Virus record (IMG/VR): IMGVR_UViG_2974528200_000001
Span: 27,511-91,510 of that record
Strand: one strand, 5' to 3'
Length of the DNA stretch: 64,000 nucleotides
DNA from: a virus
Taxonomy: Duplodnaviria; Caudoviricetes
In this document: positions 1 to 64,000 of the stretch, one piece after another
Layout: each line of letters opens with the position of its first letter
Numbering within the stretch: position 1 is the first letter of the stretch
Translations under genes and position numbers: made by a program
Notes under the pieces: generated by a model
Seen by the model: only the letters and a program-made list of their open reading frames with translations
Told to the model about the DNA's origin: nothing
Database searches by the model: none

Positions 1-132
1 ATGACCATCGGCGACGGCTCTGCAGAAGAGGCCGATGGAGTGAAGGCTCACCGGAAGCTGGCGACAGCATTCGGAATGATCAAGGACCTCGCCACCGATA
101 CCGGCGTCGACCTCGGGCTAGAGGTGTTCTGA
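1..132 (+). CDS. 3' end of an upstream gene, probably a minor tail protein (partial)
   Basis: Open frame MTIGDGSAEEADGVKAHRKLATAFGMIKDLATDTGVDLGLEVF* ending at 132; lies directly before the lysis cassette. Confidence 0.5.
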   Translation: MTIGDGSAEEADGVKAHRKLATAFGMIKDLATDTGVDLGLEVF

Positions 133-166
133 TTGTCCATCTAGTGTCGAATGGTAGAGTAGATGA

Positions 167-931
167 ATGTATGTCGTAAATCCCTGTAAGCAGTGCGGGG
201 CCGATAGAAACTCGCTTGAGTCCACCGCCGACGCTGCGAAGACCTGTCAGCTATGTCGGCGTGCATATCAATACCGTAGGCGGAGTCAGAGAAAATGCTC
301 CGTCGAGGGGTGCGCCAGGCTCTGTAACAACGTCAGGTTCTGCTACGTGCATGCCAGAGTACAGACCGAAGAGGCCCAAACCTGCAGCGTCAATGATTGC
401 CTCAAGCGTGTTCAGGCGAAGGGGTTGTGCTCCTCGCACTATCAAGCCTCCCGCAGGGAGGCTGTTGCGAAGCGCCGTCGGCAGATCGGATGCAGGGTCA
501 GCGGATGCCCGAAGCCTCTCCTGGCAAAGGGCTTGTGCAAGTCACACTATGACGCCACGAGACGGGAGGAACTCCTCGAGGTGGAGCGCAGGTGGAGGCA
601 GAAGAACCGGGATAAGGTCCGCGAGAAGATCCGCCGTCGCCAAGCCCGAAAACGGGAACTAGACGTGCGAGCAGTTGCTGACCGCGATCTGCTTCGCCTC
701 CGAAACAGGCAACTTGGACGCTGCTTCTACTGTGACGACAGGTTGGCCGCAGGTCAAGAGCATGTCGACCACGTTGTCCCCATGTCCCGCGGTGGAAGAC
801 ATTCCATCGGAAACCTGGTCATCGCCTGCGCGGGATGCAATTGCTCAAAGAGTGACTGGTTTCTCTACGAGTGGAAACTCAACCAAACCACGGGTCGCCC
901 TCTAATCAGGAGGTCACGCGCACCCGTCTAA
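167..931 (+). CDS. HNH endonuclease with tandem N-terminal Cys/His zinc-finger repeats
   Basis: C-terminal CFYC...HVDHVVPMSRGG...NLVIACAGCNCSK HNH motif; repeated C-x4-C-x9-C-x2-H units. Confidence 0.9.
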   Translation: MYVVNPCKQCGADRNSLESTADAAKTCQLCRRAYQYRRRSQRKCSVEGCARLCNNVRFCYVHARVQTEEAQTCSVNDCLKRVQAKGLCSSHYQASRREAVAKRRRQIGCRVSGCPKPLLAKGLCKSHYDATRREELLEVERRWRQKNRDKVREKIRRRQARKRELDVRAVADRDLLRLRNRQLGRCFYCDDRLAAGQEHVDHVVPMSRGGRHSIGNLVIACAGCNCSKSDWFLYEWKLNQTTGRPLIRRSRAPV

Positions 932-955
932 TGTATACTTAGAGGAGACGCGACT

Positions 956-1588
956 ATGGGCGCAATCATCCTGCCCCACACGTATCACGCACAGCAAAAG
1001 GGCTACACCTGCGGTCCGAGCACAGCGAAGGTGGTTCTGTCCACCTACGGCATCTCGGTCACCGAAGCCCAGATGGAACGCGAGTGCGGCACCACGGTCG
1101 ATGGAACCGGTGACGTTCGTCAGATCAACGACGTACTGACCCGCCGCACTGGCCGGCGCTACATCGCGAACTACATGCCAGCAGACCCGCCATCGCGGGC
1201 CCAGAAGGATCTATTCTGGGAGTGTGCGCTCGAGACCATCCGGGACTCGCGCCGCGGAATGCCGGTCAACGTTTGGGCTCCGGCCAATAACCACCCACCT
1301 GGCTATCCGAATTATCTTGTCCAGCACTACATCACCGGGGTGGGGATCAACGAGGCCGAGCGCCTCATCTACATCTCAGATTCGGCGAGATTCGGTGGCA
1401 TCGAACACTACTGGATCGGTGCAGACCGCCTCTGCACCATGATCACCCCCAAGGGCTACGGCACTCTCGCCGAGCCGACGCCGCCGCCGTCGAAGAACTC
1501 CTTCGCCAACTTCACCGACGCCCAGATGCGTCTTGTCATCGCCGCCGCGCACCAGGTGGGTAATCCACACACAGGGAGCCTCGCATGA
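956..1588 (+). CDS. Lysin A part 1, C39-like cysteine peptidase
   Basis: Q-x5-CGP motif (AQQKGYTCGPST), HY...D catalytic pattern; first gene of the lysis cassette; GGAG SD. Confidence 0.75.
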   Translation: MGAIILPHTYHAQQKGYTCGPSTAKVVLSTYGISVTEAQMERECGTTVDGTGDVRQINDVLTRRTGRRYIANYMPADPPSRAQKDLFWECALETIRDSRRGMPVNVWAPANNHPPGYPNYLVQHYITGVGINEAERLIYISDSARFGGIEHYWIGADRLCTMITPKGYGTLAEPTPPPSKNSFANFTDAQMRLVIAAAHQVGNPHTGSLA

Positions 1589-2508
1589 GTTTTCGCAGGA
1601 TCTACGGCCTGGACTGGTCGGAAAACGGCTGGCGCATGTGCAACTCGGACGAGACCGTCGTTGTCGATGTAGCCGGCATGCGGGTTCGTGTCCGAGCCGG
1701 ATACGCCGCAGAGGTTCTCGGTGCATGGATGCGCTGGTACCACGAGAACGTCGAGCGTGTCGACCTGTACAAGCCCCTCGACGACTGGGGTTGGTCGGCC
1801 ACCAATGACGTGGCCAGTTCAAACCACCTGTCGGGTACCGCGATCGACATCAATGCCACCCAGTACCCCTGGGGTGCGCGCGTCATGCCGGCGGCACGCA
1901 AGGCCAAGATTCGCGAGGGCCTCAAGCTCTTCGAGGGCAACATCTTCTGGGGTGCGGACTGGTCGCGAGCCGACGAGATGCACTACCAGCTCAACAGTGG
2001 AACCGCCAGTGGCACCGGCGCTTCCCAGAAACTCATCGACTTCTGCAACCGGCGGATCCGAAACGGACGCCTGGTTGCTGAGCAACCACACAAGGAGGAC
2101 GGCCTCATGGCTGAGATTTCGAAGGACGACGCCACCAAGATCGTCGGAGCAGCAATTCAGATGGGCGAGGCCCACAACAGCAATGGCGCGAAGAACGCGG
2201 ACGACCGAACCGTCGGCCCGCGCGAACTTCGCCACCCCGACTTCTACAACGTGGCTGGCAACGAACGCCTGCGCAAGGCGGGCAAGAAGCTCGCCTACAT
2301 CCGCGCGATGCTCATGGACGTCTGGAACGAGCTCGTCTTCGACGGCTACGTCGCCGAAGTCCACGACCCGCGGCTCGACCAGGGCAAGTTCGGTTCCCCG
2401 GTTGGCTTCATCATCGCCGCCCACGCCAACGCGCGCGAGGCAAACCTCATCGCACAGCGCGTCGCCGAGAAGCTCGGCGTCGACATCTCCGACATCACCA
2501 AGGACTGA
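1585..2508 (+). CDS. Lysin A part 2, M15-family (L-Ala-D-Glu) zinc peptidase
   Basis: SNHLSGTAIDIN and DEMHYQL motifs; SENGW N-terminus typical of actinophage LysA. Confidence 0.85.
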   Translation: MSFRRIYGLDWSENGWRMCNSDETVVVDVAGMRVRVRAGYAAEVLGAWMRWYHENVERVDLYKPLDDWGWSATNDVASSNHLSGTAIDINATQYPWGARVMPAARKAKIREGLKLFEGNIFWGADWSRADEMHYQLNSGTASGTGASQKLIDFCNRRIRNGRLVAEQPHKEDGLMAEISKDDATKIVGAAIQMGEAHNSNGAKNADDRTVGPRELRHPDFYNVAGNERLRKAGKKLAYIRAMLMDVWNELVFDGYVAEVHDPRLDQGKFGSPVGFIIAAHANAREANLIAQRVAEKLGVDISDITKD

Positions 2509-2514
2509 CATCAC

Positions 2515-2922
2515 ATGAATCTGTTCAACATTCGCTCCTGGTCCGACGTCCGGGCATTCCTCTATGTCATCCTGCCGGTACTGAGCTCGTTCCTGGTCAC
2601 CAATGGCACCCTCACCGAGAACGAGGCATCCCTGTGGACTGGTCTGGTCACCGCGATCCTTGGGCCGGTGATCGCCTTCGCCATGACCCGCGGTGTGAGC
2701 GGCTTCCGAACAGCGTTCTATGCGCTGCTCGGTGCCGGCCAGGCACTACTCGTCGGCTACGGCATCTGGACCGGCGCTGAGCTCGATGCCTGGATGCCAC
2801 TGATCTCAACCCTCATCGGCGCTGGCGCTGGCGGTGTGGCCGTTTCGAACACCCCGGTCACCACGCTGTTCAGCCACGGTCAGCTCGAGGCTGAGGCTGA
2901 GAAGGCACCTGTAGTCAGGTGA
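2515..2922 (+). CDS. Holin
   Basis: About four hydrophobic segments; immediately after the lysin genes. Confidence 0.8.
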   Translation: MNLFNIRSWSDVRAFLYVILPVLSSFLVTNGTLTENEASLWTGLVTAILGPVIAFAMTRGVSGFRTAFYALLGAGQALLVGYGIWTGAELDAWMPLISTLIGAGAGGVAVSNTPVTTLFSHGQLEAEAEKAPVVR

Positions 2923-3221
2923 GCGCGTGGGCACCCGAGACGTGGAACGACGTAGGCGTCGTTGCCTTCATGATCGTTGTTCTCGGGTTCCATGCACTCA
3001 GCTTCATCCGCGGATGGCTGGTGCTGGGCCCGAGCCACAAGGAGATTGTCTCCGAGAAGGACCGAGCCCTCACCAAGGCCGATGCCCTGATCGAGAAGCT
3101 CACCGAAACCAACGCCATTCAGGCGCAGACGATCGCCGAGGCTGCTGCTCGAGCACAGGTCACCGACCATGTGCTGCAGTCAATTCGGGATGTGTACGAA
3201 CGGCGAATGGGTGATTCATGA
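2919..3221 (+). CDS. Lysis-cassette membrane protein (1 TM plus coiled coil)
   Basis: N-terminal TM segment followed by RGWLV and a helical tail; overlaps holin stop. Confidence 0.65.
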   Translation: MSAWAPETWNDVGVVAFMIVVLGFHALSFIRGWLVLGPSHKEIVSEKDRALTKADALIEKLTETNAIQAQTIAEAAARAQVTDHVLQSIRDVYERRMGDS

Positions 3222-3433
3222 GGTCCCCATTCCGTCGCGATCATCGCGAACTGGCTGCAGCCAAGCAGCAGGCCGACAAGTACGAAGAGGCTGAGAAGCG
3301 GGCCGAACTCGAGCTCGCACGAGCCGAGGCGGTCCACGTGGAGACCCGCAAAACCAATGAGCGGATCCGCCGCGCACACCTAGAGAAGAACGGCTTCACC
3401 GAGATGCTCCAAGCCGCATGGGGGACAGCATGA
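3218..3433 (+). CDS. Small lysis-cassette protein
   Basis: ATGA overlap with the previous gene; helical, ends in NGFTEML. Confidence 0.6.
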   Translation: MRSPFRRDHRELAAAKQQADKYEEAEKRAELELARAEAVHVETRKTNERIRRAHLEKNGFTEMLQAAWGTA

Positions 3434-3849
3434 GACGCCTAGACCCCACCTCCTGGCTGGTTTCCGCGTACACGTGGATCCTCGTCCTGGCCCTGTCTCA
3501 GTTCATGCCGACCGACTCGGTGCGCGCCTGGGGCGACATCTCCCTGGTGGTGATGACCATCATGGTCGTGACCTTCACCGTGTTCTACGCCACCCGATCC
3601 CCGTTCTGGAAGAACAGGATTGGCTGGATCTTCATGGCCAAGGGACTGTTCCTGTCCGCGGTCCTCGCTCAGGTTTCCATGTCCGTAGTGTCATCCACCG
3701 GCCCTGGCGCGGACTACTACCCAGGTCGCGACTATGTCCGACTCTTCATCTACGCCGGCGGTGCCATTGCATACGCAGTGATGCTCGCCGCACTGCTGCA
3801 CATGCAGCGACGTGACCGCATCATCCATCGCCTCCACAAGGATAGCTAA
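3430..3849 (+). CDS. Multi-TM membrane protein (holin-like)
   Basis: Four hydrophobic segments; ATGA overlap. Confidence 0.65.
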   Translation: MRRLDPTSWLVSAYTWILVLALSQFMPTDSVRAWGDISLVVMTIMVVTFTVFYATRSPFWKNRIGWIFMAKGLFLSAVLAQVSMSVVSSTGPGADYYPGRDYVRLFIYAGGAIAYAVMLAALLHMQRRDRIIHRLHKDS

Positions 3850-4928
3850 TGCCCTCCTACAATGACCTTTTCGGTGACCCGGTAGACGTTCTGCACCCTG
3901 CCATTCGTGTCTACGCAGTCGACGACAACGAAGACCTGCCGCTGCGTCATATCTCCATCTCGGTAACGCCGGGGGAGGGGATCATGGAGCTTCCCCGCGG
4001 CCAGAAGGGCGATCCGGGCCAGAAGGGCGAGCCGGCCACCCCGTTCCTGCACATGGGTGACCGCAGCGCATCGCACATCTCGGCACTGCAGCTGGGCCCG
4101 GACGACGCCGGCAAGGCCTACCGCAACACCGACACCAACGACATGCACTACTGGTCGGGTAGCTACTGGGTGGTCTTCCAGGACGCATTCGGTGCCCAGG
4201 GGCCCGTCGGCCCTCCCGGTGCGATCACCTCAGTCTCCATCGAGCACCTCGACAAGGATGACGACCCGGTCGCGAGCATCACCGGATCACCCGGCAACCA
4301 GAGCCTGCACCTCGGCATCCCCGCGATTCCCGGCCCCAAGGGCGACGTCGGTCCGTCTGCAGCCATCGAAACCGCCGCGGACTACGACAACACCACCCAG
4401 CCTGAAGATGGCGCGGTTCTGACGTATAATGAAACTACGGGCCTCTGGTACCCCGGTGCCGGTCCGCAGGTTCGGCACTACTCGCTCCCGAGTGGCGCAT
4501 TCTCCAACACTGGAGCCCAGCTCACCTCGAGCCACCAGCTTCTCGCCGAACTGCCGCTGGACCCGCTGCCGTTCGACACCGCGGTCTACGTCACCGGCCA
4601 CTTCCTGATGAACCAGTTCAACACGTCGCAGATGGCCATCGAAGCCCGAGTCGGCGGAACCGGTGCATCAAGCGACGGCGTCACGGTCGCCAAGGGCATC
4701 GCACTTCCGGGCATCGGCGACCAGTTCATCACTCTGACACCACACTTCAGCACCAACGCGAGCCCGAACACGTCGACCGCCCCCAGTGGCTACGTCGGCA
4801 TCATCCCCGCCAACCACACCGGCAATGCGGGCAAGATCTACGTCGTCGTCTCCCGAGTCGGCGGCATCGGCGCGTGGGAGGTCAAGGCTTCCCATGCCCA
4901 ACTGTCCGTCCTTCGCCATCCCGCCTGA
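3849..4928 (+). CDS. Minor tail protein with collagen-like G-x-y repeats
   Basis: GQKGDPGQKGEP and GAQGPVGPPG repeats; tail region context. Confidence 0.75.
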   Translation: MPSYNDLFGDPVDVLHPAIRVYAVDDNEDLPLRHISISVTPGEGIMELPRGQKGDPGQKGEPATPFLHMGDRSASHISALQLGPDDAGKAYRNTDTNDMHYWSGSYWVVFQDAFGAQGPVGPPGAITSVSIEHLDKDDDPVASITGSPGNQSLHLGIPAIPGPKGDVGPSAAIETAADYDNTTQPEDGAVLTYNETTGLWYPGAGPQVRHYSLPSGAFSNTGAQLTSSHQLLAELPLDPLPFDTAVYVTGHFLMNQFNTSQMAIEARVGGTGASSDGVTVAKGIALPGIGDQFITLTPHFSTNASPNTSTAPSGYVGIIPANHTGNAGKIYVVVSRVGGIGAWEVKASHAQLSVLRHPA

Positions 4929-4955
4929 CCTTTCTAGCCTCCAAGGAGATATTAG

Positions 4956-6764
4956 TTGAACGAGGACAATAAGCACCTCGTCAGTCAGATCTTCGAGTGG
5001 CTCAACTTCAGTGATGACATCATTGATCTGCTCGAGTTCATCGGCGACCTGCAGGAGTGGGTCGAGGCTGTCCTGAGGGCTCTCGGTGGCAACTTCGGGC
5101 CCTTGTCGGCCCTGGTCAGCGAGCTGATTGAGAATGCACCGCCGCGGTGGGCGTGGATCGGAAACCTGGCCAACTGGAACCCGATCGGTGATCTGATTGC
5201 CGGCCTGCAGACGATGCTCAACCAGATTGGTGAGATCGTCCGCGGTGTCATTGTCACCCCGATCAACAACATGGTGTCCAACTTCAAGGACTGGTTCCTG
5301 GGGCTGGTCGGTTGGCAGAGCAACACGAGCAACAAGCACCAGGAGCTCACCAACATGGTGTGGCAGGGTGCAACCACCCAGCCCATCGAGGAGAACCTCA
5401 CCGAACAGCAGGTCAAGGACGCCGTCGCGGCCCTCAAGGCACGCTCAGAAGCCTTGCAGCGCGAGAACGAACTCCGCTACTCGACCGCGGTTCCGTTGTG
5501 GCAGGGCCTGATTCCCGGTGGCGACGTCACCTGCGACGTCAATACCGTCAGCGTCCGCGACAACTGGAACATCGCCGTCAGCGGGTCGAGCGGCGGCACC
5601 GCGGCACACACACACTCCGCGGGTAGCTACTCGGTGGACCTTGCCCTCGGCAACGTCTCAGCCATCACCGCAAACGCCGACACGGCATATGTCGGCCCGT
5701 TTGCCACCTTCCGCGCGCGCTCCGACGTGGGCCGTAACGTGGGCACCTTCCTGGCTCGCGGCCTCGGTTCCCTCACCGACGCACGGCTGAGTCTGTGGAC
5801 CTATGACTACGAGAACGACCGCTGGATGTGTGTCCTCGTATCCAACAACTTCGTATCCCAAGTGGGCCTGGACTACGGCTGGGTTGATGCCACTTTCCCT
5901 GAGGAGTACACGCCGTCCGTGGGTGAACTCATGGGCGTCATGTGGACAGCCAGTGGCACCGGAAACATGATGGTGGCGTGCTCCTTTGGCTCCGGTGACG
6001 CCATCGGCAACTGGGCGATTCCGAAGTACCACAGCGTCCCCTACGGCACCACCGTGAATGTCGGCCTCACCAGCGCGCCGGCGCGCGGCTTGACGGTCAC
6101 CCTCAACAGCAGCCAGCCCTGGCGTATCGGGCGCACCCCGTTCTGCCAGATCGCACCCGACCTCGGCCAGGTCGTCACCCCGCCACCCCAGTACTGGTTC
6201 GACGACTTCAACACCAACAACAGCGCCGCCTACACCCTTGGCGGTGGCGCGAAGCTCAAGAACGGCCAGTTCGCCTACAACGGTGGCGGCGACGGCGTTC
6301 AGTACATCATCTACAAGGGTCAGATGGCGACCGACAAGATGGCGGTCGAAGCAACCATCAGCGGCACGGGTGTTCCGACGAACCAGCTCCGCATGCACTG
6401 CACCACCAACGGCACCAGCGGCGTGTCCCTGGTCATCAACGGCACGGGCACCGGCAACAACAGCGCCATGCTCACGTATGTTTCCGCCTCTAATCCAGCC
6501 GGATTGACTGAAGTGAAGAGGGCTTCTGACAACCCGAACACCTACGGGCCGGGTCGCTGGCGAATCGAATTCGACCCCGACACGGTCACGTACACCATCA
6601 CCAAGGGAGGCAACTTCATCCTGGACTGGGCTGACCCAACCAACCTCGCACAGCGTGGAAAGGGTAAGCGCACAGGCGGTCTCGGCATCCAGCACGCACT
6701 GTTCCTGAACGGTGGCACGTGGGATGACCTCCTCATCTACGACATCGACCAAGAAGTCGAATAA
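4956..6764 (+). CDS. Minor tail protein
   Basis: 602 aa; helical N-terminus and beta-rich Gly/Thr/Asn C-terminal lectin-like region (WFDDFN...WDD). Confidence 0.7.
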   Translation: MNEDNKHLVSQIFEWLNFSDDIIDLLEFIGDLQEWVEAVLRALGGNFGPLSALVSELIENAPPRWAWIGNLANWNPIGDLIAGLQTMLNQIGEIVRGVIVTPINNMVSNFKDWFLGLVGWQSNTSNKHQELTNMVWQGATTQPIEENLTEQQVKDAVAALKARSEALQRENELRYSTAVPLWQGLIPGGDVTCDVNTVSVRDNWNIAVSGSSGGTAAHTHSAGSYSVDLALGNVSAITANADTAYVGPFATFRARSDVGRNVGTFLARGLGSLTDARLSLWTYDYENDRWMCVLVSNNFVSQVGLDYGWVDATFPEEYTPSVGELMGVMWTASGTGNMMVACSFGSGDAIGNWAIPKYHSVPYGTTVNVGLTSAPARGLTVTLNSSQPWRIGRTPFCQIAPDLGQVVTPPPQYWFDDFNTNNSAAYTLGGGAKLKNGQFAYNGGGDGVQYIIYKGQMATDKMAVEATISGTGVPTNQLRMHCTTNGTSGVSLVINGTGTGNNSAMLTYVSASNPAGLTEVKRASDNPNTYGPGRWRIEFDPDTVTYTITKGGNFILDWADPTNLAQRGKGKRTGGLGIQHALFLNGGTWDDLLIYDIDQEVE

Positions 6765-6773
6765 GGAAACACC

Positions 6774-7487
6774 ATGGCAGACATCACCTATCAGCACGTC
6801 ACCGCTGAGTGGACCCACCTCATTGAGGATGGCATGGTCGACCTCGACGGCAACCCGGATGAGGTCGGCGTCACCGGCAATGTGCGGTTCATCCCCACGA
6901 TCGACAAGAGCGCCCCGGCCTACCCGACGGGTGACCCGACTCGTTCGGTCACGCTGGCAGAGATTCCCGGTATCGTCGCCAATGGTGTTCTCGAGGACTC
7001 TCAGGGCCGCGAGGGCGTGTGGCTGGCTGCGACCATCGGTGGCCGTCCGATCCAGTGGACTGCACAGCTGAATCTGCGCCACAACAACACGGTCATCAAG
7101 ACCCGCGACATCACGTTCATGCCACCGGAATCTGGCACCGAGCTGCGCCTGAATGATGTCGCCGAGGACCCGGACATCGACTGGGGCGGCAACCGTCCCA
7201 CGCCGCGTGTCGACATCAACCTGCCCACGATCGGCGACTATGTCTACACCTACACGCTGTCGACCGGCACCTTCGACCCGGACGCCGAACTGTTCTACGT
7301 GTTCGGCCTTGACGACCCGACCCGCTGGGACTTCGACATCGACGAAGACGTGGCCAGCATCCACAAGGTGGGCACCGCCGTCGCTGAAATCGAGGCCGGA
7401 ACCCGATACTGGCTGATGCTCAAGGAATCCGTCACAGCCCCGACCATCGAACTCCAGACCGGCATCGTCAAGAAGGTGATGTTCTGA
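6774..7487 (+). CDS. Minor tail protein
   Basis: D..PD...VTG.V.F.P motif typical of actinophage tail accessory proteins. Confidence 0.65.
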   Translation: MADITYQHVTAEWTHLIEDGMVDLDGNPDEVGVTGNVRFIPTIDKSAPAYPTGDPTRSVTLAEIPGIVANGVLEDSQGREGVWLAATIGGRPIQWTAQLNLRHNNTVIKTRDITFMPPESGTELRLNDVAEDPDIDWGGNRPTPRVDINLPTIGDYVYTYTLSTGTFDPDAELFYVFGLDDPTRWDFDIDEDVASIHKVGTAVAEIEAGTRYWLMLKESVTAPTIELQTGIVKKVMF

Positions 7488-9607
7488 TGAAGCTCATCGG
7501 TTCTGACGGCAAGCACGTCAAGGTACTGACCAACCCGTCCGAGGCGCTCGACTTCGCGAAACACGGCTCGGCACAGTTCATTCCGGTTGAAGGCGTCCGC
7601 GGACCAGAGGGGCCAGCTGGGCCACAGGGTCCACCTGTGTCGGTGTCCATTGCCTCCCGTTCCGCCGACGCGCAGCCGACGACATACCCCGAGGGTATCT
7701 CCATTATGGAGGTTGGGAATGACGCCTCGTGGCCGGTGCAGTTTGCCACGGTGGAGACTGTTCGTTTTGGTGTTAACCGTTCGTTTCAGACGATTGTTGA
7801 GCGGACGACCGCCAAGTCTTATCGCCGTACTCCGCAGGGTTCCGATAATGGTTGGAACGCTTGGGTCGAGTGGGGTGCTAAGGGCGATAAGGGCGATAAG
7901 GGCGATACGGGTAGCGTTGGTCTGACTGGTGCGACCGGCCCCGCGAACACGCTTAGCGTGGGCACTGTCGCTAAGGGCAGTGATGCTGTAGTTACGATTA
8001 CTGGTTCGGCTCCGAATCAGGTTTTGAATGTGACGTTGCCTAAGGGCGATAAGGGCGATAAGGGCGATCAGGGTATCCAGGGCGTTAAGGGTGATCCGGG
8101 TGATGTGTCGTTGGCGCAGATGAACTCGGCGCTAGCGTTGAAAGCGAACGCTTACGAGAATGGCACCCTGCTTGTTGGCGGCAGCTATCAGGGTGCACTT
8201 TACACGCATCCGGAGAATGCGGCGTTTGTAAATATCCCGCACCTTTACAACGATTGGGCGTATTTGCTGAATCGTGGCGGGTCGGTTACGTTTACCCGCA
8301 ATGGCGTTCCGGTCACGCCGAGCAATCCGCAGAACCTTTTTACCCCCGACGTAGGGGTATGTACCTTACCTGTCACTTCTACTAGCGACGTGTTTGTCAT
8401 TGAAGTGACGCTGGATACGTCTTACCCATACACTAACATTGTTAGCTTGGTGTCCCCGTCGTGGATCAGCGCGAAGGATTGCAAGATCGAGTGGTTTCGA
8501 TCTACTGATTCGACATGGGTTACGGCGCTGGATGCCACGAGTCGAGTTAACGGACTCTTTCAGGCCAATTGCTCTGCGAGTAGCGAGGGTACGTCGAAGG
8601 TTAGGTTTACGCTCACTAATCTGATGACGACTAGTGGCCCGTTGCGTATTACGCAGATTGCAAACTCGGCTTACAATGGCAAGCTCGCGTCTGGCCCGTT
8701 TATTCCTAGGGGCGGCGGCACTCTCTATGGGCCGCTGTCTTACAGTTCCGATCCGGTTGCGGCTAATGATTTGGCACGTAAGAGCTATGTGGACACCCAA
8801 GTTCAGACTCGCGTCCCTAAGGCCACGGGCACGACCCGCGTGTATGTGCGTGACGGTAACGGTAACGAGAACACCATTGCGTACTCGGTTGATCCGACTG
8901 GGGATGCGATTGTGCGTCGTGGAGGGAACTCGCAGATTGCAGTGCCCCTTGTTCCTACTGCGGATAGTCACGCCACCCCTAAGAAGTATGTGGACGACCA
9001 GGTTGCTACTCGTCAGGTCGCCTCTGAGAAGGGGCAGGCTAACGGCTACGCATCTCTTGATGCTGGTGGCAAGGTTCCCATTACTCAGCTCCCGTCGTCG
9101 ATCATGGAATACCAGGGCACCTACAACCCTGCAACGAACACTCCGAATCTGGTTGACGGAACCGGCAATACGGGCGACGTCTACAAGATTGCCACCGACG
9201 GCACCCGCAACTTCGGTTCGGGCAATATCGCCTTCAATGCCGGCGACTATGTCATCTATAATGGATCTAAGTGGGAGAAGTCGGACACCACCGACGCCGT
9301 CACTTCGGTCGCCGGCAAGACGGGCGCGGTGTCTCTCGTCAAGGGTGACGTCGGTCTGGGTAACGTCGACAACACCAGCGACCTGAATAAGCCGATCTCG
9401 ACGGCCACCCAAACAGCACTCGACGGCAAGGCCAACGCGAGTCACACGCACACCGCGGCAGACCTCCCCACCATCGAAAAGTCCAAGCTGTCCAGTGCGG
9501 TCCAGGCCTCACTCGACAAGGCCGACACCGCCAAGCAGGAGAGTGACATCATCTTCGGCCCATTGCCCGAGACCGGCGTGGCCGGCAAGCTCTACGTGGT
9601 GCCCTGA
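7487..9607 (+). CDS. Tail fibre-like protein with collagen repeats
   Basis: KGDKGDKGD repeats, A.K.YVD repeats, KGQANGYASLDAGGKVP and VGLGNVDNTSD.NKP fibre motifs. Confidence 0.8.
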   Translation: MKLIGSDGKHVKVLTNPSEALDFAKHGSAQFIPVEGVRGPEGPAGPQGPPVSVSIASRSADAQPTTYPEGISIMEVGNDASWPVQFATVETVRFGVNRSFQTIVERTTAKSYRRTPQGSDNGWNAWVEWGAKGDKGDKGDTGSVGLTGATGPANTLSVGTVAKGSDAVVTITGSAPNQVLNVTLPKGDKGDKGDQGIQGVKGDPGDVSLAQMNSALALKANAYENGTLLVGGSYQGALYTHPENAAFVNIPHLYNDWAYLLNRGGSVTFTRNGVPVTPSNPQNLFTPDVGVCTLPVTSTSDVFVIEVTLDTSYPYTNIVSLVSPSWISAKDCKIEWFRSTDSTWVTALDATSRVNGLFQANCSASSEGTSKVRFTLTNLMTTSGPLRITQIANSAYNGKLASGPFIPRGGGTLYGPLSYSSDPVAANDLARKSYVDTQVQTRVPKATGTTRVYVRDGNGNENTIAYSVDPTGDAIVRRGGNSQIAVPLVPTADSHATPKKYVDDQVATRQVASEKGQANGYASLDAGGKVPITQLPSSIMEYQGTYNPATNTPNLVDGTGNTGDVYKIATDGTRNFGSGNIAFNAGDYVIYNGSKWEKSDTTDAVTSVAGKTGAVSLVKGDVGLGNVDNTSDLNKPISTATQTALDGKANASHTHTAADLPTIEKSKLSSAVQASLDKADTAKQESDIIFGPLPETGVAGKLYVVP

Positions 9608-11118
9608 TGGCTATCAAGGTCCTACACAACGGCGACTATGTCGATCCGTCCCAGGTTCGTATCTGGGACGGGTCGGCTTTCGTTGCACCGCAGGCAATCT
9701 ACGAGTGGGTGGCTGACGAGTTCATTAAGCGTTGGCCTGCTTCGATCACGTATCGGATGAACAAGGTTGGCGAGTCGCACGCATTCGCTTCCCAGGTTCC
9801 AGTGATCGGCTGGGAGAGTGATCCCACCGAACCGGGCATGATTCTGAGCGGCTTGCTGACAGGTAGTGGTGTTACGACGGTGGAGGTTTCGTTCAGCGTC
9901 CGTTCTGGTTCTGGCTACTACGGCTCTGTGTTGGTGAAGTTGGATGGGGTCACAATCATCACAATTGATGCCTACAACTTGTCCAGCTATCAGGTTAAGA
10001 CGGCTTCGTGGACTGGCATTGCGACTGAGGGCCAGCAGGTGACGGTTGAGACTTCTACGTCGCATGGTGTGGGCGTGAATGCTCCGAGTTTCGTGAAGGT
10101 GACTTCGGCTGTCCCGCACAAGGTTGTGTTGGCGGATGGCTTTGACCGTGCGGACACCAATCAGACTACTGGGCTGAGCAATGCTTGGTGGCATTTCAAT
10201 AGCTACGCTGGTATTGAGTATCCGCGCATCGAGTCGCGCCGCCTGCGGGGGTCTGGCGGCGTATCTGCCGCGAACACCGGCAACGGGGCGGTAATGAAAT
10301 CGCCTATGCCTGAGGGGAACTACTTCGTTCAGGCGTTGGCGCAGACGCTCCCCGTTCTAACGTCTAGCACCGAGCCTTGCGGCCTGATTATTCGCGCAAA
10401 TGAGTCCAGTAACCATTACAACAATTCCGCTGGCCCTGAGGCAATCTTCTGCGTCCTGTCTCAAACCCGTTGGCGGATTTATCGGCAGGCGACTGGGACC
10501 AATGGTGGTCCATCGGAAGTGCTGGCTACCGGCAACGGGAGCTTCACGTCCGGGGGCGTGATGCGCGCTGAGGTTGTTGGCGACCAACTGACGTTTTCAT
10601 ATGGTGGCAATGTTCTCGGGTACGTGAGTATCGCCGGGAGGGGTTCGGGTCGCCAGGTCGGCATTTGCACTACCGGCGACACTCCCCGTCTTGATGATTT
10701 CGTGGCGGGCCAGTTGGGCACGCCTACGCTTTCACGTCAGCGTGCGAGCCAGACTGGCAGTATTGCCGATCCGGCTGGCAACAAGGTCAAGGTGTCCCCG
10801 CTGGTGTCTGATGCCACGTATCCCGCCAGTGTCACTGATGGGGTTATCCGTGTCTCGGGATCGGGTCGGGCGCACATCCAGTTGTCTGTTGGCGGCTCGG
10901 GCAACGTCTTCGGTGGCACCCGTGTGACTATCGAAAAGAACGGTGTCGCAATCGGTTACCTAGTCAACAGCAGCCATAGTACCGCCACTTCTGTTTGGAT
11001 CTCGAACGTTGAGCTGAGCGCCGGTGACGAGTTGATCCTGTGGGCCACTCGAAACGCTATCGGCTCAATCTCTGGTCCGGTCAATAACGCGGTGGTTGAT
11101 CTGATTCCAGCGCCGTAG
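9607..11118 (+). CDS. Minor tail / receptor-binding protein
   Basis: DGFDRAD...G and lectin-like beta-rich segments; last gene of the tail block. Confidence 0.65.
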   Translation: MAIKVLHNGDYVDPSQVRIWDGSAFVAPQAIYEWVADEFIKRWPASITYRMNKVGESHAFASQVPVIGWESDPTEPGMILSGLLTGSGVTTVEVSFSVRSGSGYYGSVLVKLDGVTIITIDAYNLSSYQVKTASWTGIATEGQQVTVETSTSHGVGVNAPSFVKVTSAVPHKVVLADGFDRADTNQTTGLSNAWWHFNSYAGIEYPRIESRRLRGSGGVSAANTGNGAVMKSPMPEGNYFVQALAQTLPVLTSSTEPCGLIIRANESSNHYNNSAGPEAIFCVLSQTRWRIYRQATGTNGGPSEVLATGNGSFTSGGVMRAEVVGDQLTFSYGGNVLGYVSIAGRGSGRQVGICTTGDTPRLDDFVAGQLGTPTLSRQRASQTGSIADPAGNKVKVSPLVSDATYPASVTDGVIRVSGSGRAHIQLSVGGSGNVFGGTRVTIEKNGVAIGYLVNSSHSTATSVWISNVELSAGDELILWATRNAIGSISGPVNNAVVDLIPAP

Positions 11119-11152
11119 GTAGGTAGGTACGGGGGTCAAGTCCAACGCCCGT

Positions 11153-11500
11153 CTAGCTCCCGTTGGCTTCCTCGAATGCTTCAACGATGCCTTCGGGGAT
11201 CTTGCCACGGTCGGAGACGTCATACCCTTCGGCGCGGGCCCATTCGCGGATCTGCTTGAGTTGTTCGCGCCGGCCCAGTGAGGAGGCGGTGATGCGGGTG
11301 GACTGTTTGCGCCCGCCAACTCGGTTTGCGTGTTCAATCCACTTCTCGAGTGCTTTCTCGAACTTCATGACGTTGGATGTGCGCAGGTCGATGACGTAGT
11401 CGACGCCGCGAAAGCTGAAGGGGACCGCGTTGGCGTCCCCGTCGTCGATGGGTCGCCCGTCGAGGTCGTCGAGTACGGATACGTGTGTTACGCGTGCCAT
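11153..11500 (-). CDS. lsr2: Lsr2-like DNA-bridging protein
   Basis: DDLDG...V.F...G..Y.IDL N-terminal domain and IREWARAEGYDVSDRGKIP AT-hook domain. Confidence 0.92.
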   Translation of the reverse strand: MARVTHVSVLDDLDGRPIDDGDANAVPFSFRGVDYVIDLRTSNVMKFEKALEKWIEHANRVGGRKQSTRITASSLGRREQLKQIREWARAEGYDVSDRGKIPEGIVEAFEEANGS

Positions 11501-11515
11501 TCTATTTCTCCTTCG

Positions 11516-12016
11516 CTAGGTCTTGACTAGCACTCTCAAGTAGTCGTTCGTGTTCTCGATCGCCGTGGTGGCAACCCAGTTGCAGTTACCTTGTCCGACG
11601 ACGTGTTCGATTCTGTAGGGCCCAGTGTTCCACTCTTTGGTACCGCACTTGTCCCAGAATTCAACCCAGGCTCCCCAGGCTCGCAGTCCTGATGGATCCG
11701 CTATGGGGTTGGTGGGAAGTGACTCCAGCCGTTTGTCGAGTCGCTGGAATTTCTCGATCATCCATCGTGCTGTCATGTAGCAGTCTTGGATGCCGGCTTC
11801 GCAAACTCCCTCGTCGAGCTTGTTCTGAATCGCCTCGCATGTGGTTCCACAGTCGGCGATGTAGGTCGGCGTCTGTGTTTCTGACGTCTCGGTCGTGTCT
11901 AGCACATAGTCGGCGAGCCAATACAGGCCACCCCCGAGTGCTGCCACCAGAGCCAGTGACGCGAACACAATGACGGCCTTCGCGGGCGTTCTGACCTGTC
12001 TATCCATGCAGCGCAT
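11516..12016 (-). CDS. Membrane-anchored Cys-containing protein
   Basis: Single N-terminal TM segment, six Cys in the extracytoplasmic part. Confidence 0.65.
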   Translation of the reverse strand: MRCMDRQVRTPAKAVIVFASLALVAALGGGLYWLADYVLDTTETSETQTPTYIADCGTTCEAIQNKLDEGVCEAGIQDCYMTARWMIEKFQRLDKRLESLPTNPIADPSGLRAWGAWVEFWDKCGTKEWNTGPYRIEHVVGQGNCNWVATTAIENTNDYLRVLVKT

Positions 12017-12050
12017 GTTATCAGCATCACATATTGTTAGGCAACATAAC

Positions 12051-12096
12051 GACTGAACCCCACACTCTTCGTTGAGTGTGGGGTTCAGGTCTTTTC
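12051..12096. terminator. Strong hairpin, probably a bidirectional terminator
   Basis: CTGAACCCCACACTC-ttcgtt-GAGTGTGGGGTTCAG followed by gtCTTTTCT on +. Confidence 0.75.
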
Positions 12097-12176
12097 TGGT
12101 GGCGCGGGCGTCAAATCGAGGGCTCCAATCTGTCGTCCCCCCCGCTTTCGGGTTCGTTGTTCAGTTGTGTTTCTCG

Positions 12177-12206
12177 TCACCGGGATGGTGGGTCTCTCGC
12201 TTGCAT
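12177..12206 (-). CDS. Minigene MQARDPPSR*
   Basis: GAAAGGAGG-acag-ATG CAA GCG AGA GAC CCA CCA TCC CGG TGA on the minus strand. Confidence 0.5.
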   Translation of the reverse strand: MQARDPPSR

Positions 12207-12245
12207 CTGTCCTCCTTTCGACCTTTGTTTCGTTCGTTTCTCATA

Positions 12246-12272
12246 TCATGCTGGTGGCTCTCTGGCCTTCAT
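12246..12272 (-). CDS. Minigene MKAREPPA*
   Basis: GGAAGGGGTG-ggaa-ATG AAG GCC AGA GAG CCA CCA GCA TGA on the minus strand. Confidence 0.45.
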   Translation of the reverse strand: MKAREPPA

Positions 12273-12315
12273 TTCCCACCCCTTCCGACCTGCTTCTTTC
12301 TAACTGATGCTCTCG

Positions 12316-12344
12316 ACTATAGACAGTAGCTGTGACTACGTCAA
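12316..12344 (-). promoter_or_regulatory. SigA-type leftward promoter
   Basis: Minus strand TTGACG-N17-TATAGT. Confidence 0.75.
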
Positions 12345-12470
12345 CACCTAGATGCATGTGGGCTAGCCCACTCGCTGTCCGAACCGTCTGGTACGGTGCT
12401 ATCTAGCCGTAGTGCTAGAAACTAGACAGGAGATTGAATCCGTTGAATACCAAGCCATCTGGGATGCCCC

Positions 12471-13643
12471 ATGGCGGGTAAGCCCACCGAAGACAAGCCG
12501 TGGCCGGTAGCGGTTTACAACCGTGAAGTCGGTGGATATATCGGTCGCTTGGGGGACATCTGGGTGGAAGGACAGCTCACCCGAGTTCACCGTCCGAGTG
12601 GTTCTGTCACCTTCATTGAGATGCGCGATACGGAAAAGAATCAATCCATTTCCGTTACCGCTTCTCCTGGCGTTGTGCCGGCTGACATCGCTTCTGGTGA
12701 TCATGTGAAGGTATTGGGTCACCCGCAGTACTGGACGTCGCGAGGGACGCTATCGCTGCGAATCAGCCGCATTCTTCCCGTCGGCGAGGGCGCACTACAG
12801 GCCGAGATGGTCGAGACCGAGAAGCGGCTCGAATCCGAGGGCCTGTTCCATCCGCGACATAAGCAGCGGCTCCCCGCGGTCCCGAAGCTGATTGGCCTGA
12901 TCACCGCCGAAAACAGCGACGCCGAGAAGGATGTCCTGAATGTTGCGCGGGACCGCTGGCCGAACGTCGAGTTCAAGACCCTTCACATCCCCGTCCAGGG
13001 CGTTCGGTGCGCAGGCAGAGCTGTCGCTGCACTGAAGTCCCTTGACGCAGACCCCACGGTTGACGTCATCATCTTCGCCCGTGGTGGTGGGTCTAACCAG
13101 GACCTTCTGCCCTGGTCGGACGAGGCTCTCGCGCGCGCCGTGTTCGCCGCCAACACGCCCACAGTCAGCGCGATCGGGCACGAGAACGACAAACCGATGC
13201 TGGACCGTGTCGTGGACCTGCGAGCCGCGACGCCGACGGACGCAGCGAAACGTGTCGTACCCAACCTGTCTAATGAGCTCCGGCAGATCGAACAGGTGTT
13301 CGAACAGATTGGAGGATCGATCCGTGGACAGGTGCAGAACAACCAACTGCGTGTCGACTCCATGCTCAACCAGGTCGCAGGGTCGATCGCCGGGTCCGTC
13401 AACCGCGAGCAGATCCACCTGCAGAACGCCGTCCAGTCCCTGTTCGTGCAGTCCGAGGCCTTCATCGGTAGCCGTGAGCGGCGAGTCGACACGCTAGGGG
13501 AGACCCTCAAGGCCCTGGACCACCAGAAGGTTCTCGACCGCGGTTACGCCGTGGTTCAGGGCGTAACCGGACCGACGCCGGCATCCGGCACCCGGTTCAC
13601 CGTCACCACGAAGGACGGCACGTTCGATGCCGTCGTCGCATAA
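12471..13643 (+). CDS. xseA: Exodeoxyribonuclease VII large subunit
   Basis: OB-fold WVEGQ, IGLITA, VQG, ARGGGS..DL..WSDE, SAIGHE.D, RAATPTDAA, LDRGYAVV. Confidence 0.95.
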   Translation: MAGKPTEDKPWPVAVYNREVGGYIGRLGDIWVEGQLTRVHRPSGSVTFIEMRDTEKNQSISVTASPGVVPADIASGDHVKVLGHPQYWTSRGTLSLRISRILPVGEGALQAEMVETEKRLESEGLFHPRHKQRLPAVPKLIGLITAENSDAEKDVLNVARDRWPNVEFKTLHIPVQGVRCAGRAVAALKSLDADPTVDVIIFARGGGSNQDLLPWSDEALARAVFAANTPTVSAIGHENDKPMLDRVVDLRAATPTDAAKRVVPNLSNELRQIEQVFEQIGGSIRGQVQNNQLRVDSMLNQVAGSIAGSVNREQIHLQNAVQSLFVQSEAFIGSRERRVDTLGETLKALDHQKVLDRGYAVVQGVTGPTPASGTRFTVTTKDGTFDAVVA

Positions 13644-13655
13644 CAGAGGAGAGTC

Positions 13656-13841
13656 ATGACCTACGAAGAAGCCCAGGCCGAGCTCGAGCAGCTCACCCGC
13701 AAGATCGCCAGCGGTTCGATGACCATCACCGAACTCCTGCCAGCCTGGCAGCGCGCGCTCGAGCTCAAGGGGGTCTGCGAGGAGCATCTGCGCGTCGCCC
13801 GTGAGTCGCTGGCCGACGTCATCGAGAAGGCTAACTCGTGA
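13656..13841 (+). CDS. xseB: Exodeoxyribonuclease VII small subunit
   Basis: TYEEAQAELEQL...G.....LL..WQRA.EL...C...L; follows xseA. Confidence 0.88.
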   Translation: MTYEEAQAELEQLTRKIASGSMTITELLPAWQRALELKGVCEEHLRVARESLADVIEKANS

Positions 13842-13993
13842 CCCTGCCGACATCGAAAGTCGCTGTCCTGCAGAAGTTTCCGGGCCAGCCCTACAGATAC
13901 TTCGGCCCGTTCGACAACGACGCCGCAGCACAGAAGTACATCGAAGAGAACGACATGAAGATGTCATACGCGATCGAATTGAGGGACCCATGA
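13838..13993 (+). CDS. Hypothetical protein (51 aa)
   Basis: GTGA and ATGA overlaps with both neighbours. Confidence 0.5.
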   Translation: MTLPTSKVAVLQKFPGQPYRYFGPFDNDAAAQKYIEENDMKMSYAIELRDP

Positions 13994-14238
13994 TCGAGGA
14001 TCTCAAGACCGCGAAGATGCGGTACACGCCGGTCGAGGTGCCGGCCGAGGTTGAGTACGCCATCTGCGAGATCTTCGTTCGCGACGGCGACCTCGGCGAC
14101 GGCGAAGGCCCCTACACCACCCTCGCCTACGACGTGGCTGGCCAGTTCTTCCTGTCCACCATCGAGGGGCGCACCGCCAAGGTGTGGAAGCCTGGCGAAG
14201 TCGAAGTCATCACCCGTTTCAGATCCATTGTGACATAA
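13990..14238 (+). CDS. Hypothetical protein
   Basis: ATGA overlap, phage-typical codon usage. Confidence 0.6.
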   Translation: MIEDLKTAKMRYTPVEVPAEVEYAICEIFVRDGDLGDGEGPYTTLAYDVAGQFFLSTIEGRTAKVWKPGEVEVITRFRSIVT

Positions 14239-14246
14239 GGAGAATC

Positions 14247-14948
14247 ATGAGCAATCTGTCCATTGACACCTACTACACGCAGCTCTGCTACGGGCTCGAG
14301 TCCTTCGTCCGCAGCAAGGTCGAACAGGAAGTCAACGACCTCACCTACGAGGATGTCCCCTCGATCATGGGGTCGGTGGGTAGCCGACGTCGCGACGACA
14401 TCGACACCGCCAAGGTCCGCGAGTTCCGCTGGCTGCGCGACCTGCTGACCGAGCGAATCGGCCCGCTCGCACCCCAGACGAGGTACACCATCCTCCGCGA
14501 GGCGGTGCGGGCGATCAAGGGGTGGGCAACCGACCCGGAGAACCCACTGAACAACCGACCAGAGCAACTGTTCTACCGCAAGCTGATCAATGTCCACGAC
14601 AACGTCCCGGTTATGTGCGAGGAGATCAACGCCACCTTCATGTGGGTGAGCGACCGCCTCTTCTACTACGACCCGGAGCGCAAAGACTTCGGCGACGAGA
14701 TCGCTGACCACTTCTCATACGACGAGATCACACACAAGGATCTGTGGGTATCGTGCGACGCGATCGAGGAATGGGCGGTGCTCAACCCGAGCTGGTGGCA
14801 ATATCGGCACACCGACGTCGAGGGCTACGACTGCTGCGCGGACCCCGAATGCGGACTCCGTGACAATCCCACCGCCTACTACCAGCCCAAGCTGGACAAG
14901 GAGACCCGCCAGCGTCGCAAGGCCTACCTGGCCAAGCACTTCAGCTGA
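14247..14948 (+). CDS. Hypothetical protein
   Basis: AAGGAG SD, ATG at 14247. Confidence 0.65.
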   Translation: MSNLSIDTYYTQLCYGLESFVRSKVEQEVNDLTYEDVPSIMGSVGSRRRDDIDTAKVREFRWLRDLLTERIGPLAPQTRYTILREAVRAIKGWATDPENPLNNRPEQLFYRKLINVHDNVPVMCEEINATFMWVSDRLFYYDPERKDFGDEIADHFSYDEITHKDLWVSCDAIEEWAVLNPSWWQYRHTDVEGYDCCADPECGLRDNPTAYYQPKLDKETRQRRKAYLAKHFS

Positions 14949-15044
14949 ACATCGACACTCGAGAGGGTGCCAACACCATTGTCTTTGACGGTGGTTGTTG
15001 GTACCCTCTCTAATATTGGGTTAGACAGTAGAAAGGAGTTGGAC

Positions 15045-15257
15045 ATGGCATACATTTTCGACAAGAGCGAGTTGGCAGCACTCGCGGAGGTGATTCCGAA
15101 GATCGACGACGCCACCGGGTCGAGCCTCGGTAACAGCCAGCTGTACATCGACATGGAGCCGATCGCAGTCAAGAGCGGAAACAACAACACCATCGGGCAC
15201 ATCCTGTGGGACGACGGGTTCGTCGGCTTCCGACCAGCGGACGGGGAGATCGAGTGA
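15045..15257 (+). CDS. Hypothetical protein
   Basis: GAAAGGAG SD before ATG 15045. Confidence 0.6.
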   Translation: MAYIFDKSELAALAEVIPKIDDATGSSLGNSQLYIDMEPIAVKSGNNNTIGHILWDDGFVGFRPADGEIE

Positions 15258-16015
15258 CCGTCTACTTCACCGCCGACTTACACATCGGCCACGAGAAGGT
15301 GGCAGAGACTCGAGTCCCGAAGCTCACCAAGACCCTCGGTCGTGTTTCGTCAACCTCCATACATGATGCTCTCATCAGGTCCAACCTGCGCAACACCCTC
15401 ACCAAGCGGGATCAGCTATGGATCCTCGGCGACATCTCTGCCGGCGGGTCTGCGGCACAACGCAACGCCCTGGCCTTCCTGAAGGACATCAGGAACGAGA
15501 CGGGGGTTGAGCTCCACCTGGTCCCCGGCAACCACGATGGATGTCACCCGCAGTTCCGCACCGCCAAGAAGTGGTGGCCCGAATACCTCGAGGTATTCGA
15601 CACCATCATGCCCTTCGCCTCACGCAAAATCGCTGGTCAGAAGGTGTGCCTTTCGCATTACCCCTTCGATGGGGACCACACCGACAAGGACCGGCACACC
15701 CAGTGGCGACTCCGTGATGAGGGCCGATGGCTGCTCCATGGCCACACACACCAAGACGCTCCACTCGACCTCGTTGAGTACGGGGTGCGAGACGGCGTGC
15801 CGTGGGGCAGGGACCGGTACATCACGGTCGAAGAGGCGCGGGATCGCGACCTCCGCACCTGGTGGACGGAGATGGAGCCCGACAAGGATGACCCCCTCGG
15901 GATTGTTCGGCCCACCATCAACGTCGGCCTGGACGCCTGGGACATGAAACCCGTCTCACTCGAAACCATCGCCAACATCATCGAATCGCTCGAGAATCCC
16001 GAGGGGGGGCTGTGA
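15254..16015 (+). CDS. Calcineurin-like metallophosphoesterase
   Basis: DLH, GD, GNHD, SHYP, HGHTH and NVGLD motifs. Confidence 0.92.
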   Translation: MTVYFTADLHIGHEKVAETRVPKLTKTLGRVSSTSIHDALIRSNLRNTLTKRDQLWILGDISAGGSAAQRNALAFLKDIRNETGVELHLVPGNHDGCHPQFRTAKKWWPEYLEVFDTIMPFASRKIAGQKVCLSHYPFDGDHTDKDRHTQWRLRDEGRWLLHGHTHQDAPLDLVEYGVRDGVPWGRDRYITVEEARDRDLRTWWTEMEPDKDDPLGIVRPTINVGLDAWDMKPVSLETIANIIESLENPEGGL

Positions 16016-16473
16016 CCGTCATCCAAGAAGAAGTCATCCCCGGCACCTATGTCAGTGATCGGTTGAGCGACACCGCGATCCACGGTCGCTGCCAGTCGCG
16101 GTACAAGGTCAAGCGGGACGACATCAAGCAGTGCGAACTCATCCATGGTCACACCGGACGTCACGCCTACCTGCTACCTTCCCGCTACCCGTTCGTTTGC
16201 TGGTGGGACGACGAGGCCCTGCTCCTGGGTCCACTCGAGCAGGAAGCGTTCAACCGGCTGGTCAGGGCGCGCGACTATGTGCAGGATGCTATGGACCGAG
16301 CCGAGTTCGAGCTCCGAGCACTGCGCATCAAAGCCCAGGACGCCAAGAATGACCGCCTCCTCGCGCTGCTCGAGGAGTGCGATGTCGATGACTTCATGAT
16401 CGACGACGTCTGCAAGTTCCCGTTCGACGACTCCGAGTCCGACTTCGCCTACCAACTCACTGAGTGCTACTAG
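16012..16473 (+). CDS. Hypothetical protein
   Basis: GTGA overlap; C...C..GH.G.H motif. Confidence 0.6.
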   Translation: MTVIQEEVIPGTYVSDRLSDTAIHGRCQSRYKVKRDDIKQCELIHGHTGRHAYLLPSRYPFVCWWDDEALLLGPLEQEAFNRLVRARDYVQDAMDRAEFELRALRIKAQDAKNDRLLALLEECDVDDFMIDDVCKFPFDDSESDFAYQLTECY

Positions 16474-16489
16474 AGAAAGAAGGTCAGTA

Positions 16490-17707
16490 ATGCCCAACAT
16501 GATCGCCGACAAGGTTCTCAACTACGCGTCGCATATCGACGACAACACCATCGAACAGGCCGGCGAGATCTCGACGCTGCCGTTCATCCACCCGCACGTC
16601 GCGCTGATGCCGGATGCTCACAGCGGCAGGGGTTCCGCGGTCGGCACCGTGATCCCGACCGTCGATGCGGTGATCCCCGCGGCGGTCGGCGTCGACATCG
16701 GCTGCGGCATGATCGGCGTGCAGACGGTGGTGCAGAAGAGGGACATCCACGACCTGAACCTGGCCGACCTTCGTGCGCGTGTCGAGGAGGCTATCCCGCT
16801 GTCTCCGGGCAACTACAACAAGAATGCCCGGTGGGCCAGCCACACCGAGGAGCGCATCGCGCGGCTCGAGGAGATGGCCGAGCAGAAGGGCGTCGACCTC
16901 AAGCACTCGCCGAAGTGGCGTGAACAGCTAGGCTCACTCGGCGGTGGCAACCACTTCATCGAACTGTGTGAGCAGATCGAGGGTGACGGCACCGGATCGC
17001 TGTGGCTGTTCCTGCACTCCGGTAGCCGCGGCGTCGGAAACAAGATCGCGCAGAAGCACATCAAGATCGCACAGAAGCTGTGCAAGCGCTGGCACATCGA
17101 GCTCGCCAACCCCGACCTGGCCTACCTGGCTTCCGGGACCGACGAGTTCGGTGCCTACATCCGCGAGCTCCGGTGGGCCCAGGCGTTCGCGCTCGAGAAC
17201 CGCGCCGAGATGATGGACCGGTTCCTCAGCGTGTTCACCGACTGGCTCGCCACTGACCGCGACGCCGCCCTCGAGTACGACGGCGTCGAGATCGAAGAGC
17301 GCCGCATCAACTGCCACCACAACTACACCGAACGTGTCGAGATCAACGGCCAGAGCGTGTGGCTCACCCGCAAGGGTGCGATCGACGCCTCGGCGGGCCG
17401 CTATGGACTCATCCCCGGTTCCATGGGCACCAAGTCCTACGTGGTCTGTGGCAAGGGCAATGAGTCCGGTCTGAAGTCGGCACCCCACGGTGCTGGCCGG
17501 CGGTTCTCGCGCACGAAGGCCAAGCAGTTGTTCACCCTCGATGACCTCGCCGACCGGATGCAGGGCATCGAGTACCGACATGGTGCCGAGTGGATCGATG
17601 AGATCCCCGACGCCTACAAGCCGATAGACCAGGTCATGGCTGACGCCGCGGACCTGGTGGACGTCGAAGCAGTTCTCACCCAGCTCATGAATGTGAAAGG
17701 TATTTGA
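16490..17707 (+). CDS. rtcB: RtcB RNA ligase
   Basis: MPDAH.G.G, VGVDIGCG, GSLGGGNHFIE, HSGSRG, HHNY, RKGA, PGSMG, HGAGR, DEIP.AYK. Confidence 0.96.
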   Translation: MPNMIADKVLNYASHIDDNTIEQAGEISTLPFIHPHVALMPDAHSGRGSAVGTVIPTVDAVIPAAVGVDIGCGMIGVQTVVQKRDIHDLNLADLRARVEEAIPLSPGNYNKNARWASHTEERIARLEEMAEQKGVDLKHSPKWREQLGSLGGGNHFIELCEQIEGDGTGSLWLFLHSGSRGVGNKIAQKHIKIAQKLCKRWHIELANPDLAYLASGTDEFGAYIRELRWAQAFALENRAEMMDRFLSVFTDWLATDRDAALEYDGVEIEERRINCHHNYTERVEINGQSVWLTRKGAIDASAGRYGLIPGSMGTKSYVVCGKGNESGLKSAPHGAGRRFSRTKAKQLFTLDDLADRMQGIEYRHGAEWIDEIPDAYKPIDQVMADAADLVDVEAVLTQLMNVKGI

Positions 17708-17925
17708 TCATGACCGACCCAGTCCAGGATGCAGTCAGCCGCGCTATCGCGACCACGATCGACGAGGCCAACACCGACAGCCTGTTGGTGCTCGTCGCGC
17801 GCGAGGCACTCAAGCCGATCCAGGAGGCCGTCGCCGAGGACATCACCGAGGCCTACGAGGGCGAGGACGACACGTTTGTCGCCGGCTACAACGCCGCCCT
17901 CCGTTTGATCCGGGAGTATGTCTAA
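17704..17925 (+). CDS. Hypothetical protein
   Basis: Coupled to the rtcB stop. Confidence 0.55.
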   Translation: MIMTDPVQDAVSRAIATTIDEANTDSLLVLVAREALKPIQEAVAEDITEAYEGEDDTFVAGYNAALRLIREYV

Positions 17926-18146
17926 TGACCAGAGCAACACGAGAGACTCAGACCATCACCCGGCACCGATTCATCTGTCCATGTGACTACAGCACAGGTG
18001 GAGACATCGGGACATTCATGGACGCCATGAACTGGGCATACGCCAAGGCGGACGAGCTGGGGATCAAGACCACCACCGACGACTGGTGCCGCCTGTTCCC
18101 GGAGGACGACCAGATCGCGATCGTGATCGAGGAGGTGCGGAAGTGA
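17925..18146 (+). CDS. Hypothetical protein
   Basis: TAATG coupling. Confidence 0.55.
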   Translation: MTRATRETQTITRHRFICPCDYSTGGDIGTFMDAMNWAYAKADELGIKTTTDDWCRLFPEDDQIAIVIEEVRK

Positions 18147-26761: not shown

Positions 26762-27049
26762 GTGGAGGCATGGATGACGAAACCTATCAATAGCGTCGCC
26801 GTCGAGATCGATGCAGCACGGCTACACAAGGCCATGCGAAACCTCGGCGACGCCATCCACGACGAACAGTGGCAAGACCTACCCGAACAGGTCCGACTTC
26901 AGATGCGCAGCCTGGCCGGTGAGTGCCGGGACGCCATCCTCGGGCCCCACCGCCGCGCATACAGCGACACCAACAACCGATCAGGGGTCTGCGCAGAGTG
27001 CCAGACCCAATACCCCTGCAATATAAGGAGATTCTTCACCAATGTCTGA
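26762..27049 (+). CDS. Hypothetical protein with H...C..C...YPC zinc motif
   Basis: C-terminal CAECQTQYPC motif common in actinophage small proteins. Confidence 0.6.
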   Translation: MEAWMTKPINSVAVEIDAARLHKAMRNLGDAIHDEQWQDLPEQVRLQMRSLAGECRDAILGPHRRAYSDTNNRSGVCAECQTQYPCNIRRFFTNV

Positions 27050-27239
27050 CCCATTCCAGAACAAGCTGGCCTTCAACAAGCGCGAACTCGCCGACGCCGT
27101 CGGTGTCTCCGAAGCCACCATCGACCGCGAGATCAAGGCCGGCAACCTCGAGGTGCGCTACGTCCGCGGCAAGGTCGTCATCATGCGTGACGCCGCGGTC
27201 GACTGGCTCAACGCCGCACCCACCGAGAAGGAGGTCTGA
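27042..27239 (+). CDS. Excisionase-like HTH DNA-binding protein
   Basis: ELADAVGVSEATIDREIKAGNL...RG.V.I....V.WL (HTH_17-like). Confidence 0.8.
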   Translation: MSDPFQNKLAFNKRELADAVGVSEATIDREIKAGNLEVRYVRGKVVIMRDAAVDWLNAAPTEKEV

Positions 27240-27240
27240 C

Positions 27241-27450
27241 GTGGATCAGACCGGACTGATAGTGACCGACACCCAGTCTCGCACCGTCGATCTGGTTACG
27301 GACTGCCGCCCCACGCTCGAGGAGGTCGAGGCGTTCGTGAAGGCGTGCCGCAAGGCTGGCATGGAGGGTTCCTACGGGGTGGACGTCTCGAGCATGGGAT
27401 TCCACTACAAGCTATCGATGACGTCCTCGGTCGAAACGACGCTTGACTAA
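27241..27450 (+). CDS. Hypothetical protein
   Basis: GGAGG SD, GTG at 27241. Confidence 0.5.
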   Translation: MDQTGLIVTDTQSRTVDLVTDCRPTLEEVEAFVKACRKAGMEGSYGVDVSSMGFHYKLSMTSSVETTLD

Positions 27451-27649
27451 CGAGTGGCCATCCGTCTAATGTCTAACGCATCACAAGAGTGTGAGTTCGC
27501 CACCTTGTTCCAGGCCTGCAACAGTCCAGCCGAGTACGAGGTCACCTATCGATGGTGGGGGCGGAAAGTATTCTGCGCCAGTCACTTTCACGAGATGAAC
27601 ACTGACGGCGACAGGCATGTACTAAGTGTAGCCGCCGCGCTGACTCAGG

Positions 27650-27682
27650 CATGAGGTCCGAGCACCGCGGAGCGGATTGACA
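27650..27682 (+). repeat. Leader motif copy 3
   Basis: CATGAGGTCCGAGCACCGCGGAGCGGATTGACA upstream of the AAGGAGG SD of 27718. Confidence 0.8.
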
Positions 27683-27717
27683 TCCACAGAACACCACAAC
27701 AAGGAGGTCGCAAACAC

Positions 27718-28854
27718 ATGACAGATCCGACACAGACAGCAGCAACAAAAATCGGCGCGCGCATCAAAGCACTCCGCGAGTCGCACAACCTGACCCAGGA
27801 ACAGGTCGCGGTGCAGCTGGGCTGGAAGCGCCAGAAGTGGGGGAGCATAGAGTCGGGTAACACCGACGGCCACTACGGAGCATCCCGGCACGCCGCCTAC
27901 CGTGAGATCGCCGACCTGTTCGGTGTCGACCCGTTCTTCCTGCGTGAGAAGCCGAACCAGCCGTTGACGTCGACCAAGGCCATGCCGATCACCATCCTCA
28001 AGCGCCTCACCGCCCTGCAGGACGCCGGCTGGACCTTCGAGCGCATCTCTGAGGCCACCGAGATTTCCATGTTCGACCTCAAGGCGCTGCACATGCGTGC
28101 TCTGTCCGACGATCCGTGGCGACCATCCATCTCGGTCGACATCACCAACGCACTCTTCGAGAACACCCCCGACGTCTCCATCCATGAGGACATGGAGTTC
28201 GTTACCGCGCTCCCGATCCACCACCACATGGAAGAGCTCGGCGAAGTCGGATACGGCGGTGTGGAGCAGTACAACTCGGCATCCACCGACCGCGACGGAC
28301 TGATCGTGATGCTGACATCAGGAGGCAAGGACGTCCTGCGCCGGCTGGGAACCTACAAGTTCGCCGCGACCCACCTCGTGCGCCAGTCACTGGCCACCGA
28401 CGTCATGGCCCTGCCATCCAACGTCAACGCACGCATTCCGAGCGCTGTGGGGGCCACCAGGCGGCTGCAGGCGCTCGTCGCATGGGGATATGACCCAGAC
28501 GGGCTGCAGAAGCTCCTGGGATTCAGTGACATGCAAATGCACCGCACGCTCTACGGCACCAGCGTCGATGCACCCCTCGAGCGCGAGGCGGGCATCCGAC
28601 TCGTCAAGGAGTTCAGCCGACTCGAGCACATCCGCGGCAAGGACGACGACGCCGCCGAGATTGCCGCCGAGATGGGGTGGGCTCTACCGTTCCAATGGGA
28701 CGAATACACCATTGACAAAATGGGCAGCAAGAAATGGAATCGGCGCAAAGACCGAACCGATAAAGCGCCCTACGAAGGATTCCCGGAAAAGCGACTCGAA
28801 AACCTTCGGAAAGAATTCGAAGAACTCATTATCGACCTCGGGAAGGCGGCATAA
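27718..28854 (+). CDS. XRE HTH DNA-binding protein (multi-HTH regulator)
   Basis: IGARIKALRESHNLTQEQVAVQLG...IESG; later RL.AL...GW and GATRRLQALVAWGY repeats. Confidence 0.8.
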   Translation: MTDPTQTAATKIGARIKALRESHNLTQEQVAVQLGWKRQKWGSIESGNTDGHYGASRHAAYREIADLFGVDPFFLREKPNQPLTSTKAMPITILKRLTALQDAGWTFERISEATEISMFDLKALHMRALSDDPWRPSISVDITNALFENTPDVSIHEDMEFVTALPIHHHMEELGEVGYGGVEQYNSASTDRDGLIVMLTSGGKDVLRRLGTYKFAATHLVRQSLATDVMALPSNVNARIPSAVGATRRLQALVAWGYDPDGLQKLLGFSDMQMHRTLYGTSVDAPLEREAGIRLVKEFSRLEHIRGKDDDAAEIAAEMGWALPFQWDEYTIDKMGSKKWNRRKDRTDKAPYEGFPEKRLENLRKEFEELIIDLGKAA

Positions 28855-28857
28855 AGA

Positions 28858-29835
28858 ATGGCACGCGACCACGCCAGAATCAGCATCGACATCGCCGACG
28901 ATGATGAACTGGAAGACCTCTCCACTGACGCCCAGTGGCTCTACTTCCGGGTGCTGCTCCCGGACCCATCGCTGAACCACTGCGGCGTCGCAGACTGGCG
29001 ACCACGCCGGCTCGCGGTCAAGAGTCGGGACATGACACCCGAGCGTCTGGTGGCCGCAGCAGCCGAGCTGGAGGCGTCACGGTTCGCGATCTTCGACGAG
29101 GAGACTGAGGAGGTTCTCGTTCGATCGTTCATCCGCAACGACCATGTTCTGCGTAATCCGAAGGTCGCCGTGGCGCTCCTGAAGGCCTACCGGATGGTCG
29201 CTTCGAAGCATCTCAAGTCGCTGATCCTGGCCGAGGTGGCACGCGAGTACGAGGAGCATCCGGAGTACTCATCGTGGACTTCGACCCTTTGCGGCGATGA
29301 CCTGCAGAAACTCCTGGAACGGTACGAATCGGATACCCAATCCGATTACCAATCCGATACCCAATCCGATTACCAATCCGATGCAAAATCAACCCCCCTA
29401 ACCCCTAAGCCCCTTACCCCTAAGCCCCTAGCCCCTAAGCCCCTAGCCCCTAGCCCCACGAGCGCAGGCAAGCCTGCGTCCTCGTCGCGAAGCTCCTCGG
29501 TGACTGCGGCGACGGCCAAGGAGTTCGAGGAGTTCTGGACGTTGTACCCGCGGAAGATCGGTCGCAAGAAGGCGCTCGAGAAGTTCGCCGTGGCACGACG
29601 CAACGTGGACCTCGACGTGCTACTGTCTAGTGTCGAACGCTACGTTGGACACCTCCGGGCCACCCGGACCGAGGAGCGGTTCATCAAGCACCCGGCCACC
29701 TGGCTCAACCAGGGCTGCTGGGACGACGTCTACGAGACCTCGCCGGTAATCAAGGCAGCAACCGGACAGGACTTGCTGAAGAACCGAATCATTCAACGTC
29801 ATTCCGAAGGGAGGCCCGCAATTGCAGCAAAGTAA
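28858..29835 (+). CDS. RepA-like replication initiator
   Basis: MARDHARI...I..DD....L...AQWLY N-terminus; FEEFW..YPRK.G.K.A...F and FIKHPATWLN..CWDD C-terminus; internal iteron-like repeats. Confidence 0.85.
   Translation: MARDHARISIDIADDDELEDLSTDAQWLYFRVLLPDPSLNHCGVADWRPRRLAVKSRDMTPERLVAAAAELEASRFAIFDEETEEVLVRSFIRNDHVLRNPKVAVALLKAYRMVASKHLKSLILAEVAREYEEHPEYSSWTSTLCGDDLQKLLERYESDTQSDYQSDTQSDYQSDAKSTPLTPKPLTPKPLAPKPLAPSPTSAGKPASSSRSSSVTAATAKEFEEFWTLYPRKIGRKKALEKFAVARRNVDLDVLLSSVERYVGHLRATRTEERFIKHPATWLNQGCWDDVYETSPVIKAATGQDLLKNRIIQRHSEGRPAIAAK
29327..29457. repeat. Candidate replication origin: 12-bp iterons plus a C-rich tandem repeat
   Basis: AATC(C/G)GAT(AC/TA)CC about x4.5 (29327-29382), then CCCCTA(A/G)-type units (29393-29457) inside the initiator gene. 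Confidence 0.7.
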
Positions 29836-30361
29836 AGACCCAGTCGAAATCGCCGAAGCGGTTTTGTGGAAAGCATCGGTTCTCGACGCCAAAATGAAAT
29901 TGCCCGACGACCCCCAGCAATTGGATTTCAAAATCCAGGCATGGGCATCGGTATTCGAGGCTGACGGCGACATCTGGCTCCACGAAGCGATCCGGGCGGT
30001 CGACGACCACTACCGCAAGAGCAGCTACGCGCTGATGCCGAAGAACATCGTGGACTACGTCCACGCTCTGCCGAAGGACTCCTCCCGCGAGCGGCTGCAG
30101 GACTGGATCATCGGCCAGGGTCGCCACCCCTACGCCCAGAACGTCCAGACCATGGCCGGCGTCACCTTCGACCAGACCGGCGACCCCGAGGAGGCGCGCG
30201 CCCAGTACCAGCGATGGCTGCGCGAGAACCTCGAGGAGCTCACGGATCTGATCATGGGCAAGTACACCGCGGGCGTGGCCAAGATCCAGGGCCAGCCGGT
30301 GCGTAACTCGATGATCGACCCCTACGGACTTGCCGACGTCCTCCCGGCGGTGGAGTCATGA
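29822..30361 (+). CDS. Replication-associated protein (possible helicase loader/inhibitor-like)
   Basis: AW...F......EA.RAV..HY......MP..I pattern; directly after the initiator. Confidence 0.5.
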   Translation: MQQSKDPVEIAEAVLWKASVLDAKMKLPDDPQQLDFKIQAWASVFEADGDIWLHEAIRAVDDHYRKSSYALMPKNIVDYVHALPKDSSRERLQDWIIGQGRHPYAQNVQTMAGVTFDQTGDPEEARAQYQRWLRENLEELTDLIMGKYTAGVAKIQGQPVRNSMIDPYGLADVLPAVES

Positions 30362-30672
30362 GCTTCCCCTGGGATTCACCCGGCCTGCCGGCGGGGGAGC
30401 GGTGCCGGTGGCACAAGGGCCTCTGCGCCTACCACGAGGCCGACCCGGCCCACTGCACCTACTGCCACACCACAGCCGGAAGATGCGGTTGCCGTACCTC
30501 GGACACCACCCTGCCCCTGAACATCGCTCTGTCGGCAATTGAGGCGGCAAAAACCGGCAAGCCTGCGAAGGTCCTGCAAGAAGAATTCGGCCTTTCGCAC
30601 AGTGTGGCCGTGTCACTCGTCCGCCGAGCAGTCGGCGGCAAGAAGTCAGAACGCAACGAAGAGGAGAACTGA
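30358..30672 (+). CDS. Hypothetical Cys/His-rich protein
   Basis: ATGA overlap. Confidence 0.55.
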   Translation: MSFPWDSPGLPAGERCRWHKGLCAYHEADPAHCTYCHTTAGRCGCRTSDTTLPLNIALSAIEAAKTGKPAKVLQEEFGLSHSVAVSLVRRAVGGKKSERNEEEN

Positions 30673-30673
30673 A

Positions 30674-31012
30674 ATGGAATTCAACGACTACCAGAACGCC
30701 ACCGCGGCGACCGCGATCTACCCAGGCGCGGGCGAGGGCACGCTGGCCGCTCTCGCCTACGTCGGACTCGGCCTCGGTGAGAGCGGCGAGATCCAGGGCA
30801 AGCTCAAGAAGATCATCCGTGACGACGCCGGCCAGATCACCGACGAGAAGCGGGATGCGATCAAGAAAGAGATGGGCGACACGCTGTGGTACCTCGCGCG
30901 CCTCGCCGCCGAACTCGACCTCTCGCTCAACGACGTCGCCGATGCCAACCTCGACAAGCTGCTCGACCGCAAGGATCGGGGTGTGCTGCAGGGGAGCGGT
31001 GACGAGCGATGA
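30674..31012 (+). CDS. MazG-like nucleotide pyrophosphohydrolase
   Basis: FNDYQ...TAIYP, LGL.GE.GE...K.KK.IRD, KEMGDTLWY, N..KL.DR..RG...GSGD.R. Confidence 0.9.
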   Translation: MEFNDYQNATAATAIYPGAGEGTLAALAYVGLGLGESGEIQGKLKKIIRDDAGQITDEKRDAIKKEMGDTLWYLARLAAELDLSLNDVADANLDKLLDRKDRGVLQGSGDER

Positions 31013-31329
31013 ACACCGAAACCACTGCCGCCCTGGACAGAATCGAGGACTGCCGGATTGATGTACGCCGCGCCAAGACGGGCCTGAGCATCACCGGCAC
31101 CCTCCTCGTGGCGTTCGTCGCACTGAACGTGTGGGGCTTCTATCACGACCTCACCGCCGACTACTCGACCCGGAATGACTACAACCAGCTGGTCGTGACC
31201 GCCCTGATTTTCGGCCTGGTGTCGTTGATCGCGACCGGCATATGCACGGCCTGGGTGTGCGGCTCCCGAGATGACTTGCGCATGGCTGAGCGGGCATACC
31301 GCGACGTTCTGGCCAAGGAGGCAGCGTGA
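31009..31329 (+). CDS. 2-TM membrane protein
   Basis: Two hydrophobic helices; paralog of the next gene. Confidence 0.65.
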   Translation: MNTETTAALDRIEDCRIDVRRAKTGLSITGTLLVAFVALNVWGFYHDLTADYSTRNDYNQLVVTALIFGLVSLIATGICTAWVCGSRDDLRMAERAYRDVLAKEAA

Positions 31330-31754
31330 ACAAGGATGTCATTGCTGCGCTTGACCTGATCGAAGACATTGAGGTCTATATGGGCCGCATGAAGACGACC
31401 GTCAAGGCGTCAACCATCGCGACCGTTGTGAGCACCCTGATCCTCATGGCAGGGGCCGCGGTCTGGTTCACCGACGCCGGCGCGGGGGTCGAGAGCGGCA
31501 GATGGCTGCTGTTCGTGGTCCCCGGCGGCATCGGCGCAGTGGTCTCGCTGGGAGTCCTCGTCGGGGCTGTGACACGCCGCGTCCAGCTCTCCGACGACCT
31601 GCGCGGTGCCTACCGCAAGCATCGCGACGCCATCGACGACATCCCGGACCCGAACGAACGCAAGAAGGCAGAGCGGCACTTCTCGTACAGCTACGTGTGC
31701 AGCGTCTGCCGCAATCAAGTCCACGACCCGATCGCGAAAGCAGCAGGTTTCTGA
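31326..31754 (+). CDS. 2-TM membrane protein
   Basis: Shares AALD.IED and DDLR.A.R..RD with the previous gene. Confidence 0.65.
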   Translation: MNKDVIAALDLIEDIEVYMGRMKTTVKASTIATVVSTLILMAGAAVWFTDAGAGVESGRWLLFVVPGGIGAVVSLGVLVGAVTRRVQLSDDLRGAYRKHRDAIDDIPDPNERKKAERHFSYSYVCSVCRNQVHDPIAKAAGF

Positions 31755-31755
31755 C

Positions 31756-32079
31756 ATGACCGACTACACGATGCCCGACCCACCCAACGGCGGCGGGGAG
31801 TGGCGCTGGAAGATCTCCAAGTCCCCGGTCGGCGGGTCCACCTTCGGGTTCGCCAACCTCAAGCTGCAGTCCAAGAGCCTCGGCATCTGGTGGACCGTGG
31901 ACGGCACCACCGTCATCCTCGACGGCACGCCGGAAGAGAATGCCGAAGAGTGCTGCGACGCAGCCAGATACGTCCTCGAGCGATACACCAGGCGCAGTCG
32001 CACTCTCACCAAGATCGACGTCAACGGTCTCGAGGGTGCAGTCCACGGGCACGGCATCACCGGGAGCAAGCATGACTGA
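31756..32079 (+). CDS. Hypothetical protein
   Basis: Operon spacing. Confidence 0.55.
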   Translation: MTDYTMPDPPNGGGEWRWKISKSPVGGSTFGFANLKLQSKSLGIWWTVDGTTVILDGTPEENAEECCDAARYVLERYTRRSRTLTKIDVNGLEGAVHGHGITGSKHD

Positions 32080-32392
32080 CGACGACTACCCGAACGAGCC
32101 AGCAGTCACCTACTACGAGCTGCAGTGCCGCGGCGAAGTCGAAGGTGATGACATCAACGAGTTCATCGCGTTCTGGCACACCGAATACCCCGGCACCCTC
32201 GAGCTCCACGAGTACCTGGGGCTCACCGTGGACCAGTACTCGTACTGGGTGGCCCATGATGTTGTCGTCCCTCCCGGTATCGCGGCCTGGTGGGTTGCCT
32301 ACCGTGAGGCAACCGAAGAGCGAGCCATGCGTGAAGCTCGCGAAAGCCGTGCGCGCAAGCGTAATTGGTGGCGACGCTTGACACACCGATGA
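32072..32392 (+). CDS. Hypothetical protein
   Basis: WH.....LELHEYLGLT..QY..WV motif. Confidence 0.6.
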   Translation: MTDDDYPNEPAVTYYELQCRGEVEGDDINEFIAFWHTEYPGTLELHEYLGLTVDQYSYWVAHDVVVPPGIAAWWVAYREATEERAMREARESRARKRNWWRRLTHR

Positions 32393-32444
32393 TTTACTGT
32401 CTACTGTCTAACGCAACACACCAACAACAGATCGGAGCTCAACC

Positions 32445-32843
32445 ATGAACCCATTCAAGAAGGCCGGCATCGCAGCACTCGCCGTCATCGCCGGCACCAC
32501 CCTCGTCACCGCGTGTGGCAAGGGGGCGAACGACGCCGACGTCGTCTCCGAGAACATCGCGACCGCCGCGGACAACTTCGAGATCAACCGGCGCATCGTC
32601 GTCATCAACAACGAGAGCGACAAGGTCATCCAGCTCATCGAGGGCTGGTGCAACGCCGAGATCGAGTCCGACGTCATCCGCACCACGTGCAAGGTCCCCG
32701 GCGGCTACCACAAGCACATCAACCTGCGGAACGCCCACACCATGGTCTCCATCCAGCAGCTCGACGCCGCGAACGTGTCGAAGGACCACTACCGGGTCAC
32801 CTTCAACCCCTCGACCATCATCCCGGAGATCAACGTTCGATGA
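32445..32843 (+). CDS. Lipoprotein
   Basis: Signal peptide with lipobox VTAC; ADNFEINRRIVVIN. Confidence 0.8.
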   Translation: MNPFKKAGIAALAVIAGTTLVTACGKGANDADVVSENIATAADNFEINRRIVVINNESDKVIQLIEGWCNAEIESDVIRTTCKVPGGYHKHINLRNAHTMVSIQQLDAANVSKDHYRVTFNPSTIIPEINVR

Positions 32844-33682
32844 CCGTCCGGTTGTGGGCGCAAAGCCTGGTCGACATGGAACTTCACCCACTCGAGGTGT
32901 TCCAGTTCCCTGGTGGTGAGTTCCATATCGACGTCGAGGGCTCCAACCTCGACGAGGATGTAGCCCACCGCTGGATCGCTGAGGTCAAGGGCGCAGACGC
33001 CAACGACCTGGTCGTTGCGAACCTGATGGCCAACATCGCGAAGGAGCGGATGGAGGCGCGCTACCTCCTCATCCCGTACCTGCCGGCTGCGCGCGCAGAC
33101 CGGGGGACACCGTTCGGGCTTGGCGTCTACGCCCGCATCATTAACGCCGGTGACTGGAACGGTGTCCTCACGGTCGACGTCCACAACCCGCTTGCCGCAC
33201 GTCGCGAGGTAGTCGGCCTGCAGGACCTGGACGTCTCCAGTCTCGTAGCGGAGGCGTCCTGGGACAAGGGCTTCACCGCGGTCATTGCCCCCGACAAGGG
33301 TGCGACCGACCGGGCATTCGCCGTCGCCGACAAGCTGGGTGTCGGCACGATCGTCGCGAACAAGAAGCGCGAGTTCAGCACCGGCAAGATCCTCGAGATC
33401 ACCTGCCCCAAGCTCGATCCCAGTGGCAACTACCTCGTCGTGGATGACATCTGTGACGGTGGCGGGACCTTCAATGGCCTCGCCGCAGCCACCGGCCTGG
33501 ACCCGGACCAGCTGTCGCTGTGGGTTACCCACGGCATCTTCTCCGGTGCCAGTTCCAGCCTCTGGGATCACTACAAGGAGATCCACACCACCGACAGCCA
33601 TCCGGGCACCCTGCAGCTCGGCAAGTGGACCACCAAAGCGCCCCTGTGGCCATGGATGATGAGGAGCATTGACAACCGATGA
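32840..33682 (+). CDS. Ribose-phosphate pyrophosphokinase-like protein (candidate Adps)
   Basis: FPGGE, PYLPAARADR, DVH, IAPDKGA, VVDDICDGGGTF, VTHGIFS. Confidence 0.9.
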   Translation: MTVRLWAQSLVDMELHPLEVFQFPGGEFHIDVEGSNLDEDVAHRWIAEVKGADANDLVVANLMANIAKERMEARYLLIPYLPAARADRGTPFGLGVYARIINAGDWNGVLTVDVHNPLAARREVVGLQDLDVSSLVAEASWDKGFTAVIAPDKGATDRAFAVADKLGVGTIVANKKREFSTGKILEITCPKLDPSGNYLVVDDICDGGGTFNGLAAATGLDPDQLSLWVTHGIFSGASSSLWDHYKEIHTTDSHPGTLQLGKWTTKAPLWPWMMRSIDNR

Positions 33683-35148
33683 ATCGATTCGCACCCGTAG
33701 CACCGCTGTTTCAGACGGACGCCTATAAGCTGGGGCACCGCGACCAGTATCTGCTCGCCGGCAATACCACCCGTGTCTACTCCAACTTCACCAACCGCAA
33801 GAGCCGACTCCCCGGCGTTGACAAGGTGGTCCACTTCGGCCTGCAGGCGTTCATCCAGAAGCACCTCGTCGAGGACTTCGAACCGTTCTTCGCCGCCGAC
33901 GAAGACCTCGTGTGTGACCTGTACGAGGAGCGTGTCACCCAGATCCTCGGGCCGAACACCATTGGCTCCGACCACATCCGGTCCCTGCATCGCAGGGGAT
34001 ACCTGCCGCTGCGGTTCTGTGCGGTCCCGGAAGGCACCCTCGTCCCGATCCGAGTGCCATCGTTCACCGTGGAAAACACGGACCCCGAGTTCTTCTGGCT
34101 GACCAACTACATCGAGACCGCATTGTCGGCTGGTGTGTGGCAGGCGTCCACCTCGGCGACCATCGCGCACGAGTACCGGCTGATCCTCGACCAGGCCGCG
34201 GAAGCGACCGGCGGTGCGCCGGAGGCTGTCGACTTCCAGTGCCACGACTTCTCCTACCGCGGGATGTCGTCGCAGGAATCGGCACAGTTGTCGGGTGCCG
34301 CCCACCTGCTGTCGTTCAGCGGCACCGACTCGCTGGTCGCGCTGGACTGGATCGATCACTACTACGGCGGCGAGTACGTCGCCGGTTCGGTGCCGGCCAC
34401 CGAGCATTCGGTGATGTGTACCGGCATCGAACAGGTCGGTGAGCTCGAGCTGTTCTCGCGACTGCTCGACCTGTACCCGACGGGCATCTTCTCGGTCGTC
34501 TCCGACACCTTTGATCTGTGGAAGGTGCTCACCGAGTACCTTCCGACGCTCAAGGGCAAGATCCTCGGCCGCGACGGAAAGATCGTGATCCGCCCCGACT
34601 CGGGCGACCCGGAGAAGATCATCTGCGGCGACCCGGACGCGGAGTGGGCCACGCCGGCCTGGTACGGCGTGGTGCGCCTACTGGACATGCACTTCGGCTC
34701 CAAGATGAACGCCGCTGGCTACCTCGACTTGAACCCGCACGTCGGCGTCATCTACGGAGACAGCATCACCCTCGAGCGCGCCAAGACGATCACCTCGCGC
34801 CTCGCTCAGATGGGTTACGCCTCAACCAACGTCGTGTTCGGCGTTGGCAGCTACACCTACCAGCACAACACGAGGGACACCTTTGGCTCGGCGATGAAGG
34901 CAACCTGGGCCGAGGTCGACGGCAAGGGCGTCAACCTGCTCAAGGACCCGGTCACCGACGACGGCACCAAGAAGTCGGCGACCGGACGCCTGGCAGTACA
35001 TCGCGACCACGGCGAACTGACCCTCCTCGAGCAGGCGCGACCCGGCGAGGAAGCAACCAGCCTCCTGCAGCCCGTCTGGGAGAACGGCAGATTCCTTCAC
35101 TGGCAGTCCTTCGACTATGTCCGGAAGACGCTCGTGGATCAGACCTGA
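33679..35148 (+). CDS. Nicotinamide phosphoribosyltransferase-like protein (candidate Namat)
   Basis: TDAYKLGH, HDFSYRG, SVPATEHSVM, SVVSDTFD, RPDSGDP, IYGDSIT, FGVGSYTYQ, KDPVTDDGTKKSA. Confidence 0.93.
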   Translation: MNRFAPVAPLFQTDAYKLGHRDQYLLAGNTTRVYSNFTNRKSRLPGVDKVVHFGLQAFIQKHLVEDFEPFFAADEDLVCDLYEERVTQILGPNTIGSDHIRSLHRRGYLPLRFCAVPEGTLVPIRVPSFTVENTDPEFFWLTNYIETALSAGVWQASTSATIAHEYRLILDQAAEATGGAPEAVDFQCHDFSYRGMSSQESAQLSGAAHLLSFSGTDSLVALDWIDHYYGGEYVAGSVPATEHSVMCTGIEQVGELELFSRLLDLYPTGIFSVVSDTFDLWKVLTEYLPTLKGKILGRDGKIVIRPDSGDPEKIICGDPDAEWATPAWYGVVRLLDMHFGSKMNAAGYLDLNPHVGVIYGDSITLERAKTITSRLAQMGYASTNVVFGVGSYTYQHNTRDTFGSAMKATWAEVDGKGVNLLKDPVTDDGTKKSATGRLAVHRDHGELTLLEQARPGEEATSLLQPVWENGRFLHWQSFDYVRKTLVDQT

Positions 35149-35483
35149 TGAACGTCATCTGTGACGGAATGCCCAAGGCCCGCAAAGAACATGAGTGCGG
35201 GTTCTGTGGCCGCGTCATCCGCAAGGGTGAGCACTACCGCCGACAGTTCAACAAGGAAACCACCGAGGTGTGGACCTGGAAGAACTGCGCACACTGCGAC
35301 GTCGCCGCGTCCCTCATCGACCTGTATGACTACGGGCTCGATGAGGGCATGGCGTCGCGCGACAGCTTCACTGAGTTCGAACCCGAGAGCGTCGGCGAGG
35401 AATACCTCCTCGAGTGTTTCCGGGCCCAGTGGACCTACCCGAGTGGACGGCTCATGCCGATCCCTACATACCCGGAGGAGTGA
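35148..35483 (+). CDS. Hypothetical zinc-binding protein
   Basis: KARKEHECGFC...I.KGE.Y...C..C. Confidence 0.65.
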   Translation: MNVICDGMPKARKEHECGFCGRVIRKGEHYRRQFNKETTEVWTWKNCAHCDVAASLIDLYDYGLDEGMASRDSFTEFEPESVGEEYLLECFRAQWTYPSGRLMPIPTYPEE

Positions 35484-35683
35484 ACGTGGAACCGCATGTT
35501 GAGGCGATGGGCGAAGTCGCCGCCGAGATGCTCGAGAAGGTCGTGGACTACGTGTTCACCGAGGTCTGCGAGGCCGCGGGGATCGCCTACGACAAGAACA
35601 ACCCGAAGATGCTCGACGAGCTGGTGGAGAAGATCGAAGACCTTCGCGAGAAGGCATGGAGACTGGAGGAACTGGAACGATGA
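35480..35683 (+). CDS. Hypothetical protein
   Basis: GGAGG SD, overlap coupling. Confidence 0.55.
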   Translation: MNVEPHVEAMGEVAAEMLEKVVDYVFTEVCEAAGIAYDKNNPKMLDELVEKIEDLREKAWRLEELER

Positions 35684-36046
35684 CCGAACGTGGACAGAAA
35701 CTGATCAGCGAGATCCGTGCTCTCGCAGCCGAATACCCCGAAGCGTGAGGCGAAGTGTGTATACTTCGAGGACCCCAGTGACTTGACCCAGCCCTGCTGC
35801 ATCGTCGGCCACGCGGCACGCAACCTCGAACTCACCAACCTCCTCGTCACCGACGGCGACCCCGACGGCCCTAATGCCGACGATTGGAGCGCGTGGAACA
35901 GGCGAGAGTTCGTCGAGCTCCCCCTCTCCAAGGATCTGACCCGAGACGAGAAGATGTGGATCAACACTGTCCAGAAGTACCAGGACCGCAAACACCCCTG
36001 GTGGGCCGCGGTCGAGGCAGCAGACGACCTGGTCGGGGAGATGTGA
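35680..36046 (+). pseudogene. Frameshifted hypothetical gene
   Basis: MTERGQKLISEIRALAAEYP (ATG 35680) stops at 35748, but continues as KREAKCVYFEDP...PCCIVGHA in the +1 frame after the CCCC run at 35736-35739. Confidence 0.55.
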
Positions 36047-36139
36047 ACTGGCCAAAGAATGACTGGTGGAACAACCCGGCACCCGGCTGGGAGACCGTGG
36101 CCGAGGATTTGATCTTCGGAACAGAGGAAGAGGAGGACA

Positions 36140-37774
36140 GTGAACCAGACAGCCTATGACCGCGTCATCGACGCGTTCCGGCAGTACGGCTGCATCGTCG
36201 AGGAGAAGTCGCACGGTGTCGCCAGCGTTCAGGCCCCCGGTCACTCGGGTGCCGACCGATCGGTCTCGGTCACACAGATCGAGGGCCAGGCTCTGGTTCA
36301 CTGCTTCTCCGACGACACCAACGACGTTCTCGAACAGGTCGGTCTCACCCTGACTGATCTGTTCGACGAGCCGAAGAAGGGTGTTGACTATAAGTACGAA
36401 GACGGGCGTGTTGTCCACCGCAGCCCGGACAAGAAGTTCCACCAGCAAGGAAACACCAAGGGCTCCAAGCTCTACCGCGCGTCCAAGCTCGCCGAAGCCG
36501 ACGAGATCTGGTTCTGCGAGGGCGAGAAAGATGTCCACGCACTCGAGCGTCTCGGCCTGACCGCCACCACCAACGCAGGCGGTGCTGGCAACATCAAGAA
36601 CTTCGACCTGACGCCCCTGGTGGGTAAGAAGCTCGTCATCATCCGCGACGATGATGAAGCCGGCATGAAGCACGCCAACGCACTGTGGTCTGCTCTGGCC
36701 CAGGACGTGAAGTCCATTCGTGTCGTCACCGCGGCAGAGGGTAAGGATGCCGCCGACCATGTCGCCGCCCAGCGTGGTGTCGACGACTTCATCGAGGACG
36801 ACTCGTTCGCCACCCGCGTCATGCAGCGCGAGCTCTGGAACACATGGAAGGCGAACAAGGACGCCGACGCGGACCAGTTCCTGCAAGCGCTCGAGAAGGA
36901 GATTCGTCGACTCCGACCAGCCGAGGACACCTCCCAGCTGTACTCGTGGGACGATGCCCTGCAGAAGTGGTTCGAATGGTACGAGGCACCAGAGTCGGAG
37001 CGTCGTGTCATCCCCACCCCATGGCCCAAGCTCAACCAGGTCCTCGCCGGCGGATTCCACGCTGGCCGTTCCTATCTGATCGTTGCCCGACCAGGTGTGG
37101 GTAAGTCTCTCGTGCTCGGCAACGGGGCCCTATTCGCTGCCCTCGAAGCGTGGCAGCAGACCGCCCTGTTCTCTCTCGAGATGGGGCACGTCGAGATCGT
37201 GTCGCGCGCGCTCGCTGCCGGTGCCGATGCCAACTACGGCCAGATCACCAAGCGCGAGATCGACGAATACAACTTCGGGCTCATCTCGCAATTCTTCAAC
37301 CGGTCCGCCGGCATGCCGCTGACCATCGGCGACACCCCGAACCTGACCATCGACAAGGCATTCAACTACGTCGACCACCTCGCCAACCGCGAGCAGGGTC
37401 TCGACATCGCGTTCTTCGACTACGCACAGCTCATCAAGGGCAAGGCGGGGCAGAAGTCCACCGAGTCCAACGAAGAGGTCTCGCGCGGACTCAAGGTCAT
37501 GTCGCGCATGTACAACATCCCCGTCGTGTCCGCGGCCCAGGCCAACCGTGAGGGCGTCAAGGACGGTGGCGCACCCACCATGGAGAACATCCGCGGTGCC
37601 GGTGCCTACGAGCAGGACGCCGACGTCATCATCATCCTGGACCTCGAGACCGAGGAGCAGCCACCTCATATGCCCACCGGCATGATCGATTTCATCGTCA
37701 CCAAGAACCGAACCGGTGCGCAGCAGACCATCTCCATGCAGTGGCGTCCGAACAGAGCCAAGATCACCGAGTGA
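36140..37774 (+). CDS. Fused TOPRIM primase / DnaB-like helicase
   Basis: CEGEKD, DDDEAG, KDAAD TOPRIM motifs; ARPGVGKS Walker A, FSLEM, DY, AQANR, AYEQDAD, KNR. Confidence 0.93.
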   Translation: MNQTAYDRVIDAFRQYGCIVEEKSHGVASVQAPGHSGADRSVSVTQIEGQALVHCFSDDTNDVLEQVGLTLTDLFDEPKKGVDYKYEDGRVVHRSPDKKFHQQGNTKGSKLYRASKLAEADEIWFCEGEKDVHALERLGLTATTNAGGAGNIKNFDLTPLVGKKLVIIRDDDEAGMKHANALWSALAQDVKSIRVVTAAEGKDAADHVAAQRGVDDFIEDDSFATRVMQRELWNTWKANKDADADQFLQALEKEIRRLRPAEDTSQLYSWDDALQKWFEWYEAPESERRVIPTPWPKLNQVLAGGFHAGRSYLIVARPGVGKSLVLGNGALFAALEAWQQTALFSLEMGHVEIVSRALAAGADANYGQITKREIDEYNFGLISQFFNRSAGMPLTIGDTPNLTIDKAFNYVDHLANREQGLDIAFFDYAQLIKGKAGQKSTESNEEVSRGLKVMSRMYNIPVVSAAQANREGVKDGGAPTMENIRGAGAYEQDADVIIILDLETEEQPPHMPTGMIDFIVTKNRTGAQQTISMQWRPNRAKITE

Positions 37775-37817
37775 ACGCTCGGTCTGTCTACTATCTAATG
37801 GTATAGTGGACAGCATC

Positions 37818-38111
37818 ATGAGTCAGCCATACAAGATCATCGTCTACTCGAAGCCGGCCTGCGTTCAGTGCAATGCGGTCAAGAAGTGGCTGGACGAGCG
37901 CCAGATCGCCTACGAGACCTTCGATGTCACCACCGACGACGGTGCAGAAGGGTTCGCCAAGATCACCGGGTGGGGCTACCAGCAGGTGCCCGTCACCGTC
38001 GTCCGCGACACCGAGACCAGCGAGCTCGTCGAGCACTTCGGCGGCAACGCCGTCAGCAAACTCTTGGGCTACTTCCCCAAGGACCAATTCCCCCGCATCA
38101 AGAAGAAATGA
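37818..38111 (+). CDS. nrdH: NrdH-like glutaredoxin
   Basis: VYSKPACVQC, GYQQVPV. Confidence 0.88.
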   Translation: MSQPYKIIVYSKPACVQCNAVKKWLDERQIAYETFDVTTDDGAEGFAKITGWGYQQVPVTVVRDTETSELVEHFGGNAVSKLLGYFPKDQFPRIKKK

Positions 38112-38120
38112 GGCCCCACA

Positions 38121-38633
38121 ATGGCAAATGACACCGTCATCACCGTCATCGGCAACCTGACCGCCGACCCCGAGCTCAGGTTCACACCATCCGGGGCGGC
38201 GGTTGCCAACATGACCGTCGCGTCGACCCCGCGGTACTTCGACAAGCAGAGCAACGAGTGGAAGGATGCCGAGGCACTCTTCCTGCGCTGCAACGTCTGG
38301 CGCGAGTACGCCGAGAACGTGACAGAGTCGCTGCAGAAGGGCGCGCGCGTCATCGTCCAGGGCAAGCTCAAGCAGCGCTCCTACGAGACCAAGGAGGGCG
38401 AGAAGCGCACCACCTACGAGCTCGAGGTCGAGGAGATCGGCCCCGCACTCCGGTACGCCACCGCTCGGGTCACCAAGTCCCAGCGCGGCGGCTTCGGCGG
38501 CGGCAACAACGACTTCAGCGGTGGCCTGCAGAACCAGGGCATCGACCAGGTCTCCGCGGCGGCGAACAACTTCGCCGCAGCCGGCGCGACGGGTGGCGGC
38601 GATCCCTGGGCCAGCAACGAACCGCCGTTCTGA
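38121..38633 (+). CDS. ssb: Single-stranded DNA-binding protein
   Basis: [23 protein letters not shown]...; C-terminal EPPF. Confidence 0.97.
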
Positions 38634-38637
38634 GTCG

Positions 38638-38928
38638 ATGTCTGACCCATTCCAGCTGTCGATGCTGCGGTTGCCCCCGGACTATCTCGAACCGGTCCGG
38701 GAGCAACTGCTCACCGGCGTGCTGACCAGCAGCCCCGAGGACATCGTGGACGTCATGATCGACCTCCACACGGCACTGGCAAAGATGGCCGTCGCCAGTG
38801 CCCACCTCCCAGGGCCCGCCGGCCAGATCGCCGCCAAGGCAGTCGATTCCGTCATGCAAGAGGCTGCGCGGCTATCGATCGAACGTCAGATCTTCCGCGA
38901 GGTGCTGACAATCCCTGGCCAGGGGTAA
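38638..38928 (+). CDS. Hypothetical protein
   Basis: Operon spacing. Confidence 0.55.
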   Translation: MSDPFQLSMLRLPPDYLEPVREQLLTGVLTSSPEDIVDVMIDLHTALAKMAVASAHLPGPAGQIAAKAVDSVMQEAARLSIERQIFREVLTIPGQG

Positions 38929-38932
38929 CTCA

Positions 38933-39247
38933 ATGGCCAATGACTCGCGCGACTGGATGATCCACGCCTACTGCCGCGGCAAAGACCCCAAGCATTGGGA
39001 GTCCGATAACCGCGGCGGTGGGCAGGAAACCAAGGCCCGCAGGGCATGTGCCCCATGCAAGATGCACCAGCAGTGTGCGGCCTACCACATCCGGGATCTC
39101 AAGAACTGCCCACCACTCGGTGTCGTTGTTGCCGGCGTCCCCATCAAGGAATCCCGAGACGACGACTGGCATCAGCAGATCGAACAACTACGACAGATAG
39201 CGAGGGGAAACGATGAGTTGGAGCCCACAGATCCACTTCAAGGGTGA
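38933..39247 (+). CDS. WhiB-family transcription factor
   Basis: W...A.C...DP..W...A...C..C.....C and GVVVAG variant of the GVWGG turn. Confidence 0.8.
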   Translation: MANDSRDWMIHAYCRGKDPKHWESDNRGGGQETKARRACAPCKMHQQCAAYHIRDLKNCPPLGVVVAGVPIKESRDDDWHQQIEQLRQIARGNDELEPTDPLQG

Positions 39248-39491
39248 CATCGTCGAAGACGTCCTGGCCGACCCGGACCGCGTCTACGGGCCATCCGAGC
39301 CGCCCATCGAGGAGTCGTTCAAGGCCATCGGAGCCGAGTACGACGCCGAGAATGACGTCACCACAGTGACTCTCAAGCCGATCACCCGCACCGAAGCCCT
39401 CGAGCAGGCCGTCGCGACCTACGGTGACGACCTCGACAAGCTCAAGCGACTCGACCGGGCAGGACTGCTCAGTGGAACCGCGCACCAGTAG
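39213..39491 (+). CDS. Hypothetical protein
   Basis: GAGGGG SD, typical codon usage. Confidence 0.55.
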   Translation: MSWSPQIHFKGDIVEDVLADPDRVYGPSEPPIEESFKAIGAEYDAENDVTTVTLKPITRTEALEQAVATYGDDLDKLKRLDRAGLLSGTAHQ

Positions 39492-40176
39492 CCACACCCT
39501 GGTCTACATCGTCAGGCCGGGAGAGAACGAAGAGCTCCGCATGTCACTGCGGTCGATTCAGAACCTCCCGCACGACGAGGTGTGGATCGTCGGCGACAAG
39601 CCCTCGTGGGTGAGCGATGAGGTCAACTTCATCCAGGGCAACTTCGGACCAACCTCACATGCCAACGTGTACAACAACATTCGCCTGGCATGCGCTCACC
39701 CCGACGTCGCCGACGAGTTCGTCATCATGAACGACGACTTCTTCATCACCGAGCCAATGTCAACCATCGGCAGTTGGTACCGCTCCACCCTCGACGAGCA
39801 CATCGCTCTGCCGCGGGTCCAGCGCCAACGCGGATGGTGGCTCGAATCGCTCACACTCACCCGAATTGCACTGCTGGCACACGGAATCAAGGTGCCGCTC
39901 AGCTACGAGCTGCACGTACCGTTCCTAGTCGACAAGGCAGCAATGGGGGAGACGCTCACCCAGTTCTCCTACGTCAACCCAGACAACCCCCCGCAGTGGC
40001 GTTCGCTCTACGGCAACATGCACCAGGTTCCGGCAGAGCCACGCGAGGACTGCAAACGCTACATCGGGAACGAACTCGTCAGGCCGCTCCACTCCTGCGA
40101 CGACGGATCGTTCTTTCTCATCGAACACGAGCTTCAGCAGCTCTTCCCCGAACCATCGAAGTATGAGGTGACATGA
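39472..40176 (+). CDS. Stealth-like (CR2) sugar-phosphate transferase
   Basis: EELRMSLRSI...VWIVGDKPSW and EFVIMNDDFF resemble Stealth CR2; H.P motif. Confidence 0.6.
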   Translation: MEPRTSSHTLVYIVRPGENEELRMSLRSIQNLPHDEVWIVGDKPSWVSDEVNFIQGNFGPTSHANVYNNIRLACAHPDVADEFVIMNDDFFITEPMSTIGSWYRSTLDEHIALPRVQRQRGWWLESLTLTRIALLAHGIKVPLSYELHVPFLVDKAAMGETLTQFSYVNPDNPPQWRSLYGNMHQVPAEPREDCKRYIGNELVRPLHSCDDGSFFLIEHELQQLFPEPSKYEVT

Positions 40177-40421
40177 TAGCCGCCGCGATCAACCAAGGTC
40201 AGGTGGGCCAGAAGGCAAAGATCGGCACCCTCGACGGCCTGATCTTGTCTGTCGATCACCGAATCCGCGGCGGTCTCAAGGACCTTCGCAAACGCCATGC
40301 CGTCGACATCCATCTTGTGCTCGACACCCCCAAGGGCATCAAGCACATCGTCGTCAGTCCGCGGACCGACATCCAGCTGTTCCCATCCGTCATGCCCAAC
40401 CATTGGAGAACCCATGAGTGA
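40173..40421 (+). CDS. Hypothetical protein
   Basis: GAGGTG SD, ATGA overlap. Confidence 0.55.
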   Translation: MIAAAINQGQVGQKAKIGTLDGLILSVDHRIRGGLKDLRKRHAVDIHLVLDTPKGIKHIVVSPRTDIQLFPSVMPNHWRTHE

Positions 40422-40767
40422 CAACAGCTTCTACGACGCCAATCTCGACCCGAGCGCTTTCATGAGCGGTGGGATCGTCCCGATGCCCGAGGGGCCCGTC
40501 GAGTTCGACTACAGCGCATCGTTCTTCGACGACTTCGCGTATGACGCCGACCGCCACACCCAGGATCTGCTCAGCCACATCTACGCCAACGAGATCGCTG
40601 GCAAGTGGACGCTCATCCCCGAGGGGCACCCGGTCGAGATCGTCAGCCAGCCCGACGATGAGCGCGGCGTCCTGAACTGGGTCGTCCTCGGCGACGAGCT
40701 CCACAAGGTCCGGATCTACGACGACGCCAACGGCAACCGCTGGGCCCGCGAGGACTCCGAGGACTGA
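40414..40767 (+). CDS. Hypothetical acidic protein
   Basis: GGAG SD. Confidence 0.55.
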   Translation: MSDNSFYDANLDPSAFMSGGIVPMPEGPVEFDYSASFFDDFAYDADRHTQDLLSHIYANEIAGKWTLIPEGHPVEIVSQPDDERGVLNWVVLGDELHKVRIYDDANGNRWAREDSED

Positions 40768-40771
40768 TCCG

Positions 40772-41209
40772 GTGACCAGCCGGCGCTGCAAGGACTGCGC
40801 AGCAGAGGGTGTCACGTCGCGCCGCAAGGCCCCATATCCGGGGCCGCGGTGCCACACCCACAACAACCAGAAGCGAAAAGCCCGCAGGTCCAACGACCAC
40901 GCCCGACGACTCGAGGCTGTCTACAACATCTCGATCGACGAGTACAACGAGATCCTTGACCACCAGGACGGGCGTTGCGCCATCTGCCAGCGCGCGACCG
41001 GGAAGTCGAAACGTCTCAGCGTCGACCACTGGCATGACCCCAACGGCGGCGGCTACGTCCGCGGGCTCCTCTGCGGGCCCTGCAATCGCGACGTCCTCGG
41101 CCACCTGCGTGACAACGTCGAAGCCCTCCAGCGGGCCATCGACTACCTCGAAAACCCACCAGCACTCAACGTCATCGGGAAGCGCTACGTCCCGTTCGAC
41201 GAGGAATAG
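40772..41209 (+). CDS. Endonuclease VII (Holliday junction resolvase-like)
   Basis: Y.I...Y......Q.G.CAIC...L.VDH.H...VRGLLC..CN...LG. Confidence 0.92.
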   Translation: MTSRRCKDCAAEGVTSRRKAPYPGPRCHTHNNQKRKARRSNDHARRLEAVYNISIDEYNEILDHQDGRCAICQRATGKSKRLSVDHWHDPNGGGYVRGLLCGPCNRDVLGHLRDNVEALQRAIDYLENPPALNVIGKRYVPFDEE

Positions 41210-41216
41210 GAGCACC

Positions 41217-41618
41217 ATGATCACCGAACTACTCATCGCCTACGTCATCGGCTTCGTCGCCTTCCTGCCCGGTCTGCGCTACCTCTCCGGCCACGTCCCC
41301 GGAGACGACATCGGCAGCGGCGTCCGCTGGACCGCCGCAGCCATGATTTCGCTCCTCTGGCCTCTCATCGTCGTCGTGTTCTTCGTTCGGCACGTGCTGT
41401 CGATCCTCGTGCCGTGGTGGTTGCCGCCGGTCAAGTTGGCGGCGTTCCTCGAGCATCAGCGCATGACCCAGGTCGCCGGCGACAACAGCACCCAGGTCCG
41501 GTCCGTCGGTGACGCCCACATCCGCATCACCCCGAGCTTCAGCGGCGTCGCGGACAACATCAGCTGGGAGGCCGAGCAGCGCCGCGCCGCCAGCCAGCAG
41601 GGCAAGAACCTCCGATGA
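41217..41618 (+). CDS. Membrane protein
   Basis: Two TM segments; AGGAG SD. Confidence 0.6.
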   Translation: MITELLIAYVIGFVAFLPGLRYLSGHVPGDDIGSGVRWTAAAMISLLWPLIVVVFFVRHVLSILVPWWLPPVKLAAFLEHQRMTQVAGDNSTQVRSVGDAHIRITPSFSGVADNISWEAEQRRAASQQGKNLR

Positions 41619-42217
41619 GCGAGGGGGAGCCGCGGAAGCGCAAGGTCGTCGAGACCCGACACTTCACCACATCGGGCCGCAAGGAGGACTCCGAGGCCGC
41701 GCGCAACCAGCGTGACCGCGAGTTCCTTCGGGATGTCGCAGTACCCGGTGATGACGACGAGTACTTCAACGCTCCGTTCGTCAACCTGCGGCTCCCTCCC
41801 ACCGCGGACCTGCCCTCAGTCGAGATCTTCAACCCCATGGGCCTGCGCATGGCCGCTGTGTTCAAGCAACTCGGCTACGTGCGCCTCCCGGAGCGAGAGA
41901 AGGTCCGCTGGCTCCCCAGCGCCGGCATGGCCGGTCGGATCAGCGAGATGGACCAAGGCACCTGGGTGGAACGCAACGACGACGGCAGCTGGCCCTCGCT
42001 CGACCCGCTCGACCACATCGTGCCCGAAGACATCAAGACCGAACCGACACCCGAGGAAGACTTCCCCGACGGTATCGACGCAGACCACCGATACAAGGCG
42101 GTCTACACACCCACCGGACACTTCGCATATGGACGAAAGCCGTTGAACGCCCACAAGAATCTCCTCGAGAAACTCGAACGCATCGAGGAGCGGGGAGAGT
42201 CACACTCAGACGAATAG
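41615..42217 (+). CDS. Hypothetical protein (possibly DUF2744-like)
   Basis: LP...N....LGY...PE...V.W.P...G.WV pattern. Confidence 0.5.
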   Translation: MSEGEPRKRKVVETRHFTTSGRKEDSEAARNQRDREFLRDVAVPGDDDEYFNAPFVNLRLPPTADLPSVEIFNPMGLRMAAVFKQLGYVRLPEREKVRWLPSAGMAGRISEMDQGTWVERNDDGSWPSLDPLDHIVPEDIKTEPTPEEDFPDGIDADHRYKAVYTPTGHFAYGRKPLNAHKNLLEKLERIEERGESHSDE

Positions 42218-42236
42218 TCTGGTACTGTCTAATGTC

Positions 42237-42977
42237 ATGGTAGACAGTAGAAAGAAAGTCCTCACCGCGGTGGTTGGGTCGCATCTGCATGGCAACGCTC
42301 GACCAGATAGCGATCTCGACCTCCGCTCCGTCCATATCGAACCGACGCTGGCACTCACCGGCCTCGGCCCCCCGCCACCGACCACCAAGACCATTGCCGG
42401 CGACGCCGACCATGTGTCCTGGGAGGTCGGTTTTCTGTGCAAACAGGCACTTCAGGGCGAGATGAACTCGATCGAGATCCTCTACGCCGAGGACTACCCG
42501 CACAAGGCTGAGACCTACGAGGCCAACGAACTGTTCCGCATCCGCGACGACTTCCTCTCCCAGCGCATCAGGAAGAAGTGGCTCGGATTCGCCGACAAGC
42601 AGCTCAAGCTGATCGACCGCGGCATCACCCGCTACCACAACGAGCCCGACGTCGACCCGGTCAAGCGCATCAAGAAGCCCGCCTTCCACCTGATCCGCAC
42701 CATCGACGCACTCGGAACCGCCTGGGAGACCGGGGGATTCAACCCCCGACACCCGCACCCCGAGAACGTGACCCAGTGGATCGACGAGAACTGGAAGTCC
42801 CTCATGTTCGTCGCCACGCTGCAGACCGTCGTCAGCGAGATGTCCAAGCTCACCGAAGGCCCGACGCCGCTGCCCGAGGAGCCGCGCCTCGACCGCATCG
42901 ACCAGTACATCCGCAACATCCGAGCAACGCACTTCTTCGTCCCCCGCGAACACACACAGGAGACCAGCAATGGCTGA
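42237..42977 (+). CDS. Pol-beta superfamily nucleotidyltransferase
   Basis: VGSHLHGNARPDSDLDLRSV (GS...D.D), D...WE...F, N..EIL. Confidence 0.85.
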   Translation: MVDSRKKVLTAVVGSHLHGNARPDSDLDLRSVHIEPTLALTGLGPPPPTTKTIAGDADHVSWEVGFLCKQALQGEMNSIEILYAEDYPHKAETYEANELFRIRDDFLSQRIRKKWLGFADKQLKLIDRGITRYHNEPDVDPVKRIKKPAFHLIRTIDALGTAWETGGFNPRHPHPENVTQWIDENWKSLMFVATLQTVVSEMSKLTEGPTPLPEEPRLDRIDQYIRNIRATHFFVPREHTQETSNG

Positions 42978-43148
42978 TACCAAGATCATCACCAACATCA
43001 AGAACGCCGGCGGTGTCATCGGCGCACTGCAGGCCGGAGTCGTCCCCATGGGTACCGGCCCGGACGTCGACGAGTACGGCCAGATCGCCCAGCTCTGGGA
43101 GATGTTCAACGTCTACGTCAAGAACTTCGAGGAGAAGTACGGAATCCG

Positions 43149-43466
43149 ATGACCACCTACACCATGGACATTGACCGGCGGGCCGACGAGATCGGCGAGC
43201 AGGCATGGCTCGAGGCCCTCGAGGAGAGTGAGTGCGACAGCGCCCTCGAGTTCTACGACGGCATCGTCAACTTCTTCAAGACGGTAAAGCTCGAAGGCAA
43301 GCCGTACTTCGAGGCAGAGGTGCTCTACTGCGGCGTCACCGGGCGAGTCACCGACTTCCGCGCCCAGGTCATCGGCCACTACAACGACACCAAGGGCCGC
43401 TTCACCATGATGCTCGCCAACGGAGACAAGATCGTCTGCGTCAAGCCACAACCGGGGGTGCTGTGA
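43149..43466 (+). CDS. Hypothetical protein
   Basis: ATGA overlap. Confidence 0.55.
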   Translation: MTTYTMDIDRRADEIGEQAWLEALEESECDSALEFYDGIVNFFKTVKLEGKPYFEAEVLYCGVTGRVTDFRAQVIGHYNDTKGRFTMMLANGDKIVCVKPQPGVL

Positions 43467-44285
43467 TGCGGTCCCCCCAAAAGCTCAGGACGACCTGGCA
43501 GCTCCCCGCCGGCATCGAAGTCGAGCTCGAACTCGATATGACCTACGGCCACCCCATGGACGCCAAGATCCTCGCCCTGCTCGCAGAAGAGCTCGAGCGG
43601 GCATCCCGCGAGTTCCTCGATGTCCCGAAGAAGGAAGGCTGAAATGGCCCACTACACAGTGTGGTTCGTCAACCACACCTCGGCCTACATGTCCGTCGAG
43701 GCCGACACTCCGAACGAGGCTCTCGACTACGCTGACGAGCACTTCGAGTACCCCGGCCTCTGCCACCACTGCGCCGGCGATCGCGAAGATGGCGAATGGT
43801 TCGCCGAGGCCGTCGAGGACGCTGACGGGAACCTTGTGGTCCAGGGGCTGACACCGTGACCAACAAGGAACGCATCGCCGCCCTCGAAGCCCGGGTCGCC
43901 GCACTCGAGGCTGCACTCGCCCCCAAGGCAACCGAGCCGATGCTTGGTCCCGAGTTCCTCACCAGCATGGTAGACTCTGTGTCGAATCTCATTGGCGCGG
44001 TGAAGAAGTCGAACTCATGATCGGCGTCTTGGCAATCACGCTCATCTTCGGATTCGCTCTAGGACTGGCAGTTGGTATCGCCCTGTCTTGAAGAAGAAGC
44101 CCAAGAAGCGTTCGAACAGGACTTCCCATCTGTCCAATGGCTAAGTAGCCGTTGGACATTCATGGAGGACTACAAGTGAGCTACTGCATCGCCTGTGAGC
44201 GAGAAAACCCCGGCCCCCGACCAGAGGGCTGCAGTCGGCTGTGGTGTTTGCCATGGCTGGATAAAGAAGAGGAGGTCGAAAACGA

Positions 44286-44906
44286 ATGACAGAGAAGACA
44301 TTTCACATCGGCATTGACCTGGACGGAGTCTTGTACGACTTCGCCGGAGCACTGCGGAAGTTCCTGGTGAAGCACCACGGCTGGACCAGCGAGATGTGCG
44401 AGGAACCGCAGAGCTGGACGTTCTATGAGAACTGGGGCCTCAACGAGGAAGGCTTCCGGTTCGTGTGCAACCGCGCCGCGACCGTCGGCGAACTGTTCAA
44501 CGTCTCAGACTGCACAGACTGGGAGGCGGTCCGGCAGGTCCGGAGACTCTCCGAGTGTCCAAACCTGAAGCTGCACATCATCACTGCGCGGCACTTCGGC
44601 GCGCATTCGTCGATGTCCCACGAGGCGACCGCCAGTTGGCTGCGGCACCTGTTCGACTACGACACGCTCACGTTCTCCAACGACAAGACCATCATCAAGA
44701 CCGACTACTTCATCGAAGACTCGGCACGCAACCACGTCAAGCTACGCCGCAACGGAACCAAGTCCTACCTACTTACTCAGGCATGGAACCACAACGCCGT
44801 CGTCGACCCCGAGTACTGGACCGACAACGTAGACCGAGTCCAAACCGTCAGAGACTTCGTCGAAATCGTCCTCGACGAAACCCAACCCGCGGAGGTCCCA
44901 TTTTGA
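44286..44906 (+). CDS. HAD-family 5'(3')-deoxyribonucleotidase
   Basis: IGIDLDGVLYDF motif I, IITAR motif II, K...D..IEDS motif IV. Confidence 0.85.
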   Translation: MTEKTFHIGIDLDGVLYDFAGALRKFLVKHHGWTSEMCEEPQSWTFYENWGLNEEGFRFVCNRAATVGELFNVSDCTDWEAVRQVRRLSECPNLKLHIITARHFGAHSSMSHEATASWLRHLFDYDTLTFSNDKTIIKTDYFIEDSARNHVKLRRNGTKSYLLTQAWNHNAVVDPEYWTDNVDRVQTVRDFVEIVLDETQPAEVPF

Positions 44907-45783
44907 GCACCATCGAAACCAACGACAAAGGCCAGAACTTCGCCGTCGCCGACACTGGAGGCAAGAAGGAGAAGAAGCTCGCCCGCTACGACCTGATCCC
45001 CGCCGGCCCGCTCCTCGAGCTGGCTGAGCTGTATGGACGGGGCGCGAGCAAGTATGCAGATAGGAACTGGGAACTGGGATACGACTGGTCCCTGTCCTTC
45101 GCAGCCATGAACCGCCACGCCTGGCAGTTCTGGGACGGTGAGAACTACGACCCGGAAACCGGTGCCGCACACCTCGCTTCGGTCGCATGGCATGCGCTCG
45201 CACTCCTGCAGTTCATGCAGCAGACCGAGAAGTACGGACGCTTCGACGACCGACCAAGCACTGAAGCCATCGCCCAGGATGACACCGCGGTCGACGGTGA
45301 CGACCTGGACGCCAGCGACTGGGTCGTCCACGACGAATCCATGGACGAGTTCGCCGCGTACATCCAGAAGCTCAACGGCTACAACAAGATCACGATGGCG
45401 TGGCACGAGAACGAGGTCACCAAGACCCCCGGCGTCACCGCGTTCTACGACCCGACCGCCGCGGTCTACGAAGGACTCCCGGACGCCGGCGAAGAGGACG
45501 ACGTGGACCCCGTGGCCACCAGCCCGGAGCCGCCGCCGAACGTCGTTGACAACCTCGGTGATGCCTGGCCGAAGTACGACTACCGGGACCGCACAGGGTG
45601 GCTCCACCGCTACCTCTTCAAGGGCGAGCGGAGGGGTTGGCACCGCCGGCATGCCGCCCTCAATGGCGAATGGGTTCCGGTCCCGAAGTACGGCACACCA
45701 GAGCGTGATGTGTACGACCGCACCTACGGCCCCTTCACGTCCACCGCGCCCTACACCGGCCCGAACCCCGACACTGAGATCCG

Positions 45784-45787
<4 letters not shown>
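44903..45787 (+). CDS. DUF5664-like dATP/dGTP diphosphohydrolase domain protein
   Basis: TGG.K..K..RYDLIP...GASKY..RNWELG...AAM.RH...D.ETG..HLA...WHAL.L. Confidence 0.8.
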
Positions 45788-47138
<1,351 letters not shown>

Positions 47139-47516
47139 TGTACTTTCCGAAGATCTCATCGTGGTGGCACCGGGTGTGGCGCAAGCACTCCCAGGTCCGG
47201 AGGTCGGTGACCCGACCCATCGCCGACCCGTCCCGCGGAATCCTGATCAAGTGTTCATGCGGGGAGATGTGGGCCCTGTGATGGAATTTGACCCCGAGGA
47301 CATCACCTGGGAGCAGGAGTGCAAACTCCTTCGCGAGTTGCGGGACTTCCTGCTCGCCAGGGGTCGACTCGCCGACGCTACGATCCCCGGTCTATTCGTG
47401 GCAATCGAGGAGCTGATCGAGTTTCACGACGGCGACTGGTTGCCCACCAGCCTCCTGTCAAACTTCGCCAAGATCTGGGACCAACACCCCGGCTACAACA
47501 AGATGTGGGAGCACCT

Positions 47517-47714
47517 ATGAAAACACTCAGCCTGTCCCAGAAGGACATCGGGCGCATCTTGCGGATCGAAACCAAGATCAAGTCCAAGCCGATCCGCGGG
47601 AAGATCCTCGAGGTGATCAAGAACAAGGATCACATCCGCGTCGAACTGCAAACCGGGTTCGGGACCAAGCACATGATCCTCACCGCGGCCAACGAGGTCA
47701 GCTTCGACGATTAA
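47517..47714 (+). CDS. Hypothetical small basic protein
   Basis: GGAG SD, ATGA overlap. Confidence 0.55.
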   Translation: MKTLSLSQKDIGRILRIETKIKSKPIRGKILEVIKNKDHIRVELQTGFGTKHMILTAANEVSFDD

Positions 47715-47790
47715 CCGTGACCTGTCTAGCATCTAACGGTATACTAGACAGTGCTGGGGAGCACCACTGAACAAGACGGAGTCCTCTGCC

Positions 47791-48411
47791 ATGCGCGCAC
47801 TTGCCATCATCCTCGTTGTCATCCTGACATCCTGTGGCATCAACCTCGCGCAGGCAGGGGACTCTGTTGCAGGTGGATGTCCCACGGTCCAGCGATACGC
47901 AATCGGCGGCACCGGAGACCCCACCAGCACCCAGTTCCACAACCCGCCATACCCACGGGTCAACATCCAGTACCCAGCCGACGTCTACCGCGGCGACCAC
48001 TCACGACGGGTCGCCATGTACAACCTCGAAACCGAAGCACGCATAGTCCGAAACCACTGCCCGAACACCAGGATTGAAGTCTACGGATACTCCCTGGGTG
48101 CGTCGGCAGCATCGCTCGTCATCGACCGCTGGCAAACCGATCCGGTGATGAATCGCAACGTCCGGGCCTACTACTACGGCAACCCACGCCGACCGATTGA
48201 TGCGTCCGGTTACGGGGGCATTGAAGCCGCAGGCCTGCCCAGCATTCCGGGGGTTTACACCTGGCGGGGTCAGAGGATAACGGGCCCAATCCCGGTTCGG
48301 GAGTTTTGCGGTATGGACATCATCTGCTCGTCATCAGCCCCGATCCATCGCGACTTAGTGCATTCCTGGCGTGCGCTAATCGGTTACCTCACTACGGAGC
48401 ACAGGTACTAG
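47791..48411 (+). CDS. Secreted cutinase/PE-PPE-like serine hydrolase (possible LysB-like)
   Basis: Signal peptide; GGTGD, YPA, GYSLGA nucleophile elbow, GNP, D..C, H. Confidence 0.8.
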   Translation: MRALAIILVVILTSCGINLAQAGDSVAGGCPTVQRYAIGGTGDPTSTQFHNPPYPRVNIQYPADVYRGDHSRRVAMYNLETEARIVRNHCPNTRIEVYGYSLGASAASLVIDRWQTDPVMNRNVRAYYYGNPRRPIDASGYGGIEAAGLPSIPGVYTWRGQRITGPIPVREFCGMDIICSSSAPIHRDLVHSWRALIGYLTTEHRY

Positions 48412-48413
48412 AA

Positions 48414-49142
48414 ATGCCATACTCAGAGAACATTCGATGCCTCACCCCCGGTTGTGGGGGTCGCCGGGTAGGTAAGGGTCGGTGTGTGAAATGCTACGAG
48501 GATTGGCAGATTCAGAACGGATACCCCAACGGGAAGTGTCGAGGCCAAGAGTGCGATCTACCCGTGAGCAGCAAGAGTCTTGGGCTGTGCCACTCACACG
48601 CGTGCAGGTATCGCCGGCATAAGTCTGGACAGAAGAGCCAGGGTGACCCGCTCAGGCCGCTCGGATCCAGGCAGCCCTGCTCAATTAGCGGATGCAAGAG
48701 GGTGCATTCCTCCCACGGGTACTGCCGATACCATAAGAAGAGGGTGGTGGACGGGTTTGTGCCCGCGTCCGAGCGACCCAAAGGTCCGCCCGCATCATGC
48801 AGGGTTAGTGAATGCTCACGACAGTCGCAGCAGGCTGGCTACTGCACCAAGCACTATGCGCGATTCTATCGCTACAAGCTGTCGCCAACGGACTTCGAGG
48901 GGCTAATCGAAGGACAGGGCGGTAGGTGCGCCATATGCGATTCTCGGTTTGACATGTCGAGACCCGGGCTAATTCATGTCGATCATGATCATGGGTGCTG
49001 CGCCGGGGGGACGACCTGTGGGGAATGTGTCAGAGGGCTGCTCTGCCGCAGCTGCAATTGGGGTCTCGGAAACTTCTCCGACGATCCGCGGCGGCTGGAT
49101 GCGGCAATTCGTTACCTGTCTGCAACCGGAGGACAGCCATGA
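48414..49142 (+). CDS. EndoVII-type endonuclease with tandem zinc-finger repeats
   Basis: Four C-x4-C...C-x2-(H/C) repeats, then QGGRCAIC...HVDHDH...VRGLLCRSCN.GLG. Confidence 0.88.
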   Translation: MPYSENIRCLTPGCGGRRVGKGRCVKCYEDWQIQNGYPNGKCRGQECDLPVSSKSLGLCHSHACRYRRHKSGQKSQGDPLRPLGSRQPCSISGCKRVHSSHGYCRYHKKRVVDGFVPASERPKGPPASCRVSECSRQSQQAGYCTKHYARFYRYKLSPTDFEGLIEGQGGRCAICDSRFDMSRPGLIHVDHDHGCCAGGTTCGECVRGLLCRSCNWGLGNFSDDPRRLDAAIRYLSATGGQP

Positions 49143-49396
49143 ACAAACGACGACTGGTAATGCGCGGAGCCAAAGCCTGGGTGGCCATCGCCGGCTTCTC
49201 CGCATACCACGAGCTGTTCTGTGACGACGGAGAACTACTCTCCGAAGCAATCGACCGGGCCATCGAGAAACACCCCATTCTCACCCGGCTCATATTCGTC
49301 ATCATCATGCTTCACCTCAACAACTGGATCCCCAAGAAGCTGATGTGGTTGGACCCGTTTCACCAGCTCGCAGTGCTGACCAAAAGGGTCGCATAG
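49139..49396 (+). CDS. Membrane protein
   Basis: AW......YHE.....ELLSE.....HP motif; hydrophobic. Confidence 0.65.
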   Translation: MNKRRLVMRGAKAWVAIAGFSAYHELFCDDGELLSEAIDRAIEKHPILTRLIFVIIMLHLNNWIPKKLMWLDPFHQLAVLTKRVA

Positions 49397-49497
49397 CTAA
49401 TTAGACGCCCATACACTTACCTTAGGTGGGTGGTGTTCTGATTGGCGTCGCACAATCACACTAACCCGAGGACTCTCCTCGAAACTCCTCCTCAAAG

Positions 49498-49530
49498 CAA
49501 ATACCCCCGGCCTATCACCGGGGGTATTTG
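49498..49530. terminator. Hairpin terminator at the end of the rightward arm
   Basis: CAAATACCCCCGG-cctatca-CCGGGGGTATTTG. Confidence 0.75.
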
Positions 49531-49563
49531 TCTATCCGCGCCCTCACATCAAATAGGGGAACC

Positions 49564-49755
49564 ATGATCGACACCGTAATTCTCGAAAACAACACCTACG
49601 AGGAAATTGCCGATGCTCTCTGGGATGACCTGCTAGAGCTCAACACCAAGGCCAAGCGGGCATACGAAGTGGGGGACAAGAACCAGTGGGACATACTCCA
49701 CCGGCTCATCAACGAAGACCTGGACCTACTCGAGATCACCCTCGAGATGATCTAA
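49564..49755 (+). CDS. Hypothetical protein
   Basis: AGGGGA SD, ATG at 49564. Confidence 0.55.
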   Translation: MIDTVILENNTYEEIADALWDDLLELNTKAKRAYEVGDKNQWDILHRLINEDLDLLEITLEMI

Positions 49756-50087
49756 AGCTCGTACTCATTCAGTCGCCACCGACGTTCCTGGTGGTCGAGG
49801 TGTATCGGGTTCCAGTACTCGAACTCAGCTCGCGCGATGGTCGCCTTGCGGTGCCACTTCACCATCTTCTGGTAGATCTCGCCGTCCCAGGGCTTGCCAG
49901 CATCGATCCATGCCAGATACCACTTGTCCCGCTTCGCCTCAGCCTTGATCATCTTTGCTTCGATGGGGGCCATGCGGACAGTCGAGAGCTCCACGAGCTC
50001 GTCGGCCACCTCGACCGCGAGCGCGACGTCGGCGTCCTTGATGCGCTCGGACTGCGTCTTGCCGAATAGTGCGTAGAGGGATGCCAT
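49752..50087 (-). CDS. Hypothetical protein
   Basis: GGAGG SD, last gene of the leftward arm. Confidence 0.6.
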   Translation of the reverse strand: MASLYALFGKTQSERIKDADVALAVEVADELVELSTVRMAPIEAKMIKAEAKRDKWYLAWIDAGKPWDGEIYQKMVKWHRKATIARAEFEYWNPIHLDHQERRWRLNEYEL

Positions 50088-50465
50088 CTAGTCCTCCCGG
50101 ATCTCTTCGCGCGGATACCGCGGCTTGTCGCGACCGCGGCCCTTCGGATCGATGCCGAGGCCGGCCTCCCACAGCCGCTGGCGGACCACCGTCAGGCTGC
50201 AGTTCAGCTGCTTGGATGCCTTCCGCATCGAACCGCACTCGTCCAGTGCGTCGAGCACGTCCTGGATCGTGATGTCGACGCGGCCCTTCGGTTGCGGCTT
50301 GTTCTTCAAATGGTCGCGAGTGTAGTACCAGACGGTACCGTTTGACAGGTTGGTCTCAGCCACCATCTCCTTCAGGGTGGCACCTTCCTCTGCCCGGTTG
50401 ACCAGGTACTTGGCCATGCCGGGGGTCACCTTGTCCCACGGCTTGCGGTCTTTCACGATGGTCAT
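50088..50465 (-). CDS. Double HTH DNA-binding protein
   Basis: GATLKEMVAETNLSNGTVWYY and GSMRKASKQLNCSLTVVRQRL. Confidence 0.75.
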   Translation of the reverse strand: MTIVKDRKPWDKVTPGMAKYLVNRAEEGATLKEMVAETNLSNGTVWYYTRDHLKNKPQPKGRVDITIQDVLDALDECGSMRKASKQLNCSLTVVRQRLWEAGLGIDPKGRGRDKPRYPREEIRED

Positions 50466-50525
50466 CGTGACTCCTTTCGTAGCTGTTAGTCTGAATGCTA
50501 TCAGACTGGTGGGTGTCAGTCCAGG

Positions 50526-53500
50526 TCACGGCTTGAGAACAACGACCACGCCCGACAGCTCGAGGTCTTCCCATACCACGCGGGTCACCTCGTGCTCGTG
50601 CATGTCGATGTCGATGTGGTCGCCAACCCGCGGGATGAACCGAATGTCCTGCAGGCCATCGTCGATGACGTGCTCGCGGGTCAGGGTGAAGTCCTCCGGG
50701 TAGTCCCGGTCCGGGATCTGATAGACGATCCTCATTCTGCCTCTCTCCATTCCTCTTCGCCGGCCTGGCGCGTCAGTATGGTGTACCCGAATGACCAGGC
50801 CCGGTCTCGTGCTTCCTGCTCGCCCTCAGCCGGGAAGATGCGACCCTTCCAGATGTTGTCCGGGCCATCCGATCGGTCGACGGTTGCCCACTCGCTCATG
50901 CTTCCTCCAATCTCTCCAGCATCTGCAGCACGCCGGTGATGAAGATGCCTGGTTCCGATGCCCACCAGTCCTCGCCGGCGCACATCAGGTAGTAGTTCTC
51001 CGCGGCCTGCATGACTGTGCCGTCGAACTCGCGCGCCGACCCTCGGTTGGCGTGCTCCATCATGTACGTCCACAGGATGTCCACCACGGCGTCCCTCGAC
51101 TCCGGTGTGGCTGTGCGGTAGGTGAACCCGTCATCGTTCCACTCGAGTCCGTTCTCGACGGTCGGGCGGTTGGTGTCGTCGCTGTTCCACTGCAGTCGAT
51201 GCTCGACGGCGAAGTCAGCGAGTGTGTCCACAATGGTTGTCATACGATCCACTCTCCTTCCAAGATCTTCTCGGCTGCATGCTTCGCCTCCGCAACCCGG
51301 AGGACTTCCACGGCTTCGTCGAACGACATGACACCGTCGGCACCACCCGGCTGCGTGTACTCGAATGCAATGATCGACCGATGCTCGTTCTCGTTGTAGA
51401 CCACCACCCAGCCGTGCCGGTAGCGGAGGTGGACCGTGGTGCCGTCATCGAATGTTGTCTCAACGATGGTTGGGCAACCACCGACGGTCATCGTCGTGTG
51501 TCTCAACACCCACCTCCTGTCAGTTTCTTCTTGATTGCTTCCATGTTCGCTGCGAGCTGCTTGCGGTCCTTGGTGTAGATCTCGCCCTTGTGACAGCTCT
51601 TCTCCAGGTCGAGGAGCGCAAGCCGAACTTCCTCGACGCGCCAGTCCAAGGTGGTGGCCGGCACCAACTCCCGGAGCAGTTCGCGGAAGTCCGACGCCGC
51701 GTTCGCGATGCGCTCGTTGTCGGTGTTGCCTTCGAGCTTGATAGTGTTGGGCATCAGTAAACCTCCTTCATGTGGTCGGCGGTGACCTTGTACGAGCGGG
51801 TCAGGATCGACAGCAGCTTGTACTCGGCCAGCTTTGAGTCCTGGGCGAACGCGTAGTGCTCGAGCTCCTGACGCAGCCAGTCGAGTTGGGCGCGCGTGTT
51901 GTTGTGGTGCCGGTCGAGCGCGTCCTGGGTTGCCTGCGCGTCGGCGATCTGCTGCTGGACGATGGCACCGAACAGGTCGGAGTTGAAGATGGTCTCGGCG
52001 TCGTTCACCGGTCCTCCTCGATCGCGGTCAGCTTCGCGGGGTTTTCCCAGCACGAGCCCATGTCGTCGTCCCAGAGCACGAGGACCGTGGTGTCGTTGAA
52101 CATGGTTCCGCGCTTCTCGATCACGGTCCCTCGGTAGGTCTTCGGGCCGTAGGTGTCCTGGACACGCTGGCCGACGGGAAATCCTGTCACACCCCCTCCT
52201 TGTCCATGTCGACGTCGATCTCGCAGTCGTAGTTGTTGGACCGGGAGAACCAGGCCTCACGGACCCACTCGGCCAGGGAGCCGCCATTGGCAAGCTCCTC
52301 GTCGAGCAGCCGCTGCAGCTCTTCCATGGTCATGTCGCCAGACAGCTCGGGGTACTCGTGCCCCATGTACTCGATCATCTCGGCGAGTTCGGGCCGACCG
52401 ATGTACCAGGTGACGGTCTCGACCTGGCGCAGTCGCAGGATCTGGTTGCTCACTGGTTAATCTCCTTCGAGTAGAGGACGGTGACCTGGGTGTCGTTCGG
52501 GATCTCGTCGTACCAGTTGACTAGCAGCTGGTTCGAGTTGTCCCAGCGCAGACGGGTGATGTCGCCGCCCGTGTACACGCCGGCGACCAGGACCGCGTCC
52601 TCGGACATGGGGATGACGTGGCGGATCTTGATGTCGCAGATGTCGCGGCCACCCTCGATGCGGGGCATGGTGTATCGGTAGACCATCCCCGGCTTGATCT
52701 CGCCGGCGGTCATAGTGGTGTCGATGATGGTGGTCATGGTTTGCCTCTCAGACTGTGTAGTAGGAGTCGTCAGCCGAGATGAATCGGACGACTTCCTCGT
52801 GTGCGTCGCCGGTTCCGGCGTCGGTGGTGATGTAGTGGTCGATGACTGCGACGATGCGGTTGTCGGAAGACTTGCGCAGCAGGTCCAGGGCTTGGGCATG
52901 CACGACCGCATCTTCCGCGGTGGCTGCATCGACGTCGCGGTATGACCCGCCCAGGTAGATGACGCGGTAGAGGTTCAGTTCCATGGTTAGTTCTCCTGAT
53001 CTCGAATGTCTGCTTGTCGGTTTGCGTTTCGGCTCATCCGCCGGCGCTGCTTGCGGTTGGGGATCGGTGCTGCTGCGTTGCTGCGCCGGATCTCCTGGAT
53101 CTTTCGCATGTACGCCCTGCTCATCACGGCACACCTCCACAGCTCCGGCAGTAGACGCCGGCGTTCCAGGCCCACACGTGGTCGCACATCGGGTTGTTGC
53201 ACATCACAGCCCCTCCGGCATGCCAGTGGTAACGATCTCGACGTTGGTGGTCTCGTCCGCGTAGGAGCCGGTGAACCCCACCGACTTCCGCGCCTTCTGG
53301 GCTGCAGCCAGCTCGCGCAGGGTGACGTCGTCGAGGTTGGCGTAGGGCGGCTTGGCTCGCATGTCCTCGACGTCGTGATCCTCGATCTGGACGTACACCT
53401 CGACCTCAACCTTGACCTTGAACGGGTAGTAGTTGTCGCTCATCGCTCGACCCTCACGGTAATGTCAGCCTCGTCGGCGACCGGGCTGGACTCGTGGAGT

Positions 53501-54680
53501 CGGTGCTCCACCTCGCCCAGGATGCCGTCGTGGTCTTCGAAGATGACGGTTTGGAGCAGGCTGGCGAGCATGCTGTTCTCCAGTTCCTCCATGGTTGCAC
53601 CGACAGACTTTCCGAGCGTGACGTTGTGCTCCGTCAGCATCTCGATGACCTCGCTGCGGGTGAGTGCGATGCTCTGGGTGATCTCTCGTTCGATGATGAA
53701 CATGTCATGCCTCCTTGGTTTCGACCTTGACGAACACGTCAGCCGCGCCGTTGCGGTCGGTGAGAACGAACTCGACGCCATCGAATGCGTTGCCGCGCAA
53801 CTTGTCGGCGATGGTCTCGATGATGTCGGCGCGGGTCAGCTCGTCGGTGTAGCTCTTGATGTCGACGGTGGTGTGGTAGATGGCCATGGGTCAGCCCTTC
53901 GGGTTGTTGGCGACGAACTGGCGGTTGATCTCGCGCGAGCCGACGAAGTGCTGGCCGGCGGTGTTCTTGCTGAGACTGGGGGGCTTGATGAGGTTCACGG
54001 TCATGGTGGATGCCTTCTTTCAGAGTGTTGTTTGTCTTGTGTTGCATTAGACACTAGACGACTGTGCGGTGGGAGTCAACCCCGTAGGGTCCTAGAAGTC
54101 CAAACGTGCTGCTAGATTGCAGAACTCAGGGGTGTCGCGGGTGTCCTGCTCGGTGTATCCGACCGACTGGGAGAACTCGGCCAGAGCCTCACCCAGGTCG
54201 GCGGACACGATCAGTCGCAGCCGGGTCCACGGATCGAACGGGACCAGGCTCATGTAGGTGGTCACGTCACACTCCTTTCGACCAGTAGAGGATGCCCAGT
54301 CCGGTCAGGTGAGCCTGGGTCTCCTCGTCGGGCAGCTCGGACGTCGCACAGTTGAAGTCCTTGTCCGCATCGTAGAGCACGATGGAGTCTCGCACGTCCA
54401 GGTGTGCGCGCTGGACCAGGCCGGCGTTGATGAACCCAACCATCAACTCGCGGTTCAGCTTTCGCTGCATCGGGGGCAGGGCCTTGGGGTTGATCTCTTC
54501 GAGCTTCACAGTTCCTCCTCGGGGACGGTCTCGTACACGACGTGCTCGTTCACGTCGACCAGCATGCCGGTGCCGGGGTCGCTGTAGTCGATGGACACCT
54601 CGACCTGGCCCTCGGGATTGACGCCCACAGTCACAGTGACCGGGGATGCGTAGCTCACGTCGAACTCGTGCTGTTGCATC
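50526..54680 (-). other. Run of roughly 15 tightly coupled small hypothetical genes (leftward early operons)
   Basis: ORFs such as 50896-51243, 51240-51509, 51503-51754, 52005-52190, 52187-52453, 53204-53443, 53705-53887 with overlapping stop/start codons and SD sites. Confidence 0.6.
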
Positions 54681-55386
54681 ACGATGCGATCTCCTCGCGG
54701 TAGTTGATGGTCGCCATGATCTGGCCACCGACGTACTCGGTGTAGGCCGGCGGGATGGCTTCGGCGATCTCCTTGCGGACGCTCGTCCAGTCGATGCCCA
54801 TTGCCTTCTGCCACTGCGCCACGGTGCCCTTGCCGCCACCCTCGCCATACACCGCGAAGTAGGGGCCGTCGAACCACTCGCCGTGCCGGTATCCAGCCAC
54901 ACGACCGCGGTGCTTCTTGTGCTCGGGCTGTTCGACTCCGAAGTTGCGAACCTCGAAGTAGCGATGCCGGATCACGCTCAGGCCGAACATCTCACCGCAC
55001 AGGGTGAGGTCCCGGCGCATGTCTGCACCCTGCACGTTCTCGATCACGGTCGGAATGTCGAACTCCGACAACAGTTCCCGCGTCTCCGGAATCAGGTTCA
55101 GGTAGAACCGACCCCTGTTCGTGCCCTTGGTTAGCGTCGAACTCGCCTGGCATGGTGGCGACGTGTGGATCGCAGCCAAGCCGTGACCCTGCCGGGGGAG
55201 CGCGTCCAGAAACTCCAGCGCGTCACCCTGGTGGAACTCGAACGGGTAGTTCGGCTGGTCCTCGATGTCGACACCGATCACACGGAAGCCGGCGCGGTGG
55301 TAACCCATCGCGGCACCCCCGGCGCAGCAGAACAGGTCCAGCAGCACGGGCCGCGTGTCGAGTGTCGAAGTGGAGATTAGAGACAT
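54679..55386 (-). CDS. DNA cytosine-5 methyltransferase (compact)
   Basis: LDLFCCAGG (motif I), SPPCQ (IV), IENV (VI), RHRYF (VIII), AEAIPPAYTEYVG (X). Confidence 0.9.
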   Translation of the reverse strand: MSLISTSTLDTRPVLLDLFCCAGGAAMGYHRAGFRVIGVDIEDQPNYPFEFHQGDALEFLDALPRQGHGLAAIHTSPPCQASSTLTKGTNRGRFYLNLIPETRELLSEFDIPTVIENVQGADMRRDLTLCGEMFGLSVIRHRYFEVRNFGVEQPEHKKHRGRVAGYRHGEWFDGPYFAVYGEGGGKGTVAQWQKAMGIDWTSVRKEIAEAIPPAYTEYVGGQIMATINYREEIAS

Positions 55387-55891
55387 GGGTAATCCTTAGA
55401 GGTCGTTGGGGGCGGGCTTGGGCTCCCACTCTTCGATGCGGGTTTCGTTGATCTCGCCGTCGACATACTCGGTGTCGGGGGCGATGTCGACCCATAGGCC
55501 GTCGCGCAGTGCGTTATCGATCCACTCCTCCTGGTCCTCCTTCGACCAGGTCGTGAACTCGTCGGGCACGCGGGTGATGACAGCCCGGTAGCGGGTGATG
55601 AGGCGCTCATCCTCGGTGTAGGCGACCGACAGTTGCATCACGGCTCGACCTCCTGCCAGAACTCGACAGCGTCTCGGTCGTCGCCGTCGGTGTAGCTCGG
55701 CCAGTCGATGCGTTCCCCGGCGACCAGCATTGTCTTGGGGGTGGCGCGCTCGACCTTCATCAGCACGAACTCGATGGTCTCGGCGTCCCACTCGTCCAGC
55801 TCGCCAACGGTTTTCATGATCCGGGCGAGTGCCAGTTGGGCCTGCCGGGGGTCGATCTGGTCGGCGATGCGGGAGATGTTGGTAGTCATGT

Positions 55892-56335
55892 TCAGTCCTT
55901 GTTCGGGTTGGTGATGATGTGGTTCCAGTGCTGCCCGAAGCCTTCCCCGGATAGGACCTTGAGCTCGTCGCACAGTTCGGCGCAGTCGAAGTCGACGGTC
56001 TCGCGGTACGGTTCGCCGCCGACTAGGTAGCAGATCCGCACGCTATTGGCCGCGAACCAGCCGTCGTCCCATTCGTCTGCGGTGAACTCGATCTCGATGA
56101 TCTCGGCGGCGATGTCGGCGAAGTTCTCGGTAACCTCGGCCATGACCAGGTCCCACAGCCGGCGCTCCATCGCGACGTGGTCAGCGTCGGGCAGGTTCAG
56201 TGCCCACATGGTCTCTTGCAGTTGGTTCCTCAGGGTCCAGTAGTCGCCGTCAATCCGGGCGAGGAACTTGCCCTGCTCGCGGACGGCAATGTATTGCCGA
56301 CCGCTCGGGTCCTTCAGGACGTGGAGTGTTGCCAT
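55892..56335 (-). CDS. Hypothetical protein
   Basis: GGAGG SD, 147 aa. Confidence 0.6.
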   Translation of the reverse strand: MATLHVLKDPSGRQYIAVREQGKFLARIDGDYWTLRNQLQETMWALNLPDADHVAMERRLWDLVMAEVTENFADIAAEIIEIEFTADEWDDGWFAANSVRICYLVGGEPYRETVDFDCAELCDELKVLSGEGFGQHWNHIITNPNKD

Positions 56336-56583
56336 TGCTCAGGCCTCCATGCCGTACTTGAAGCGTCGAACCTCACGCCGGCGCAGGGTCTCGTTGCGCT
56401 GTTCCTGCTTGCTTGCTCGTGCCATGTCAGTTGCCTCCTTCGGTCATCCAGCCAACGATCTCCATGTCGTCGCCGGTTTCGGGGTCGATTAGGGTGCCCG
56501 CGGTGGTCAGGTCACCCCAGGGTTGTGCGTGCTCGTTGCCAGCTGCGTCCACGTAGACCAGCCACATGCCGTCGGTGCGCATG

Positions 56584-56799
56584 TCAGTCGTCCTCCAGCT
56601 TGTAACCGCCGACGCGGTTGCCGTTCTGGTCCAGGATCGAGAGGGTTTGACGTCCGACGCCGTACTCTGCGATGTAGTCGGCGACGTCGTGCAGGATGCG
56701 CGCGATCTCCGCCTCGCGGAACCATTCGTCGTTACCACCGCCGGTCTCGTCGGTGAATGCGGCGTTGCTGGTGCGGATGTTGAGTTTGAACTCGCTCAT
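56584..56799 (-). CDS. Hypothetical protein (conserved phage NAAF...RIL...D.NGN.VG family)
   Basis: Motifs as stated. Confidence 0.65.
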   Translation of the reverse strand: MSEFKLNIRTSNAAFTDETGGGNDEWFREAEIARILHDVADYIAEYGVGRQTLSILDQNGNRVGGYKLEDD

Positions 56800-57422
56800 G
56801 ACTTGTCCTTCGGGTTGTGTGCGGCAACCCAGGTGATTGCCTGCATCTCGGATGGTTCGACGCCTACCGCCTGTGCAGCCTTGGTGTAGGCATTAGACAC
56901 ACCGGCATAGACGCCCACGCGGTTGATGTAGCGGTAGTCCACGCCAGCGATCCGCATTGCCCAGCTGTCCACGGTCACGTACTCGGTGTGACCCAGGATG
57001 TTGTGCGCGAACGCGTGAGTCTTGATGCCCGGTGTCATCTCACCGAGCGGGTCGTCGGACAGATACAAGGCCTGGTAAGCCTTGCGCCAGTTCTGGTGCG
57101 TGAGGCCGGCGGTACCCGGCACGCGCGGAGCCTGGTAGCTCGGCGCACCCGGCGTTGCGAGTGCGAGCGCGAATGCCACGTTGTCCTCCCACTTGACCTG
57201 AGGTGACAGGTGGGCGATGGCGACCGCGCATGCCTCTACCTGTCGGTTAGACAGTAGGGCACACTGTTGCGCCACGTCAAACGCCTCCTTGTACCAGAGC
57301 TGACCAGCGATGATGTCAGCGTCGGTAGCTTGGTCGAACACCGACAGGATGTTCGAGACCATGGCTCGACCACCGATTCCATTCGTCTGCTTGTACAAGG
57401 GCTTGGTGCTGCGGGGTGCCAT
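56796..57422 (-). CDS. HhH DNA-glycosylase-like phage protein
   Basis: G..WY, A.LSPQ..W..N, G.KT.AF..NI, VTVD.WA, ..MQA.TWV. Confidence 0.6.
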   Translation of the reverse strand: MAPRSTKPLYKQTNGIGGRAMVSNILSVFDQATDADIIAGQLWYKEAFDVAQQCALLSNRQVEACAVAIAHLSPQVKWEDNVAFALALATPGAPSYQAPRVPGTAGLTHQNWRKAYQALYLSDDPLGEMTPGIKTHAFAHNILGHTEYVTVDSWAMRIAGVDYRYINRVGVYAGVSNAYTKAAQAVGVEPSEMQAITWVAAHNPKDKS

Positions 57423-57505
57423 GGAGCTTACCTTTCATTGTTCTGTCTGCTCTCTCGTTGTTGATTAGACACTAGCATGTCTGATCGGTGGGTGTCAACA
57501 CCCGG

Positions 57506-57958
57506 TTAGGCGTGATTCTTCCACTCGACCGCGTCGGGGAAGTTGTCCTCCAGCGTGGTGAAGTCGTCGCGCTGCCGGTAGGCGTCGGCATCAACCAGCA
57601 CCCACCGCTCGCTCGCGCCGTTTTGGAACACGACGCCCACCATGCCGTCGGGCACCCGGTCATCCCAGCTGCCCCATGCCGCGCCAACCAGGTGCTTGCC
57701 CTCGTCCAGCAGCGCGTTACGTCGATCCTCGCGCGCCTGGGACTGTTCGGCACCCTCACGGCACCGATCGTCGTGGACGCCGTTCAAGCCACCGCGCAGC
57801 TTGTAGCATGCCGCGCAGTACGCCGGCGGCGGGCAGTAGTGCAACTGCCCACCATTGCGTAGCGTCACCTTGTACTTGCACTTGCGACGTCGCACGCCGC
57901 CCGACTGTCCGCAGTTGTCGCAGCACAACTTGCCGCTGTAATCGAAGCTGTAACCCAT
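57506..57958 (-). CDS. Hypothetical Cys-rich protein
   Basis: CCDNCG...C...YC....YC..C; GGAG SD. Confidence 0.6.
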   Translation of the reverse strand: MGYSFDYSGKLCCDNCGQSGGVRRRKCKYKVTLRNGGQLHYCPPPAYCAACYKLRGGLNGVHDDRCREGAEQSQAREDRRNALLDEGKHLVGAAWGSWDDRVPDGMVGVVFQNGASERWVLVDADAYRQRDDFTTLEDNFPDAVEWKNHA

Positions 57959-58369
57959 TGTCAGATCTCCTTGTTGAGCTGAGCGATGCCGACCACGGCC
58001 ACCAGGGTGACGACCGTGAACAGTGAGGTGATGATGATGAACTGAAGCGCGTGCAACCAGGGATTCATGTCACCAGTCCTCATCCCAGCTGCACTGGCAG
58101 CGATCCTTGACGTACTCGCAGTACTCGCAGACGTTGTCCATGGGACATCCTTTCGATTGAGCTAACCCATGTGTGGTGTGCCCACCTGTTGATTAGACAG
58201 ATGGGCACACGGACACAGTGGTCAGTCCACGTTGCCCGACTTGGTCCAGGCGTTGGGCGTGTACTCGGCCTGGCCGCTGCGCGACTCGGCACGCAGGGTG
58301 TCGACGTCGACCTGGACCTGCTTGAGCAACAGCGTGTCGTCCATGTTCATGGTGTCTCTCCTTTCCTGT

Positions 58370-59641
58370 TTAGGCCGCGACGCGCGCGGCGATGGACTCA
58401 CGGGTGGGAACGGTATTGCGGGCGATCAGGTGCCACGCCTTGCCGTTGCCCATCTTTCGACGGGCATGGTCAGGCTCGCGCCACATGTCCCCGGCGATCC
58501 AGGGGTGGTGGTACATGCTGCCGCGTGCCAGCATGGTGCCGTCGGGCAGCGTGGCGACCTCGGTTGCCGTGTGGGCAGTGCCATACAAGGGCGTGCCGGT
58601 TGCTTGCTCGATCTCGCGGCGATGCTTGGGCTTGGTGATGCGAGTCGTGGGCATGATCTGCCATAGCCAGTGCCGACCGTAGTTCTTCCCCTGCTGACTC
58701 AGCCAGTGGGACCAGTCGCCGGTGAAGTCCACGGCCTCAACAGCCGGCACGAAGTCGGTGTCATCGAGCATCTTGAAGTTGTAGTCGTTCTCGACCCAGT
58801 CACGGACCGGGCCCTTGCGCTTGGTGATGACGCCGCCCATGCGCTTGATCTGCGCCGTCGTGATCTCGGTCGGGATCGCGAACATGTCACCCTGCCGGGT
58901 CACTTCACGGCCCATATCCTCGGCAGTGAGGACAGCCTCAGGCTTGAGTGCCTGCATCGCATCCTCGAACGAGAACACCTCACGCGGCAGCTCGGACAGG
59001 AAGTACAGCGGGCGCGACTCCTGCCGATCGAACGATGACACGTAGTACGCCGTGCGCTCGAACTCACCCCACGGCTGAGTTTTGGCCTTGAACACGGCGT
59101 CACCCAGCCAGTGCCGCACCGAATGCCAGCGGTAGGTGCCGTCGGCATCCAGCTTGACCAGCTGGCCACCGTGAGTGCTGCCGACGAAGTGCCGCGTGTC
59201 CTCGTTGGTCCACACGTACTCACTGCCGTAGTACCCGCCGCGGACGTTGTCCACGATCATGCCGCCCGGTGCGACCGACGACGACTGCGCCGTGTACTCG
59301 AAACCGTCCGCCTTGACGTCGATCGGTTCGATCGTCGTCGCCTTGATGTTTGCGTTGCTCAGTGCCTCGAAAGGCACGATCACGTAGGTGATCTCGGCAC
59401 GGGCCAGTGCGTGTCGCACCTCGGACTGATGCCGGGTGGTCGACACCGAGTAGGTGTCACCGTTGAGCACGGCGTGCCGGATCGTGCCGTCGTCGTTGCG
59501 GACCAGGATGCCCATCGGGAAGTGACGACCGTAGGAGTAGATGGTGTCACCCTCGGAGAACACGTTGCAGCCGGTCAGGGTGGTGCGCAGACCCTTGGGG
59601 TTGCTGATCCACCGTGCGACCATCTTTTCGGTGTTGGACAT
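58370..59641 (-). CDS. Hypothetical protein, 423 aa
   Basis: GAAAGG SD; IYSYG.HFP, YS.ST..HQ and RQGDMF motifs seen in phage early proteins. Confidence 0.75.
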   Translation of the reverse strand: MSNTEKMVARWISNPKGLRTTLTGCNVFSEGDTIYSYGRHFPMGILVRNDDGTIRHAVLNGDTYSVSTTRHQSEVRHALARAEITYVIVPFEALSNANIKATTIEPIDVKADGFEYTAQSSSVAPGGMIVDNVRGGYYGSEYVWTNEDTRHFVGSTHGGQLVKLDADGTYRWHSVRHWLGDAVFKAKTQPWGEFERTAYYVSSFDRQESRPLYFLSELPREVFSFEDAMQALKPEAVLTAEDMGREVTRQGDMFAIPTEITTAQIKRMGGVITKRKGPVRDWVENDYNFKMLDDTDFVPAVEAVDFTGDWSHWLSQQGKNYGRHWLWQIMPTTRITKPKHRREIEQATGTPLYGTAHTATEVATLPDGTMLARGSMYHHPWIAGDMWREPDHARRKMGNGKAWHLIARNTVPTRESIAARVAA

Positions 59642-59725
59642 GGGGTTGCCTTTCAGTGTGTTGAGCTAACCGTTGAGTGATCCGTCCAAGTGTTGGTTAG
59701 ACACTTGGGCGGACGGACTCACAAG

Positions 59726-61380
59726 TCAGTTCCGGTATGCCGAGCTGTCGTTGTAGTAGCGGCCATCCCAGATGCAGGGCAGGCCATCAGTGTTGCCATC
59801 CTCGTACTCGCAGGCCGGGAGGACCTTGACCATCGACGGTGGCACGTTGTCCAGGTCGATCGGTGCAGGTGCCTGGTGTGCGATGAACAGGGACAGGATG
59901 AACGTGGTCACGATCACGCGTCCACCTCGTCACGCTCGTACTCGTTGGCGGGCACGATGTTTCCATCGCTGATCCGGGCGTCCAGCCAATCGTTGTACTG
60001 AATCTGGTAGTCGATGGTCGAGACCTCCTTGAGTACCAGCGACGCGTTGTAGTGGATACCCAAGATCTCCACCGCCGGCTGGATCTCGTCGACGAACTCG
60101 TCGAACATCTCGTGCAGGTCGTAACTGTCCAGCTCACGCCCGGTTGTCGGCTCGATGTACTCGCTCATTTTGTCTCTCGTCTCTTGTTGTTGATTAGACA
60201 CTAGCAGGTTCAAGTGGTGGGTGTCAACACCCCGTCACTCAGGTTCGACTACCGCGTAGTACGAGGAGCCATCCAGATTGAGTATCCGGTACTCCATGCC
60301 GTAGGGGACCTCGATGACCAGGAGCTGGGCACCGGTCACCTTGTCCATCGACCGTTGGCGAATGTTGAGTTGCTCCTCAGCGGAGAACGTCTCATTCAAG
60401 ACCTCATCCGCTTGCACCTCCAGCCGCTGGAGGCGTTCTGCCGGCGTCACAGTCCGACACCCACGTGAGTGTAGAGTCCCTGAGCGTCAGTCGACCAGCG
60501 ATCGACGTCGCCACCGTTGACGTGGCCGACGGTGGTGCTCTCACCTGCAACCCACAGGCCGATGATGACACCCTCACACATGTACACGGTCACCGTGAGT
60601 CGGGCCGTCATGTCGTCGCTGGTCTCATCGACCAGGACCAGACCACGGGCGCCGTCGCCGGCCCACAGCTGGCCGGCGTCGACCAAGGTCGAGAACACGT
60701 TGCCGGTTGCGTTGAAGTTCTCCAGGATCATGCCCTCACGGTGGAGGCTGAAGCCGCGTGCGGAGTATCGCATTGTGTTGCCTTTCGTTCTTTGTTGTGA
60801 CTCAGCCTATCAGACTGACTCGTGGGTGTCAACTGTCAGAACTGGTAGAACCAGTCATCCAGCTCAGGGTCAAGCATTGACCCAAAGATCACCTTTGGGT
60901 GTTCGGCACTGTCGAACGACCATTCGTCGTGGCGGTCAATCCCGTTGGCTGCAGCGTGCTGGTCGAGCGCCTGCTCGGCTGTCATGTCACGCGCCGCCGG
61001 CGAAAGCTCGCCCATGGCGATCATGGCCTCCACCAGGTCACGGGGCTGGTAGTTGTCGCCGGCCCAGGTGTAGCCGACGATGTCCGTTGCGTGCATCTCA
61101 TTACCCTTTCGGTTGATGCTTTCAGCCTATCAGACTGACTCGTGGGTGTCAACTGTCAGTTGTTGGCACAGTCGATCGCGTAGGCGTCACCGAGGCAGAC
61201 CTGGTCACACACCGCGCAATCGAAATAACCATCCGCGTCGACCTCAGTGAGGACCAGGGGACCACCGAGGGAGCCGGCCAGAATCTCGATGCCGGCGGTG
61301 ACAGACACGGCCTCATCGAGGTCCAGGTGGCTGTCGTCGTCATTGTTGATGACGATTGCGCAGGAGTGGCAGGAGAGCAT
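59726..61380 (-). other. Small early genes (59726-59917, 59914-60168, 60235-60450, 60447-60773, 60836-61096, 61156-61380), in cassettes bounded by promoter repeats
   Basis: ORFs with SD sites, each group preceded by a TTGAC-N17-TAG promoter. Confidence 0.6.
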
Positions 61381-61543
61381 TGGTCTGACCTTTCGCTTGT
61401 TTTCTCGGCTTGTTTCTTTGTTGCTCTCAGTCTATCAGACTGAGCGGTGGAAGTCAATCCCCGTTGGATTCGAGTTTGCTAGCGTTGCAGTGACTCTGTA
61501 ATCCAGGGACCGACTGCCGGCTATGCCAGCGTGTCGCCACTAG

Positions 61544-61591
61544 TGCCCCGCGTGAGGACTTGAACCTCACTGCCCGCCTATTCGGTGGGGC
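61544..61591 (-). ncRNA. tRNA-like mini-element 1 (acceptor plus T-arm, no anticodon arm)
   Basis: GCCCCAC-cgaataggcgggca-GTGAGG TTCAAGT CCTCAC-GCGGGGC-A. Confidence 0.55.
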
Positions 61592-61640
61592 CCTTCCTTG
61601 CTTGTGTTCTCAGTCTAGCCGATTGAGTGGTGGGTGTCAA

Positions 61641-61820
61641 CTACCAGCGGTGGGTGACCTCAAACCGGTCCCGACGATTGAACAGACCAGAATCACCGTT
61701 GTGAAACTTAATCCACACATAGGCCGGGTTACTGCCGGCACCGATCGAGTCGACAACCAGCGAGCCGCTGATCTCGTAACCCTCACGCAAATTCTGAGCC
61801 TCATAGGTCGCCGGCAACAT
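61641..61820 (-). CDS. Hypothetical protein (59 aa)
   Basis: GAAAGGA SD; MLPATYEAQNL...; lies between two promoter repeats. Confidence 0.55.
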   Translation of the reverse strand: MLPATYEAQNLREGYEISGSLVVDSIGAGSNPAYVWIKFHNGDSGLFNRRDRFEVTHRW

Positions 61821-62122
61821 GTCATATCCTTTCGTTGTTCCTGCTTGCTTGTGTTCTCAGTCTAGCCGATTGGGTGGTGGGTGTCAAGTCCTACCAGCGA
61901 AACGTCGGTAGGATATTGACGTCGTCATGCTCGCGCCACAGCTCGTCGAAAGCGCCAACACCCTGCCCGCTAGGAGACCAGCGATTAGCCTGCCTGATAG
62001 CGTCCCGGTCATCAGTTGCAGTGATGCCAACGGTTGTCCCATCGCTTGCCATGTAAGTATATTCCACTGGTCTGCCTTTCGTTCCATAGGTAGCCGGCAG
62101 TACGGGCGTACTACTAGCGTCG

Positions 62123-62177
62123 TGCCTAGTGTGGACTCGAACCACAGACACCCTAGAGTGCCCCACCATGGCTAGGC
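62123..62177 (-). ncRNA. tRNA-like mini-element 2 (acceptor, short stem, T-arm)
   Basis: GCCTAG-ccatggtgg-GGCAC-tctagg-GTGTC-TGTGG TTCGAGT CCACA-CTAGGC-A. Confidence 0.6.
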
Positions 62178-62188
62178 TGATGCCTAGA

Positions 62189-62758
62189 TCAGGCGTCGAT
62201 TAGTGCCGCCTGGACCAGTTCGCGAAACGCCTTAGGAACGTTCCACTTAATCCAGCTCTCGCGACGATCGGCGTCCATGCGTGCCAACTTGTCCACGAAT
62301 ACCTGGACTTGACGCGCACGGTTGGCCGCGGCACGGTCCTGGTCCACCACGGCACGGGAAGACTTGACCTTGGGTGCGCCGATCACCTTGGGTGCGGCCA
62401 CCTTGGGTGCGCGCGACTTACGGCCGGTTGAGCGTGCCTCCCAATCGACGTATGTGCCGTATGAGGTGTATGCCACCGACGCCGTGCCGCCCAGAGACGC
62501 GGCCACCGCAACGTCTCCGACCAAGTCGGTATCGACCACATTTTCAGTGCGACCATCATAGGCGTAAACGTTGCGCCCGTTTTCCGCCACGTCGGCCAGG
62601 TCCGCGCGAAAGGCTTCAGACTGAGCGGGGGTCAAGTTCGCCCATGGTTGCGCGCCCTCACGGTAAGACTGACGACGGTTGGAGACTTTCTCAGGGTTTG
62701 ACGCCTTAGGCTTGCCCGGAATGTTTCCGCCGTACCATTCACCCTCACGATGCACCAT
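62189..62758 (-). CDS. Hypothetical basic protein
   Basis: GAAAGG SD; APKV repeats. Confidence 0.65.
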   Translation of the reverse strand: MVHREGEWYGGNIPGKPKASNPEKVSNRRQSYREGAQPWANLTPAQSEAFRADLADVAENGRNVYAYDGRTENVVDTDLVGDVAVAASLGGTASVAYTSYGTYVDWEARSTGRKSRAPKVAAPKVIGAPKVKSSRAVVDQDRAAANRARQVQVFVDKLARMDADRRESWIKWNVPKAFRELVQAALIDA

Positions 62759-62885
62759 TGTTCTGCCTTTCATGCGTTGGATAAAGTCCAGCCACGGATA
62801 GGCCGGCCTAGCGCACACACTCCGATTGAACGGTAGGGCCCTATGTCCCGGTATGTGCTTAGTCTAGCGGATTGGGTGGTGGGTG

Positions 62886-63092
62886 TCAAGCTACCTTGAC
62901 CAGGGATACCCGCTTGACCAGCGAGACCACGGGCCGACGGTGCCGACCATTGTCGGAGTAGGCAACGTCCCCGAACGGGACGCCATTCTGGTCTGCGCTG
63001 TCCCAACCTAGGTAGATCTCGGCCAGGTTGGCGGTGAATGCCCACTTGTCGACCAAGTGGACGTAGTGGCGGGGACGGTAGGTGCTGGTCAT
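62886..63092 (-). CDS. Hypothetical protein
   Basis: GAAAGG SD, downstream of a promoter repeat. Confidence 0.6.
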   Translation of the reverse strand: MTSTYRPRHYVHLVDKWAFTANLAEIYLGWDSADQNGVPFGDVAYSDNGRHRRPVVSLVKRVSLVKVA

Positions 63093-63417
63093 TTTTCTTG
63101 CCTTTCGATCGGTGGTGGTCTGTTGTCAATCACAATACACACTTGAGTGGTGGGTGTCAACCGTTGTTCGCGGGTTTGATTCTGTCCAGTGACCCTGTCG
63201 GACCGGTTGAGCTGGCCGCCGTTGCGGCCGTGGTCCCCTCACACGTGTTGTGTGGGTGTCCGGCTTGCCAGTACAGGTCGGTGCCGGATGTTCAATTTGT
63301 GATGGTCCCCATCATGCCCGGTTGAGTGGTGGGTGTCAAGCTAATGGTGTGTGACCTGCATCACACTACCCCTCGCGCGCGCGTATAGGGAAGGCGTCGA
63401 CCAGGGGGGGGGCGGAT

Positions 63418-63850
63418 TCGAACACATGTTCGATCGCGTGGGGGGCCGGCAATGGGCTGGAATCGATTTCGAACACACGTTCGAAACGTATTCGAACAAT
63501 CGCATGATCGAATACGAAAGAATGGGCAGAGAATGAAAGAAATGCTTTCGAACACACAATCGAAATGCAATTCGATTCATTTCGAACAGGCTTTCGAAAG
63601 GCATACGGTGGGGGGGTACCGGGCATACGGTGGGGGGGTACTCGTCGGAATCAGGTAACTGATTCGATCGAATCGTCTAACTGATTCACGATAATCATCT
63701 AACTGATTCACGAAAAAACATCCGGAGGAATCGGCCGACGCTACTCGCGGGTAACCCAAGGTCGTCACTGCCTCCTACGGTTGAAACGTCACTGTGACGT
63801 ACCGAGCGTTCGGTCGGTCGCCGCTGGTCAGGAGTCGAACACGCGTTCGA
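63418..63850. promoter_or_regulatory. Cluster of actinobacterial LexA-type SOS boxes TCGAAC-N4-GTTCGA
   Basis: Perfect at 63418-63433, 63469-63484 and 63835-63850; 1 mismatch at 63582-63597; 2 mismatches at 63548-63563. Confidence 0.7.
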
Positions 63851-64000
63851 AACCGGGGGTACCCCCAGGGGGTATCGGCCCAACCAAGCGCTTGCTTGGT
63901 CCACCCAAAACCGCTGGTCAGGGCGCTGCCGGCACTCCGGAAAATCGGAAAACCGCAGGTCAACCCCCCCGCCGCCCCCACCCGCGGGCGCGCGACGCTC

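Follow-up and report, generated by a model that had tools for sequence, protein, structure and literature searches.

The present analysis of a leftward gene cassette in a temperate Gordonia phage identifies a short array of SD-led proline-proline minigenes set between a promoter and a strong hairpin, upstream of the gene for an Lsr2-like nucleoid-associated protein. From comparison of homologous sequences we conclude that what is selected is ribosome loading and arrival at an R-x-P-P motif, with an added constraint at the level of codons; arrest itself, on so short a chain, would follow by analogy with known arrest peptides. The reading that we favor, at a probability of roughly 45%, is that the array is a stand-alone phage RNA that would trap ribosomes and tRNA-Pro(UGG).

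The window, i.e. the whole stretch of 64,000 nucleotides analyzed, comes from a 91.5-kb virus record of a temperate, cluster-CQ2-like phage, and its closest relative found here by blastn is Gordonia phage OneUp (84.5% over the region), which has been placed in cluster CQ2 (PMC5559632). An integrase-like and a repressor-like ORF (Table 1) indicate the temperate lifestyle. The array lies in a leftward cassette with the last tail gene on one side and, on the other, the rightward xseA-xseB operon; the divergent operon of the window carries both subunits of exonuclease VII, a metallophosphoesterase and RtcB (12471-13841, 15206-16015 and 16490-17707). A Pfam search with the membrane protein of the cassette returned no match, and its gene is missing from the DL-type loci (Daredevil, the Bantam group and Mollymur). 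The phage genome encodes no tRNA-Pro genes, and an Rfam scan found no family reaching gathering score, a tRNA scan also being negative. Elsewhere in the window (54079-63160, minus strand) there are 11 near-consensus leftward promoters, most of them with TTGACA/T and then CCCAC.

Table 1. Positions of features in the window (in peptides, a stop codon directly follows the last residue given)
Feature	Position	Strand	Remarks
Lsr2-like nucleoid-associated protein gene	11153..11500	minus	Pfam Lsr2 and Lsr2_DNA-bd
Single-TM membrane protein, 163 aa, 6 Cys	11516..12007	minus	phrog_13269; hydrophobic stretch from residue 11
Second promoter (predicted), TTGCCT-N18-TAACAT	12015..12044	minus	predicted start = ATG 12007 of membrane gene (leaderless mRNA)
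Strong hairpin, 15 perfect pairs (12088-12053)	12051..12091	minus	about -31 kcal/mol; weak U tract
Terminal Arg-less xPP ORF, (M)TPAPPEKT	12085..12149	minus	equivalent Arg-less ORFs in relatives
Module 2, SD AAAGGAGG (12218-12211) and minigene MQARDPPSR (ORF 12206-12177)	12177..12218	minus	OneUp counterpart
Module 1, SD and minigene MKAREPPA (ORF 12272-12246)	12246..12286	minus	SD tract 12286-12275; CCA CCA = codons 6-7
Putative phage operator, inverted TGTCTA...TAGA(A/C)A half-sites over -10 and start site	12297..12325		half-site recurs in phage promoter regions, including repressor region
SigA-type array promoter (predicted), TTGACG-N17-TATAGT	12316..12344	minus	predicted start about 12309
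Integrase-like ORF	19806-21173		identified by eye from sequence
Repressor-like ORF	21668-22114		identified by eye from sequence

The promoter, both RxPP minigenes and the hairpin were all found where the original prediction had placed them. Its three repeated modules reduce to two, as the third ORF is weaker, has no Arg and represents a different kind of module. This terminal ORF has two start candidates, TTG at 12114 with GGAG 8 nt upstream, which is the most plausible, and ATT at 12129 behind a G tract, and its stop codon TGA (12087-12085) sits within the 5′ arm of the hairpin. Only two SD-led ORFs in the 91.5-kb genome combine a start with RxPP, and these are modules 1 and 2. When the intergenic region was shuffled 20,000 times with dinucleotides preserved, at least two such ORFs appeared in 5 cases; the region was picked after the fact, so it is the homologues that carry weight. 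As for the unstructured spacers of the prediction, the array is U-poor (9% U), but its folding energy is no weaker than that of shuffles (z -0.5), and the unstructured look is a consequence of composition. Standard annotation does miss the minigenes, as had been anticipated, with the modules unannotated in every GenBank record examined.

A shared unit consisting of promoter, one to four SD-led MxxRxPP minigenes, hairpin and lsr2 occurs in CQ1, CQ2, Daredevil, the Bantam group and Mollymur, usually though not universally with a terminal Arg-less xPP ORF, and minigene copy number ranges from 1 to 5 among phages. OneUp has MRAREPPA, MRAREPPSW and the same terminal ORF as the window, its second module showing synonymous Ala and Arg changes relative to that of the window. 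In seven CQ1 phages there is a single module, MKAREPPSRL.., whose Ala, Arg and Ser codons have changed synonymously; module 1 of the window is orthologous to MRAREPPA of OneUp and to MKAREPPS.. of CQ1. The single CQ1 module lies 65-66 nt from the hairpin and there is no terminal ORF in CQ1. Between module 1 and the hairpin, CQ1 phages (L002-L005) have a second AAAGGAG lacking a properly spaced start and an open frame, G-R-A-P-L, running through the hairpin 5′ arm, which are probably a relic of module 2. Miskis, also of CQ1, is a natural mutant in which CCA has changed to TCA in the only module, giving PS instead of PP (L005:2154-2174). Daredevil, Bantam, SpeedDemon, DatBoi and Mollymur are divergent in DNA, out of reach of blastn from the window (E 1), and their Lsr2 is only 35-37% identical to CQ Lsr2; they nevertheless have three or four RxPP modules, an Arg-less terminal ORF, hairpin and lsr2, and in whole-genome pattern searches of five of the homologous phages 12 of the 14 matches listed fall in the array locus. 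In OneUp and the DL-type phages, as in the window, only 0-8 nt separate the Arg-less terminal ORF (QEEPP, EEPPG and KHPPST in these relatives, each followed by a stop) from the hairpin, a distance within one ribosome footprint. Mollymur has lost the module stops, so that its modules join into one ORF of 94 aa, for which the sole tblastn match was itself. The array is always upstream of lsr2, with Yvonnetastic and JonJames lacking both at the locus, and no array was found near lsr2 in the other phages that carry the gene (Trax, Syleon, Porcelain, Omega, JoeDirt, BigCheese, Whirlwind and Nebkiss).

Patterns within the modules point to selection at the level of the peptide. Among 23 distinct modules, which arose by duplication and are not independent, so that counts of modules are not p-values, the SD-led start shares its frame with PP in 21 of 22 cases. 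The distance from start to PP changes by whole codons only (3-6), while the spacers between modules can have any length; module spacing is about 56-89 nt, or about two ribosome footprints. All 18 distinct Arg modules keep the Arg, through five codons (AGA, CGA, AGG, CGG and CGC), have A, T, P or S at position -3 and are restricted at x to G (six), D (five), E (five) and S (two, encoded by AGC and TCG). Both prolines are CCA in 18 of 18, a codon that accounts for 12% of phage Pro codons and 3 of 49 PP pairs. The N-terminal consensus is M-(N/K/Q/R)-(A/T/P)-R-x-P-P, and sequence after PP is unconstrained, the stop coming 0 to about 90 codons later. Mutagenesis of ApdA and ApdP showed that G, S, D and E (plus A, P and V) permit arrest at x, REPP and RDPP giving partial arrest only (PMC12992588), and the x residues of the modules fall entirely inside this permissive set. 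A minimal RxPP has been reported to be enough for arrest, and in ApdP the three residues preceding Arg contact the tunnel (PMC10951233); RAPP alone has been reported not to suffice in natural arrest peptides, where an N-terminal region is also required (PMC12992588). In E. coli, CCA strengthens pausing at Pro pairs via limiting UGG tRNA (PMC8129111). The predicted stalling on Pro-Pro or RxPP at the peptide level is thus strongly supported by the homologues and by the match of x to RAPP mutagenesis. Some modules but not others contain a macrolide-type +x+ motif (KAR, RAR, RTR), which was rejected as a general feature, and pairing of SD with CCACC was seen only in folds of the window and OneUp. 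Phage terminase small-subunit-like genes (L199:559, by Pfam; L232:4647, minus strand, which is similar; and L220:1358) begin M(P)GRRGPP with the prolines encoded by CCA CCA, possibly a built-in translational brake, and since these genes are evidently translated, an N-terminal RxPP would not be an absolute block and context matters.

Several explanations other than stalling could account for the conservation of the modules. The nucleotide word CCACCA might itself be the signal, as a protein-binding site or a mimic of the tRNA 3′ end on a small RNA, with ribosome loading secondary; this would fit its invariance amid variable neighboring codons, the G or T that follows it in 23 of 23 modules and the presence of tRNA-repair-like genes in the phage (RtcB, metallophosphoesterase), but is improbable given that SD, start, frame, Arg and the x set are kept at the amino-acid level, that translation can explain the invariance of CCA, and that Rfam offers no family at gathering score. 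In the 11 leaders checked, each CCACCA is preceded at 3-6 codons by a start in its frame, and in the comparison that the prediction had proposed between conservation of the peptide and of CCACCA, no copy has lost frame or start. The conserved N-terminal consensus could also reflect short peptides that are released and act in trans, as proline-rich ribosome ligands or signals, but the C-terminal length and sequence are free (7 to 94 aa) and a free peptide does not need fixed CCA codons, which makes this very unlikely. We give equally little credence to the array as a non-functional remnant of a decayed repeat protein, even though 11 of 15 non-redundant module spacings are multiples of 3, Mollymur forms a single long ORF and one natural P-to-S mutant exists; each module has a separate SD and start, changes in the CQ1 core are synonymous only, and conservation extends across phages with Lsr2 as divergent as noted above.

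A more serious rival, possible but less probable in our view than ribosome trapping, is a leader acting in cis, through which lsr2 expression would depend on translation. The base of the hairpin would be covered by a ribosome that pauses or terminates at the terminal xPP ORF, a motif sensitive to EF-P and tRNA-Pro, and RNA polymerase could then read through; the RxPP modules upstream would either keep Rho and RNases off the leader or titrate the factor that is sensed. RxPP arrest has been reported to be refractory to EF-P, so modules 1 and 2 would not sense EF-P and only the Arg-less terminal ORF could. The hairpin is probably a terminator or the 3′ end of an RNA of about 260 nt, and hairpins of -27 to -46 kcal/mol occur at the same place in all homologues folded. 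Consistent with a leader, the terminal ORF is distinct (no Arg, GTG or TTG start, 3-4 codons to PP) and in CQ2 and the DL-type phages its end lies in or beside the 5′ arm of the hairpin, lsr2 always comes after the array, and MgtL provides a precedent for an acidic-Pro leader. The leader is viable in Daredevil and Mollymur, where no -10 element (TANNNT) was found between hairpin and lsr2. In CQ phages, however, a predicted second promoter that the first reading of the sequence did not describe lies directly behind the hairpin in 6 of 6 leaders scanned, with its predicted start at the start codon of the membrane gene; it is the same in OneUp, and in four CQ1 phages its counterpart, identically placed, is TTGTG(G/A)-N17-TAGTAT, so that membrane protein and Lsr2 would need no read-through there. 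Bantam and DatBoi also have a -10-like site, TAGGGT, after the hairpin, albeit with no -35. No antiterminator was found, forbidding the hairpin costing 20-42 kcal/mol in all nine leaders folded, and without a competing fold the hairpin could be opened solely by a ribosome that occludes it. Modules 60-250 nt upstream are too far away to reach it, and module 1 is conserved in CQ1 in the absence of a terminal ORF. Of the two uses originally proposed, attenuator or sponge, the sponge is favored here, and the attenuator is weakened for the window phage by the predicted second promoter and the lack of an antiterminator. Both could operate together, the last ORF then serving as a read-out, and cis control accounts better than a sink for the conserved Arg-less terminal ORF at the hairpin and for the invariable association with lsr2.

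The array promoter by itself is not significant (1 found vs 2.9 expected), and its support is conserved position, as the sole TTGNNN-N16-19-TANNNT at the equivalent place in 11 of 11 leaders. The half-sites of the putative operator at this promoter are 17 nt apart; the commonest spacer genome-wide is 9, with TGTCTA-N9-TAGACA occurring 19 times in the window phage genome at no more than 2 mismatches, including beside the repressor gene, whereas a 16-nt spacer gives 13 occurrences and most other spacers 0-9. These palindromes, found in intergenic promoter regions (window 15007, 22142, 42226, 47730, 54033 and others) and often with an additional upstream half-site 7 nt away, are likely a multi-site operator system. 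The genomes of Daredevil, Bantam and Mollymur each have 14-21 copies of an asymmetric 13-bp site, TGTTGCRTGTCTC, with 0 in controls, and this site overlaps the -35 of both the array promoter and the divergent promoter. The same site, operator- or stoperator-like, also occurs at position 76-92 of the left genome end in these three phages. Overlap of the promoter with genome-wide operator-like sites suggests lytic expression, and we infer that the array promoter is phage-regulated and probably lytic.

The minimal conserved unit is promoter, SD-MxxRxPP and hairpin, and this, together with the range of copy number and a spacing of two footprints, favors ribosome trapping by a stand-alone RNA. Such an RNA, about 165-365 nt long, would carry stalled ribosomes as its payload, its spacing letting every module hold a ribosome of its own and its hairpin both ending and protecting it. 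With CCA as the codon of both prolines, tRNA-Pro(UGG) and probably EF-P would be tied up whenever a ribosome stalls or the 6-residue peptidyl-tRNA drops off, and the RNA could then serve in lytic growth as a dose-tunable translation sink that slows CCA- or polyproline-rich messages, presumably to the benefit of the phage. Besides the reported need for an N-terminal region, the partial arrest on REPP and RDPP and the translated terminase genes, points against a sink are that, with the share of CCA among phage prolines, the phage's own genes would be slowed in lytic growth, that PP pairs in its long ORFs are about as many as by chance, and that Miskis carries CCA to TCA in its only module. A broader scheme, which we consider rather doubtful as a whole, is that ribosome-trap RNAs drain tRNA-Pro(UGG) and EF-P and throttle CCA- or polyproline-rich messages such as host defense genes and those of lower-GC competing phages, while the last Arg-less ORF reads the depletion to control the DNA silencer Lsr2.

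Exact-pattern scans of IMG/VR, GTDB, a JGI metagenome, plasmids and 401 genomes from the order of an Amycolatopsis genome, which can miss divergent arrays, found no SD-led arrays beyond these Gordonia phages, and matches elsewhere were ordinary tandem repeats or chance, apart from one candidate. This is a fragment of an unrelated jumbo phage (L019:2671-2803; IMGVR_UViG_3300009149_000016), in which MNARGPP, followed by a stop, has a strong SD and MQRARSPP.. lies 100 nt upstream; the pair, which has a dNMP kinase on one side and a PocR-domain gene on the other, matches the Gordonia consensus and may have arisen by convergence. A literature search, with most subscription journals outside its coverage, found no paper on phage RxPP minigenes. 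If stalling is true, the minigenes would be the shortest natural RAPP-type arrest peptides and offer a direct test of the need for an N-terminal "regulator module" and of the fate of a 6-residue stalled chain, whether stable arrest or drop-off. Bacterial proteomes purge arrest motifs, and phages would here employ them either to act on host translation or to provide Lsr2 with a sensor. The array is easy to test, as cultured phages of a laboratory host, G. terrae 3612, carry it and the Miskis P-to-S mutant is a ready control.

In RAPP-type arrest a Pro occupies each of the P and A sites, and the arrest is reported to be refractory to EF-P. The array shares with the RAPP/RGPP-type arrest peptides (ApdA, ApdP, ApcA, CruR and Streptomyces lividans uORFs; PMC12992588, PMC10951233) the R-x-P-P core with invariant Arg and small or acidic x, a position upstream of other genes and actinobacterial ribosomes. 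In contrast to them, its modules have only 3-4 residues before Arg, and a signal sequence, TM segment or metal-binding domain that could release arrest is missing; SD and start are present separately for every motif, copies are in tandem with fixed CCA codons, the array is phage-encoded, and a strong hairpin and, in CQ, a separate predicted promoter intervene between array and gene. With toxic minigenes of the lambda bar type and tandem rare codons near the start (PMC2490762) it has in common an SD with ORFs of 7-9 codons, a tandem rare codon at 6-7 and an expected build-up of peptidyl-tRNA of one isoacceptor, which in the bar type is relieved by Pth or the cognate tRNA, but the critical codons are not tied to the stop, there is an arrest motif at the peptide level, and the dedicated transcription unit is under selection; minigene length is 8-9 codons in the window and OneUp and 12-94 in other phages, compared with about 2-8 for the bar type. 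Proline-sensing leader peptides such as Salmonella MgtL, and leader ORFs that overlap terminators, resemble the terminal xPP ORF, as a short acidic or Pro ORF against a termination signal, but the array has no antiterminator and several extra upstream modules, and CQ1 lacks the terminal ORF altogether. With type III toxin-antitoxin loci (promoter, repeat array, terminator and toxin) only the overall layout is in common, since the repeats here are divergent and conserved as peptides rather than near-identical structured RNAs, the downstream genes are Lsr2 and phrog_13269 rather than ToxN, CptN or TenpN, and the array has no Rfam antitoxin match. The array, as read from its sequence, would work like a RAPP-type arrest peptide and like a bar-type minigene, but fails defining features of both as they have been described.
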